From a virus (lineage: Duplodnaviria; Caudoviricetes): a DNA stretch of 64,000 nucleotides. Of the stretch, positions 1 through 64,000 are shown piece after piece. The translations under genes and the position numbers were made by a program. Where the stretch lies: the IMG/VR virus record IMGVR_UViG_3300002307_000018, positions 200,638-264,637 of that record; one strand, written 5' to 3'. The stretch's first letter is position 1; every line of letters starts with the position of its first letter. The notes under the pieces are model-generated. The model was given only the letters and a program-made list of their open reading frames with translations, was not told the DNA's origin and did no database searches.

Positions 1-95
1 ATCAGGGCGGTCATTTCATCTGCGCCAATGTTCTGCAACTGCTCTAGTTTTTCTGCTGTAATCATCTTTTCTTCCGTTTTTTCAGTTTATGATAC

Positions 96-124
96 ATTAT
101 AGACTGTTTTTGATTTAATGTCAA
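96..124 (-). promoter_or_regulatory. sigma70-type promoter
   Basis: TTGACA-N17-TATAAT on minus strand upstream of an ORF that runs off the left edge. Confidence 0.75.
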
Positions 125-136
125 GGATTTTCGGCC

Positions 137-174
137 AAAAAAAAGCCCTCAAAGTCTCTGGGACTAAGAGGGAT
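137..174 (-). terminator. intrinsic terminator
   Basis: CCCTC-TT-AGTC-CCAGA-GACT-TT-GAGGG hairpin followed by a run of T on minus strand, downstream of 211..1038. Confidence 0.7.
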
Positions 175-210
175 TTAGTGTTGTTTTTATGCAACATTTA
201 CTACTATGGG

Positions 211-1038
211 TCAGTCTGGCAGCCACTCTAATTGCCACGATCTACTGTGCAAATAGCCCTTATCTACGTAATCTAAGTACTGTCTTTTATTTCTAATCTT
301 TTCCATGATCTGCTTATGAAAACAGTCATAGGATATATTACGTGCATCTAGATTGACTATAGACTCATGCAGTAAGTCGCTTAGTATTACTTGATTGGGA
401 ATAGCCAAGTGATTGGTACGAGCATCGTATCTGACAAACTCCATTAGCGTGGAATCAAACAATTGATCGATCAATTCACCTTCACTAACTTTAAACAACT
501 CTATGCTAGGCATTAAGAAGTTCTTGGGAGCTGCAATCTCAGGCATATCTATTGTGGATCCATAAGCTGGAAGAATTACAAATACATTCTCGCTCATACC
601 CTCAGCTAGTGTTCTAACAAGTTGTATGTACGCTTCAAAGTTTATATCTAGTAACTCACGATCAACGTTGTTGATCCACCATTCAATGTGAGATTTGTTA
701 TCCCAAAACCACTTATCTGATTCATTGATGTTCTTTGTATTATGAATGTATAATGCGGCAGTTTTGGGTGCAACTAAATTCTGATGCTTAAAGTGTAATC
801 TTCCCATGTGCATAGGAACATACACAACTACATCACCGGGAAATATTACACGATCTTTAACATCAGACATTAGTTGTTTAATTGCATACTCAGTGCTGCT
901 ACCATCAAGCGCCTTGTTAACCAGTTTCATGTTTAACTTAGATGCTAACATCTTAGTCCATGAAGTTTCTGCTGCCTGTGCTTTTTCGCCAAGTGCAGCA
1001 TAGTTAACACCGTATATTCTAAGTGAGTTCATGTTCAA
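211..1038 (-). CDS. hypothetical protein, SGNH/GDSL-hydrolase-like N-terminus
   Basis: SWTKMLASKLNMKLVNKALDGSS resembles SGNH block I-II; catalytic Ser motif is degenerate. Confidence 0.45.
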   Translation of the reverse strand: MNMNSLRIYGVNYAALGEKAQAAETSWTKMLASKLNMKLVNKALDGSSTEYAIKQLMSDVKDRVIFPGDVVVYVPMHMGRLHFKHQNLVAPKTAALYIHNTKNINESDKWFWDNKSHIEWWINNVDRELLDINFEAYIQLVRTLAEGMSENVFVILPAYGSTIDMPEIAAPKNFLMPSIELFKVSEGELIDQLFDSTLMEFVRYDARTNHLAIPNQVILSDLLHESIVNLDARNISYDCFHKQIMEKIRNKRQYLDYVDKGYLHSRSWQLEWLPD

Positions 1039-1046
1039 TTTAATAG

Positions 1047-1550
1047 TTAAGCTGCGTTAGCGTCTTTCATCTGTCGTTGATATTCGACCATTGACTTGAA
1101 TCTATCTGCTGCGTATGACGCTGCCCAAGCGTTGGGCTTGGTCATTGGAATCACGTTACACATTCCACGAATATAACCCACAGCTTCGTTAACCACAATG
1201 CTTGAATTATGAATCTCGTTTGGGTTAATATCCAAGTGAACTTCGATATCGTGTGCCACAACTTCGCTCAGTTTCAAGTACAGATCAGCGATCTTATACA
1301 CTTCAGTCATTAGTCGCATACGTGGCTTGTTAACGTGTTGTTCGTAGTCACGCTCACGATCTACTGCACCGAAAATCTTGCAACCTTGATTGCCGTTAAT
1401 GTGAACTACTACCGCTGTAATATAGTCAGCATACCAAACGTTGTCGATTTGAAAACGTTCACTATCGCAGCCGATATAAACTCGGGTATTAGTGTCACAT
1501 GTTTCCAAAAATTGTACCACATCATCTACGTTGATATGCTTCTTATACAT
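1047..1550 (-). CDS. RNase H-like protein, YkuK family
   Basis: VYIGCDSE, TAVVVHING..G, EVHLDIN, YAAD acidic motifs typical of the YkuK/DUF458 family. Confidence 0.75.
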   Translation of the reverse strand: MYKKHINVDDVVQFLETCDTNTRVYIGCDSERFQIDNVWYADYITAVVVHINGNQGCKIFGAVDRERDYEQHVNKPRMRLMTEVYKIADLYLKLSEVVAHDIEVHLDINPNEIHNSSIVVNEAVGYIRGMCNVIPMTKPNAWAASYAADRFKSMVEYQRQMKDANAA

Positions 1551-1554
1551 GTTA

Positions 1555-1806
1555 TCACCTGTTTTTATGTTTGTTGTGTTCTTTGTTACGCTTAGAAGTC
1601 TTGGAGACTGCCTTGAGTAAATATTCTCTGCCTACAATGCCTACAGCGATTTCGTTATCCGCTATCTGACTGGGCGTTGCAACTTTCTTGTACTGATTAA
1701 GCACGTATGTCCCTGTATCTAGACTGTTATATCGTACTTGCTTAATCTCACGTACACGAGCGGCTGATACTAATACACGCTCATAAATGTTTTCTACTTT
1801 ACTCAT
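1555..1806 (-). CDS. RNA polymerase omega-subunit-like protein
   Basis: NIYERVLVSAARVREI matches the RpoZ N-terminal NRYELVLVAAKRARQL pattern; 83 aa. Confidence 0.55.
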   Translation of the reverse strand: MSKVENIYERVLVSAARVREIKQVRYNSLDTGTYVLNQYKKVATPSQIADNEIAVGIVGREYLLKAVSKTSKRNKEHNKHKNR

Positions 1807-2342
1807 AAGTTATCCTTGTTAAAAATTACCATCCAACCAAGCTTTTCCAAGTCTTGTCTAATCTCGTCTGTTACTGTACCTTCGCTTACATAGTTCTGTG
1901 CAACGGGTCCGGGTCCATCTGTGTACGCATCAGTAATGCCACTATTGTACCAATCAATATAATCACCCTCACCACGCATATCGGATATGATACCGCCGGC
2001 ATGACGCCAACTACAACTCCAAAAATCTTCTGCTAGAATCTTGAACACATCATCAGGTTTGGCAAAATCATTGTTACAAAGTGCTGCGTATAAGTGTTGT
2101 GCGTACACCTCGTTGATTCTAACTTTTTCTAATATCCAATTAGTAGTGCGTAAGTCCCATTCAAGATTGTCTTTTCTCCATTCAGGATCATCAATATTCT
2201 GTTCATCAATCTTATCCCACGATTCGTACCATTGAATCATGGCAACATATTGTGGATCATCTACTGACTTGCCACTTTCAAGATGGCGCAGAATATAGTT
2301 TTGCTTTTGAAACGTATTCTTTTGTGGGCTAGTGCTAATCAT
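1803..2342 (-). CDS. conserved phage hypothetical protein
   Basis: 179-aa ORF coupled to its neighbour (overlapping stop/start); WSCSWRHAGGIISDMRGEGDYIDWY motif. Confidence 0.6.
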   Translation of the reverse strand: MISTSPQKNTFQKQNYILRHLESGKSVDDPQYVAMIQWYESWDKIDEQNIDDPEWRKDNLEWDLRTTNWILEKVRINEVYAQHLYAALCNNDFAKPDDVFKILAEDFWSCSWRHAGGIISDMRGEGDYIDWYNSGITDAYTDGPGPVAQNYVSEGTVTDEIRQDLEKLGWMVIFNKDNL

Positions 2343-2357
2343 TTCTATCTCTTATTC

Positions 2358-2434
2358 TGGTGGGCGCAGTAGGATTCGAACCTACGTAATCTATCGTGTA
2401 AGGATAGCGACTAAACCGCTCATACCATACGCCC
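2358..2434 (-). tRNA. tRNA-Val(TAC)
   Basis: cloverleaf; CTATC-CTTACAC-GATAG anticodon arm; GGTTCGAATCC; encoded CCA. Confidence 0.9.
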
Positions 2435-2446
2435 GTTTTTACTTCT

Positions 2447-2531
2447 TGGTGCGAGAGGAGGGACTTGAACCCTCAAACCTTGCGGCGTCTGGGCTTAAAC
2501 CAGGTGTGTTTGCCAATTTCACCACTCTCGC
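2447..2531 (-). tRNA. tRNA-Leu(TAA)
   Basis: loop TTTAAGC, long variable arm, encoded CCA. Confidence 0.9.
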
Positions 2532-2537
2532 TAATCT

Positions 2538-2975
2538 TTACTTTTTCGCATTTGTTTTTCCAATCATTCCGATTGCAATTGCGTTCTTATGTTCTTCACT
2601 TTTTGGCTTGCCCTTATTACCACTTCCATGTTTGTTACCTTGTCTTCCAATTCCATTTCTACGACATGCTTCTTCGTAACCGTATTTTCTTACGGCAATT
2701 TCCCACGGATTTTTCCATGTCCCGCAGTCTTTGGAATCCTGAACATTTTCCTTACGAGTTCCCCAATACAAATGAAGTGGATTAGAACACTTATCATTAT
2801 TACAAGCGTGGCATAAATCCACTTTACTCGGAAAATTTGTATTGAGATATTGAGCCAATACTCCACGATGAACGGTACTATTTCCTCCTCGCTCTACACA
2901 CGACTGTGTTAAGTCAAGATGTTTAGTTCTTTCGTCTCTGTCGCTATTCTTGATCCAATCTTCTACAATAATCAT
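2538..2975 (-). CDS. HNH homing endonuclease with NUMOD3-like tail
   Basis: DLCHACNNDKCSNPLHLYWGTRKEN (HNH) and KSEEHKNAI (NUMOD3); start moved to ATG 2975 because the longer ORF overlaps tRNAs. Confidence 0.85.
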   Translation of the reverse strand: MIIVEDWIKNSDRDERTKHLDLTQSCVERGGNSTVHRGVLAQYLNTNFPSKVDLCHACNNDKCSNPLHLYWGTRKENVQDSKDCGTWKNPWEIAVRKYGYEEACRRNGIGRQGNKHGSGNKGKPKSEEHKNAIAIGMIGKTNAKK

Positions 2976-2991
2976 ATCTCTCGCTAAATTC

Positions 2992-3066
2992 TGGTCCGGC
3001 GTGCAGGAATCGAACCTACGTTTAGGAGGTAGAAGCTCCCTGTATTTTCCACTATACGAACGCCAG
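2992..3066 (-). tRNA. tRNA-Arg(TCT)
   Basis: GGGAG-CTTCTAC-CTCCT anticodon arm; CCA. Confidence 0.9.
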
Positions 3067-3072
3067 ATAATC

Positions 3073-3148
3073 TGGTACTCCCCCCGTGAATCGAACACGG
3101 TACCAAGAAATTATGAGTTTCCTGCTCTGACCGATGAGCTAGAGGAGC
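3073..3148 (-). tRNA. tRNA(CAT), probably Ile2 (lysidine type)
   Basis: GGAAA-CTCATAA-TTTCT; acceptor GCTCCTC/GGGGAGT has C4-G69 and C5-G68 as in TilS substrates. Confidence 0.8.
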
Positions 3149-3164
3149 ATCTACTATAAAAGCT

Positions 3165-3193
3165 ATTATACTTGAAGTCATGTTAAAAGTCAA
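3165..3193 (-). promoter_or_regulatory. sigma70-type promoter
   Basis: TTGACT-N17-TATAAT directly upstream of the tRNA group 2358..3148. Confidence 0.8.
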
Positions 3194-3209
3194 CAAGCAA
3201 TCGTTCCAT

Positions 3210-3710
3210 TTACTCTCGAACTATGCCAACCATGTGCAGTCTGTGCTGATCTGAACAGTTCATAAACGAATGAAACAATCTTGTATCTACCCAATGTACT
3301 GTGCCCGTTTCCAAGTGTCGGTTTAATCCATGTTTGAACACAAAATATGCCTCAGGGTTGGTGATCATGGGAATGTGTACACGTGGTGTATAGTCACGGT
3401 GCATACTATAACAAGCATAGGGACCTACCCACATGAAACGTGTGCGTGTCATGTTGAACTCTGTAATCAGGGCTTCAAAGACAGTATTCTTAAAGTAAGG
3501 ATTGATTTGATCATAGTCAAACTCTTTGCCCTGACTTTTACCCACGCTACTAGTCCATGGATCATCACCCAGTCTATGCTGTAGGCTTACTTGTTTACCC
3601 TTGTGACCAAAATCAGTCCAACATATGCCAGCTTCAAGTGTACGATATGCCGCTATTACTGGCTCCATGTCAATAGGTCTAAGTGCTTTTATCAACCGGT
3701 CATTGATCAT
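3210..3710 (-). CDS. Asp/Asn beta-hydroxylase-like 2OG-Fe(II) oxygenase
   Basis: HRD..RVHIP..TN and VDTRLFHSFMN..RLHMV double-stranded beta-helix motifs. Confidence 0.75.
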   Translation of the reverse strand: MINDRLIKALRPIDMEPVIAAYRTLEAGICWTDFGHKGKQVSLQHRLGDDPWTSSVGKSQGKEFDYDQINPYFKNTVFEALITEFNMTRTRFMWVGPYACYSMHRDYTPRVHIPMITNPEAYFVFKHGLNRHLETGTVHWVDTRLFHSFMNCSDQHRLHMVGIVRE

Positions 3711-4341
3711 CTGATTTCCAATATTTTTTTAAATCATCAGGCATAGTATAGTCATTTCTATTCAACAACAGTGTAAAGTTGTCATAGTGATCACGACCCT
3801 GCCATGGACTACCCAGTGCTAGTGTAACTTTGATATCATCTGAATTGTTAGTCATACCATGTGGCCAACCACCGTCCATTAAAAATGGGCCAGTGACATT
3901 GGGTGCTGCTACAGTTCCAGTAGCGGTATTAAAATATAATGTATCTGTGTTACCCTGCAATACTACTCTAAATTTGTTTTGTCTGGTGTTGACTTCATGC
4001 GGAGCACAGTCAATATGCTCGTTGTTGCTGTAATGCGGTTGAGTAATCAGCGCCATAATTCGTGATCGACTTTGTAGCCAATCAAACGCTACTTCTTCAA
4101 ACCATTCTACGATTGATAGGGGTGCCCATTCAGTCCATTCAAATGTTTTACCCTTTCTGTGATTGTTGATTCCTAAACGTTTTCCCGGATAATCGCCCAT
4201 CTTAACCATTAGTGGAATCATTTTGGTACTGCGATAAGGATCCCACCATGAAAAAGAATCATCAATAGCCAATATCGAATTGGCTGCTGATTGTTTGTCT
4301 AAAACGGGAATGTCGATAGTACCGAATAAGATATCGTTCAT
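3700..4341 (-). CDS. 2OG-Fe(II) oxygenase-like protein
   Basis: EHID and distal HGMTN (HxD...H triad). Confidence 0.6.
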   Translation of the reverse strand: MNDILFGTIDIPVLDKQSAANSILAIDDSFSWWDPYRSTKMIPLMVKMGDYPGKRLGINNHRKGKTFEWTEWAPLSIVEWFEEVAFDWLQSRSRIMALITQPHYSNNEHIDCAPHEVNTRQNKFRVVLQGNTDTLYFNTATGTVAAPNVTGPFLMDGGWPHGMTNNSDDIKVTLALGSPWQGRDHYDNFTLLLNRNDYTMPDDLKKYWKSDDQ

Positions 4342-4389
4342 ACTGATATTTATTGTTCGGTACTACTGACTGATACTTTATCTAGTGAT

Positions 4390-4953
4390 CTAGATCAAGT
4401 CTTCTGCTGTTAGTGTTGCGATTGTTTTATCGCCCAATGGAATTTCAGTCTTGATGTTGAGTTCAAGAATTGTGTCGTTGATTGACTGCTTTTGCTTCTT
4501 GAGCTTTAGTAGTTCGCTCTTGAGATCAGCAAGTTGTTCTTGCGTCAATACTGAAGTCATCACAGAGTCTTCACGGCCGTACAACCGTGAGTTGTTATCT
4601 TGCGCCCGAATCTTTTCGAGTTTCTTATTGACCATATCAATGTCACGTGGGCCAACTGTAAGCATTTCTTGTACTTGAGCAATACGCTTGTCCACAAATG
4701 CGGCTGTAGCCAATTGCATTGAGATACCCGATGATACATTGGCTGCGGCTACCAAACTACGAATGTTGTAGTACGCAACTGATAGCGCAACACGACGGTA
4801 ATCGTTGGCAACAAACTCTCGATTTGCTGCTGTGATGGCGTCGAACGCATCAACGTACTCTGACACAGTGATTGCAGGTGCGACCTTGATACTGCGTAGT
4901 GTTTCTTGAATAGCGTTTTGTAATGCTGATGCTTTGCGTAATGTAATGTTCAT
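4390..4953 (-). CDS. helical/coiled-coil phage protein
   Basis: 187-aa ORF with an AGAG(A) SD-like sequence upstream; heptad-rich. Confidence 0.6.
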   Translation of the reverse strand: MNITLRKASALQNAIQETLRSIKVAPAITVSEYVDAFDAITAANREFVANDYRRVALSVAYYNIRSLVAAANVSSGISMQLATAAFVDKRIAQVQEMLTVGPRDIDMVNKKLEKIRAQDNNSRLYGREDSVMTSVLTQEQLADLKSELLKLKKQKQSINDTILELNIKTEIPLGDKTIATLTAEDLI

Positions 4954-5252
4954 ATATTTTCTCTTTAATTAACAGTGATTGAAATTTTAACGTGATGGTA
5001 AGGTCAAGTAAAAGACTGGACAATTGACAATAAGGTAACTTGCCGAGGCAGAGGTTCGACCCTTATGTGACATATGACAATAGACAACTGACATGGGTTC
5101 ATATATTTGCGATTGACAATTGACAATGTTTTTGTATCGCTACACATGACACGAGCGCCATAACGCGCAACAGTAAGCTTCGTTTTCAAGACGAAATGGT
5201 GTCTATCCTCATCTACCCTACACTACACGGTCAGTTTAAGAACTGACAAAAC

Positions 5253-5329
5253 TGGCTGGCAAGGCTGGGCTCGAACCAGCGACCTAATGATTAACAGTCA
5301 TTTGCTACTACCAACTGAGCTACTTGCCA
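5253..5329 (-). tRNA. tRNA-Asn(GTT)
   Basis: AATGA-CTGTTAA-TCATT; CCA. Confidence 0.92.
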
Positions 5330-5338
5330 TCTGAAATT

Positions 5339-5414
5339 TGGTGCCCCCAGCCGGATTCGAACTGGCCACCCCCGCATTACAAGTGCGGTGCTCTACCAAA
5401 TGAGCTATAGGGGC
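5339..5414 (-). tRNA. tRNA-Thr(TGT)
   Basis: CCGCA-CTTGTAA-TGCGG; CCA. Confidence 0.92.
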
Positions 5415-5432
5415 AAAACTTTTACTGCGAAA

Positions 5433-5597
5433 CTATTTAGCCTCTAAGATTCTAATGCGATTTTTTATTTTCGCTCGAATCTTCTTCTTACCTTCTTTCT
5501 CAACTAGTGCGTTGAGTTGTGTGACAGTCAATCCGCCTAAGCGAGTCTTGCCTGTCTTTGTTTTATTTGGATCTCGTTTTTGATTACGTTGTGCCAC
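5433..5597 (-). CDS. small basic hypothetical protein
   Basis: GTG start after AAGGA SD; VAQRNQKRDPNKTKTGKTRL...; longer track ORF overlaps tRNA-Ser. Confidence 0.55.
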   Translation of the reverse strand: MAQRNQKRDPNKTKTGKTRLGGLTVTQLNALVEKEGKKKIRAKIKNRIRILEAK

Positions 5598-5616
5598 AAT
5601 GTTTCCTTTAAATTGT

Positions 5617-5710
5617 TGGCGGAGCATGTTGGATTTGAACCAACGGTACGGGTTTTTGCCCATACGGTTTCTTAGCAGGAAACTGGTTTAAGCCACTCAC
5701 CCAATGCTCC
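5617..5710 (-). tRNA. tRNA-Ser(GCT)
   Basis: GTTTC-CTGCTAA-GAAAC, long variable arm, G73, CCA. Confidence 0.9.
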
Positions 5711-5741
5711 GTATGTACTGCTAAATCTTTACTATACAGCT

Positions 5742-5770
5742 ATTATACATGATGTCTGAATTAAAGTCAA
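5742..5770 (-). promoter_or_regulatory. sigma70-type promoter
   Basis: TTGACT-N17-TATAAT upstream of tRNA-Ser. Confidence 0.8.
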
Positions 5771-5785
5771 TGCGATTCGGACAAC

Positions 5786-6268
5786 TTAGTAATTTATATT
5801 GTCGAACTCAATCATTGAGATACGTGGTTCTTGGATCCATAAATCTATGGCTCGTAAGACTGTGCTGTATGCAACAGGCTTTTTATCCACATAGTTCTCT
5901 AAGTATCCCATTTTAAGTAGTAGCATTGGCAACTGACTAATCTTCTTAGCCAGCTTGTGCTGCTGCTCTATAGCGTGTTTGTCTCTAAAGTATGTGTTGT
6001 CTATGTGAGCATAGTCTGCTCCCATGGACCCACTGGTTACAATCATGGTCTTGTTCAACAAATCATCAATAAGATTAGCTTGCTCAACACCACAGTATGC
6101 GTTGTTGAAAAAGATGTCGGCAGTACTTGCTACATTTACAATCGCATCATTGCTTCTAATATCGTAACCGTTGCTACGACTAAGCCCTATAACTGTGTGA
6201 TCATGTTTGTAGTGATCGTATATTGCTTTTCCCAAACCTGAGGTATGTCCTGTGATAACTATTTTCAT
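5786..6268 (-). CDS. short-chain dehydrogenase/reductase-like protein
   Basis: MKIVITGHTSGLGKAI Rossmann motif, FFNNA. Confidence 0.75.
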   Translation of the reverse strand: MKIVITGHTSGLGKAIYDHYKHDHTVIGLSRSNGYDIRSNDAIVNVASTADIFFNNAYCGVEQANLIDDLLNKTMIVTSGSMGADYAHIDNTYFRDKHAIEQQHKLAKKISQLPMLLLKMGYLENYVDKKPVAYSTVLRAIDLWIQEPRISMIEFDNINY

Positions 6269-6294
6269 AGTACTTATTTACCCTAAATAAATGT

Positions 6295-6891
6295 ATGAAC
6301 TATAAAACTATTCACAACACTCTTTTACCGATTCTAAGCAACGGGCGCAAGACAGGAATATTTTGCAGCGGTGGCTTTGACAGTACACTGTTATTGTTCT
6401 TGTGTTTGAGAATTATCAAAGAAGAAAATCTCGATACTGACTTACAGGTGTTTACTGTACCACGACACGATGATAGTATTGTACACGCTCAACGTATTGT
6501 AGATTACATGAATAATATTTTTAAATACACTCTAAGCATACGTGCAGTGGGTGACCCTGATCTTGAACATGCAAAGCAAGTAAGTAGCGGTCTTAGACCG
6601 GCACTTGAATACTGTGAACAAATATTACTGGGTGATACTACCAACCCAGATGAAGTACCCAATGGTCCCGTTCGTGTTCGCAGTACAAACGATCTGTACA
6701 TACAGCCATTCATTGACTATACCAAACGTTCGACTGTTGCACTAGCGGCAGAGATTGGTTTCATCGACTGTCAAATACTCTCACACACTTGCACTGAAAG
6801 CAAGACCGTACGTTGTGGTCGTTGCTGGCAATGTCGTGAACGTGCTTGGGCGTTTGATGCTAACGATTATGTTGACGTTGGTTCAATGTAG
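6295..6891 (+). CDS. QueC-like PP-loop ATPase
   Basis: SGGFDS PP-loop and C-terminal SHTC...CGRCWQCRER zinc motif. Confidence 0.75.
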   Translation: MNYKTIHNTLLPILSNGRKTGIFCSGGFDSTLLLFLCLRIIKEENLDTDLQVFTVPRHDDSIVHAQRIVDYMNNIFKYTLSIRAVGDPDLEHAKQVSSGLRPALEYCEQILLGDTTNPDEVPNGPVRVRSTNDLYIQPFIDYTKRSTVALAAEIGFIDCQILSHTCTESKTVRCGRCWQCRERAWAFDANDYVDVGSM

Positions 6892-7549
6892 TCAGACGTT
6901 CAATCTCAGCAGCAGCCTCGTCTAACAGGTCTGCCAATCTGTCTGGCTCTCCATCTTGTACACTCTTGCGAGTAGGAATCTGACGGCGAATCTCAGCACG
7001 TTTTCTAAGTCTGTACACTAAACTTTGTTCTTCCAATGGAAGATCACTAGTCAACGGTTCAGGCGTAGGTTCATACTTATTTTTCTCGTCGTATCCATGT
7101 CTATTCGCACGTGCGTCATATAGCGCATGATGTTGTGGTAATTTAGTCTCAGCCCACCAATCGCTAATCCGTTGCTGATCTAAATCAGTCCAAATCAACT
7201 CTACGTCTATACGCATACGATCACGATGATCGTCACCCAGCGAGGACATTAGATCAAGAAATAAGTGCCAGTCGGTCGCATAGTCTACGCAAATGGTAAC
7301 ACCAGTATTTTGATACTCTTCTAACCAGAATGCCAACAGATACGCAATGTGTTGAGTGTTGCCCACTATAGACGTGTGCTGTTGACCCAGTAATGGTAAT
7401 ACGGTATCAACTACAAACTGACTACACGCCTCACGCCTGAATTGGGTAGACTCGGCGTAAAACTCACGACCGTTCTCGTCTACGATTCCAATACTAATCA
7501 TTTCGGGATTCGTAAAGTCCGTGAACTCGGTGTCAAGAAAGAGGCGCAT
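6860..7549 (-). CDS. DEDDh 3'-5' exoribonuclease with C-terminal helical extension
   Basis: LFLDTEFT, EFYAE, DYATDW, HHALYDA; extra ~65-aa C-terminal domain. Confidence 0.75.
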   Translation of the reverse strand: MRLFLDTEFTDFTNPEMISIGIVDENGREFYAESTQFRREACSQFVVDTVLPLLGQQHTSIVGNTQHIAYLLAFWLEEYQNTGVTICVDYATDWHLFLDLMSSLGDDHRDRMRIDVELIWTDLDQQRISDWWAETKLPQHHALYDARANRHGYDEKNKYEPTPEPLTSDLPLEEQSLVYRLRKRAEIRRQIPTRKSVQDGEPDRLADLLDEAAAEIERLTTLNQRQHNR

Positions 7550-7570
7550 TATTTTATCCTAAAGAAAAGT

Positions 7571-7918
7571 TTATTGAAGAATTCTCTCAGAGCCTATTCT
7601 GTCCGTTGTTATCCAAGCATTGCCGGATGTACCAGGCTCAAATTTTGAAGACCAGTCTGACATATCCTCTGTTTCTGAATCAGGAACAAGGGTCACTCCG
7701 GATAGATTTACTCGTAGTATGGTGCGAGGTTCGTTACTATCATTCTGAAAATTAGAAAACCATTCTGCCATATCACGATCCGCCCAAAAATAAGTTTGAC
7801 CTCTCCTATTAGGATTAAATCCGTGCTTAAGAATTGTTGATAGATTCTTGTCACTCGTAACGTGATAACCAATTTTTGGCGGAGTAACTGATTCTGATAG
7901 TACGTCTTTGATTCGCAT
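7571..7918 (-). CDS. ADP-ribosyltransferase/Tpt1-fold-like protein
   Basis: GYHVTSDKNLSTILKHGFNP..TYFW pattern typical of ART-fold proteins. Confidence 0.45.
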   Translation of the reverse strand: MRIKDVLSESVTPPKIGYHVTSDKNLSTILKHGFNPNRRGQTYFWADRDMAEWFSNFQNDSNEPRTILRVNLSGVTLVPDSETEDMSDWSSKFEPGTSGNAWITTDRIGSERILQ

Positions 7919-7946
7919 CTAGTATTTATCGCTCATTTGTTTAACC

Positions 7947-8231
7947 TCATCTGAAATCGTCCTTCATCCATCCAAGTAATATCCAGTGAGTTACATCGTA
8001 TACTTTGCCTAATACATGATGGTCATACGGACCCGTAAAATGTAACGTACGTCCTTCAGTTAAATTAACACCACCGTGGTCTTTAAGAAATTGGATCAAC
8101 TCTGCTCGGGTGTAAAATGTTATTGAGTCACTCTTTGGATTCATACTCAAACTGACATCAGGGCGGCAAGTAAAGTCAAATAGATCAGTACTTCGCCACC
8201 GCTCAATGTCACGTGGGTAAAATGTAACCAT
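7947..8231 (-). CDS. hypothetical protein
   Basis: ORF in the operon; start at MVTFYPRD after AGGA. Confidence 0.5.
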   Translation of the reverse strand: MVTFYPRDIERWRSTDLFDFTCRPDVSLSMNPKSDSITFYTRAELIQFLKDHGGVNLTEGRTLHFTGPYDHHVLGKVYDVTHWILLGWMKDDFR

Positions 8232-8232
8232 A

Positions 8233-8913
8233 TTATTTCCTATGTCTAAAAGATTTCTTAACATCAAACCCATGACCTAAAATCTTTTCCTTATCGGACT
8301 GATTGTCGTTCACGATTAAATCAGGCGATGGGTGCATGGTGTTTGCCACGTAGTACGATAAGTCTTGATACAACTGTTCTGCGGTGATGATCGTTGGGAT
8401 TTCGTAGTTTGCCAGAACTGGAATATTCTGATCAATGATAACTTCAACGTCACGACTACCACGGCGTATCTGATCAATACTGTACACAGGTGCGCCAATC
8501 TCACGGGCGATCTGGGTCAAGATTGGATATTCTCCTCCAATTTCTTTAGTGAGATCGCTACGACCACGCCAACGATACGCTGAGTTTTGATTGTATTCGT
8601 ATTCTTCGGGGAAATTCTTCTCAGTGAACAGTCGGTATTCCAGTGGCATTATTTCATTGGTGCGCCATTTACGAACCACTAGATAACGTCTACCAGCAAT
8701 CACAATGTACTTACTGTCGTAAGCGTGGTGATCTAAGAGTTCACGCTGCCACATTCTGGACATATTCAAGTCTCGTGCTTGATCATCAGTGAGGTTGACG
8801 CTACATTTAGCGGCAGCGATGGGCACTCTCGAATAAACAAATTTTGGATCGCCGCCTCCGTATACGTGTGCCACGTGATCATAGTAATCTTTATAGTTGC
8901 TTTTGATCTTCAT
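8233..8913 (-). CDS. conserved phage hypothetical protein
   Basis: 226-aa ORF with AAGGAG SD. Confidence 0.6.
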   Translation of the reverse strand: MKIKSNYKDYYDHVAHVYGGGDPKFVYSRVPIAAAKCSVNLTDDQARDLNMSRMWQRELLDHHAYDSKYIVIAGRRYLVVRKWRTNEIMPLEYRLFTEKNFPEEYEYNQNSAYRWRGRSDLTKEIGGEYPILTQIAREIGAPVYSIDQIRRGSRDVEVIIDQNIPVLANYEIPTIITAEQLYQDLSYYVANTMHPSPDLIVNDNQSDKEKILGHGFDVKKSFRHRK

Positions 8914-8923
8914 CTATCACTCC

Positions 8924-17390: not shown

Positions 17391-17478
17391 CCATATTGAA
17401 ATACACTATCGTGATTTGCGCCCCACCCGACACTTCCCGCCGGTACCGCTCTCTCCACGTTAATGTACTTCGATATGG
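17391..17478 (-). ncRNA. conserved-stem ncRNA, copy F
   Basis: CCATATCGAAGTACATT...AGTGTATTTCAATATGG; G-rich interior. Confidence 0.65.
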
Positions 17479-17619
17479 CAACTACCGTTCGACCAAGGGC
17501 GTGTGACCATTGCAGCCAAACAGTAGTTAATCCATTGCCTAGATTGTGCGTTTACATCTGCTAGGCGCAGGTGGTCAACCGTAGCACAATACGTCTTGTA
17601 GTACTGAGTACTTCAAAGG

Positions 17620-17704
17620 TGGTGGAGATTACTGGGATCGAACCAGTCGTGGGCAAGCCCGCCGGATTTACAGTCCAGTGCATCACCATTGATGCTTCAT
17701 CTCC
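17620..17704 (-). tRNA. tRNA-Tyr(GTA)
   Basis: CTGGA-CTGTAAA-TCCGG, variable arm, CCA. Confidence 0.9.
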
Positions 17705-17918
17705 GAAACTTTTACTAAATTTCTGGCAGGGGTTTAACGAGATTATCTACCTGCCCAATCTCGACATTACGGCGATTTTTCAGTCACGTGCCTTACTAGT
17801 CGCTATCTTATGTTCTTGAATTCGTGCCTCTCCTAGGGACTCTTACCCTACTGTTTCGTAACTGGCATGCCGCCCGGTGAGGCTCAGGTCGCAGTGCCTT
17901 CTTCTTTCAAGAATACTT

Positions 17919-17995
17919 TGGGGTGTAGAACGGGATTTGAACCCGCATCAGTCGGCTTCACAACCCGAGGCTTTACCGATTAAGCTATCTACACC
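17919..17995 (-). tRNA. tRNA-His(GTG)
   Basis: loop TTGTGAA, encoded G-1 opposite C73, CCA. Confidence 0.88.
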
Positions 17996-18097
17996 ATTGA
18001 AAAAACTGTAGTAAGTCAGGTGCCCATGTCCTAACATAGCGCCGATACAGGCGGGAGATATCAATCTCAGTCGGGCAATACGTATCTCTACAAAACT

Positions 18098-18172
18098 TGG
18101 TACTGCATACGGGTTACGATCCCGTCTGGTCACCTTGAAAGGGTGATGACCTCACCAGAAGTCGAATGCAGC
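18098..18172 (-). tRNA. tRNA-Glu(TTC), second copy
   Basis: TCACC-CTTTCAA-GGTGA; T-loop ATCGTAA; CCA. Confidence 0.85.
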
Positions 18173-18182
18173 ATTGAAAACT

Positions 18183-18258
18183 TGGCGCCGCTGATGGGGA
18201 TCGAACCCACCTAAGTCTCGCAGACAACGAGTTACCCTCACCAGAAAGCTACAGCGGC
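18183..18258 (-). tRNA. tRNA-Asp(GTC), second, atypical copy
   Basis: acceptor GCCGCTG/CAGCGGC, G73; loop TTGTCTG (U37,G38); weak D-stem. Confidence 0.7.
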
Positions 18259-18403
18259 ATATTAGCGAATAAAATAACACACAGTGAAAAATACAATCAA
18301 CCCATACAAAAATTGTAGTGATGTACGATGAATTTCTTTTACTGTGTCTTCTTCTGTTTGATATTCTACTGTGTACATATTGTTTCCTTTGAAACTAGTA
18401 CTT

Positions 18404-18513
18404 ATCATTATTGAACACACTACACGGGAATCGAACCCGCCTACACCGTAAATTAACACGCTGCTATGTCCATCACTCAGCGTGGCCTACGCCTTTATGT
18501 GTTCAATAATGAT
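18404..18513 (-). ncRNA. conserved-stem ncRNA, copy G, with T-arm
   Basis: 16-bp stem ATCATTATTGAACACA/TGTGTTCAATAATGAT enclosing GCGGG-TTCGATT-CCCGT and CACGCTG/CAGCGTG hairpins. Confidence 0.65.
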
Positions 18514-18588
18514 GACTCTTGGGGTGCTTCCCAGCAGGCCGATACTTCCCAGTATCATAGAGTCAACGTACTGCACTTATTGTGTATA

Positions 18589-18770
18589 ATACACAATATT
18601 GAAACTCACTGTCAGACCCCTTCCTAAGTGTATTGCGTCTGCTTGCTCACCTTCTGTTTTCTTGGCGTCTTGAGCGTATCATTTAAGACAGTACTGCGCT
18701 GAGCCACTTCAGGCCACGACTTACGTACTCCCTCAGCCAGTAACGGGCAATGAGTTTCAATATTATGTAT
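18589..18770 (-). ncRNA. conserved-stem ncRNA, copy H
   Basis: 14-bp perfect stem AATATTGAAACTCA/TGAGTTTCAATATT around a ~140-nt interior. Confidence 0.6.
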
Positions 18771-18772
18771 GT

Positions 18773-18867
18773 TACGCAATATTGAAATACACTCTCGACG
18801 CCTGGTCCCGTTGCTGCGGCCCACTCGGCGGGACTTTGCGACTTTGAATGTACTTCAATATTGCGTA
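18773..18867 (-). ncRNA. conserved-stem ncRNA, copy I
   Basis: TACGCAATATTGAAGTACATT...AGTGTATTTCAATATTGCGTA. Confidence 0.7.
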
Positions 18868-18910
18868 CTGATTGTTAAAGAGCGTTTACTGCATTACTTA
18901 CTATACTACT

Positions 18911-18939
18911 ATTATAACTGAATTCTGATTTACTGTCAA
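18911..18939 (-). promoter_or_regulatory. sigma70-type promoter driving the ncRNA array
   Basis: TTGACA-N17-TATAAT about 40 nt upstream of copy I; near-identical to 19946..19974. Confidence 0.82.
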
Positions 18940-18955
18940 GAGAATTTAACACTAT

Positions 18956-19147
18956 TTAAAAATTAAATTCTCTGACCCAATCGAAACGCTGATTACCAAG
19001 GCGCACCCACTTGACTGCGTTAGAGTTTACATCTCCTACATGAGGACAAACACAAACCCACCCACGATCCTGTGAGAACTTGACTGTTTCAGCGACACGG
19101 ATAACTTCAACGATTTTACCGTTCATCTTAGCTACTGTTACAGTCAT
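18956..19147 (-). CDS. small hypothetical protein
   Basis: 63 aa, AGGAG SD. Confidence 0.6.
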   Translation of the reverse strand: MTVTVAKMNGKIVEVIRVAETVKFSQDRGWVCVCPHVGDVNSNAVKWVRLGNQRFDWVREFNF

Positions 19148-19163
19148 TGCAATCTCCTAATAA

Positions 19164-19370
19164 TTACGCCGCGTCTACATCAATACCGACACTACGCATA
19201 TAAGCGTCAAGAGCATCTGAATAATAATCTTCCGCCATTACTCGCATAATCAAACTACGATCAAACTTCATGCCGTGAATAACCACGGGACCTTCAGCGT
19301 CTAGCTTGTCGCAGAATTTTTCTTCTGCACTCGCCATTTGATTCATTAGATCCATTGGGTTTAAGTCCAT
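19164..19370 (-). CDS. small hypothetical protein
   Basis: start MDLNPMDL after AAGGAAG, downstream of a promoter. Confidence 0.55.
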   Translation of the reverse strand: MDLNPMDLMNQMASAEEKFCDKLDAEGPVVIHGMKFDRSLIMRVMAEDYYSDALDAYMRSVGIDVDAA

Positions 19371-19401
19371 GATTGCTTCCTTTTCTCTAGTGTATGTGTA
19401 C

Positions 19402-19430
19402 ATTGTACACTATTACCGATTTATCGTCAA
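19402..19430 (-). promoter_or_regulatory. sigma70-type promoter
   Basis: TTGACG-N17-TACAAT. Confidence 0.7.
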
Positions 19431-19431
19431 G

Positions 19432-19647
19432 CTATTTTTGCGTTAAATCCATATAAATTACATTCCCAACTTGCTGCCACTTGTACTTGTGCCGCATTTG
19501 CTCAGTCATGATTTTGTCAACTGGCGCCCACAACTCTGGGTACAATTCTCGCATAGCATTCATAAACGGAGTATCATACGCATAAGTAGCGTCTTGATAC
19601 TTTTCCGCCAATCGAGCAATTTTCTCAACGTCAATTGTAATCTGCAT
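19432..19647 (-). CDS. small hypothetical protein
   Basis: start MQITIDVEK immediately after the upstream stop. Confidence 0.55.
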   Translation of the reverse strand: MQITIDVEKIARLAEKYQDATYAYDTPFMNAMRELYPELWAPVDKIMTEQMRHKYKWQQVGNVIYMDLTQK

Positions 19648-19648
19648 A

Positions 19649-19915
19649 TTAGTCCAGACTGTTAAAAGCATCTTCAAATACTTTTAATACATCTTTAAGA
19701 GTATATATTTTATCTGTTTCAAATAGCCACCCACCGTTACCATGACGACCATCATCTACGCAAATATAGCGTATGGGCTCATTGTCACGTCTGTGACTTG
19801 GGTGTGCATACTCAGTAATGTTAATCTGAGAATGCTTAGTGACAAAGAATTTGACATCAACTCCACCGTGCGACCCGTGCATTTTCATTGAAACAATAGC
19901 TACATTCTTAGCCAT
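19649..19915 (-). CDS. small hypothetical protein
   Basis: 88 aa, AAGGA SD, promoter upstream. Confidence 0.55.
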   Translation of the reverse strand: MAKNVAIVSMKMHGSHGGVDVKFFVTKHSQINITEYAHPSHRRDNEPIRYICVDDGRHGNGGWLFETDKIYTLKDVLKVFEDAFNSLD

Positions 19916-19945
19916 AGTATTTCCTTTTGTTCAGTGTAAGTACGT

Positions 19946-19974
19946 ATTATAACTGAATACTGATTTACTGTCAA
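19946..19974 (-). promoter_or_regulatory. sigma70-type promoter
   Basis: TTGACA-N17-TATAAT. Confidence 0.82.
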
Positions 19975-20029
19975 GGAAAAGCACTAAACAGTGCTTAGTA
20001 TTGTGTTGTATTTTTACAACACTTTTTAT

Positions 20030-20103
20030 TGGAAGGGGTGCTAAGAATCGAACTTAGGATAGCGAGTTCAAAGCCCGCTGTTATACCATTTAACTACACC
20101 CCA
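20030..20103 (-). tRNA. tRNA-Gln(TTG)
   Basis: GCGGG-CTTTGAA-CTCGC; CCA. Confidence 0.88.
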
Positions 20104-20109
20104 CTTGAT

Positions 20110-20184
20110 TGGTAGGTCGCCTCAGTATCGAACTGAGTTCTTTCGGGTAAGAGCCGAGTGCTTCACCATTAAAGCTTGCAACCT
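20110..20184 (-). tRNA. tRNA-Lys(CTT)
   Basis: TCGG-CTCTTAC-CCGA; CCA. Confidence 0.88.
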
Positions 20185-20192
20185 ATTGTACA

Positions 20193-20268
20193 TGGCTCCG
20201 TCTGTTGGTAACGATCCAACCTTCTTCGGTTAACAGCCGAGCATACTCACCATGAATATTAAGACGGA
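20193..20268 (-). tRNA. tRNA-Asn(GTT), second copy
   Basis: TCGG-CTGTTAA-CCGA; T-loop ATCGTTA; G73; CCA. Confidence 0.85.
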
Positions 20269-20278
20269 ATTGAAATTG

Positions 20279-20371
20279 TGGCGGGTAGCAGAGGAGTCGA
20301 ACCCCATCCCCATTACAGAGAACCTGGTTTTCAAGGCCAGTCGCAGGACCAACCCCGCTGCATTACTACCC
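20279..20371 (-). tRNA. tRNA-Ser(TGA)
   Basis: loop CTTGAAA, long variable arm, extended D-stem, G73, CCA. Confidence 0.82.
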
Positions 20372-20385
20372 GTTGTTTTTGATTG

Positions 20386-20460
20386 TGGTAGTTCCAACTG
20401 GAATCGAACCAGTGGTCTTCACGATGTCAACGTGACGATTTACCGCTAATCTATGGAACT
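20386..20460 (-). tRNA. tRNA-Val(GAC)
   Basis: TCACG-TTGACAT-CGTGA; CCA. Confidence 0.9.
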
Positions 20461-21403
20461 ATTTTTTAACTATTGCTGGATTATATTTATTTAATTGTAT
20501 ATCTCCAGGGAATGTACAATTTGGTCTAGAACAGGTTAGATACTCGTCAAGAAACTTGAAATTTGAAATATGTCCAAGTATTTTTACCTTACAAATTCCA
20601 GCACTGACCTGACCGTTTGCGTACACATCGATTCCTTCGCTACCAGCCGAACATCTCCAATTTTGAAAATAGTGTTGTCCTTCTGCCATGATAGTGTTCG
20701 GCAATGTACGTCTAGTGGTGTTATCGGAGTATACAGACTCACAATCCCACGTGAAATTCATATTTAACTTCGTTGGATAGTTCTTAACGAAATTTAACTG
20801 CTCTTCGGTATACTGATGCAGATTTCTACTAACTGTGCTTTGATGCTGTAATATTTTTGGAACAATGAACGGTTTGAACCGATCATCAACATCATCGACT
20901 ATTTTCAATACAGTGTCCCACATTTGAGGGTGACACATCAAGTTAAATCTAATCGATACCCCGTTATCATTTAAAAATTCACAAAGTTCATTGATGCGTA
21001 TCTTTTTACTATCATAGTACTCGGGGTGTAAAGACAGTATGACTAGATTGGGCAGATGTGGCAAAGATTTCCACCAACTAATGCCTCTAGTTCCGTTGGT
21101 TGTCAATATGATAACGGCATAGTCATGTAGTCGCTCAATAATATTACCGCACTTAGGATGTGCAGTCGGCTCACCACCTGATATGTTAATCATCAATCTT
21201 TTTTGCGTTGTTCGCTGCGTGTCAATCAACGTGTCAATAAACTTATCTATATCATGATCAGTTGGAAATCCTTGACTTTTAGCGAATTTTCCTTGTTTTA
21301 ACGCAGGAGGACAATATGTACAATCCTGATTACAGAAATTCGTGATAACCCAATGAACAAAAATGTCATTGTTTAAATTTTTTATTTCTATAATCTCTTT
21401 CAT
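20459..21403 (-). CDS. radical SAM protein
   Basis: CNQDCTYC (CxxxCxxC), SGGEPT, TTNG; C-terminal Cys cluster (SPASM/twitch-like). Confidence 0.85.
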   Translation of the reverse strand: MKEIIEIKNLNNDIFVHWVITNFCNQDCTYCPPALKQGKFAKSQGFPTDHDIDKFIDTLIDTQRTTQKRLMINISGGEPTAHPKCGNIIERLHDYAVIILTTNGTRGISWWKSLPHLPNLVILSLHPEYYDSKKIRINELCEFLNDNGVSIRFNLMCHPQMWDTVLKIVDDVDDRFKPFIVPKILQHQSTVSRNLHQYTEEQLNFVKNYPTKLNMNFTWDCESVYSDNTTRRTLPNTIMAEGQHYFQNWRCSAGSEGIDVYANGQVSAGICKVKILGHISNFKFLDEYLTCSRPNCTFPGDIQLNKYNPAIVKK

Positions 21404-21416
21404 ATTATCCTAATGT

Positions 21417-21500
21417 TGGTGCCCCCAGCGAGACTCGAACTCGCACGGATTTCTCCACTAGTTCCTAAGACTAGCGTGTCTGCCATTCCACCACAGGGGC
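21417..21500 (-). tRNA. tRNA-Leu(TAG)
   Basis: CTAGT-CTTAGGA-ACTAG, variable arm, CCA. Confidence 0.92.
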
Positions 21501-21518
21501 ATTGTACTCTTTACTATT

Positions 21519-21592
21519 TGGCGTACCCCCAAGGACTCGAACCTTGACTAGCGGTTTTGGAGACCGATATGCTGCCATTACATTAGGGATAC
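21519..21592 (-). tRNA. tRNA-Trp(CCA)
   Basis: CGGT-CTCCAAA-ACCG; G73; CCA. Confidence 0.92.
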
Positions 21593-21598
21593 AAAAAC

Positions 21599-21674
21599 TG
21601 GAGCGGGTGATCGGGATCGAACCGACGACAATCACGTTGGCAACGTGGCGCTCTACCATCTGAGCTACGCCCGC
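21599..21674 (-). tRNA. tRNA-Gly(GCC)
   Basis: CACG-TTGCCAA-CGTG; CCA. Confidence 0.92.
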
Positions 21675-21749
21675 ATTAAATTTGTACTACGAAACTATTT
21701 ATATGTTATACATACTGTCATATAATATGTATGCAAACTTCTCTCGATC

Positions 21750-22445
21750 TCAGCAAATATGCGGAGGAAGAAGTTTGATTTTCTCAAACTCAGTAATTGG
21801 GCCAAGATTTTCTGTAATTATACTAGTGTACTCTGTTGGAATCATATCCAAGGCCAGCATTCCACGAGGAGCTGATGACTTACTTACAGTTTTATGAGGT
21901 ATTCTATGATTGAACACATAGTAAAATCCAGACTTCATTTCTACTTCATATAGATCATCTGACAAGTGTGGTACTGGGTTAAAGTCTCCACGATCAGTCG
22001 GAGTGTCGGCAGTCCAACTACAGAAATAATTTTTTACATCACTGTTATCTGTAAGCGGAATCATTACTTTGCTTGCTACTATTCCATTTGCCAGTCTATC
22101 ATGATGCCATCTTATAGTACCATTGGGTACTAATAGAGTTAGTTCAGCCCATAACAACGACATTGAAACTGTAAACAATGTTTTGATTTCTTCAGCCACG
22201 TTGACGATTGCCGCTTCTAATTTTTTATTAGAAAATAATCTTGTTGGATCATATTCTACTCGTCTAGTGCATGGATATATCGCAGCCTGAGCAGGGTCTC
22301 TTTTATTATTTTGAAAGTTTTCTCCCCAGTCTTCTTCTTGCCAACACTGTTGTAGTGCTGAAAAAAGATCAGAATTCACTGGATTTGGAAACTGATAAAT
22401 GCTAGTCCATGGTAAATTATTTTTCGTTGGATAAGAAGTATTCAT
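21750..22445 (-). CDS. Asp/Asn beta-hydroxylase-like 2OG-Fe(II) oxygenase
   Basis: WHHD, KVMIPL, FNHRIPHKTV. Confidence 0.65.
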   Translation of the reverse strand: MNTSYPTKNNLPWTSIYQFPNPVNSDLFSALQQCWQEEDWGENFQNNKRDPAQAAIYPCTRRVEYDPTRLFSNKKLEAAIVNVAEEIKTLFTVSMSLLWAELTLLVPNGTIRWHHDRLANGIVASKVMIPLTDNSDVKNYFCSWTADTPTDRGDFNPVPHLSDDLYEVEMKSGFYYVFNHRIPHKTVSKSSAPRGMLALDMIPTEYTSIITENLGPITEFEKIKLLPPHIC

Positions 22446-22492
22446 AGTATGAATATTTATCAAATCGTAAGCGACCCTGTATAAATACTCAC

Positions 22493-23029
22493 ATGGAATA
22501 TGTCATTAAACTAAATCTACCGCAACTTGATCAGGTCTTGACTGCCGAGGCATTGTCAATGATAAATGTGACTCCAACTGATGCAGTGCGTTCTTATTAC
22601 AAACCCGCTGATATAATCAGATCAGAATTTCTAATCGTCAATGGTTTCAAATGGGATCGTATTTTTGATTTTTCTAAGCCACCCAAATATACAGCGCAAA
22701 TCCACACTGATTCATTCTTACACAAATGTGCTTGGGGAATCAACTGGATATACGGCGCAGATGGACTTTTAAATTACTGGGATAGAAAAGATGTTGTTGA
22801 GAATGAAACCATAAACAACAAACTAGGTAATTTAGTTAGGTTTAAACCAACCGACATTCCTCCAATTAAAAGCTACTATATGACGCCGGCTGCATATCTT
22901 GTTAATGCAAGAGAGCCGCATCAGGCTGTTAGCATAGGCGATCGCCATTGTATCAGCGCACGTTGCAGTACATCATACAACTTTAGTTGGGAAGAAATCG
23001 TAGATCGATTTCAAGACTACATTATGTAA
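22493..23029 (+). CDS. 2OG-Fe(II) oxygenase-like protein
   Basis: IHTD...GINW...PHQA...RHCISAR; TATAAATA upstream. Confidence 0.6.
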   Translation: MEYVIKLNLPQLDQVLTAEALSMINVTPTDAVRSYYKPADIIRSEFLIVNGFKWDRIFDFSKPPKYTAQIHTDSFLHKCAWGINWIYGADGLLNYWDRKDVVENETINNKLGNLVRFKPTDIPPIKSYYMTPAAYLVNAREPHQAVSIGDRHCISARCSTSYNFSWEEIVDRFQDYIM

Positions 23030-23030
23030 T

Positions 23031-23106
23031 TGGTGCCCCCTGTTGGTTACGATCCAACCTTTACAGCTTTTCAAGCTGTCACTTTCACCAGATTAGTTTA
23101 AGGGAC
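23031..23106 (-). tRNA. tRNA-Phe(GAA)
   Basis: ACAGC-TTGAAAA-GCTGT; T-loop ATCGTAA; CCA. Confidence 0.88.
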
Positions 23107-23108
23107 AT

Positions 23109-23184
23109 TGGTCTCCACGCCAAGATTTGAACTTGGACCGCCTGGCTCCAGACCAGCTACGCTACCAGATTACGCCACGCAGAG
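23109..23184 (-). tRNA. tRNA-Pro(TGG), atypical anticodon loop
   Basis: C1-G72 and A73 Pro identity; loop TCTGGAG instead of TTTGGGA. Confidence 0.75.
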
Positions 23185-23194
23185 ATTAAAACTT

Positions 23195-23272
23195 TGGTAC
23201 CCTCGCTCGGAGTTGAACCGAGAGAATTTTTCCTTTTGAGAGAAACGACTTTGCCAATTTGTCCACGAGGGC
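23195..23272 (-). tRNA. tRNA-Leu(CAA), short variable loop
   Basis: TTTCT-CTCAAAA-GGAAA; only 6 nt between anticodon and T stems; A73; CCA. Confidence 0.8.
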
Positions 23273-23276
23273 ATTA

Positions 23277-23501
23277 CTATCGGCGCATTTTCCAAGTATA
23301 GTTTTCACCACTTGGCAATCGACCGTTTTCAACACTATCTACTCCCATCTTACCTACTTGATTGGGATTTTCTCCTACCATGGCCACGTATAAGCGACCG
23401 ATAGTGCGTAGATGATTAGCTTGAGTTAGTGCTTCAATCATTTCCAGATATTCTTCACTACATGCTTGACCGTCTGGTGCAGTCCAATATACTTTGTACA
23501 A
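23277..23501 (-). CDS. small conserved phage protein
   Basis: 74 aa, ENPNQVGKMGVDSVENGRLPSG..YTW. Confidence 0.55.
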   Translation of the reverse strand: MYKVYWTAPDGQACSEEYLEMIEALTQANHLRTIGRLYVAMVGENPNQVGKMGVDSVENGRLPSGENYTWKMRR

Positions 23502-23520
23502 TATTTTCTCTTTTTCTAGT

Positions 23521-23595
23521 TGGTACCCCCTGATGGAATTGAACCACCATCACTAAGTTCGTAGCCTAGTATCCTATCCGTTGAACGAAGGGGGC
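23521..23595 (-). tRNA. tRNA-Arg(ACG)
   Basis: CTAGG-CTACGAA-CTTAG; CCA. Confidence 0.9.
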
Positions 23596-23604
23596 GTTGT
23601 TAAT

Positions 23605-24201
23605 TTAAAATCCAAACATTATTTTTCTAGCATCTTCAAAATAAATGTTCTCTGGGTGCAGCGGTCTTAGCGTAAGAATGATACGCTCGTTTGCTGACTG
23701 TCTGTTATCAAAATCGTGCCATATCTCTGTGTTAAACAAGACAGCCTCATTTGGCTTAGCACACATTGTTTTCAATGGACAATGTTTGGAAGTATCGCAG
23801 CCAATAAGTCTACGGCCGGTTTGTCCAGGCGGATTATCGTCTGTTTGATAGTCTTTCATATCTTCATCCGAGAACCAACTAGTGATACACTTATCATCTA
23901 GTATTTTTATCGGATAGTTAAAACTAATGTGCGTAGCTATACCATCCTTGTGTACTCTGCCATAATGGCCAGATTTACTAACCAACAATGATACACGCTC
24001 ATGATTTAATTCAAACTGAGTAGACATCGGCGACATATCAAGAATCTCTTGACCCAGTTCTTTGTCGAATTTGTGTTGTGCAAACTGATATGGGAATTCT
24101 ATCTTAGATGCAATATCCTGACAGCGATTGATTATTTGTGTCAACATTGGATACGTAAATCTAATATAATATGGGCTACAATCTTCTATGATACTATACA
24201 T
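23605..24201 (-). CDS. 2OG-Fe(II) oxygenase-like protein (paralog of 31718..32353)
   Basis: VHKDG...NTEIWHDFDN...RIILTLR; shared IIEDCSPYYIRFTY N-terminus. Confidence 0.65.
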   Translation of the reverse strand: MYSIIEDCSPYYIRFTYPMLTQIINRCQDIASKIEFPYQFAQHKFDKELGQEILDMSPMSTQFELNHERVSLLVSKSGHYGRVHKDGIATHISFNYPIKILDDKCITSWFSDEDMKDYQTDDNPPGQTGRRLIGCDTSKHCPLKTMCAKPNEAVLFNTEIWHDFDNRQSANERIILTLRPLHPENIYFEDARKIMFGF

Positions 24202-24216
24202 ATCTTCTCTAAAAAT

Positions 24217-24293
24217 TGGTCGGAGTACAAGGATTCGAACCTTGGACTTCTTGCTCCCAAAGCAAGCACTCTACCAGACTGAGCTACACTCCG
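24217..24293 (-). tRNA. tRNA-Pro(TGG)
   Basis: CTTGC-TTTGGGA-GCAAG; CCA. Confidence 0.92.
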
Positions 24294-24303
24294 AAATTAC
24301 TTC

Positions 24304-24540
24304 TTAACTATAGACATCACCGTGAGGTAACTCTGTGCCATTGGCAAGAGCAATAACCGCATCAACTGACTCCATTACTTCCCAGTTACCATGCGGAGGA
24401 ATGAACACCATAGTGACTTCTACGATCTCACCAGTGGGTCTTGTTACCGTTGATTTAAATATAGATACAATTAAATCAGCATTGATTGCAATTGGCTCGT
24501 TTAGAAATTCTGGTCGTGCGTTAGTTAATTTAATAAACAT
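24304..24540 (-). CDS. FlbD-like small protein
   Basis: MFIKLTNA...INADLIVSI...WEVMESVDAVI resembles the FlbD family pattern. Confidence 0.5.
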   Translation of the reverse strand: MFIKLTNARPEFLNEPIAINADLIVSIFKSTVTRPTGEIVEVTMVFIPPHGNWEVMESVDAVIALANGTELPHGDVYS

Positions 24541-24558
24541 ATTTTCTCTAAGTTAATT

Positions 24559-24634
24559 TGGTTGCGACGTGACGGAATCGAACCGCCCCCTGTGGCTTAT
24601 GAGACCACCGTGCTTACCTACACACTCACCCGCA
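24559..24634 (-). tRNA. tRNA-Met(CAT), third CAT tRNA
   Basis: GTGGT-CTCATAA-GCCAC; acceptor stem with a one-base bulge; CCA. Confidence 0.75.
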
Positions 24635-24651
24635 ATTGTTACTATACTGAC

Positions 24652-24680
24652 ACTATAACACACACAGTATTTAGTGTCAA
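24652..24680 (-). promoter_or_regulatory. sigma70-type promoter
   Basis: TTGACA-N17-TATAGT upstream of tRNA-Met. Confidence 0.7.
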
Positions 24681-24681
24681 G

Positions 24682-24826
24682 GTATTTGTTGAGCAAGCTG
24701 CTATCACTGCCACGCCCAGTTCATTCGGCAGGGGTACGTCATGATGACGAACGTTCGTTCACTGACGGTTAGGAAAGGTAACCCGTGTGCATTTAACACT
24801 GCTCAAACAACTTGCTCAACAAATAC
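24682..24826 (-). ncRNA. structured ncRNA with 16-bp perfect closing stem (copy K, divergent)
   Basis: GTATTTGTTGAGCAAG/CTTGCTCAACAAATAC; several internal hairpins; begins 4 nt after the tRNA-Ala CCA. Confidence 0.6.
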
Positions 24827-24830
24827 ATTA

Positions 24831-24905
24831 TGGTGGAGGGTAAGGGAATCGAACCCTTAACTCATGCTTGCAAAGCACATGTGTTCCCGTTAGCACCAAC
24901 CCCCC
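24831..24905 (-). tRNA. tRNA-Ala(TGC)
   Basis: loop TTTGCAA; G3-U70; CCA. Confidence 0.92.
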
Positions 24906-24915
24906 ATTAAAACTT

Positions 24916-24990
24916 TGGTACCCCCGACAAGAATCGAACTTGTAATAAAGGCTTATCAAGCCTCCGGTATAACCGTTTACCTACAGGGGT
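24916..24990 (-). tRNA. tRNA-Ile(GAT)
   Basis: GAGGC-TTGATAA-GCCTT; CCA. Confidence 0.9.
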
Positions 24991-24997
24991 GTATTTT

Positions 24998-25072
24998 CAA
25001 TTTATTGAGTACACTACTCGCCCTAATCCCCTAAGCGGGGAGGTACGCTTAGACCAATGTACTCAATAAATT
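24998..25072 (-). ncRNA. conserved-stem ncRNA, copy J
   Basis: CAATTTATTGAGTACATT...AGTGTACTCAATAAATTG. Confidence 0.6.
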
Positions 25073-25204
25073 GTAGTGGCTGTCCCACTACTTGTCTCTT
25101 TTACTAACACGGTTACCGCCCGTGTATTCATCCAGAACCCCGCCCATTTAGTGTTTGTTTATAGTGATTCACACGGCTCTCGTTGCCTACATTCACTTAC
25201 TGCT

Positions 25205-25239
25205 AAAAACAAAAAACCCTAGATTTCTGGTCTAGGGTT
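25205..25239 (-). terminator. intrinsic terminator of putative attenuator
   Basis: AACCCTAGA-CCAGAAA-TCTAGGGTT followed by TTTTGTTTTT. Confidence 0.85.
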
Positions 25240-25291
25240 CTGAGAATTTTATTTTGTATGCTTACTATTACATACAATTTCCCTGAACCCT
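25234..25291 (-). promoter_or_regulatory. putative antiterminator hairpin
   Basis: AGGGTTC/GAACCCT, GGGAA/TTCTC and TTGTATG/CATACAA nested stems with loop TAATAGTAAG; shares GAACCCT with the terminator. Confidence 0.7.
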
Positions 25292-25426
25292 GAACGCATC
25301 AATACGACCATTTGAGTGTGTCGGCATATTGCGTCCCTGTTTGCTAAACTCGGGCCAATATGCTTCCGCTGTGGCGTTTGACGCTACATAGACGGAACTC
25401 AAGAGGTTTAAAAGTTTAGTTTTCAT
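25268..25426 (-). CDS. putative leader peptide (52 aa)
   Basis: MKTKLLNLLSSVYVASNATAEAYWPEFSKQGRNMPTHSNGRIDAFRVQGNCM, then TAA TAG TAA; ATG 12 nt below a -10 box. Confidence 0.6.
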   Translation of the reverse strand: MKTKLLNLLSSVYVASNATAEAYWPEFSKQGRNMPTHSNGRIDAFRVQGNCM

Positions 25427-25438
25427 GTTTAAGTTAGT

Positions 25439-25467
25439 ATTATAATACAGCAGTGAATATTAGTCAA
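25439..25467 (-). promoter_or_regulatory. sigma70-type promoter heading the tRNA array
   Basis: TTGACT-N17-TATAAT. Confidence 0.82.
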
Positions 25468-25789
25468 GGACTATTTTCAATTTCTGTATAGTTATTTATC
25501 CATTTCGTAAAAAAGTACTATATAATAGCGATTTTTTACAGTTTACTCTATATTGAGAAAGTATTTAGCTTCCTGTACTGCGTCATAATAATTTTTACTG
25601 CTTAATCTTTCGTAATTTCTACGGCAATATAAGTCTCCACGTGGCCACCACAATAACACAAAGTCACTGTGATCATCACGTTCAACTGTCCAAGAGATAG
25701 CTTGCATCATCGCATATAACTGTTAATGCAGATAATGGCAATGCCCACTGCTAGAACTATTAAGTCAATAAAGCCAAAGTACATCCAGA

Positions 25790-25954
25790 TCATGAGTTCA
25801 CCGTATTGTAGGGACTAAATTCATCTTTTTCAAGAATAACATCAGTATAATCTCTATCATTCCATGCTTTAACTACAAGCTCGGCCTCACGTAGACTATA
25901 GCCTGACCAGACGGGCACTCCACCGACCCAAACGATATATTTATATTCGCTCAT
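25790..25954 (-). CDS. small hypothetical protein
   Basis: MSEYKYIVWVGG... 54 aa with AGGAG SD below a promoter. Confidence 0.5.
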   Translation of the reverse strand: MSEYKYIVWVGGVPVWSGYSLREAELVVKAWNDRDYTDVILEKDEFSPYNTVNS

Positions 25955-25978
25955 GTATATTCTCCTATGTATGTGTGT

Positions 25979-26007
25979 AGTATACTTGAAACTGTATTTA
26001 TTGTCAA
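25979..26007 (-). promoter_or_regulatory. sigma70-type promoter
   Basis: TTGACA-N17-TATACT. Confidence 0.75.
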
Positions 26008-26639
26008 GGTTTATTTTCTAGTCTTTTAACTTCTTTATGGTTGTATGAGTATGCTGGGAAAGAATCCATATACTTATTATATAAACCAAAAACACCCAAT
26101 ACGGCAATAAAAAGCGCCATAGTACCAAAAACCGGATGGCCAGTAGCGAACAATCGTAATACTAAGAAAAAAGAAACAAGTCCGACACCGTATGTCAAAA
26201 AAACACCAAATGAGTGTTCATGAACCCGTGAGCGGGCATTATCTAAATCTTGCTTATGCTTATAAGCTTGTCCCTCGGGAGTAGCATAAAATCGATCCCA
26301 TTCTTCGGATATTCGTTTGTATTCGGCTTCTTCTTCTTTTTCCAGCCTCATTTGCTCGGCTAACTCTAGTGCCTGTTGCTGACGATAACCCGGAATTAGA
26401 TCAAGCAATTTCTCACGTTGACGATATTCCTCTAGCTGACGTAGTTCCCAGATACGATCACTTTCAAGTCGTTCTTGACGGCTGGCCTGCTGAGCCATGC
26501 GCTCGGCATTTTGCTCAGCTAAATCATTCGCCTGTTTTGTCTGACGATTGATAGCATCGATTTGCCTGCAGGCGACACAATAGGCGACACCCTCTGACAC
26601 TGGCTCGTAACAAGTAAAACAACGTGCAATGTAAGTCAT
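26004..26639 (-). CDS. hypothetical membrane protein with N-terminal CxxC-CxxC
   Basis: CFTC..CVAC, coiled coil, two hydrophobic segments. Confidence 0.6.
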   Translation of the reverse strand: MTYIARCFTCYEPVSEGVAYCVACRQIDAINRQTKQANDLAEQNAERMAQQASRQERLESDRIWELRQLEEYRQREKLLDLIPGYRQQQALELAEQMRLEKEEEAEYKRISEEWDRFYATPEGQAYKHKQDLDNARSRVHEHSFGVFLTYGVGLVSFFLVLRLFATGHPVFGTMALFIAVLGVFGLYNKYMDSFPAYSYNHKEVKRLENKP

Positions 26640-26654
26640 TAAATATTCCTTAGA

Positions 26655-26930
26655 TTAGTCAAACTCACAGCCAACAGAATTGATCAGCGCACGATCATCA
26701 TGTGCGGCAATCAGTGCATCAGTACGTGCAAGCTCAGACTCCATGATATCACGTACACGCTCACGGTCAATGCTATCATACTCAACAGTAATGTTGGGCA
26801 TAGTCAACAGCACTTCAGTAGCGTCTTCGATATCACTGCGAGTGATATTCATTGGGTAGATGCCCGTAGTGGGATTGTAAAAGCTGTAAACGTAGTCTAC
26901 AAACTTAGTGAATGCGTGATTGTGTGTCAT
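26655..26930 (-). CDS. hypothetical protein
   Basis: 91-aa ORF with AAGGG SD. Confidence 0.55.
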   Translation of the reverse strand: MTHNHAFTKFVDYVYSFYNPTTGIYPMNITRSDIEDATEVLLTMPNITVEYDSIDRERVRDIMESELARTDALIAAHDDRALINSVGCEFD

Positions 26931-26979
26931 GTGATGCCCTTGTGTTTAGTGTAGTGCGTCACAGTAGTGACGCTTGAGA

Positions 26980-27237
26980 CTAGAGATTGATCTGACTCAT
27001 CATTTCAGACCACTGCGACCATGTCATACAGTAGCCCTCGTACTTGCACTCGTACTGCAAGTTGTCACCCTTGTTACCCGTGCCCTCTGGCACTTGCTTG
27101 ATGCTGCGTAACCAAGGCTTAGCGTGTTGCATCACGTAGCTTACGTAGTCAGTACTGTACTCAGCTTTGAACATCACGTCACCCAACGTGTCAGATACGA
27201 CACGAATATCAAGCCCTGCGACACCGTACTTAAGCAT
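26980..27237 (-). CDS. hypothetical protein
   Basis: start MLKYGVAG after AAGGA, downstream of a promoter. Confidence 0.5.
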   Translation of the reverse strand: MLKYGVAGLDIRVVSDTLGDVMFKAEYSTDYVSYVMQHAKPWLRSIKQVPEGTGNKGDNLQYECKYEGYCMTWSQWSEMMSQINL

Positions 27238-27267
27238 TGTTACTTCCTTTCTCATTGAACAGTACAT

Positions 27268-27296
27268 ATTATAGCAGTTCTGCCATTTACTGTCAA
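27268..27296 (-). promoter_or_regulatory. sigma70-type promoter
   Basis: TTGACA-N17-TATAAT. Confidence 0.8.
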
Positions 27297-27318
27297 GGAT
27301 TATCGTTACTAAGTGTGT

Positions 27319-27492
27319 TTTAGTACTAAATGTAGCTTAGCTACTAAGCGTGATTTAGTGTATTAAGAGCATTTTAGTACTAAATTGTGCTTAATATAAG
27401 CATATTTTAGTACTAAACGTAGCTTAATATAAGCATATTTCAGTACTGTTTTTATAATAGTGATAAATACTATCAGCGATAAATACTATCAG
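27319..27492. repeat. AT-rich array of palindromes with 33-bp period
   Basis: TTTAGTACTAAA at 27319, 27373, 27406; GCTTAATATAAGC at 27389, 27422; GATAAATACTATCAG at 27462 and 27478. Confidence 0.8.
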
Positions 27493-27503
27493 GAGCAATT
27501 ACT

Positions 27504-27833
27504 ATGACCAATACAACCGTTATTACAATAACCAGACCCAACACTAGTGTCAATTTTTTCTATGACAGTATATACTGGTATACCGCACATTACAAAGTTT
27601 CACCAGTATATTCTGACTTTTGCAATCAGGGAAAAATTCTTAGTCTAGATAAGAATCTTAGTACTGATGAATTGACAAGTACTAGAACGATTATTTTTTC
27701 TAACTCAGCCGCAAAAGATGAGTTTGGCACATTGATGTGTCAAGCACTTGGACTGTCTGTTGATGAGTTTATGAAGGTTAGACAAGAGTATTGCGATACA
27801 TCTGGCCATACCATAAACATTATCGAATTATAA
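27504..27833 (+). CDS. hypothetical protein
   Basis: 109 aa, AGGAG SD, ATAAATA late-type motif upstream. Confidence 0.65.
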   Translation: MTNTTVITITRPNTSVNFFYDSIYWYTAHYKVSPVYSDFCNQGKILSLDKNLSTDELTSTRTIIFSNSAAKDEFGTLMCQALGLSVDEFMKVRQEYCDTSGHTINIIEL

Positions 27834-28430
27834 TTATCGAAATTCCGGCTTTATAGTCACTCGACGTACAGCCAAAGTTTTGTTATGTGGGTAAGATATT
27901 GCGCTCATGCCGATATCTCCTATCAAATTTGAAATGTACGGCCATTTAACATCGTCTGGAGACTTGAGAGTCTGTACGTTTATAAAATCATAGCGTTCAC
28001 TGATGTACGAATTTGATTTCGAGATAATGTCTTTAGTCTGACCTTTTCTACTTAGATGTTCAGTATCTCTTATCACGTAATAAAATTCATATCGTTCATC
28101 TGATTCTGCATTTCTAATACATTGTTCCATAATTGCGCCAGTCACGGTGATCATTTTTTTACCGTAGAACATGTTGCCGCTGGTCATTAAAAATAGATTG
28201 GTCAACGTCCAAACAGGCATGGTGACCCAAAAGAACTGAGAACATATACCCATGCACTCGTCATCAATGAATGCCCCAACCGCATATGAGTTTTCAATAT
28301 TACTTATATATCTTTGAATATAAATGTCATGTTGAATCGGAACCCCGTACATTGTATCGTGTTTGTAAACACAATTCTCAATGATGTCTAGATCGGCCAT
28401 TGTTAAATTTCTGACAGAAATTTCACTCAT
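27834..28430 (-). CDS. GNAT-like protein (paralog of 38492..39064)
   Basis: VRNLTMADL..., AVGAFIDDECMGI, P.W.LT, ERY motifs shared with the paralog. Confidence 0.45.
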   Translation of the reverse strand: MSEISVRNLTMADLDIIENCVYKHDTMYGVPIQHDIYIQRYISNIENSYAVGAFIDDECMGICSQFFWVTMPVWTLTNLFLMTSGNMFYGKKMITVTGAIMEQCIRNAESDERYEFYYVIRDTEHLSRKGQTKDIISKSNSYISERYDFINVQTLKSPDDVKWPYISNLIGDIGMSAISYPHNKTLAVRRVTIKPEFR

Positions 28431-29065
28431 TTTATAATATAGTCACTATATTTTTTATAACTTTCATCTAACAACTCTAGATGTCTGGCTTCGTCGAGTA
28501 CTCCACCGCCTATGATAAGGATAATTTTTCTTTTTCCTTCCTTTGGTATAATACTACCATGAGGCTTTGATCTATTGCTGAATACCCATGTATTGGTGTC
28601 TGTTGGATATCTTGGATGCTGATAGGTAGTACATTCTACGTCATTACACATATAAAACGTTTCGTGATCTTCATTGAGCAAAGAAATTCTATAAGAAGCT
28701 GGCTCTAGATGATCTATAGAGTTTTTGCCCATATAGTCAGTATGAGGCTTAACATCAATGATCTGTTCGAGCAAATACACACAGACCATTGATGTAAATG
28801 GCAAACTCTCTACTGCCTGAACCACTTCTGGGAATATCTTCTTAAAGTCTGGTCTCCATCCGCTACCGGGTATTTCGCCGGGCGTCTCTGGTATCAGCGG
28901 TGATTTGATTACAACGTGATTCCAAGGTTGATCAATGTCTGCTGCCCATGGATAGTCTACTCTGGATCCTCGTTTGTCGATGAATTTTTTTATTTTTTCT
29001 GCGTCGCATTGAACCATTGGTACTGCCAACGGCATATATATTACATCTTTAATAAGTTCGTTCAT
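28427..29065 (-). CDS. 2OG-Fe(II) oxygenase-like protein
   Basis: KPHTD...YRISL...SNRSKPHGS. Confidence 0.6.
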   Translation of the reverse strand: MNELIKDVIYMPLAVPMVQCDAEKIKKFIDKRGSRVDYPWAADIDQPWNHVVIKSPLIPETPGEIPGSGWRPDFKKIFPEVVQAVESLPFTSMVCVYLLEQIIDVKPHTDYMGKNSIDHLEPASYRISLLNEDHETFYMCNDVECTTYQHPRYPTDTNTWVFSNRSKPHGSIIPKEGKRKIILIIGGGVLDEARHLELLDESYKKYSDYIIK

Positions 29066-29808
29066 ACCTTAAACACCTTTTCAATAACCCATGCGTAGAT
29101 ATCTGTCTCATTAGTAACTTTGTAACTATAGTTTTTGGGATCACTGTGATGATTATTATGATGTCCAGCCCCTGTGAGTACGTTGAGAACTGTACTATTC
29201 AACCCAACTGCGTTTTCATTAGTTTTCACCCCAACCTTACCATGAGCAAAAATATTCACAGCGCAAGTCATCAGATACCACATTGCACTTCCAGCAACGA
29301 TGAAATAAAACAAATAGAAACTGATAAAATACGTAGTGATCCACAGTGCTGTCCACAACAACCAGTAGTACTTGTTTTCAAATATAAAGTATGCTTTGTT
29401 TTTGGAACGTATGAGATCAGCAATCACTGATATTTTATAATCTTGTCTAGGAAACAAACCAAGAATCAACTTCCATGCAGGAATAAACAAAGGACTGTGT
29501 GGGTCTTGCTCAGTGTCCTCGTATGCGTGATGGCATCGATGCACTGCCACCCACGATAGCGTTGCTCCTTGACCAGTCAAAAATGCAAAGAACAGTAGTA
29601 CTTTTTCTTTCATTGGAGTAGTCTTGTATGTTTTATGAGACAAATAGCGATGTATCGATATCTCGCTAATACAGCCAAAGAAGTAGCTGGCAGCTATAAT
29701 AACAAATACAGTGTAAACATCAAAAAAAAGTACCGTTGCTGACCAAAACAGTATTTGATTAGTCCATACAACGAATAGGGTTTGATAATAAGGATGTAGA
29801 TTCTTCAT
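29062..29808 (-). CDS. fatty acid desaturase (delta-9 type)
   Basis: His boxes HRYLSH, HRCHH, HHNNHH; DPHSP; transmembrane segments. Confidence 0.9.
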   Translation of the reverse strand: MKNLHPYYQTLFVVWTNQILFWSATVLFFDVYTVFVIIAASYFFGCISEISIHRYLSHKTYKTTPMKEKVLLFFAFLTGQGATLSWVAVHRCHHAYEDTEQDPHSPLFIPAWKLILGLFPRQDYKISVIADLIRSKNKAYFIFENKYYWLLWTALWITTYFISFYLFYFIVAGSAMWYLMTCAVNIFAHGKVGVKTNENAVGLNSTVLNVLTGAGHHNNHHSDPKNYSYKVTNETDIYAWVIEKVFKV

Positions 29809-29849
29809 AATGTTATTTAGCTAAGAGCACAGCGAACATAAATATATTT

Positions 29850-30398
29850 ATGGCCTACTGCGACTTTATAAACTTCAACTACAGTGGTGAGAAAATCATT
29901 GAATTTCTTCCTCAAATCATTTCATTGAATCCCAAATTTGCAAAAAACGTGTATAGCTGCGGACCTGATTTTACCAAGAAAATTGAATCGATTTTGAATC
30001 TGAAAAATTTTGATAGAATTTTGTACTTTGTTATGCCACCCAAGCATAAAAGTAGAATTCACATTGACATGAACACTGAAACTAAGCAAGTTCAAAAAAT
30101 ATCATTTAATCTGCCATTAACTCAGTGCAGTAGTGTGGTCATGAATTGGTACAGTAAAAATCCCAATGCACCAATCGGTCAGAATCTAGGATCACATATG
30201 TCATCGTTTCCTGTACTAGAGCTAAGCGACTCGACATTGTTGTCAACGTACGAGTTAAATCGTCCAATGATTGCAACAGTAGATTCGTGGCACAATGTTG
30301 AAAATCATAATGAAACGGGTTACGATGAACATTTTATTAGCATTAGATTTCCTCTAGAAACGACATACGAGGATATCTTAGAAATGATACCGCAATAG
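29850..30398 (+). CDS. 2OG-Fe(II) oxygenase-like protein
   Basis: IHID...SFNLPL...WHNVEN...ISIRF. Confidence 0.6.
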   Translation: MAYCDFINFNYSGEKIIEFLPQIISLNPKFAKNVYSCGPDFTKKIESILNLKNFDRILYFVMPPKHKSRIHIDMNTETKQVQKISFNLPLTQCSSVVMNWYSKNPNAPIGQNLGSHMSSFPVLELSDSTLLSTYELNRPMIATVDSWHNVENHNETGYDEHFISIRFPLETTYEDILEMIPQ

Positions 30399-30486
30399 AT
30401 CGATCTATTAGGTCATCAAGCGCATTTTAGTTTTGTTTTTATGCAAGACAGTGTATGCGTATAAATAATAAAAACGGAGCATATTT

Positions 30487-31152
30487 ATGCATATGATATC
30501 AAACGATGGCTCACTGAGTGGCTGGGCTAAGAAGATTGAAGCCGAGATTCTGGCTTATCCACGTGATTGGTTTTGGCCACGTGATGCTAATCACAAGATT
30601 TTTGAGCAGGCAAAAATGATATTCATGAATCGTAATCTAAATTACTTTCATGTGGGTAACATGGTCGCAGCAGTATGCGAGGGTGATGAGTACAATCCCA
30701 ATCTAGAAATGACTAGAAAGTTCTGTGGTTACAGTAGAACTCTGAGTGGCGATACTGGCCCATTTGGTCGTATGTGTACTTGGAATTTGCAAGCTAATAA
30801 AGCACTGTTGCCGCACGTAGATGCGTACAAATATCACTTTAACATTGTTAGAAACATATTCATTGTCAGTGGAAACAATAGTAGCGAAGTAACTATCAAC
30901 ATCAATGACGAGAATGTTGAAGTAAAACAGGGCACACTATTTCAGTTTAGCCCAGCAACCGAACGTCATGCGTTTGTCAATACTAGTAGCGTTCCATTTT
31001 ATTTTCTTGGCTATGACTTTTGGATTCCGGGAAAACTTAAAGAGCTAATGAAAGACAGTAAGTCAATCGTCGCTCTTATGAATAATCAAGAAAGACTAAC
31101 AAAATTTGACAACCCAAAAGTTACTAATCACAAATACATTTCAAAGCACTAA
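30487..31152 (+). CDS. Asp/Asn beta-hydroxylase-like oxygenase
   Basis: FGRMCTWNL..LLPHVD..RHAFVN. Confidence 0.6.
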   Translation: MHMISNDGSLSGWAKKIEAEILAYPRDWFWPRDANHKIFEQAKMIFMNRNLNYFHVGNMVAAVCEGDEYNPNLEMTRKFCGYSRTLSGDTGPFGRMCTWNLQANKALLPHVDAYKYHFNIVRNIFIVSGNNSSEVTININDENVEVKQGTLFQFSPATERHAFVNTSSVPFYFLGYDFWIPGKLKELMKDSKSIVALMNNQERLTKFDNPKVTNHKYISKH

Positions 31153-31721
31153 TAGTCAACAGTATAGGAAATGATGTAACGATCACACTCAGTAGACAAT
31201 GACTCAACTGAATGAGTCAATGATGTATTTAATAAGTATACATCATGATCTTGCATGACGTACGATTGATCCCCGACACAAGTTCTACCCGTATTTGAAT
31301 TCTTAAGACCAATGTTCAGTGTTAAACTGCGAGTTGAGTCTATGTGAGCAAGAACCGTACATCCTCTTTGCTGCTTAATAATACCAATTCTTTCAGAGTT
31401 GACATTATGTTTTAAAAAACGATCTAACAAACTATTTGAATTGATCATTGTTCGTCTGACATGATATTTCAATAGTATGAGATTGTTGACAATTGAGTCG
31501 CACTCCTTTGGTAGATTTATATATACATTTCTAGCAAATCTAATGTCAGATGGAAGGTAACGTTGCCAATGCAATTCTCCCGTAGGAGAATGATACACTC
31601 TAGGATTGTTTGGATCATTGGGATCGCTAAGATCACCGCCAATTTTCGATATCATACTGTCAATATCAAAGTCAAACTTAAAGTCAGTTGATAGTTTAAA
31701 GAATCCGTCAAACATTGTCAA
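31149..31721 (-). CDS. 2OG-Fe(II) oxygenase-like protein
   Basis: AHID...LNIGL...LLNTSLTHSV...RYIIS. Confidence 0.62.
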   Translation of the reverse strand: MTMFDGFFKLSTDFKFDFDIDSMISKIGGDLSDPNDPNNPRVYHSPTGELHWQRYLPSDIRFARNVYINLPKECDSIVNNLILLKYHVRRTMINSNSLLDRFLKHNVNSERIGIIKQQRGCTVLAHIDSTRSLTLNIGLKNSNTGRTCVGDQSYVMQDHDVYLLNTSLTHSVESLSTECDRYIISYTVDY

Positions 31722-32353
31722 ATTCCGAATAGTATACGCTTAGCATCTGCAAAATACATTTTGTGCGGTTCTTTAAACCGTAACGTTAACATTACTCGCA
31801 TGTTAGATGATTGGCTATTGTTCCAATCGTGAAATATTTCAGTATTGAACAGTATACACTCACCCTGCTTAGCAGTCATTGATTTAAGTGGCACATGCTT
31901 TCCTCTGACAAATCCTCTGGCTTCTCTAGAGCGGCCGTTTATAGTGTCGATGGGATATATAGACAAGTCTTTATCGTCATACCAGCTAGTCACGCATTTG
32001 TCATCATTGATTTGTACACTGTAGTTAATGCCGCATCTGACCGCCAAACCATCTTTATGAGGTCTGTAAATACATCTGGGCGCAGATATAAAGAACGATA
32101 CTCGTGTATCATCAACATTGAGTGCGTCACGCATTGGCACATTTTCTAGTAACTTTTGTCCAGATGATTGATCTAGCTTATAATGTACAAATGACTTGCG
32201 ACCATTTTTATCAAGATAGGTTGATGGTTGTTCATCAATCATTTTTTGATAGTCATAATGTTCAGATGAACAGTGCTCAAATACTTGTTCGATACCAGAA
32301 TAAGTGAATCTTATATAGTATGGACTACAGTCCTCGATAATATTATAAATCAT
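31718..32353 (-). CDS. 2OG-Fe(II) oxygenase-like protein
   Basis: PHKDG...GINY...FNTEIFHDWNN...RVMLTLR. Confidence 0.65.
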   Translation of the reverse strand: MIYNIIEDCSPYYIRFTYSGIEQVFEHCSSEHYDYQKMIDEQPSTYLDKNGRKSFVHYKLDQSSGQKLLENVPMRDALNVDDTRVSFFISAPRCIYRPHKDGLAVRCGINYSVQINDDKCVTSWYDDKDLSIYPIDTINGRSREARGFVRGKHVPLKSMTAKQGECILFNTEIFHDWNNSQSSNMRVMLTLRFKEPHKMYFADAKRILFGI

Positions 32354-33858
32354 AGTTTTGCCAGTTGATCAAAATAATCAGTATATCTAGCCAAATTTAA
32401 ACTTTTAAGTTCAACCCAGTCAATATCTTTGATTGGCGTCTTTAACAAAAACTCTTTACTGTAACCAAGAGACATCATTGTACCCAAATTCCATATACTG
32501 ATCTTTCTATAATTGGTTGTTTTGTTATGTGTAAAAATTTGCTGAGTTACTGCCATGGCTCGTTTCTCAGTCCAAGTTTCGTTGCTCCATCTATTTTGTT
32601 CATCAAACGAAAAACCATACTTACTTGCGTTCTTATCAAACTCACTTTGTATTGTGTATTTGGTATTTTTATTGTTGTTTCCGAACAATCCCAGTTTATG
32701 AAACACCACTGTGTATAGATCATTGTCTTGTACCCATCGCTGAGTATTCCACAAATCTTGCTCTGTTTCTTTGGGTAAACCAACAATGAAACTCAATGTC
32801 ATTGGAATCTTAGATTCCCATAGATCATGATATAGCTTTGGTATATACTCTCTTGCATGTTTTCCCGACCATGCTTTACCTACTAGATTACTAGCGTATG
32901 GGTGTAAACTTTCTAAACCGTGAAATGCTCCAAACAATCCGCTGTCTTTGAGCAAGTAAGCAGTGTCTGGAAATCTGTCAATCAAGTCTGCACGTAAGTA
33001 CGCACTATATGTAATTTTAAATGGTAAACTTTGAACCATGTCATTGAATGCTCTAAGCTTTATTTCGGTGTCATTGAACGTATCATCTAGTATCATGTAG
33101 TTGTTGGTACCAAACTTGGCATAGTTATCTAGCATTTCTTCTTTGATATATTCCATGCCACGAATGTAATCTAACTTACCCTTGCCTAAGTGAGGGTACT
33201 GACAGAATCTGCAAGCAAAGATACAGCCACGACTGATATCTAATGGCAAGGGTTCATTTTTCAAAACAACATCACTTTCATTCCATTTGAAATCATCGTG
33301 TTCGATATTGTACTTGGGATTTCTAGCAGTGTCGTACATCATTCTGAACTTGGGATTTTCTATTGAGTTTAACCCATAGTAATTAGTATGCAACTTGCCT
33401 AGTGGTAGTTGAGTTCCTTTTTTATAATGATCTAGATACTCTAAGAAGATATCCTCACACGCATTGGTATAACTCATAACAGTAGCGTGTGGTATACCGC
33501 CCATGTACAAGTGATCAGAGCCGTATCCTCCTATTACAAACTTTATATTGGGATACTCTCGCTTAATTCTAAGACCCACATCAATGATATGCTTAGGAAA
33601 CGAAGATAATCTACCATCAGGCCACTTGTGCATCTTGAATGCCATGAACGTAGCTGATACACCTATTACTGTGGTGTCACTCGTGATAAATTTCTTAGTG
33701 TACGTATACAGTTGCTCTTCGGACATATGAACAATAAAGTCAATGACTTGAGCACTATAGCCGTGCTTACGAATCCAGTGAGCAAGTTTATAGGGACCAA
33801 TGTATCTAGTAAAATAGTTCCAATCTTGTGGGTCTGAATTCCAAAAAATAACGTCCAA
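32350..33858 (-). CDS. B12-binding-domain radical SAM protein
   Basis: N-terminal GPYKLAHWIRKHGYSAQVID/IGGY, SRGCIFACRFC, LDDTFND, GLES, FIVGLP.ET. Confidence 0.85.
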   Translation of the reverse strand: MDVIFWNSDPQDWNYFTRYIGPYKLAHWIRKHGYSAQVIDFIVHMSEEQLYTYTKKFITSDTTVIGVSATFMAFKMHKWPDGRLSSFPKHIIDVGLRIKREYPNIKFVIGGYGSDHLYMGGIPHATVMSYTNACEDIFLEYLDHYKKGTQLPLGKLHTNYYGLNSIENPKFRMMYDTARNPKYNIEHDDFKWNESDVVLKNEPLPLDISRGCIFACRFCQYPHLGKGKLDYIRGMEYIKEEMLDNYAKFGTNNYMILDDTFNDTEIKLRAFNDMVQSLPFKITYSAYLRADLIDRFPDTAYLLKDSGLFGAFHGLESLHPYASNLVGKAWSGKHAREYIPKLYHDLWESKIPMTLSFIVGLPKETEQDLWNTQRWVQDNDLYTVVFHKLGLFGNNNKNTKYTIQSEFDKNASKYGFSFDEQNRWSNETWTEKRAMAVTQQIFTHNKTTNYRKISIWNLGTMMSLGYSKEFLLKTPIKDIDWVELKSLNLARYTDYFDQLAKL

Positions 33859-33933
33859 CTTATTGTCTCCAAGTAAAAATATTTATCACTAGCTGTAATC
33901 TTTTATAAATATTAGCACACATAAGGTTAAGCA

Positions 33934-34884
33934 ATGTATATCACGCATGAAAATCATTTCAAATTTGGATGGGGAAGTGGTCTTTATAACTTTGAAGATC
34001 AGACCGAAGAGTACTGGGCCAAATTTGGTCGTGCTGCTTATATACCAATCTCATTTAGAGCAGAGTGTATCAGAGCAGCCGAACTAATCGGTAAGCACAG
34101 TGAGAGTCCCATTATGATTTGTTTTAGTGGGGGTCTAAGCAGCGAGATAGTTGTAAAATCTTTTCTAGAAGCGGAAGTTCCATTTGAAGTAGTGATTATG
34201 AAACTTAACTTTGACAACGAAGATAATATCAACTACTATGATACCAAGTACGCAGTTGATTTTTGTCGTGATCACGACATTAACGTTAACTATATAACTG
34301 TTGATCTGATTGATTTTTTCAGAAACGTGTTGCCTGATTTAGCTCGACACTATAAAACTAATAACTGGGAAACATTGTTACACATACAAATGATTAAACA
34401 ATTTCCCAAACATCATCTTGTTATGGGCGGCGGAGATATGAATCTACGTCGTCATCGTAATTACGGCCGTAACAAACTTGAAGGACTATTCATCGAAGAA
34501 GAATTGGTCTCTATTGCTGCAATCGAAACCGCACGAGAAGTGGGTGCCACCGGAGTGTCCTCTCGCTTCTTTTTTCATACACCCGAACTAATGCTAGCAT
34601 GGTTACTAGACAATGATGTTAGTCATTGGATCAAGTACGAGGCTGCCGTGTTTAACAAGTTTGTTAATATGAATCACTGGGCCATTAAGCCATATACATT
34701 GTATCGTCATTGGCCCGATTGTGTTATTCGCTCTAAAGTTACGGGAAATGAACGTGCAATGGCTAAGATGAGTCAGTCCAGCGAGCATAGAGACATCAAA
34801 TTATTTTTAGAGAATCTTAACATATACAAACGAGCAGAAGTAATCATTGACTATAAAGACTTAATGTACTGGTTGAATCCGTGA
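33934..34884 (+). CDS. PP-loop protein (variant SGGLSS)
   Basis: ICFSGGLSSEIV; similar to 39064..39984 (FF.TPELM, K.TG.E). Confidence 0.6.
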   Translation: MYITHENHFKFGWGSGLYNFEDQTEEYWAKFGRAAYIPISFRAECIRAAELIGKHSESPIMICFSGGLSSEIVVKSFLEAEVPFEVVIMKLNFDNEDNINYYDTKYAVDFCRDHDINVNYITVDLIDFFRNVLPDLARHYKTNNWETLLHIQMIKQFPKHHLVMGGGDMNLRRHRNYGRNKLEGLFIEEELVSIAAIETAREVGATGVSSRFFFHTPELMLAWLLDNDVSHWIKYEAAVFNKFVNMNHWAIKPYTLYRHWPDCVIRSKVTGNERAMAKMSQSSEHRDIKLFLENLNIYKRAEVIIDYKDLMYWLNP

Positions 34885-35462
34885 TAGTTAACGCAATCAA
34901 TCATCATGACAGTAGTTTGAACCAGCCAATGACTGCACTGATTGACCCTGATGATCATGGTAAATGGGCAGTTAGATATGTTTGGATTCAACACACAGAC
35001 AATACACAGTTCTTATCCAACTACTTTAAAGATGGTAATACCAAAAACGTTAACGTACGTGCAATGACTACTCATATCGGCGGAGACTGGCGATATCATA
35101 ATAAAATATTTGAGTTAGGTGCCAAGAATGGAGACTTAGTATGGCGTGTTAAAGTGCTAAACACAATTAGCAACAGCATTGACTATATTGAAGTATGGCG
35201 TAACAAGGACTTAATTAACGATTACTTTAACGATCATGATAGCAATAGCGTGTTGACTGATGGATCTATTTGGGTCAGTGCAAGCAAAAAGAACTTGTCA
35301 CGTGAAATTTTCAATACAGGATTCATTACCAGAACTTGGATTCCACCCATGAATATCTCTTGCTTACAAGCTATCAATTACTATACTGATTTTGTTACCA
35401 AGTCATCAAAGCACGACAACTGCATTATTAACACTAAATTCAACTCAACGCTTTATCTTTGA
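34881..35462 (+). CDS. hypothetical protein
   Basis: 193 aa, coupled to both neighbours. Confidence 0.55.
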   Translation: MIVNAINHHDSSLNQPMTALIDPDDHGKWAVRYVWIQHTDNTQFLSNYFKDGNTKNVNVRAMTTHIGGDWRYHNKIFELGAKNGDLVWRVKVLNTISNSIDYIEVWRNKDLINDYFNDHDSNSVLTDGSIWVSASKKNLSREIFNTGFITRTWIPPMNISCLQAINYYTDFVTKSSKHDNCIINTKFNSTLYL

Positions 35463-36328
35463 CAATAAACACACTTATGAAAATTACAAACATATACAGT
35501 AGTTGGGGCAGCTATATTGACTTATCACTTGAAGAATTACTAAGTCATGACCAGCCTTTTTGGCAAAAGTTAATCTTTGAACGTAACATACTGGTGTTCA
35601 GAGGGTTACCAACGAATCTATCAGATGATGCGTTGTTTGATTTAAGCAAGCAATTTGGTAAAGTATGGACAAAAGAGATTTACAAATTACCATTCATTAG
35701 TCGTGGTAATGATAAAACAGTGAATGCTACTGCAGTGAAGCCCGTTAGTCATTTCAAAGCTGGTAATAATTACTTCTCACGTAAGCCAATGCATTATCAT
35801 GCTGATATGGTTCACGTCAATGAGTATAGTTATCCTGGCAGAGCACTGTACATGTTTCAGAATTCATTTGATAAGTCTGGAGTCACTACTTGGCTCAATC
35901 TAGAGTTAGGTTGGGCGCAGTGTACTGAAGAAGAGAAACGCTCATTCGATGGCTATACAGTGATCATGCAGGACATGTACTTAGCTGGCACTAGAATGGA
36001 AAAGTTTCCATTTCTTAAAACTAATCCCAAGACCGGCAAGATAAGTCCATTGGTAAATTGCTGTTATCTAGGTGACCCAGATAAAAATCGTGCATGGATA
36101 CATCACGTAGAAAAAGATGGCGTTGCATTATCGTATGAGGATACGTTAACGTTTGTATACAATGTATATGAACTAATGGAAAGTAAGCCTAACACAATGT
36201 ATGAACATGTCTGGACTGATGGCGATCTAATTGTGTACGATAATTGGTTCAATGTTCACAGACGAACAGTAGTAAATGACTCTGCCGACAGCGAAAGAGT
36301 TTTAAAAAGAACAACTTTTAATTTTTAA
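35459..36328 (+). CDS. TauD/TfdA family dioxygenase
   Basis: HYHAD, HVWTDGDLIVYDNWFNVHRR, RVLKR. Confidence 0.85.
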   Translation: MTINTLMKITNIYSSWGSYIDLSLEELLSHDQPFWQKLIFERNILVFRGLPTNLSDDALFDLSKQFGKVWTKEIYKLPFISRGNDKTVNATAVKPVSHFKAGNNYFSRKPMHYHADMVHVNEYSYPGRALYMFQNSFDKSGVTTWLNLELGWAQCTEEEKRSFDGYTVIMQDMYLAGTRMEKFPFLKTNPKTGKISPLVNCCYLGDPDKNRAWIHHVEKDGVALSYEDTLTFVYNVYELMESKPNTMYEHVWTDGDLIVYDNWFNVHRRTVVNDSADSERVLKRTTFNF

Positions 36329-37081
36329 TCAATCTAACACTGCATCTTTAACATCTGCACGAAACTTCCCGTCAATTCTAACTGAGAATGTTAAACGATT
36401 GACGGGATCAGTTCCATGATAGTCCATTTCATTGAACCAAACAAACTTCTTACTTTGATCAGTATAGTGCTTTTCTTTAGTATCACCATCAAGCACATAG
36501 ATACGCTTATAACGATTGCTGGTAGTGAACCATATGAAATCGTCATTGAGTCTATCAGGCACATCTAGCGAGTCATCATAGTGTGGTATTGTTTCATTAT
36601 TAGGCTCAGTGATAAAGAACATAACACGCCCAATCTCTTCAAAAGGTAGTTGATTGATCAAGCTGACAAGTTGTGGGAAATGAACTGAGTGTGGAGTCCA
36701 GTCGCAGTCTGCTGCTATTGACTTGTTAGACATTCTACGTGCGTCTACTACACGATTCAAACGTAAGAACACAGTCCAGAACGGATGCAGTGCGGGAGTC
36801 ACCAATGATGTATACTTGATGCGCTGCTCTGTATTTGCAGCAGGTATCTTGTTATAGTACTCTAACTCACCACTGGTGAATATCTTGTTACGAGCATAGG
36901 TGGTAATCTCTTTGTCGCTCCACTCACTGTGTACACCAGCACTTACATAGCGTTTGATCCATGGTATCTGCGATAGACCATAGCACGTCTCGTTGTGTAA
37001 TGCTTCCCAGTCTACAGTAGGGCAATACTCGTCTAGATATTTGAACGGGTGTTTGTCTGCACCAAGTCCTTTGATTGTCAT
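36329..37081 (-). CDS. 2OG-Fe(II) oxygenase-like protein
   Basis: GRVMFF..IPHYD..WFNEMDYHG..FSVRIDG. Confidence 0.65.
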   Translation of the reverse strand: MTIKGLGADKHPFKYLDEYCPTVDWEALHNETCYGLSQIPWIKRYVSAGVHSEWSDKEITTYARNKIFTSGELEYYNKIPAANTEQRIKYTSLVTPALHPFWTVFLRLNRVVDARRMSNKSIAADCDWTPHSVHFPQLVSLINQLPFEEIGRVMFFITEPNNETIPHYDDSLDVPDRLNDDFIWFTTSNRYKRIYVLDGDTKEKHYTDQSKKFVWFNEMDYHGTDPVNRLTFSVRIDGKFRADVKDAVLD

Positions 37082-37686
37082 ATATTATCTTTTATGATGT
37101 TGCTAAAGCTAGAGCGTTCTAACGATTCTAGAATAGTTGGCAGTGTGGGATAGTTTCTGAACTTAGTTTGAATAATTATTCTAGGCTCAGTACCGTTACA
37201 TTTGAAACTATGATAGTTGTCTACATCTAGTGCGTATACGTCCCCCACTTCTGTATGAAGTTCTTCTATAAATGGAATTTGCTCGTACTCACGAATACTA
37301 CAATTTCTAGAATAGCCAAGATTATAGGTACTAGTAATACTATTATCTAAGCTGTTGATTAGATCATGATCATACCAACGTACCCAATCATCAGGATTAC
37401 AACTGATTGCAATGTTCAATGCGCTGTTGCACTGTAGTCCGTCTCTATGAATTTTATAGCCATGATCGGGTGAACTGTAAAACGCCTTTTGAATATAGCG
37501 TTGCTTGTCTGGATCAAATTGTACTTCTAATTCCCGATTGGTAAATATCTTGAAGAATGCGTCATTGAGAGTTTTGTCAAAATGAATCCATTGATAGTCA
37601 CTATCGGGTACTTTGCGTTTTAATATTTCATGCTTAAAGTACTCGATTGTTTCTAGTGGTAGTTTGCCAAGTTTTTTATATTTCAT
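37078..37686 (-). CDS. 2OG-Fe(II) oxygenase-like protein
   Basis: IHRDG...LNIAI...DVDNYHSF...RIIIQ. Confidence 0.62.
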   Translation of the reverse strand: MKYKKLGKLPLETIEYFKHEILKRKVPDSDYQWIHFDKTLNDAFFKIFTNRELEVQFDPDKQRYIQKAFYSSPDHGYKIHRDGLQCNSALNIAISCNPDDWVRWYDHDLINSLDNSITSTYNLGYSRNCSIREYEQIPFIEELHTEVGDVYALDVDNYHSFKCNGTEPRIIIQTKFRNYPTLPTILESLERSSFSNIIKDNI

Positions 37687-38495
37687 TTTAGTAGTGGTAA
37701 AAATATTTTGCTGGGATCATACTCCCACCATTTGCCTGATACGCTAGTTCCAAAGTCATAACTACCGGGAGATTGATGATGATTGTTGTGCCAGCCCTGC
37801 CCCCAGCATAGATATCCTAAAAGAAGATTATTATGCGACTGATCCTTGGTTTCAAAGTTGCGATACCCAAACCAACCTTTGATATGTCCATATACATTGA
37901 CCAAGTTGTCTTGTGTAGACCCGATCAGAGTGACTAACCAAAATGCACACAATGCCAGCTTCCAATCAAACAGTGCTACAAGTGCCGGAACACCCCATAA
38001 AATATGCAGTGAGTGCTTGTGAAACCATACATGATTTGGCTTGCGTAGTAAATCAACTGCGTACTTGAAGTTGACTGTGTTATTAGACTCGGTGACTTTA
38101 AGATACCAACCTACAAACGCATTGAATTTACCATAGTACACAGGTGAGTGCAAGTCTTGTGCTTTATCGCTGTGTGGGTGATGATAGCCACGATGTAGTG
38201 CTACCCAGAAGATTGATCCGCCCTGACCTGCAAACGTAGCAAAGAAAAGAATAATGTTTTCTTTCCATGTGGGTAGAGTGTGCGTCTTATGCGAGAATAC
38301 TCTGTGATAGCCAACAGCAATACCAAGCCCACATACCAGTATCCACATGACGAACGTAGCCCATAGATAGTATACTGGTATAACGCCCATAGCAAGCAAT
38401 ACAATTGCTAGTGTTCCAAAGAGTACTGCTGGTACCCATTGAAAGTAAAATGACTTAGAGATAGTGGTTAGATATTTGTTTAACTGTTCAATCAT
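37683..38495 (-). CDS. fatty acid desaturase (delta-9 type)
   Basis: HRVFSH, HRGYHH, GQGWHNNHH. Confidence 0.92.
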   Translation of the reverse strand: MIEQLNKYLTTISKSFYFQWVPAVLFGTLAIVLLAMGVIPVYYLWATFVMWILVCGLGIAVGYHRVFSHKTHTLPTWKENIILFFATFAGQGGSIFWVALHRGYHHPHSDKAQDLHSPVYYGKFNAFVGWYLKVTESNNTVNFKYAVDLLRKPNHVWFHKHSLHILWGVPALVALFDWKLALCAFWLVTLIGSTQDNLVNVYGHIKGWFGYRNFETKDQSHNNLLLGYLCWGQGWHNNHHQSPGSYDFGTSVSGKWWEYDPSKIFLPLLK

Positions 38496-39064
38496 ATATT
38501 TCCGCCAATTGGAAGAGTAGTTCTGTATTCTTGCTTTAAATAGTTACAACGCACTACTGATGGATCACTGATTAGATAACGTTTGTACAATAGTTCCCAA
38601 GCATTGACATAGTAGCATTTATGCTGCGCTGGTACCGTATATTCATCAAAGTAACCATAGCGTTCATCATTGTATTTACTCCACAAAAATCTACGTAATA
38701 GCTTACTATGATTCTCTTGTACTAGTGTGTAAAACTTTAATCGTCCCGCTGCTTCTTGAACAGAAATGATCTCATCTAATACACGCTTAAGCGTGTGACC
38801 TGCACTGTTTGCACGATACAGTGTCATGTACCAAGCAGGCTCTTCCGTGCTTTCGTAGATTGAAATCATTGATTTGACTTCATCGTTTTCTACGTAACCA
38901 TAAGCGTGAAAGTTCTTTAAATCGCTTAAGTAGTTATTGCAAAATATTTTATACACGTGCGAGTTAAAGTAAGTATCTTCGATTTCCCGCCCCATATACT
39001 TTTTACTCTCAAACAAGTTTCTAACTTGATTAACGTGAGTTTCGTTTAATTTTACTATCGACAT
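38492..39064 (-). CDS. GNAT-like protein
   Basis: IVKLNETH..., HAYGYVENDEVKSMI, PAWYMT; paralog of 27834..28430. Confidence 0.45.
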   Translation of the reverse strand: MSIVKLNETHVNQVRNLFESKKYMGREIEDTYFNSHVYKIFCNNYLSDLKNFHAYGYVENDEVKSMISIYESTEEPAWYMTLYRANSAGHTLKRVLDEIISVQEAAGRLKFYTLVQENHSKLLRRFLWSKYNDERYGYFDEYTVPAQHKCYYVNAWELLYKRYLISDPSVVRCNYLKQEYRTTLPIGGNI

Positions 39065-39984
39065 TAACTTTCCCCGAATAAATGTGCTTGTAGATCATCT
39101 ACGAATATACCGTCTAAGCTAGACTCTAACCGTTTAACATGACTCTTATATAGTTCTGCGTAAGTTTCGCCGTTGAAACCCAGTAGTCTTTCGTAACCAT
39201 GTGTCTTACGCTTTTCCAATAAGTCTGGCATATACTGATGTAGTATGGTGTTTTTTGATGACACTGAGCTTAGCTTGTAGTTGTAGCGTTCACTGAATAA
39301 CCAACGAATTTTTGGATGCTCTAAGTAGTAGCCCATCATTTCAGGTGTATACGAGAACCATTCATTGACCAATGGTATCTCATACTTGTTTGAGAATCGC
39401 ATTGCGCTTGCATCTTCGTTCTCACGTATGCAGTAGTACCAACGACTACCCGCACGATCAACATGACGCTTGAACAACATTTCTCCGCCCATAACAGCCG
39501 GTGTTTGTAACTTGCGAATGTGATGATACACAGTTAAGTATGCCATTTGACGACACTGTATCTCTGATGCAAACTCCCATGCTTGACCACTGTGATAAAA
39601 GTCTTTGACATCAAACTCAATAACATCAATCTTGATGTCCATATCTTGAGCAATCTTTTCTGCCATATACAAATCAGAAATGTTGTAATCATCTTTGAAC
39701 TTTATAAACAGTGCTCGTGGAGTTACACCAATGTGCTTGAATGCTCTAAGAACAATTTCACTGTCAGTACCACCGCTGAACATCACCATAAGGTCTTTAC
39801 CAAATTCTTGATAGATTGCATCAGCAGTACGATACTGTTCGTTTAGCCAATCACTTGTTTTGTAATATGCTTTGTCAATTTGACCGCAAGTAACGTTATA
39901 CTTTTCAATAGGAGTTTCTCTGTATCCATACAGTCGATCTCCGATTGTATATTTTAAATGATTGTTCAGTGTAAAATTGGTCAT
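39064..39984 (-). CDS. PP-loop protein
   Basis: VMFSGGTDSEIV, VMGGE, FSYTPEMM. Confidence 0.65.
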   Translation of the reverse strand: MTNFTLNNHLKYTIGDRLYGYRETPIEKYNVTCGQIDKAYYKTSDWLNEQYRTADAIYQEFGKDLMVMFSGGTDSEIVLRAFKHIGVTPRALFIKFKDDYNISDLYMAEKIAQDMDIKIDVIEFDVKDFYHSGQAWEFASEIQCRQMAYLTVYHHIRKLQTPAVMGGEMLFKRHVDRAGSRWYYCIRENEDASAMRFSNKYEIPLVNEWFSYTPEMMGYYLEHPKIRWLFSERYNYKLSSVSSKNTILHQYMPDLLEKRKTHGYERLLGFNGETYAELYKSHVKRLESSLDGIFVDDLQAHLFGES

Positions 39985-39985
39985 G

Positions 39986-40201
39986 TTACATTACGGCGAT
40001 TAAGTCTCGTACCGTCATTACTGCACGTGAATCGTCCAACTGTACATCATGTTCTTCTTCATAGTATAGTTGCAACTCAACTGCGTCTAAGCTGTCTATA
40101 CCCAAATCTAATAGATTGTCATCTAGATTCAGTGTAAGGTCTTTATCGAACAATGTTTTGATTGCTGCTTCTAAAAATTTAATTTTGTCTTGCTCTGTCA
40201 T
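39986..40201 (-). CDS. acyl carrier protein
   Basis: LLDLGIDSLDAVEL phosphopantetheine motif; acidic, 71 aa. Confidence 0.88.
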   Translation of the reverse strand: MTEQDKIKFLEAAIKTLFDKDLTLNLDDNLLDLGIDSLDAVELQLYYEEEHDVQLDDSRAVMTVRDLIAVM

Positions 40202-40749
40202 TTGTTTTCCTTTGTGTACTCTGCTACCCATTGTGGCGTATAATACACTGTATGTTTACCTATGGGCTTGAATTGCTTATATATATCTGGCCAGTCATTG
40301 AATAATGTAGCACGTTGTCCACGTTGAACTCTTTCAAAGTAATTGTAAATGGCCTTGTTATGATCATTTGCAGTTATCCAAATACGTTCATAGTGCTGTG
40401 CTTCTGTCATCACCTGCGGCAGTATGTGTTTGCCTATGATAAACTGATTGCGATACTCAAGTGCAATGTACATTCTGGATAACACTATTGCTACAGTTGG
40501 ATCAAGATCGTATTCATTCCAACCAAGACTACACATATACTTATCAGCATCGTCAGTGACAACAAAATATTTCCCGTGTCCCTGTCTGAATCTGCCGCTG
40601 TTGAGTACATAAAACAAATTTGCTGAATTGTCGCTGTAGTCTGGATGATAGTTCTTGGCGTATGCTGAGTTATTTGTGCGAGATAAACCGTGTTTAAGTA
40701 CGTCAATCACTGTAGTGTTTGACGTATCGTGGATTTCATGTATCTTCAT
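40198..40749 (-). CDS. GNAT-like hypothetical protein
   Basis: LSRMYIALEYRNQ acetyl-CoA-binding-like motif; coupled to the ACP gene. Confidence 0.45.
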   Translation of the reverse strand: MKIHEIHDTSNTTVIDVLKHGLSRTNNSAYAKNYHPDYSDNSANLFYVLNSGRFRQGHGKYFVVTDDADKYMCSLGWNEYDLDPTVAIVLSRMYIALEYRNQFIIGKHILPQVMTEAQHYERIWITANDHNKAIYNYFERVQRGQRATLFNDWPDIYKQFKPIGKHTVYYTPQWVAEYTKENK

Positions 40750-41420
40750 TTGTTCTGTGCGTAAAAAATGTGATGTCCAATAACAAAAGATTTCTTATAC
40801 GGCCACTGTGGTTTTACCGTGTGGTTGTGAAAGAATAAAATGTTATCTTGAAATTCATCACTCCACTTATCTTCGGTAAGAACCAAATGAGAAATCTCTT
40901 CAGCTATCTTGTATCGTTCGCTAGTAACATCAGGTGATTTTTTACCCTGACATACCCAACTGAATTGACAATGAATGCTTGTCTTATCTGTATTTGGATC
41001 CACTCGTTTAGTGGTTTGATAAATGACTAGACACGGACTAGATGCAAAGCCGCCATGACGCACACGATTCATCACTACTCTAGCAACAGCAACTTGACCC
41101 ATATAGGGTTCGCCACCTGCTTCGTAATAAATGTTATGAGCCATGCACTTGATTTGCTCTTTAAGTGCCTTTAACTTTTTCTCTTCTACCAAAGTAGGAA
41201 GAGGGTCTGGCAATGCGATTGGTTGAATAATTTCAACTGTCTCTGCAACTTTCACTTCGATCTTTGGTATTTCAACTGCAGGCACATTGAATGGTATTTC
41301 ATGTGTTACAGTGGTTACGTTGTATATATCGTTATTATAGTTTGTCAGTGACCCTATTACTAGTAAAGTTGGTATGATCGTGCATAATAAGATTAGTTTT
41401 AGCCTGCTTGATTTAAGCAT
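40746..41420 (-). CDS. cell wall hydrolase, SleB/Hydrolase_2 family
   Basis: CMAHNIYYEAGGE..GQVAVARVVMNR, CQFSW, IGHHIFY; N-terminal anchor. Confidence 0.9.
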   Translation of the reverse strand: MLKSSRLKLILLCTIIPTLLVIGSLTNYNNDIYNVTTVTHEIPFNVPAVEIPKIEVKVAETVEIIQPIALPDPLPTLVEEKKLKALKEQIKCMAHNIYYEAGGEPYMGQVAVARVVMNRVRHGGFASSPCLVIYQTTKRVDPNTDKTSIHCQFSWVCQGKKSPDVTSERYKIAEEISHLVLTEDKWSDEFQDNILFFHNHTVKPQWPYKKSFVIGHHIFYAQNK

Positions 41421-41517
41421 ATTATTCTCCTTTCTTAATACGTGAGCATAACGCACGTTAATAATTTATCATAATTCACTACGCAAAGTATGACTCTTTT
41501 TCTAACGGCTGTTATGC

Positions 41518-50586: not shown

Positions 50587-53500
50587 TTAGCCTCTGTCTA
50601 CTTTGACTTCAATCACGCCGACTGTAGTGCTGTCGTATGATTCAAGCGCACGAGCAATGATTGTACCGTACTCTGGAGTTAGAGCAGCAGTAGCAACACC
50701 TGGAATATCAGAGATAGTCAAGATATCACCCTTGTTGATCTTACCAACAACTTTACATGGTACACGTCCAGCTAGAGCAATGATCGCACTGTCTTTTAGA
50801 TCAGCGTTAAGAACATATGCTGGCTCTGTAGAAACGATACCAGCTAGCTTGAACTTACCGTCTAGAGTAGCAAGTGTTGTCTCAGCAGTACCGCCGATCA
50901 TTAGTACAGTTCCTGGCCCATATACAACGTCAGTTGAATAACGCTCACCCAAGTCAGAGTAAGTTGCTTGTAGTGTTGAACCAGCACCTAGACTCCAAGT
51001 ACCTGTGATAGTACCTGCTGTTCCCGAAGAACCAGCAGTAAGAACAGTAGTGTTCAATGAACCCACGGCTGTAGTACCAGTTACGTTCAAGCTTGTCAGT
51101 GTACCAACCGAAGTAATATTGGTTTGTGCTGCTGTGCTTAGTGTACCAGTTAGTGTACTTGCTCCAATAGTTCCTGCATTGGCGTATACGTTACCTGCTG
51201 TTACGTTTGCAGTTACGTTCAATGCACCTAATGTACCAACTGAGGTAATGTTAGTTTGCACCGCTGTACTTAGAGTACCAGTAAGCGTAGTAGCGCCAAT
51301 TGTTCCGCTGTTTGCGTATACGTTACCCGCTGTTATGTTTGCAGTTACAGCTAACGCACCTAATGTACCAACTGAGGTAATGTTAGTTTGCACCGCTGTA
51401 CTTAGAGTACCAGTAAGAGTAGTAGCACCAATTGTTCCTGCATTAGCATAGATGTTAGCAGCAGTAATGTTACCAGTTAGTGCCATTGCAGTAGAGTATG
51501 TCAACTCGCCTGTGCTTGCGTTAAAGAACATTGGAGTACCAATGTTGCCGCTGTCAGCACGAACCGGAGTTACAAAGAATCCAGCTCCAGTTGGGTTTAG
51601 TGCTGATCCAGTTGCATTGATTGCAATAGAACCCGCTGCTTGGCTAGTTTGTCCAGCAAGAGCACCAATAGCAACAGCTCCAGCACCTTGACCGCTTGAT
51701 CCAGCGTTGTAACCAATAGCTACACCCTGTGAACCTTGACCAGTACCACCAGCACCTGCGCCGATTGCAGTTGAGAATCCACCTGCGGCGCCTGCGCCGA
51801 CGCCAAGAGCAACAGATGTTACGCTGATTCTACCAGCAGCACCACCGTTGACATTGAATACAATGTTACCACTAGATGCAGGAATAGTTACGTTTGATGT
51901 ACCGTTGACAATAGCTGTACCAGCACCGACTGTTAGATTTGATAAGAATCCACCGTCACCGACAATGAATCCGCCTGTTGATGTGATATTACCCGCAACT
52001 GTAACTTGTCCACCAGCAGAGATATTACCTGATGATATGTTAGCAGTAATGCTTGCATTTCCAGCAGAGATATTACCTGTGATAGCTGCGTTACCAGAAG
52101 CAGCAAAGTTAACACCGCTGACGTTACCGCCTGATGTTACGTTACCGCTTGCACTTACAATACCACTAGTAGTTAAGTTACCACCAGTTATGTTGCCAGT
52201 TGCAAGAATTAGACCGCCGGTAGTTAAGTTACCACCCGAGATATTACCTGTAGCAGAAATCGCACCGAGTGTAGCAATGTTTCCAGCACTTGCATTACCA
52301 GTAACTGCCAGTGATATTAGTGTACCAACAGAAGTAACGTTAGTTTGTGCAGCAGTTGTTAGTGTACCACCTAACAGTGTTGCTGCAAGAGCACCTGTCG
52401 CGGCATTGAATGACAATGCTGAGTTAGATGACAGAGCTAAGTTACCAGTAGATGCTGAACTTACAAATGTCGGGAAGAACACGCCAGTTGACTGTGTAGT
52501 AACAGCACCAAAGTCGCTTACGTTTGCGTAAGTTACGTTCAAGTTAGCAACACGAGTGGTGCTTGTAACTGTCAATGGAGCAGTGCCCGTAGCAACGTTG
52601 CTTACGAGCGTAGATGCTGTAACTGTTGATGTTGCATTCAAGTTAGAAACGTTTGCATTGCCTGTTAGAGTAATGCTTGTTCCAGTTGCTGCTGTAATGT
52701 TAGGATTGGTCAGTACTGCGCCAGTAGGAACAGCAATGTTACCACTAACAATCGCAGTTGTAATGCCGTCAACGTTGGCAGAGAATACACCACCGTTAAG
52801 TGCAAGACCTGGGCCTGCAGTATATGAGCCAGCGCCTGAGAACTGTGAGAATACAATAGGTGTTGTTCCAACAGTTACTGGAGCGTTAGTTGTACAAACC
52901 CAACCAGTGTCTGCGTTGGTTGAGCCTTGAATGATAAACGTAAATGCACCAGGAAATTGAGCAGGACTATTATCATCTACCGATCGAGTTAGAACATAAG
53001 CTGCACCAGCGGTACCTTCTGTGGTCACCACATAGATACCATTAACAACACTTAGTCCGCCAACTTCGTTCTTAACTAATACACGATCTCCTAGTTGAGT
53101 TGCGGTTCCATCTACTGTCAATACACCAACTGCCAATGCAGTGATTGTTGCACCAACACCACTAGCTCCGTTGTTGTATGAGTATGAAGGTAGTGCTGCA
53201 GCAGTTGCTACTAGACAGCTAGCCTTGATGTTTAGACCCTGAACAGCACCGTCTACGTATGCTTTGGTTGCAGCATCTGAGTCTGCAACTGGAGCTGCCA
53301 AGTTAGTGATTCTAGTTGAGCTTACGCTTACAACACCAGTACCGCTTGGATCAAGAATAACGTTTTGATTTGTACCAGTAGCACTAATAGTAATAGCACC
53401 ACCGTTTCCAGTGATTGTGTTAGCAACTACAGCAGTAGCAGCATATACGTTTCCTGCTGTAACAATGTTGGCACCAGTAACATTAGCACTTGCAACAACT

Positions 53501-56500
53501 TGTCCTGCGGTATTTAAGTTACCACCAGTAATGTTACCTGTTGCAGCAACTTGGCCACCTGTAGTTAAGTTACCACCAGCCACGTTACCCTGTGCGCTTA
53601 CGAATCCAGCAGTAGATATGTTACCACCGGCAATGTTACCTGTTGCAGCAACTGCCCCAGCAGTAACTAGATTTGCGCCGCTGACATTTCCACTAACAGT
53701 CAATGTGTTTACTGATTTGTCAAATACCATTCCACCGGTAGCATTGGCTAATCCAGCGTCATTGAATAGAACTTGTGTATTGGCACCAGGTGCGCTGATA
53801 TTTCCGCTTACGTTACCAGTTACATTACCAACTAAGTTACCAGTAAATGTCGTAGCTGCTACGTTGCCAGCATTGACGTTACCGCTGACACCTAGACCGC
53901 CTTTTAGAACCAATGCTCCACTTGTTGTGTTTGTTGATCCAGTACTTGGTGCATTGAATGTTGCAACGATACCAGTAGCATCTGATGCACCTGATATGAT
54001 CTTAACAACTTTACCTGCACTGGCTGCACCGATAACAAGGTTACCGTTTTTGACGTATTCGTAGCCATCGTTAGGAGCTAGTGCGTTACCAAGTGAATTG
54101 GTTTGTGTACCGTCCCAACCCGATCCTGCTAGACCAATGTCTAGGAAGAAGGTTGTATCTGTTCCATTGTCGGCAGTGATAACATAATCCGCGCTTGCTT
54201 TTGCTCCGCCGTTAATGTTCTGTTGATTAACTTGAGTGTAATCATTCAGATTTGTTGCCATTTGGAATACTGCACTTGGTACTACTGTGTATCCAAACTG
54301 TAGTCCAGCATACAGTGCTCCTAGTCCAGTTGTAGCATTACCAAAGAACTGTCCGCTGTTACCAGTAACTTGTGTGATGTTACCAGCAATGTTAATGTTT
54401 CCACTCAGTGTAATGTTACCAGCAATAATATTGCCAGTGCCCATGTTGATGTTGCCACCAAGATTCAGATTGGTACCAACTGCGGCTGCTCCAACAACAC
54501 TCAATGAATTTACATTTGCAAGACCAGTAGTAACTAGTGCAGTTGTTCCAATGTTACCAACGTTAGCATTTGCTGTTACGTTTAGCGCAAAGCTATTTGC
54601 CGTACCTGATACAGCAATATTTCCAGCGACAATGTTACCACCAACTGTTAGAACATTGGTTGTATCGTTGAATGTCAGATTGGCATTTGCTCCAAAGTCT
54701 CCGTTATTGTTGTACTGTAGTTGTGTGTTCAATCCACCTGGTTGTTGGAAGTCAACTGGTGCACCATTAGCATAGTAGTAGTTATTTGTAAGAATGCCAA
54801 GTGCAGATAAGTTTCCGCCAACGTTAGCAAGATTTCCAATACTTAAGTTATTACCAACAACGTTACCAGCAGTTGTAATATTTCCCGCTGATAGATTTCC
54901 TTGTGCGCTGACAAAACCAGTAGTAGCAATATTTCCGCCACGCAGATTACCAGTAGCAGTAATGTTACCACTAGTTGAGAAGTCTCCTGAAACACCTAAG
55001 TTTCCAGCATTTAGATTTCCGCTGACACCCAAACCACCAGTAAGAACTAGTGCACCAGTGCTTGTGTCAGTTGATGGAGTTCCTGGGTCATTGAATGTTG
55101 CAACGATACCTGTGTTATCAGCAGCACCAACCAATATTTTAACTGCTGTTCCAGCAGTTTCTGTTCCAACAACTAGATTACCCTGATTGATATACAAGTA
55201 GCCATCATGTGGAGCAACTGCATTGCCAAGCGAGTTAGTTTGTGTACCGTCCCATCCGCTACCAGCAAGACCTAAGTCTAAGAAGTAGTTTGTATCATCG
55301 CCGTCATTAGCAGTGATAACATAATCAGCCGATGCTTGTGCACCGTTGTTTACGTTTTGTTGATTGATCTGAGAGTAGTCATTATCATTTGTTGACGCTT
55401 GAATAACCGAGGTAGCTAGATTTGCAAATCCAGTAACAACACCCGCACGTAGTGCTTGAATACCCGTGACTGCATCTCCGAAGATTCTAGCAGTTTGAGC
55501 AGTAACTTGAGAGATGTTACCAGTGATGTTTAAGTTGCCTACTAGATCAATGTTTCCGCCCGCATCAAGATCGCCCACTACATTAGCAGTACCACCGATG
55601 TTTGCAGCGTTAACTACAATCAGTGAATTGACATTTGCAACACCAGATGCAAGAATTTTTGTTGTTGCAAGATTACCAACAGCAGCATTGGCTGAAACTG
55701 TTAGTCTTGCACTAGTAAGATTGCCTGATGCAGCAACATTACCAACAGAAATGTTACCACCAACTGTCAGTACATTTGCAGCAGAGTCAAATACAAACGC
55801 AGCAGATGCTCCGAAATTACCAGCGTTGTTGTATTGAACTTGAGTGTTTGATCCAGCTGGCTGTTCAAAGTCGAGCGGTGCTCCGTTAGCGTAATAGTAG
55901 TTGTCAGTTTTGATTCCACCAGTGGTAATATTTCCAGTGATAGTTGCGTTGCTACTAATGCTTAAATTGTTGCCGCTGATGTTTCCGGCCGTTGTAATGT
56001 TACCACCTGAGACGTTACCAGTAGCTTGAACATTTCCGCCGACTACAACGTTACCAATTGTTCCAAAATTTCGTCCAGTGATATTACCAGTAGCAACTAC
56101 ATTTCCGCCTGTGTTGATATTGGCGCCAGTTATGTCACCACTAGCAACCATATTAGTACCACTTACATTACCAGTGGCAACAACGTTACCAATAGCATTG
56201 ACGTTTCCTGATGCAGCTAAATCATTTCCTGAAATATCTCCAGAGGCAGTAACGTTACCAAGTGTTGATAAGTTTCCGCCAGTGATGTTACCAGTAGCAT
56301 TAACAACACCAGAAGTGACAAAATTTGCACCAACAATATTGCTTGTAGAAACAATCGTTCCAGTAGATGATAGATTTCCAAAACTTCCGTTACCAATAAC
56401 GGTAAGATTATTACCTACGTTAACGTTAGAGTCAGCATTGACGTTTCCAGGTGTTACGAAATTGAACCCGGCTATATTACTATTAGAAGTTATACTTCCA

Positions 56501-57915
56501 TCGGCATCAATTCTTCCACTTACGATTACGTTCCCCATTGTGGTATTACCATTGGCTGCTTGTGTAAGAACGTTTGCTCCGTTAACTTGTAGATTAGATG
56601 TTGCTCCTGCTCCGACCATTGTCAGAGGAACTTGCTGAACGTAAATTGTGTTACCAGCAACCCACAAATCTTTCCACTGGTTGGTTGAGTTGCCAAGACT
56701 GTATAGATTATCCGATGTTGGGATAATATCGCCTGTCATTTCTAGATTACCAGAGTTGAATACAGCAACGATACCAGTATCGTTAGGAGCTCCAACCAAT
56801 ACTTTCATTGAGGTTCCAGCACCTTCGGCGCCGATAACTAAGTTACCAGAGTTAACATACATGTATCCATCGTCTGGATTAAGTGCGTTACCAAGTGAGT
56901 TTGTTTGTGTACCGTCCCATGTGCTACTAACAATACCCATGTCGATAAAGTTAGTAGTGTCTGTACCATTATCAGCAGTGATTACATAATCAAATGATGC
57001 TTGTGGGTTAGAGTTAATATTTTGTGCGTTAAGTTGCATGTAACCATTTAGATTACCCGACAATTGCAGAATCGCATTGCTTGCAATTGAATATCCAAGT
57101 GGGATACCAGCGTACAGTGCATTAGCGCCAGTTACTAAGTTACCAAAGAACTGGCCAGCATTTCCAGAGATAATATTGATGTTACCGTTAGCAGTAATAT
57201 TACCATTGACAAACATGTTTCCTGGTACTGTAAAGTCTCCAGTAGTATCAAATGTAAATTTATGTCTAACATTACCAGCACCAATTGTAGTAAGATTAGC
57301 TGTAGTTGGAATGTTATAACCAGAAACTGCCGGCAATGCTACTGCCGCAAAAGTTAAACCACCCGAGTAAGTATATCCCAACTCTCCGTCAATGGTTGCT
57401 GCGCCGTTACCTGTGTACGCATATGAATCATATTGTAGTATTGTATCACCTATCTGAACTGCTACAAGATTACCAGAGTCTGTTCCTCGTGCTCTTGAAG
57501 TTATGATTGATTCAGTGATTGCAATGTTACTAAATGTACTAACCTCGATACCAGTGGTAGTCATTTTCATGACATTTGCGCCTGCAACTGCTACGTATGC
57601 GTTGCCATTAACTGCATCAAATGCTACTTTTGAAGTGCCCTGTGTGATTTGCGATGCGTCAACGTTACCAACATCAATGTTAGCTTGTGTTACTCCGTCA
57701 GCTTGAAACACACCGAATGTAGTTGGGTTAATTGCTCTAAGTTGTAGTGGGCCAACATAAACTTGATTGGCGGCGGAGACATTCAAACCTGTAATATTTC
57801 CCGTGACATTAACGTCGCCTGAAATGCTATTTCCGTCGATGTTGCCGAAAAAATTGTTTGCAGTAACGTTGCCTGTAGTAACAACGCCGATAATGCCGTC
57901 AACTGTAGTTGTCAT
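50587..57915 (-). CDS. very long tail-fibre-like protein (2,442 aa)
   Basis: Gly/Asn/Thr/Ala-rich, almost Cys-free, three ~140-aa internal repeats, three 44-aa repeats, C-terminal YSDLGERY..Y.PGTVL..GG domain. Confidence 0.75.
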   Translation of the reverse strand: MTTTVDGIIGVVTTGNVTANNFFGNIDGNSISGDVNVTGNITGLNVSAANQVYVGPLQLRAINPTTFGVFQADGVTQANIDVGNVDASQITQGTSKVAFDAVNGNAYVAVAGANVMKMTTTGIEVSTFSNIAITESIITSRARGTDSGNLVAVQIGDTILQYDSYAYTGNGAATIDGELGYTYSGGLTFAAVALPAVSGYNIPTTANLTTIGAGNVRHKFTFDTTGDFTVPGNMFVNGNITANGNINIISGNAGQFFGNLVTGANALYAGIPLGYSIASNAILQLSGNLNGYMQLNAQNINSNPQASFDYVITADNGTDTTNFIDMGIVSSTWDGTQTNSLGNALNPDDGYMYVNSGNLVIGAEGAGTSMKVLVGAPNDTGIVAVFNSGNLEMTGDIIPTSDNLYSLGNSTNQWKDLWVAGNTIYVQQVPLTMVGAGATSNLQVNGANVLTQAANGNTTMGNVIVSGRIDADGSITSNSNIAGFNFVTPGNVNADSNVNVGNNLTVIGNGSFGNLSSTGTIVSTSNIVGANFVTSGVVNATGNITGGNLSTLGNVTASGDISGNDLAASGNVNAIGNVVATGNVSGTNMVASGDITGANINTGGNVVATGNITGRNFGTIGNVVVGGNVQATGNVSGGNITTAGNISGNNLSISSNATITGNITTGGIKTDNYYYANGAPLDFEQPAGSNTQVQYNNAGNFGASAAFVFDSAANVLTVGGNISVGNVAASGNLTSARLTVSANAAVGNLATTKILASGVANVNSLIVVNAANIGGTANVVGDLDAGGNIDLVGNLNITGNISQVTAQTARIFGDAVTGIQALRAGVVTGFANLATSVIQASTNDNDYSQINQQNVNNGAQASADYVITANDGDDTNYFLDLGLAGSGWDGTQTNSLGNAVAPHDGYLYINQGNLVVGTETAGTAVKILVGAADNTGIVATFNDPGTPSTDTSTGALVLTGGLGVSGNLNAGNLGVSGDFSTSGNITATGNLRGGNIATTGFVSAQGNLSAGNITTAGNVVGNNLSIGNLANVGGNLSALGILTNNYYYANGAPVDFQQPGGLNTQLQYNNNGDFGANANLTFNDTTNVLTVGGNIVAGNIAVSGTANSFALNVTANANVGNIGTTALVTTGLANVNSLSVVGAAAVGTNLNLGGNINMGTGNIIAGNITLSGNINIAGNITQVTGNSGQFFGNATTGLGALYAGLQFGYTVVPSAVFQMATNLNDYTQVNQQNINGGAKASADYVITADNGTDTTFFLDIGLAGSGWDGTQTNSLGNALAPNDGYEYVKNGNLVIGAASAGKVVKIISGASDATGIVATFNAPSTGSTNTTSGALVLKGGLGVSGNVNAGNVAATTFTGNLVGNVTGNVSGNISAPGANTQVLFNDAGLANATGGMVFDKSVNTLTVSGNVSGANLVTAGAVAATGNIAGGNISTAGFVSAQGNVAGGNLTTGGQVAATGNITGGNLNTAGQVVASANVTGANIVTAGNVYAATAVVANTITGNGGAITISATGTNQNVILDPSGTGVVSVSSTRITNLAAPVADSDAATKAYVDGAVQGLNIKASCLVATAAALPSYSYNNGASGVGATITALAVGVLTVDGTATQLGDRVLVKNEVGGLSVVNGIYVVTTEGTAGAAYVLTRSVDDNSPAQFPGAFTFIIQGSTNADTGWVCTTNAPVTVGTTPIVFSQFSGAGSYTAGPGLALNGGVFSANVDGITTAIVSGNIAVPTGAVLTNPNITAATGTSITLTGNANVSNLNATSTVTASTLVSNVATGTAPLTVTSTTRVANLNVTYANVSDFGAVTTQSTGVFFPTFVSSASTGNLALSSNSALSFNAATGALAATLLGGTLTTAAQTNVTSVGTLISLAVTGNASAGNIATLGAISATGNISGGNLTTGGLILATGNITGGNLTTSGIVSASGNVTSGGNVSGVNFAASGNAAITGNISAGNASITANISSGNISAGGQVTVAGNITSTGGFIVGDGGFLSNLTVGAGTAIVNGTSNVTIPASSGNIVFNVNGGAAGRISVTSVALGVGAGAAGGFSTAIGAGAGGTGQGSQGVAIGYNAGSSGQGAGAVAIGALAGQTSQAAGSIAINATGSALNPTGAGFFVTPVRADSGNIGTPMFFNASTGELTYSTAMALTGNITAANIYANAGTIGATTLTGTLSTAVQTNITSVGTLGALAVTANITAGNVYANSGTIGATTLTGTLSTAVQTNITSVGTLGALNVTANVTAGNVYANAGTIGASTLTGTLSTAAQTNITSVGTLTSLNVTGTTAVGSLNTTVLTAGSSGTAGTITGTWSLGAGSTLQATYSDLGERYSTDVVYGPGTVLMIGGTAETTLATLDGKFKLAGIVSTEPAYVLNADLKDSAIIALAGRVPCKVVGKINKGDILTISDIPGVATAALTPEYGTIIARALESYDSTTVGVIEVKVDRG
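51090..51470 (-). repeat. three tandem 132-bp (44-aa) repeats
   Basis: AN.GTIGA.TLTGTLSTA.QTNITSVGTL unit; GCACCTAATGTACC at 51224 and 51356. Confidence 0.85.
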
Positions 57916-57988
57916 AATAGTGATCCTTGATTAGTTCTATTCATGTATTTAGCGTAAATTGTAAAAACGCTTGCTTCATATGTATTCA

Positions 57989-58804
57989 TTACATTACGAC
58001 CCAGCGTCCAGAAGTCAGTATGATTCCGCCTCCGGGCACGACTTCTATTGGGCCAACGCTCATGGCATTGTATCCAGTGGGTACAGTGTACTGTTCTGCG
58101 ATAATTGTCGAGTTTAGAAATATACCGTTCATGGCAATCATTCCTTTACCACGAACGTTACCAGACAAAGTAGCGTCTACTCCCACTAAGTTACCAAGAA
58201 AGGTATCAGCTTTGACGTTACCATATTCGTTAACAGTTATGACATCGTTGGAGATAGCAACGTTGCTACCAAATTCAAATTGACCATTCGCAGTATCCCA
58301 GCCCATGAAAGCATCGACAGGCTGTGTGGTATAGTTGTGTAAGAGAAGACCACGATCAAAGCCGTTGTTGGCTGTTAGTGGAGAATTGTTGGGTCCGTTT
58401 CCAAGTTCAATGATTGGAGCTTGAACGGCCAATCGCTCAATATCAATATAAATGATATTACCATTGATGTCAACGTTACCATTGATAGTCACATCGCCAT
58501 TAAAGTTAGATGTGCCATCAACGGTGAATATAGCGTTTGAATTATCCCAAGTTAGATTTGAGCTAGCATCGAATGCTCCGCCAGTATTGAACTGAATTTG
58601 ACCTGTATTGCCTGCTGCACGTGCAGTGCTGCCGCCTGTTATAATCTCAGTATTATCTGGTGCGGCACCAATTGTATTGGGATCATTACCAATGAATAGA
58701 CGCTGCTCATCGACAGCCCAGCCGAATTCACCGACTGCCAGTTGTGGCAAGTCAGCAATGTTACCGCTTCTAACTTGGATTTTGGAGATTTGTACAATGG
58801 CCAT
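57989..58804 (-). CDS. virion structural protein (major-tropism-determinant-like N-terminus)
   Basis: IQVRSG..LPQLAVGEFGWAVDEQRLFIG. Confidence 0.65.
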   Translation of the reverse strand: MAIVQISKIQVRSGNIADLPQLAVGEFGWAVDEQRLFIGNDPNTIGAAPDNTEIITGGSTARAAGNTGQIQFNTGGAFDASSNLTWDNSNAIFTVDGTSNFNGDVTINGNVDINGNIIYIDIERLAVQAPIIELGNGPNNSPLTANNGFDRGLLLHNYTTQPVDAFMGWDTANGQFEFGSNVAISNDVITVNEYGNVKADTFLGNLVGVDATLSGNVRGKGMIAMNGIFLNSTIIAEQYTVPTGYNAMSVGPIEVVPGGGIILTSGRWVVM

Positions 58805-58853
58805 AAGTGATATATTCCTATATCACTTATTTATCACTGCATAGTAGGTTTAC

Positions 58854-59582
58854 TTATGCGTGTTTAACATAGTATTCTTCAACACGTTCCCACCAGCGAG
58901 TAGTCCAGTAATCGAAGTCTGCACCCTCGATAATGAACTCTTGATACTGCGGTAAAGTAATGATCTCAAATGTTTTTTCGTCTTGCTCTGGCTTAACGCA
59001 CATGAGTACAACGCCCTTTTTGATATTGGTACCATGAACTTCATTGTGTGCTGCGGCATAAGCAGCAAGTTGAATCTTGTAGTCATCGATCCATTCTTCT
59101 TTCTTAGGCTTGTTAGACTGCTTAAAGTCAAGAATCGATTCGCTTCCATTATGAATACCACAACAGTCGGTAGTACCTGCATAGATAGACGGGAAATATA
59201 CTGGAACTTCTACTCCCCAAAACTCGTTTACATTTTGTAGACCCTGTTCTACAACAATCTTTGCCATTGCATGACTAGCCCAGCTATAGGGGTTTGTTGG
59301 GCGATCATTGATTGTGCCCTCTTTGACGTATGTTTCAAGATAGGTGTGCATACGTGTGCCACGATTAGCTGCTTCAGTTGTGATAGCTTGCGCTTTTTCA
59401 GTACCAACTCGCTTGCGCCACTTGTTGAGTGAGTCACGCTTTTCTTGTGGCTCAGTAGCAGACAGAATCGTAGTGACTGACGGGACTCGTTGTTGATCGG
59501 GAGTATTGTACTGACGTTTGCCATTGACGTTTTCACGTAGCAATGGCTTATAGTCAAATTTTGGAATGTATAGTGAGATCAT
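58854..59582 (-). CDS. PD-(D/E)XK exonuclease (Cas4-like fold)
   Basis: PSVTTIL, RGTRMH, YAGTTDC, LDFKQS, YKIQLAAY. Confidence 0.85.
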   Translation of the reverse strand: MISLYIPKFDYKPLLRENVNGKRQYNTPDQQRVPSVTTILSATEPQEKRDSLNKWRKRVGTEKAQAITTEAANRGTRMHTYLETYVKEGTINDRPTNPYSWASHAMAKIVVEQGLQNVNEFWGVEVPVYFPSIYAGTTDCCGIHNGSESILDFKQSNKPKKEEWIDDYKIQLAAYAAAHNEVHGTNIKKGVVLMCVKPEQDEKTFEIITLPQYQEFIIEGADFDYWTTRWWERVEEYYVKHA

Positions 59583-59588
59583 GTAGCT

Positions 59589-59617
59589 ATTATACAACAA
59601 TAATGTATCATTGTCAA
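59589..59617 (-). promoter_or_regulatory. sigma70-type promoter
   Basis: TTGACA-N17-TATAAT just above the exonuclease start. Confidence 0.75.
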
Positions 59618-59631
59618 TAGAAATGGATTGA

Positions 59632-59985
59632 TTAGTCTCGTTTCTTAGACGCTCGTTTGGCCATTTTGTCAAGAACGTTTGTATCTGCGTCAGGCTCTTC
59701 CATTTCTGAATCTTCCGAATCACTATCGCCCTTGAATATGACTTTGTTGCCCTTGATGTTTGAAATCAAGTTCTTGAGTGGGTCTTCTTTGACCATTTCA
59801 CGAAACTGTTCTTCGTCAAGTGGGATACCAGCATCACTAAGAATGTTCAATAGCGCAGTCAAAGAGTAGGGCTTTTTGAAACCCTGATCCTTTGACTTTG
59901 CGTGTATCTGACTGATGATACCAGTCAGTTTGATACGCATACTATTGTCGTCTATTGATGACGTGTCGAATTCAAACAATCTCAC
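59632..59985 (-). CDS. hypothetical protein
   Basis: GTG start giving MRLFEF..., acidic C-terminus. Confidence 0.55.
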   Translation of the reverse strand: MRLFEFDTSSIDDNSMRIKLTGIISQIHAKSKDQGFKKPYSLTALLNILSDAGIPLDEEQFREMVKEDPLKNLISNIKGNKVIFKGDSDSEDSEMEEPDADTNVLDKMAKRASKKRD

Positions 59986-59986
59986 T

Positions 59987-60697
59987 TTAGCGAAGCTCTC
60001 TTCCAGCACCGCCAAGTTCTTCTTCTGGCTCTGGTAGTTCAGGCATAATGTCTGCTTCTTCTTCACCCGAAAACTCTTCTTCACCGCCGCCTGGTAATGG
60101 TTCTTCACCCGAAAAATCTTCTTCTTCGCCGCCGCCGAAGCCAAGATCATCACCACCCATATCACCCCCACCTTCACCGGTGATTGCGCCCATTGATGAA
60201 GTCAAGCTACCTTTTGCAGCAGTTACAGCAGACAATAGAGTTGTCAATGCTTCTGATACGCTTTGATTGTATGACTCACTTTCTGATGTACCGATCTCAT
60301 TAGAGATACCGCTAACAACAGCAGGCAATTCTTCTGCGTTCATTTTCGAGATTTGCTCAACCATCTTTTGCAGTTGATCGATCAAGTCTTGAGCAGCAAG
60401 AATAACTTGTGACTTTTCAACTTCTTCGTTCTCAGTCACGATTCGTGTTTGAACTTTGATATCGCCATAGTGCTGCGTCAGCATTTGCTCCATCATTACA
60501 AGCTTAAGATGTGCTGGAGAAGCGTTTGTGCCGTACGCTGTACGAGCAGATTCTTTTAGCAGACCACGAACCTTAGTCAGCATAGCACGAGTTTTAGATG
60601 CGTTCATGCTGTTAAGATCAATGTTGATCTCAAAGTGTTCACGCAGCGCACGTTGTGTTTGTTTTTTCTTTGGTTGGGCCATTTCTGTTAATTTCAT
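59987..60697 (-). CDS. putative head scaffold/assembly protein
   Basis: MKLTEM start, coiled coil, Glu/Gly-rich tail. Confidence 0.45.
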   Translation of the reverse strand: MKLTEMAQPKKKQTQRALREHFEINIDLNSMNASKTRAMLTKVRGLLKESARTAYGTNASPAHLKLVMMEQMLTQHYGDIKVQTRIVTENEEVEKSQVILAAQDLIDQLQKMVEQISKMNAEELPAVVSGISNEIGTSESESYNQSVSEALTTLLSAVTAAKGSLTSSMGAITGEGGGDMGGDDLGFGGGEEEDFSGEEPLPGGGEEEFSGEEEADIMPELPEPEEELGGAGRELR

Positions 60698-61164
60698 TTT
60701 TTATTTCCTTGTATATGACTGATAGTGTTTGCCATTTTAAAGTATTTATCAATTTCAGCAATTATTCGTTTTTCTTTACGTTTGTCAACATCTATCTTTG
60801 TCTTGTATAACAGAAACAACTCAGTATCATTTCTGTTTTTAGCCTTTAGTTTTTCGTGAATCTTCTTATCAATATCAACACTAGACAGTGCGCTGTCTAG
60901 AAATTTCATTCTATCACGCTCACTGTATCTGCAGGTATGATCTAGCATGATCCAAATCATTGCGTGTTTCATTCGTTCAAATTCAATGTTAAGATGATCT
61001 GATCTGCGAAAGACTAAGATGCATTTGTCTGTACGTGTGATACTATATTTATTAAAGATCACATACTGTTTGCCAATCATGATGATAACTGAGTCTAGCA
61101 ATCTCTCAAGAGTATGCTCGATTACTGTTCCAAGATCATTAAGTACCTTTTTTGATTTTTTCAT
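60694..61164 (-). CDS. hypothetical protein
   Basis: 156 aa, coupled ORF. Confidence 0.55.
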   Translation of the reverse strand: MKKSKKVLNDLGTVIEHTLERLLDSVIIMIGKQYVIFNKYSITRTDKCILVFRRSDHLNIEFERMKHAMIWIMLDHTCRYSERDRMKFLDSALSSVDIDKKIHEKLKAKNRNDTELFLLYKTKIDVDKRKEKRIIAEIDKYFKMANTISHIQGNKK

Positions 61165-61616
61165 TTTACAATCTCAAAGTAAATATTCTTCATCTCAGCG
61201 GTAACATTCATTTGATTTGACAGCTTGAATGTCTCGTCTAATCCCGTTATCATGGGGACTTGTTCACAGTCAGTAAGCAAGTAGCCCAATTCCTCAATAC
61301 CATTATGAAATACATCTGGATGATCAATAGAAAACATGAACTTCCAAACTGAAATCTTGTTGTCTTTTATGGTTTCCTTTTCGTACAGATAGCCAAACTT
61401 GTACTGTTCCATGTCGCTAGTGTCGATTTCAATGTGCTCGACTTCGCTGATGTTTTCTGGCTGACTACGCATATTGATAATCTGTAGTATCGTTTCAAAA
61501 TTGGATTGCTGACTGCGTGACTTGCGCTCGTCAGTACTGACGATTTCAACAAACTTCTTTCTGAATGTGATATTGCTTTTGGTAATATCATACAATGTAT
61601 AGCATTTGATATTCAT
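61161..61616 (-). CDS. conserved phage protein
   Basis: IKCYTLYDIT...QQSNFETILQ.I.MRSQP. Confidence 0.6.
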   Translation of the reverse strand: MNIKCYTLYDITKSNITFRKKFVEIVSTDERKSRSQQSNFETILQIINMRSQPENISEVEHIEIDTSDMEQYKFGYLYEKETIKDNKISVWKFMFSIDHPDVFHNGIEELGYLLTDCEQVPMITGLDETFKLSNQMNVTAEMKNIYFEIVK

Positions 61617-61664
61617 GCTCTTATTTAGAGCGAATAGCTATCGTACTAGAATTTCACTGTATGA

Positions 61665-61847
61665 TTATGTTGGAGCGTATGGGACTGGCTTGTCCGAGTC
61701 TGTTTCTGGAAAGATTGTGAATTCTGGAAGCTTAGACATTAAACGCTTGGTGTATGCTTCAACTGTAAGCGCATGACTGCCATCGCAGAAGCCGCTTTCA
61801 CTGCGTCCGCAGCCACACTTTGCAAAGTCTTTGATCATTGGCGTCAT
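61665..61847 (-). CDS. CDGSH iron-sulfur domain protein
   Basis: CGCGRSESGFCDGSH. Confidence 0.8.
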   Translation of the reverse strand: MTPMIKDFAKCGCGRSESGFCDGSHALTVEAYTKRLMSKLPEFTIFPETDSDKPVPYAPT

Positions 61848-62635
61848 TATAGTCCCGCAGCTAGTTTCTTGATTGCGTCTTTGTATCTTTCAAAATCTGG
61901 TCTTTCGTCATCAAATATTGTTGGGGAAGCGGCCGCTCTTTTCAAGAAATCAGCAATCTTATCAATAGCTTCTAGATCAGCCGGAGTTACATTGGTCGCA
62001 GAGATTTTTTCTCCAGATGGACGTGGAGCATCAGGCGGTCGATCCGAAGAACTTTGTCTTCCTCCACCGTTTTGTCCTGTTTGTTCCCATTGATACATTG
62101 TGCTGAACAATTGATCTATTGGCGTGGCGGCGACCTTCTGAATCGCCGGAATCATTGCTGCTCCTTTTGCCGCGAGTATATTATTTAAATTGGTTGAAAC
62201 TGCGGTCTCAATTTGACCGGCAAGTTGATTGCTATGTGTTTTTAATCCTGGATTATTTTTCCAATTATATTGTCTGACTAGTTGATCCACATATGATTTT
62301 ACTAACTTTGTAATTGATCCACGTTTTATAACAATCGTGGGAGGCGGCGGAGGAGCAACCTCATCGATCAACGCTTCGACTAATGTGTCAAATATTTGAT
62401 AGTGACGTGATTCAGGCAAAGGAGGCGGAGGAGGTGTAACTGGGGTAGTCACAGACCCAGATTGAATTGCTCTAGCAATAAGCGTGGCAAGATTAAGAGA
62501 GAACTTAGTTTCAGCAGCTTTTGTGGTCGCATTGGCCTGACGTTGTTGACCCATCGTAGAAGTCTTGTACACGTTTTGTAGTGAGTCAAGTACGCCCTCG
62601 TCAACTTTTTTCTTTTTTATCTCTCTAGCTCTCAT
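61847..62635 (-). CDS. hypothetical protein
   Basis: MRAREI start, Pro-rich linkers. Confidence 0.55.
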   Translation of the reverse strand: MRAREIKKKKVDEGVLDSLQNVYKTSTMGQQRQANATTKAAETKFSLNLATLIARAIQSGSVTTPVTPPPPPLPESRHYQIFDTLVEALIDEVAPPPPPTIVIKRGSITKLVKSYVDQLVRQYNWKNNPGLKTHSNQLAGQIETAVSTNLNNILAAKGAAMIPAIQKVAATPIDQLFSTMYQWEQTGQNGGGRQSSSDRPPDAPRPSGEKISATNVTPADLEAIDKIADFLKRAAASPTIFDDERPDFERYKDAIKKLAAGL

Positions 62636-62880
62636 TCTTGACCCTTTGATCTTTTCAAACTCTTAGCAAACTTCTCGCCGTCACGATTCTTGATTGCGAT
62701 CAATAGCTTGCGCTCAAGTATAGCTGCTTGCTCAGGTGTATAATTTCTAGCAATTACTTCTAGAAGATGTATAGCACTGGCAATGACGTTGTTTGCACGA
62801 TTCTCAATAATGTGTTGCGTGTCTCTGTTTTTAGAGATCGATTCAAGTTCTTCGAGCAAACTGCGAGTGTTCTTTTTCAT
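62632..62880 (-). CDS. conserved phage protein
   Basis: MKKNTRSLLEELESI..IENRANNVI.SAI.L. Confidence 0.6.
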   Translation of the reverse strand: MKKNTRSLLEELESISKNRDTQHIIENRANNVIASAIHLLEVIARNYTPEQAAILERKLLIAIKNRDGEKFAKSLKRSKGQE

Positions 62881-62912
62881 AATAGAGTATTTATCTTATA
62901 ATGGGTACAAAT

Positions 62913-64000
62913 TTATTTCTGGCTCTTGATCTGGCTCAGCATTGCGTTTAGTGCAGTTGATTGTACGTTTGCCACAACTTTCTTTTGTGGGATAAATTCG
63001 TCTTCGTCGTCTACTACATTGGTCACCGAACTACTGGTCTTGATTCTACTCAGCAGAGTAGATGCACTTTGACTTGTAGCTGTGTATCCTGTACTGTCTC
63101 CATCGTCAAAGATACGCAGGGTCTCAACGTTGAACGATAAATCAATCTTCTGACCCACACCTGACGAACTACGAGTCTTCATCAATTGAATCTGATACTG
63201 ACCACGCTCACGCATTGAGCGACTGGTAAAGATACCAAACACGTTGTCGGCTGTATTGATCTTTGAAATACCACCAGAGATATGTGAGTGATCAAACTCA
63301 ACTTCTTCAACCGCACTACGATTCAACTGTGATGCTGTGACAAACAGTACATTCAGTTCTTTTGCTAAATTGCGAAGTTCTTCTGACACGTACTTGTCTT
63401 TGATAAACAAGTCTGAGGGTGATACCTTGGTCGATACTGGCATTAACAAGTCAAGATAGTCAATGCACAAGAAGTCAACCTTGATACCCTTTTCCATTTG
63501 TAGTGTCTTGATGTACGAGCGTATGTCATTGACTGTGCTTTGTGCTGGCATATACTTGATGTAAAACTTACCAGACTTCTTAGCACTCATCTTGACCTTG
63601 AGTTCAACATCGTCAATGTTCTTGAACACATCACGTGTTGCAACATCAGTGACCATTGAGTCAATACGCCATGCAGTCAATTGCTCTGAAAGTTCTAGTG
63701 TGACATACACACCATTCAGACCCATTTGCATCCAGTTGGCTGCCAAGTTCTGCATGAATAATGACTTACCACTACCTGATCCTCCTGCGAAGATTTGAAG
63801 TTCTCCGCGATTGAAACCACCATACAGCTTATTATCAAGACAGGGCCAACCTGTTGAAATTTGACCGTTGTTGTTTCTGATTGCGTTCAGTCGTGCCTTG
63901 GGATCAGCAAAGTAATCTGTACCCATGTCTTTTGTCAATGAAATTTGCACTGCATCTTTGATCAGCTTTTCGACTGGATCATAGTTTCCCTTTTCAAGCA
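62913..64000 (-). CDS. replicative DNA helicase, DnaB/gp41-like (5' truncated by window)
   Basis: AGGSGSGKS Walker A, TLELSE, IDYLDL, TASQLNR, MKTRSS; frame open to the window edge. Confidence 0.92.
   Translation of the reverse strand, partial: LEKGNYDPVEKLIKDAVQISLTKDMGTDYFADPKARLNAIRNNNGQISTGWPCLDNKLYGGFNRGELQIFAGGSGSGKSLFMQNLAANWMQMGLNGVYVTLELSEQLTAWRIDSMVTDVATRDVFKNIDDVELKVKMSAKKSGKFYIKYMPAQSTVNDIRSYIKTLQMEKGIKVDFLCIDYLDLLMPVSTKVSPSDLFIKDKYVSEELRNLAKELNVLFVTASQLNRSAVEEVEFDHSHISGGISKINTADNVFGIFTSRSMRERGQYQIQLMKTRSSSGVGQKIDLSFNVETLRIFDDGDSTGYTATSQSASTLLSRIKTSSSVTNVVDDEDEFIPQKKVVANVQSTALNAMLSQIKSQK

Follow-up and report, generated by a model that had tools for sequence, protein, structure and literature searches.

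A candidate ribosome-mediated transcription attenuator heading the tRNA array of a freshwater jumbo phage

The DNA analysed here (hereafter the window) comprises 64,000 nt of an IMG/VR viral contig of 264.6 kb (bases 200638-264637), which derives from a freshwater jumbo phage and is estimated by CheckV to be 74% complete. Within the window, ARAGORN detected 31 tRNA genes, which lie exclusively on the minus strand between 2358 and 24990 and jointly cover all 20 amino acids. The first two tRNA genes of this array (tRNA-Ile and tRNA-Ala) are directly preceded, in the sense of transcription, by a self-contained element of approximately 260 nt, with a sigma-70 consensus promoter as its driver. The features of the locus are given below in the order of transcription.

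25470..25535, minus strand: conserved intergenic block 5' of the -35 hexamer, nearly invariant in relatives
25439..25467, minus strand: sigma-70-type promoter, TTGACT-17-TATAAT, with 11 of 12 consensus matches
25268..25426, minus strand: leader open reading frame (ORF) of 52 codons plus stop, detected by ORF scan and open in seven variants
25292..25396, minus strand: 5' structured domain detected by RNAalifold, consisting of hairpin P1a (approximately 25396..25362) and helix P2 (approximately 25337..25292)
25234..25291, minus strand: predicted antiterminator, a nested hairpin of three helices detected by folding, with 98.9% of cells paired across five sequences
25203..25241, minus strand: predicted intrinsic terminator with an 11-bp stem, a 7-nt loop, and a U tract, detected by terminator scan and folding
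25073..25202, minus strand: conserved structured RNA behind the terminator, nearly invariant in relatives and without an Rfam match
24998..25072, minus strand: stalk RNA with a conserved closing helix, in which compensatory changes occur, and a variable cargo
24916..24990, minus strand: tRNA-Ile (GAU), the first tRNA of the array, detected by ARAGORN
24831..24905, minus strand: tRNA-Ala (UGC), detected by ARAGORN
24652..24680, minus strand: next consensus promoter, extended by TG and matching at 11 of 12 positions

Relatives for which full DNA is available were found as metagenomic contigs (L003/L004, L005/L006, L008, and L009) and, together with the window, make up five freshwater phage sequences, which are closely related (82% mean column identity). 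Protein look-ups yielded six close peptides, for four of which contigs were available. A fifth contig, L007, was the single result of a profile scan of metagenomes; it ends within the leader, and its peptide constitutes the seventh variant. In L003, L008, and L009, the promoter, ORF, nested hairpin, terminator, conserved RNA of approximately 130 nt, stalk, tRNA-Ile, and tRNA-Ala follow one another in this order, which L005 keeps as far as the stalk. Searches of GenBank phages with megablast, blastn, and tblastn returned only tRNA-level or chance matches, while neither protein-pattern and exact-DNA scans of IMG/VR for the leader, switch, and downstream RNA nor an exact-pattern scan of metagenomes returned any match. 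Protein collections of 1.8 and 5.8 billion entries, searched with profiles, revealed no homologue beyond the six close peptides; the large repeat proteins P0005 and P0006 were dismissed as leader homologues, their matches being spurious and of low complexity. A distant relative (L002/G001), found via a 198-aa neighbour gene, is represented by a 131-kb fragment in which the leader has no homologue.

The consensus sigma-70 promoter which a first-pass annotation of this DNA, made from the sequence alone, had placed at 25439..25467 is present on the minus strand and is retained in all relatives. Its score is that of a genuine phage promoter: we counted approximately 55 near-consensus sigma-70 promoters in the phage, of which genuine ones score 11-12 of 12. 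Two main classes of start are found at these promoters, one with a leader of approximately 30 nt bearing AAGGA and the other with an ATG exactly 6 nt past the -10 hexamer. The latter arrangement occurs at 10 promoters, of which five lead into ORFs of 49-242 aa, and, judging by this spacing, the phage uses leaderless mRNAs. The leader ATG matches neither class. It lies 12 nt past the -10 hexamer and has no Shine-Dalgarno sequence, the inferred 5' UTR being 1-6 nt, or about 4 nt, in length. Upstream of the promoter, the block at 25470..25535 is nearly invariant, whereas the adjoining 55-aa gene is strongly diverged; an UP element, an operator, or a 3' structure of the upstream gene are candidates for its nature.

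The near-leaderless ORF of 52 codons that had been reported 12 nt behind this promoter is present at 25426..25268 on the minus strand. The first-pass annotation had also proposed looking for conservation of this ORF upstream of tRNAs in related genomes, and the frame proved to be open in all seven variants, with the other two frames holding 3-6 stops each. Composition-matched shuffles of the leader leave a frame open in approximately 3-4% of cases. The ATG likewise never varies, and pairing around the start is lower than in the remaining RNA. Three indels occur within the ORF, of 9, 9, and 12 nt, and that all three should be multiples of three has a probability of approximately 1/27 by chance; indels just behind the ORF, in loops, measure 5, 1, and 2 nt. 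In each of the five sequences the first in-frame stop falls within the inner loop of the nested hairpin, 29-30 nt ahead of the segment GAACCCU and 21-27 nt past the start of AGGGUUC, with a loop length ranging from 10 to 15 nt.

The peptide itself shows no comparable constraint. Variable columns of the leader are spread over codon positions 1, 2, and 3 as 13, 14, and 15, respectively, with no third-position bias, and dN/dS amounts to 0.4-1.5. For the neighbouring 55-aa gene, dS among non-sister contigs is 0.35-1.2, with dN/dS mostly 0.2-0.4. Over the same pairs, with the near-identical pair of the window and L007 left out, the dS of the leader is 0.08-0.39, and leader nucleotides are thus constrained 3-6 times more than silent sites next door. 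Codon usage in the leader (mean ln RSCU -0.08) falls in the bottom 1% of gene windows and is typical of out-of-frame windows, and neither the leader peptide nor its neighbours match a Pfam or PHROGs family. In one variant, P0004, the C-terminus SGFRESVC corresponds to a +1-frame reading of the window nucleotides, which in that frame give SGFREIVC, and still ends at the inner hairpin. This variant, whose frameshift was deduced from the peptide alone, appears to read its last codons in another frame over the same nucleotides. Taken together, the open frame, fixed end point, and unconstrained peptide support the view that the frame behaves as a regulatory leader, for which exactly this combination would be predicted, and argue against a functional small protein.

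The stop of the ORF lies within what may be a switch between two RNA folds. The first-pass annotation had described a nested hairpin with a triple stop in its 10-nt loop, and a terminator sharing one arm of that hairpin such that the two exclude each other; both were found as claimed. The hairpin consists of the helices AGGGUUC/GAACCCU, GGGAA/UUCUC, and UUGUAUG/CAUACAA, and its inner loop of 10 nt, UAAUAGUAAG at 25270..25261, reads UAA UAG UAA G and thus holds three in-frame stops. Its folding energy of -20.2 kcal/mol compares with -5.8 +/- 2.3 for shuffles (z = -6.3), none of 1000 shuffles being as good. The terminator hairpin, AGAACCCUAGA-CCAGAAA-UCUAGGGUUUU at 25241..25213, is followed by the U tract UUUUUUGUUUUU. 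Since the 7 nt GAACCCU provide both the 3' arm of the antiterminator and part of the 5' arm of the terminator, the two folds are mutually exclusive. Between positions 1 and 30000 of the window, strong minus-strand terminators number only two, namely this one and another at approximately 144, at the far end, where it closes the array.

When the two states were folded, as had been suggested at the outset, they proved to be nearly isoenergetic. Across the five sequences, energies range from -21.0 to -25.7 kcal/mol for the antiterminator state and from -20.4 to -25.6 kcal/mol for the terminator state, and in each sequence the two are 0.1-1.6 kcal/mol apart, with the antiterminator always slightly favoured. 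The nested hairpin also beats the terminator in a local fold of 116 nt, and, until the terminator's 3' arm is transcribed, the nascent RNA folds as the antiterminator. Masking of positions -15 to +12 around the stop resulted in the terminator fold in three of the five sequences; the remaining two would require the modelled pairing to span the ribosome. The toehold for the terminator 3' arm is 3-4 nt (AGA), such that some termination may be possible without a ribosome.

Comparison of the stems among relatives, where conservation and covariation had been put forward as a check, gave a divided answer. Conservation is pronounced: among the five sequences, 2 of 53 stem columns vary as opposed to 19 of 32 unpaired columns (Fisher p = 1e-8), and one of the two stem changes converts a G-U pair to A-U. 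Compensatory change in the switch stems was absent, as no antiterminator or terminator pair in the five sequences has changed on both sides. With stems this invariant, covariation neither proves nor disproves the antiterminator and terminator helices, and it is their constancy against drifting loops of 10-15 nt which speaks for them.

The remainder of the leader is itself structured. Folding of the whole leader gives z = -4.8, and RNAalifold identified three covarying pairs in the 5' domain (U-A/U-G/C-G; G-C/A-U/G-U; A-U/G-C). Helix P2 abuts the antiterminator and does not compete with it, neither P1a nor P2 overlapping that hairpin. The in-frame indels of the ORF lie in loops of the consensus fold and consequently disturb neither structure nor frame. 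In Rfam, searched at the gathering threshold and at E <= 10, neither the leader nor the downstream RNA matched a family; apart from tRNA models, the leader scored at most 23 bits, where 54 would be the gathering score. A leader that is both structured and covarying keeps alive, as a rival to ribosome-mediated control, a sensor RNA acting independently of the ribosome.

Transcription continuing past the terminator would first meet the structured RNA at 25073..25202, one hairpin of which bears three compensatory pairs, and then the stalk RNA, which carries three different cargos in five relatives. The tRNA-Ile gene occupies the same position in L003, L008, and L009. No consensus promoter was found between the terminator and tRNA-Ile, the best match being 9/12 and therefore at chance level, and the downstream RNAs are accordingly most simply transcribed through the terminator. 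A site at 25098..25070 was considered as a promoter for tRNA-Ile and tRNA-Ala and discarded; its 9/12 matches correspond to chance, it lies within a hairpin of the conserved RNA, and its start would fall inside the stalk helix. From this arrangement, read-through appears necessary for expression of the structured RNA, the stalk, tRNA-Ile, and tRNA-Ala. The earlier claim that read-through leads into these two tRNAs and the non-coding RNAs is supported by their shared order in three relatives and by their want of a consensus promoter of their own. So is the accompanying caveat that an internal promoter at 24652..24680 may limit the regulated unit: this promoter, with its 11/12 matches, bounds a short unit of one structured RNA, one stalk RNA, tRNA-Ile, and tRNA-Ala, and the remaining array has many promoters of its own.

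Metatranscriptome contigs from two libraries align to 25096-25246, 25143-25292, and 25238-25404, and two of the three cross the terminator. These contigs are read-sized, unstranded, of low depth, and derived from relatives, with DNA carry-over possible, and mapping at 88% likeness favours the conserved stretch over its diverged flanks. They are compatible with read-through transcripts; being few, unstranded, and subject to this mapping bias, they were not accepted as proof of transcription.

The locus thus presents exclusive folds of near-equal energy, conserved together with a reading frame that is maintained without conservation of its peptide. On balance, and working from sequence, we favour the interpretation that the element is a ribosome-mediated leader-peptide transcription attenuator heading the phage tRNA array. 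We infer that the frame is translated, that the position of the ribosome sets the fold, and that the signal is a reduced translational capacity. Host RNA polymerase would initiate at the promoter at 25467..25439 and produce a nascent RNA bearing the nearly leaderless frame of 52 codons. A ribosome arriving at the stop in the hairpin loop would cover or unwind AGGGUUC, leaving GAACCCU free to enter the terminator, and transcription would end at approximately 25213. If the ribosome were late or absent, be it through slow initiation, a stall upstream of approximately codon 40, or a general block of translation, the antiterminator would form first and hold GAACCCU, and polymerase would continue into the structured RNA, stalk RNA, tRNA-Ile, and tRNA-Ala.

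Other interpretations of the same observations need to be weighed against this attenuator. Several traits of the leader are those of an RNA switch that operates independently of the ribosome, in which the domain formed by P1/P1a/P2 might sense a ligand, a protein, or an RNA (possibly a tRNA), or which might be purely kinetic, the frame being secondary or incidental. The leader is strongly structured (z = -4.8) and contains three covarying pairs inside the ORF, as would an aptamer-like sensor; nucleotide constraint far exceeds amino-acid constraint; codons are used much as in non-coding sequence (mean ln RSCU -0.08); the surroundings of the start codon are unfavourable; and the indels, situated in loops, are as neutral for structure as for frame. 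Against such a switch stand seven open frames out of seven, an invariant ATG, indels in multiples of three (approximately 1/27), and stops that cluster in the inner loop. P2 does not compete with the antiterminator, no ligand-dependent alternative pairing is visible, and Rfam contains no riboswitch, T-box, or leader family matching the element even at E <= 10. We hold this interpretation to be possible but doubtful. We are more sceptical of a stand-alone sRNA or mini-gene of approximately 220 nt with its own terminator, which we consider quite unlikely. Promoter, short product, and strong terminator do form a complete unit, the terminator could insulate the array from early transcription upstream, and the fold energies are near enough for a fixed mixture, such that the hairpin could be an element of stability or processing and the overlap could reflect constitutive partial read-through. 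For a plain terminator, however, a 7-nt overlap with a more stable competitor would be costly, yet the overlap is exact in five sequences while the loops drift, and in three relatives the leader keeps its linkage to the structured RNA, stalk, tRNA-Ile, and tRNA-Ala, none of which has its own consensus promoter.

That the ORF instead encodes a functional small protein of 52 residues, such as a secreted or membrane peptide with weak likeness to a signal peptide, with the folds being incidental, is highly improbable. The ORF does occur in seven variants and includes the conserved blocks YWPE, MPT, and NGRIDA, but within these blocks all three codon positions are equally kept, pointing to constraint on the nucleotides. 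Also at odds with a selected peptide are the missing excess of third-position changes (13/14/15), a dN/dS of up to 1.5, the reading of the P0004 C-terminus in another frame, the lack of a Pfam or PHROG family, and the fact that only six close relatives were found among 1.8 and 5.8 billion proteins.

Within the attenuator interpretation, a more specific proposal concerns what the ribosome might sense. The first-pass annotation had stressed that the leader contains all 20 amino acids and had suggested a general sensor of tRNA health. The observation itself holds, as the leader in the window spells all 20 amino acids with 38 different sense codons; its statistical weight within the window does not. 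Among 52-aa windows of the phage's long ORFs, 4% contain all 20 residues, and at least 38 distinct codons have P = 0.005; of 271 small ORFs (45-60 aa), 9 contain the full set, as do 0.6% of open out-of-frame gene windows (at least 38 distinct codons, P = 0.003). Open shuffles with the base composition of the leader, on the other hand, contain all 20 in 9% of cases and at least 38 distinct codons with P = 0.13. The leader is thus an outlier relative to phage genes and out-of-frame windows on account of the balanced base composition of a structured RNA, and we discarded its codon diversity and full set of residues as evidence from the window. Furthermore, the only Ile, Asp, and Cys codons of the window leader are codons 42, 43, and 51, at which a stalled ribosome would cover AGGGUUC as a terminating one does, and these three residues would hence not be sensed in the window. 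Codons in the leader are neither tandem nor enriched, and each residue is used at most five times. The leader has one Ile and five Ala codons, while the unit behind it carries only Ile and Ala tRNAs. It does not mirror that unit, and at most it may mirror the whole array, which covers 20 amino acids.

What remains in favour of a general sensor is retention across relatives. All 20 residues are kept in each of the seven variants, including a single His in each, located at four different positions overall. Permutation of residues within columns reproduces this retention in 0.8% (seven sequences) to 4% (five sequences) of cases (p = 0.008-0.04), a significance that is inflated by the common ancestry of the variants. 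The idea of a sampler is weakened yet alive. We regard it as unlikely that the leader acts as a complete codon sampler, in which a stalled ribosome would release transcription from the terminator whenever almost any tRNA species is lost, for instance to a host anticodon nuclease, making the element a counter-defence sensor of tRNA integrity. If this were true, the sampler would switch on phage tRNAs and the adjoining structured RNAs after tRNA damage.

Among known systems, the closest geometry is that of trpL, hisL, leuL, thrL, pheL, and ilvL, in which a ribosome at the stop favours termination and one stalled upstream favours read-through. Like members of this class, the phage element has a short frame near its promoter and an intrinsic terminator, one strand of which also serves the antiterminator; the likeness in response to the ribosome is here proposed only. 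The earlier description of the geometry as trp/his-type is accordingly apt with respect to the ORF, the terminator, the exclusive antiterminator, and the placement of the stop, but not with respect to a cluster of regulatory codons. Attenuators of the trpL class feature a run of cognate codons, of which the phage leader has none, and a 1:2 anti-antiterminator or pause hairpin, whereas the phage element lacks a hairpin of this kind overlapping its antiterminator. For this reason, its untranslated state would be read-through rather than super-attenuation. The phage element differs further in its nearly leaderless start, in its cargo of RNA genes as opposed to biosynthetic enzymes, and in its phage setting.

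T-box riboswitches, which need no ribosome, similarly tie a decision between terminator and antiterminator to the status of tRNA; the phage element, unlike these, has neither a Stem I with specifier nor a T-box bulge, and Rfam returned no match for it under either the gathering threshold or E <= 10. An aptamer of a metabolite riboswitch is likewise not indicated by any match of an Rfam covariance model in the leader. With regard to the proposed signal, a parallel is offered by the leaders of bmrCD, vmlR, lmo0919, msrD, and lmrC, which are ribosome-stalling attenuators responding to a general inhibition of translation (PMC8546547, PMC12421871). These antibiotic-responsive attenuators resemble the phage element in combining a short uORF with a terminator and antiterminator, and in both cases the signal would be the progress of the ribosome rather than a single amino acid. 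They differ in that they control ABC-F or efflux genes conferring resistance in Firmicutes and Actinobacteria, while the phage element heads a tRNA array.

Our literature searches produced no phage or tRNA-operon example of such an attenuator. Phage tRNA arrays have been discussed as aids to codon usage and as a means of making good host tRNAs that defence nucleases have cleaved. Should the attenuator proposed here prove true, it would mean that a phage measures the decoding capacity of its host and adjusts its own RNA supply, and the logic of attenuation would extend from amino-acid operons to genes for tRNAs and non-coding RNAs.

The 25-kb tRNA array has a strong intrinsic terminator at either end, and its strand holds no others of that strength; the first belongs to the leader region described above:

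window 25203-25241, minus strand: strong intrinsic terminator at the head of the array
window about 100-150, minus strand: strong intrinsic terminator at the tail of the array, just before the promoter at 124..96

A near-identical terminator hairpin, with 3 mismatches, was found in a 386-nt contig from one metatranscriptome run (X16), where likeness to the window is limited to 25205-25240. Upstream of the hairpin the contig's sequence differs, and immediately after it a tRNA gene begins, of which the contig has the 5' half. The same terminator module thus stands beside a tRNA in another genomic context.

Behind the head terminator lie two structured RNAs, which we compared with their counterparts in contigs of related phages (L003, L005, L008 and L009), and, further downstream, a tRNA-like sequence:

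window 25073-25202, minus strand: structured RNA of ~130 nt, immediately past the terminator
L003 6236-6379, L008 5230-5376, L009 3739-3879: counterparts of this RNA
window 24998-25072, minus strand: stalk RNA, in the same position in L003, L005, L008 and L009
window 24563-24633, minus strand: tRNA-like sequence with anticodon CAU (Rfam tRNA model, 34.6 bits)

Sequence comparison showed the ~130-nt RNA to be almost unchanged across all relatives, and one of its hairpins carries three compensatory pairs in L008 (ACACGG/CCGUGU to UUACUG/CAGUAA). No family in Rfam matched it. A 19-codon frame within it (MGGVLDEYTGGNRVSKRDK), lacking a ribosome-binding site, is open in the relatives too. The stalk RNA likewise keeps its closing helix, with two compensatory pairs in L008, while its interior holds three unrelated cargos in five relatives, one common to the window and L009, one to L003 and L005, and one peculiar to L008. 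The stalk RNA looks like a fixed scaffold with swapped cargo. The CAU sequence, directly preceded by the promoter at 24680..24652, was not called by ARAGORN.

Across the phage's whole genome (G000), two classes can be told apart among the ~55 near-consensus sigma-70 promoters, with examples at window position 59617 and at genome positions 63396, 68006, 195783 and 157243. The first is marked by a repeated leader of ~30 nt (ATACACATACACTAGAGAAAAGGAAG...); in the second, exactly 6 nt separate the -10 hexamer from the ATG of ORFs of 49-242 aa, a spacing that would yield leaderless mRNAs. The leader's own promoter is preceded by a further element:

within window 25470-25535, minus strand: ~45-nt block TATATAGTACTTTTTTACGAAATGGATAAATAACTATACAGAAA, upstream of the -35 hexamer

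This block is kept in all relatives and contains an inverted repeat composed only of A and U (GTAAAAAA...TTTTTTAC).

One relative carries an insertion within the array:

L003 6586-7137: 183-aa ORF between tRNA-Ile and tRNA-Ala, with its own consensus promoter

The encoded protein matches PHROG 23051, a family of unknown function, and has a C-terminal motif rich in histidine and asparagine; the ORF may represent a homing-endonuclease-like insertion.
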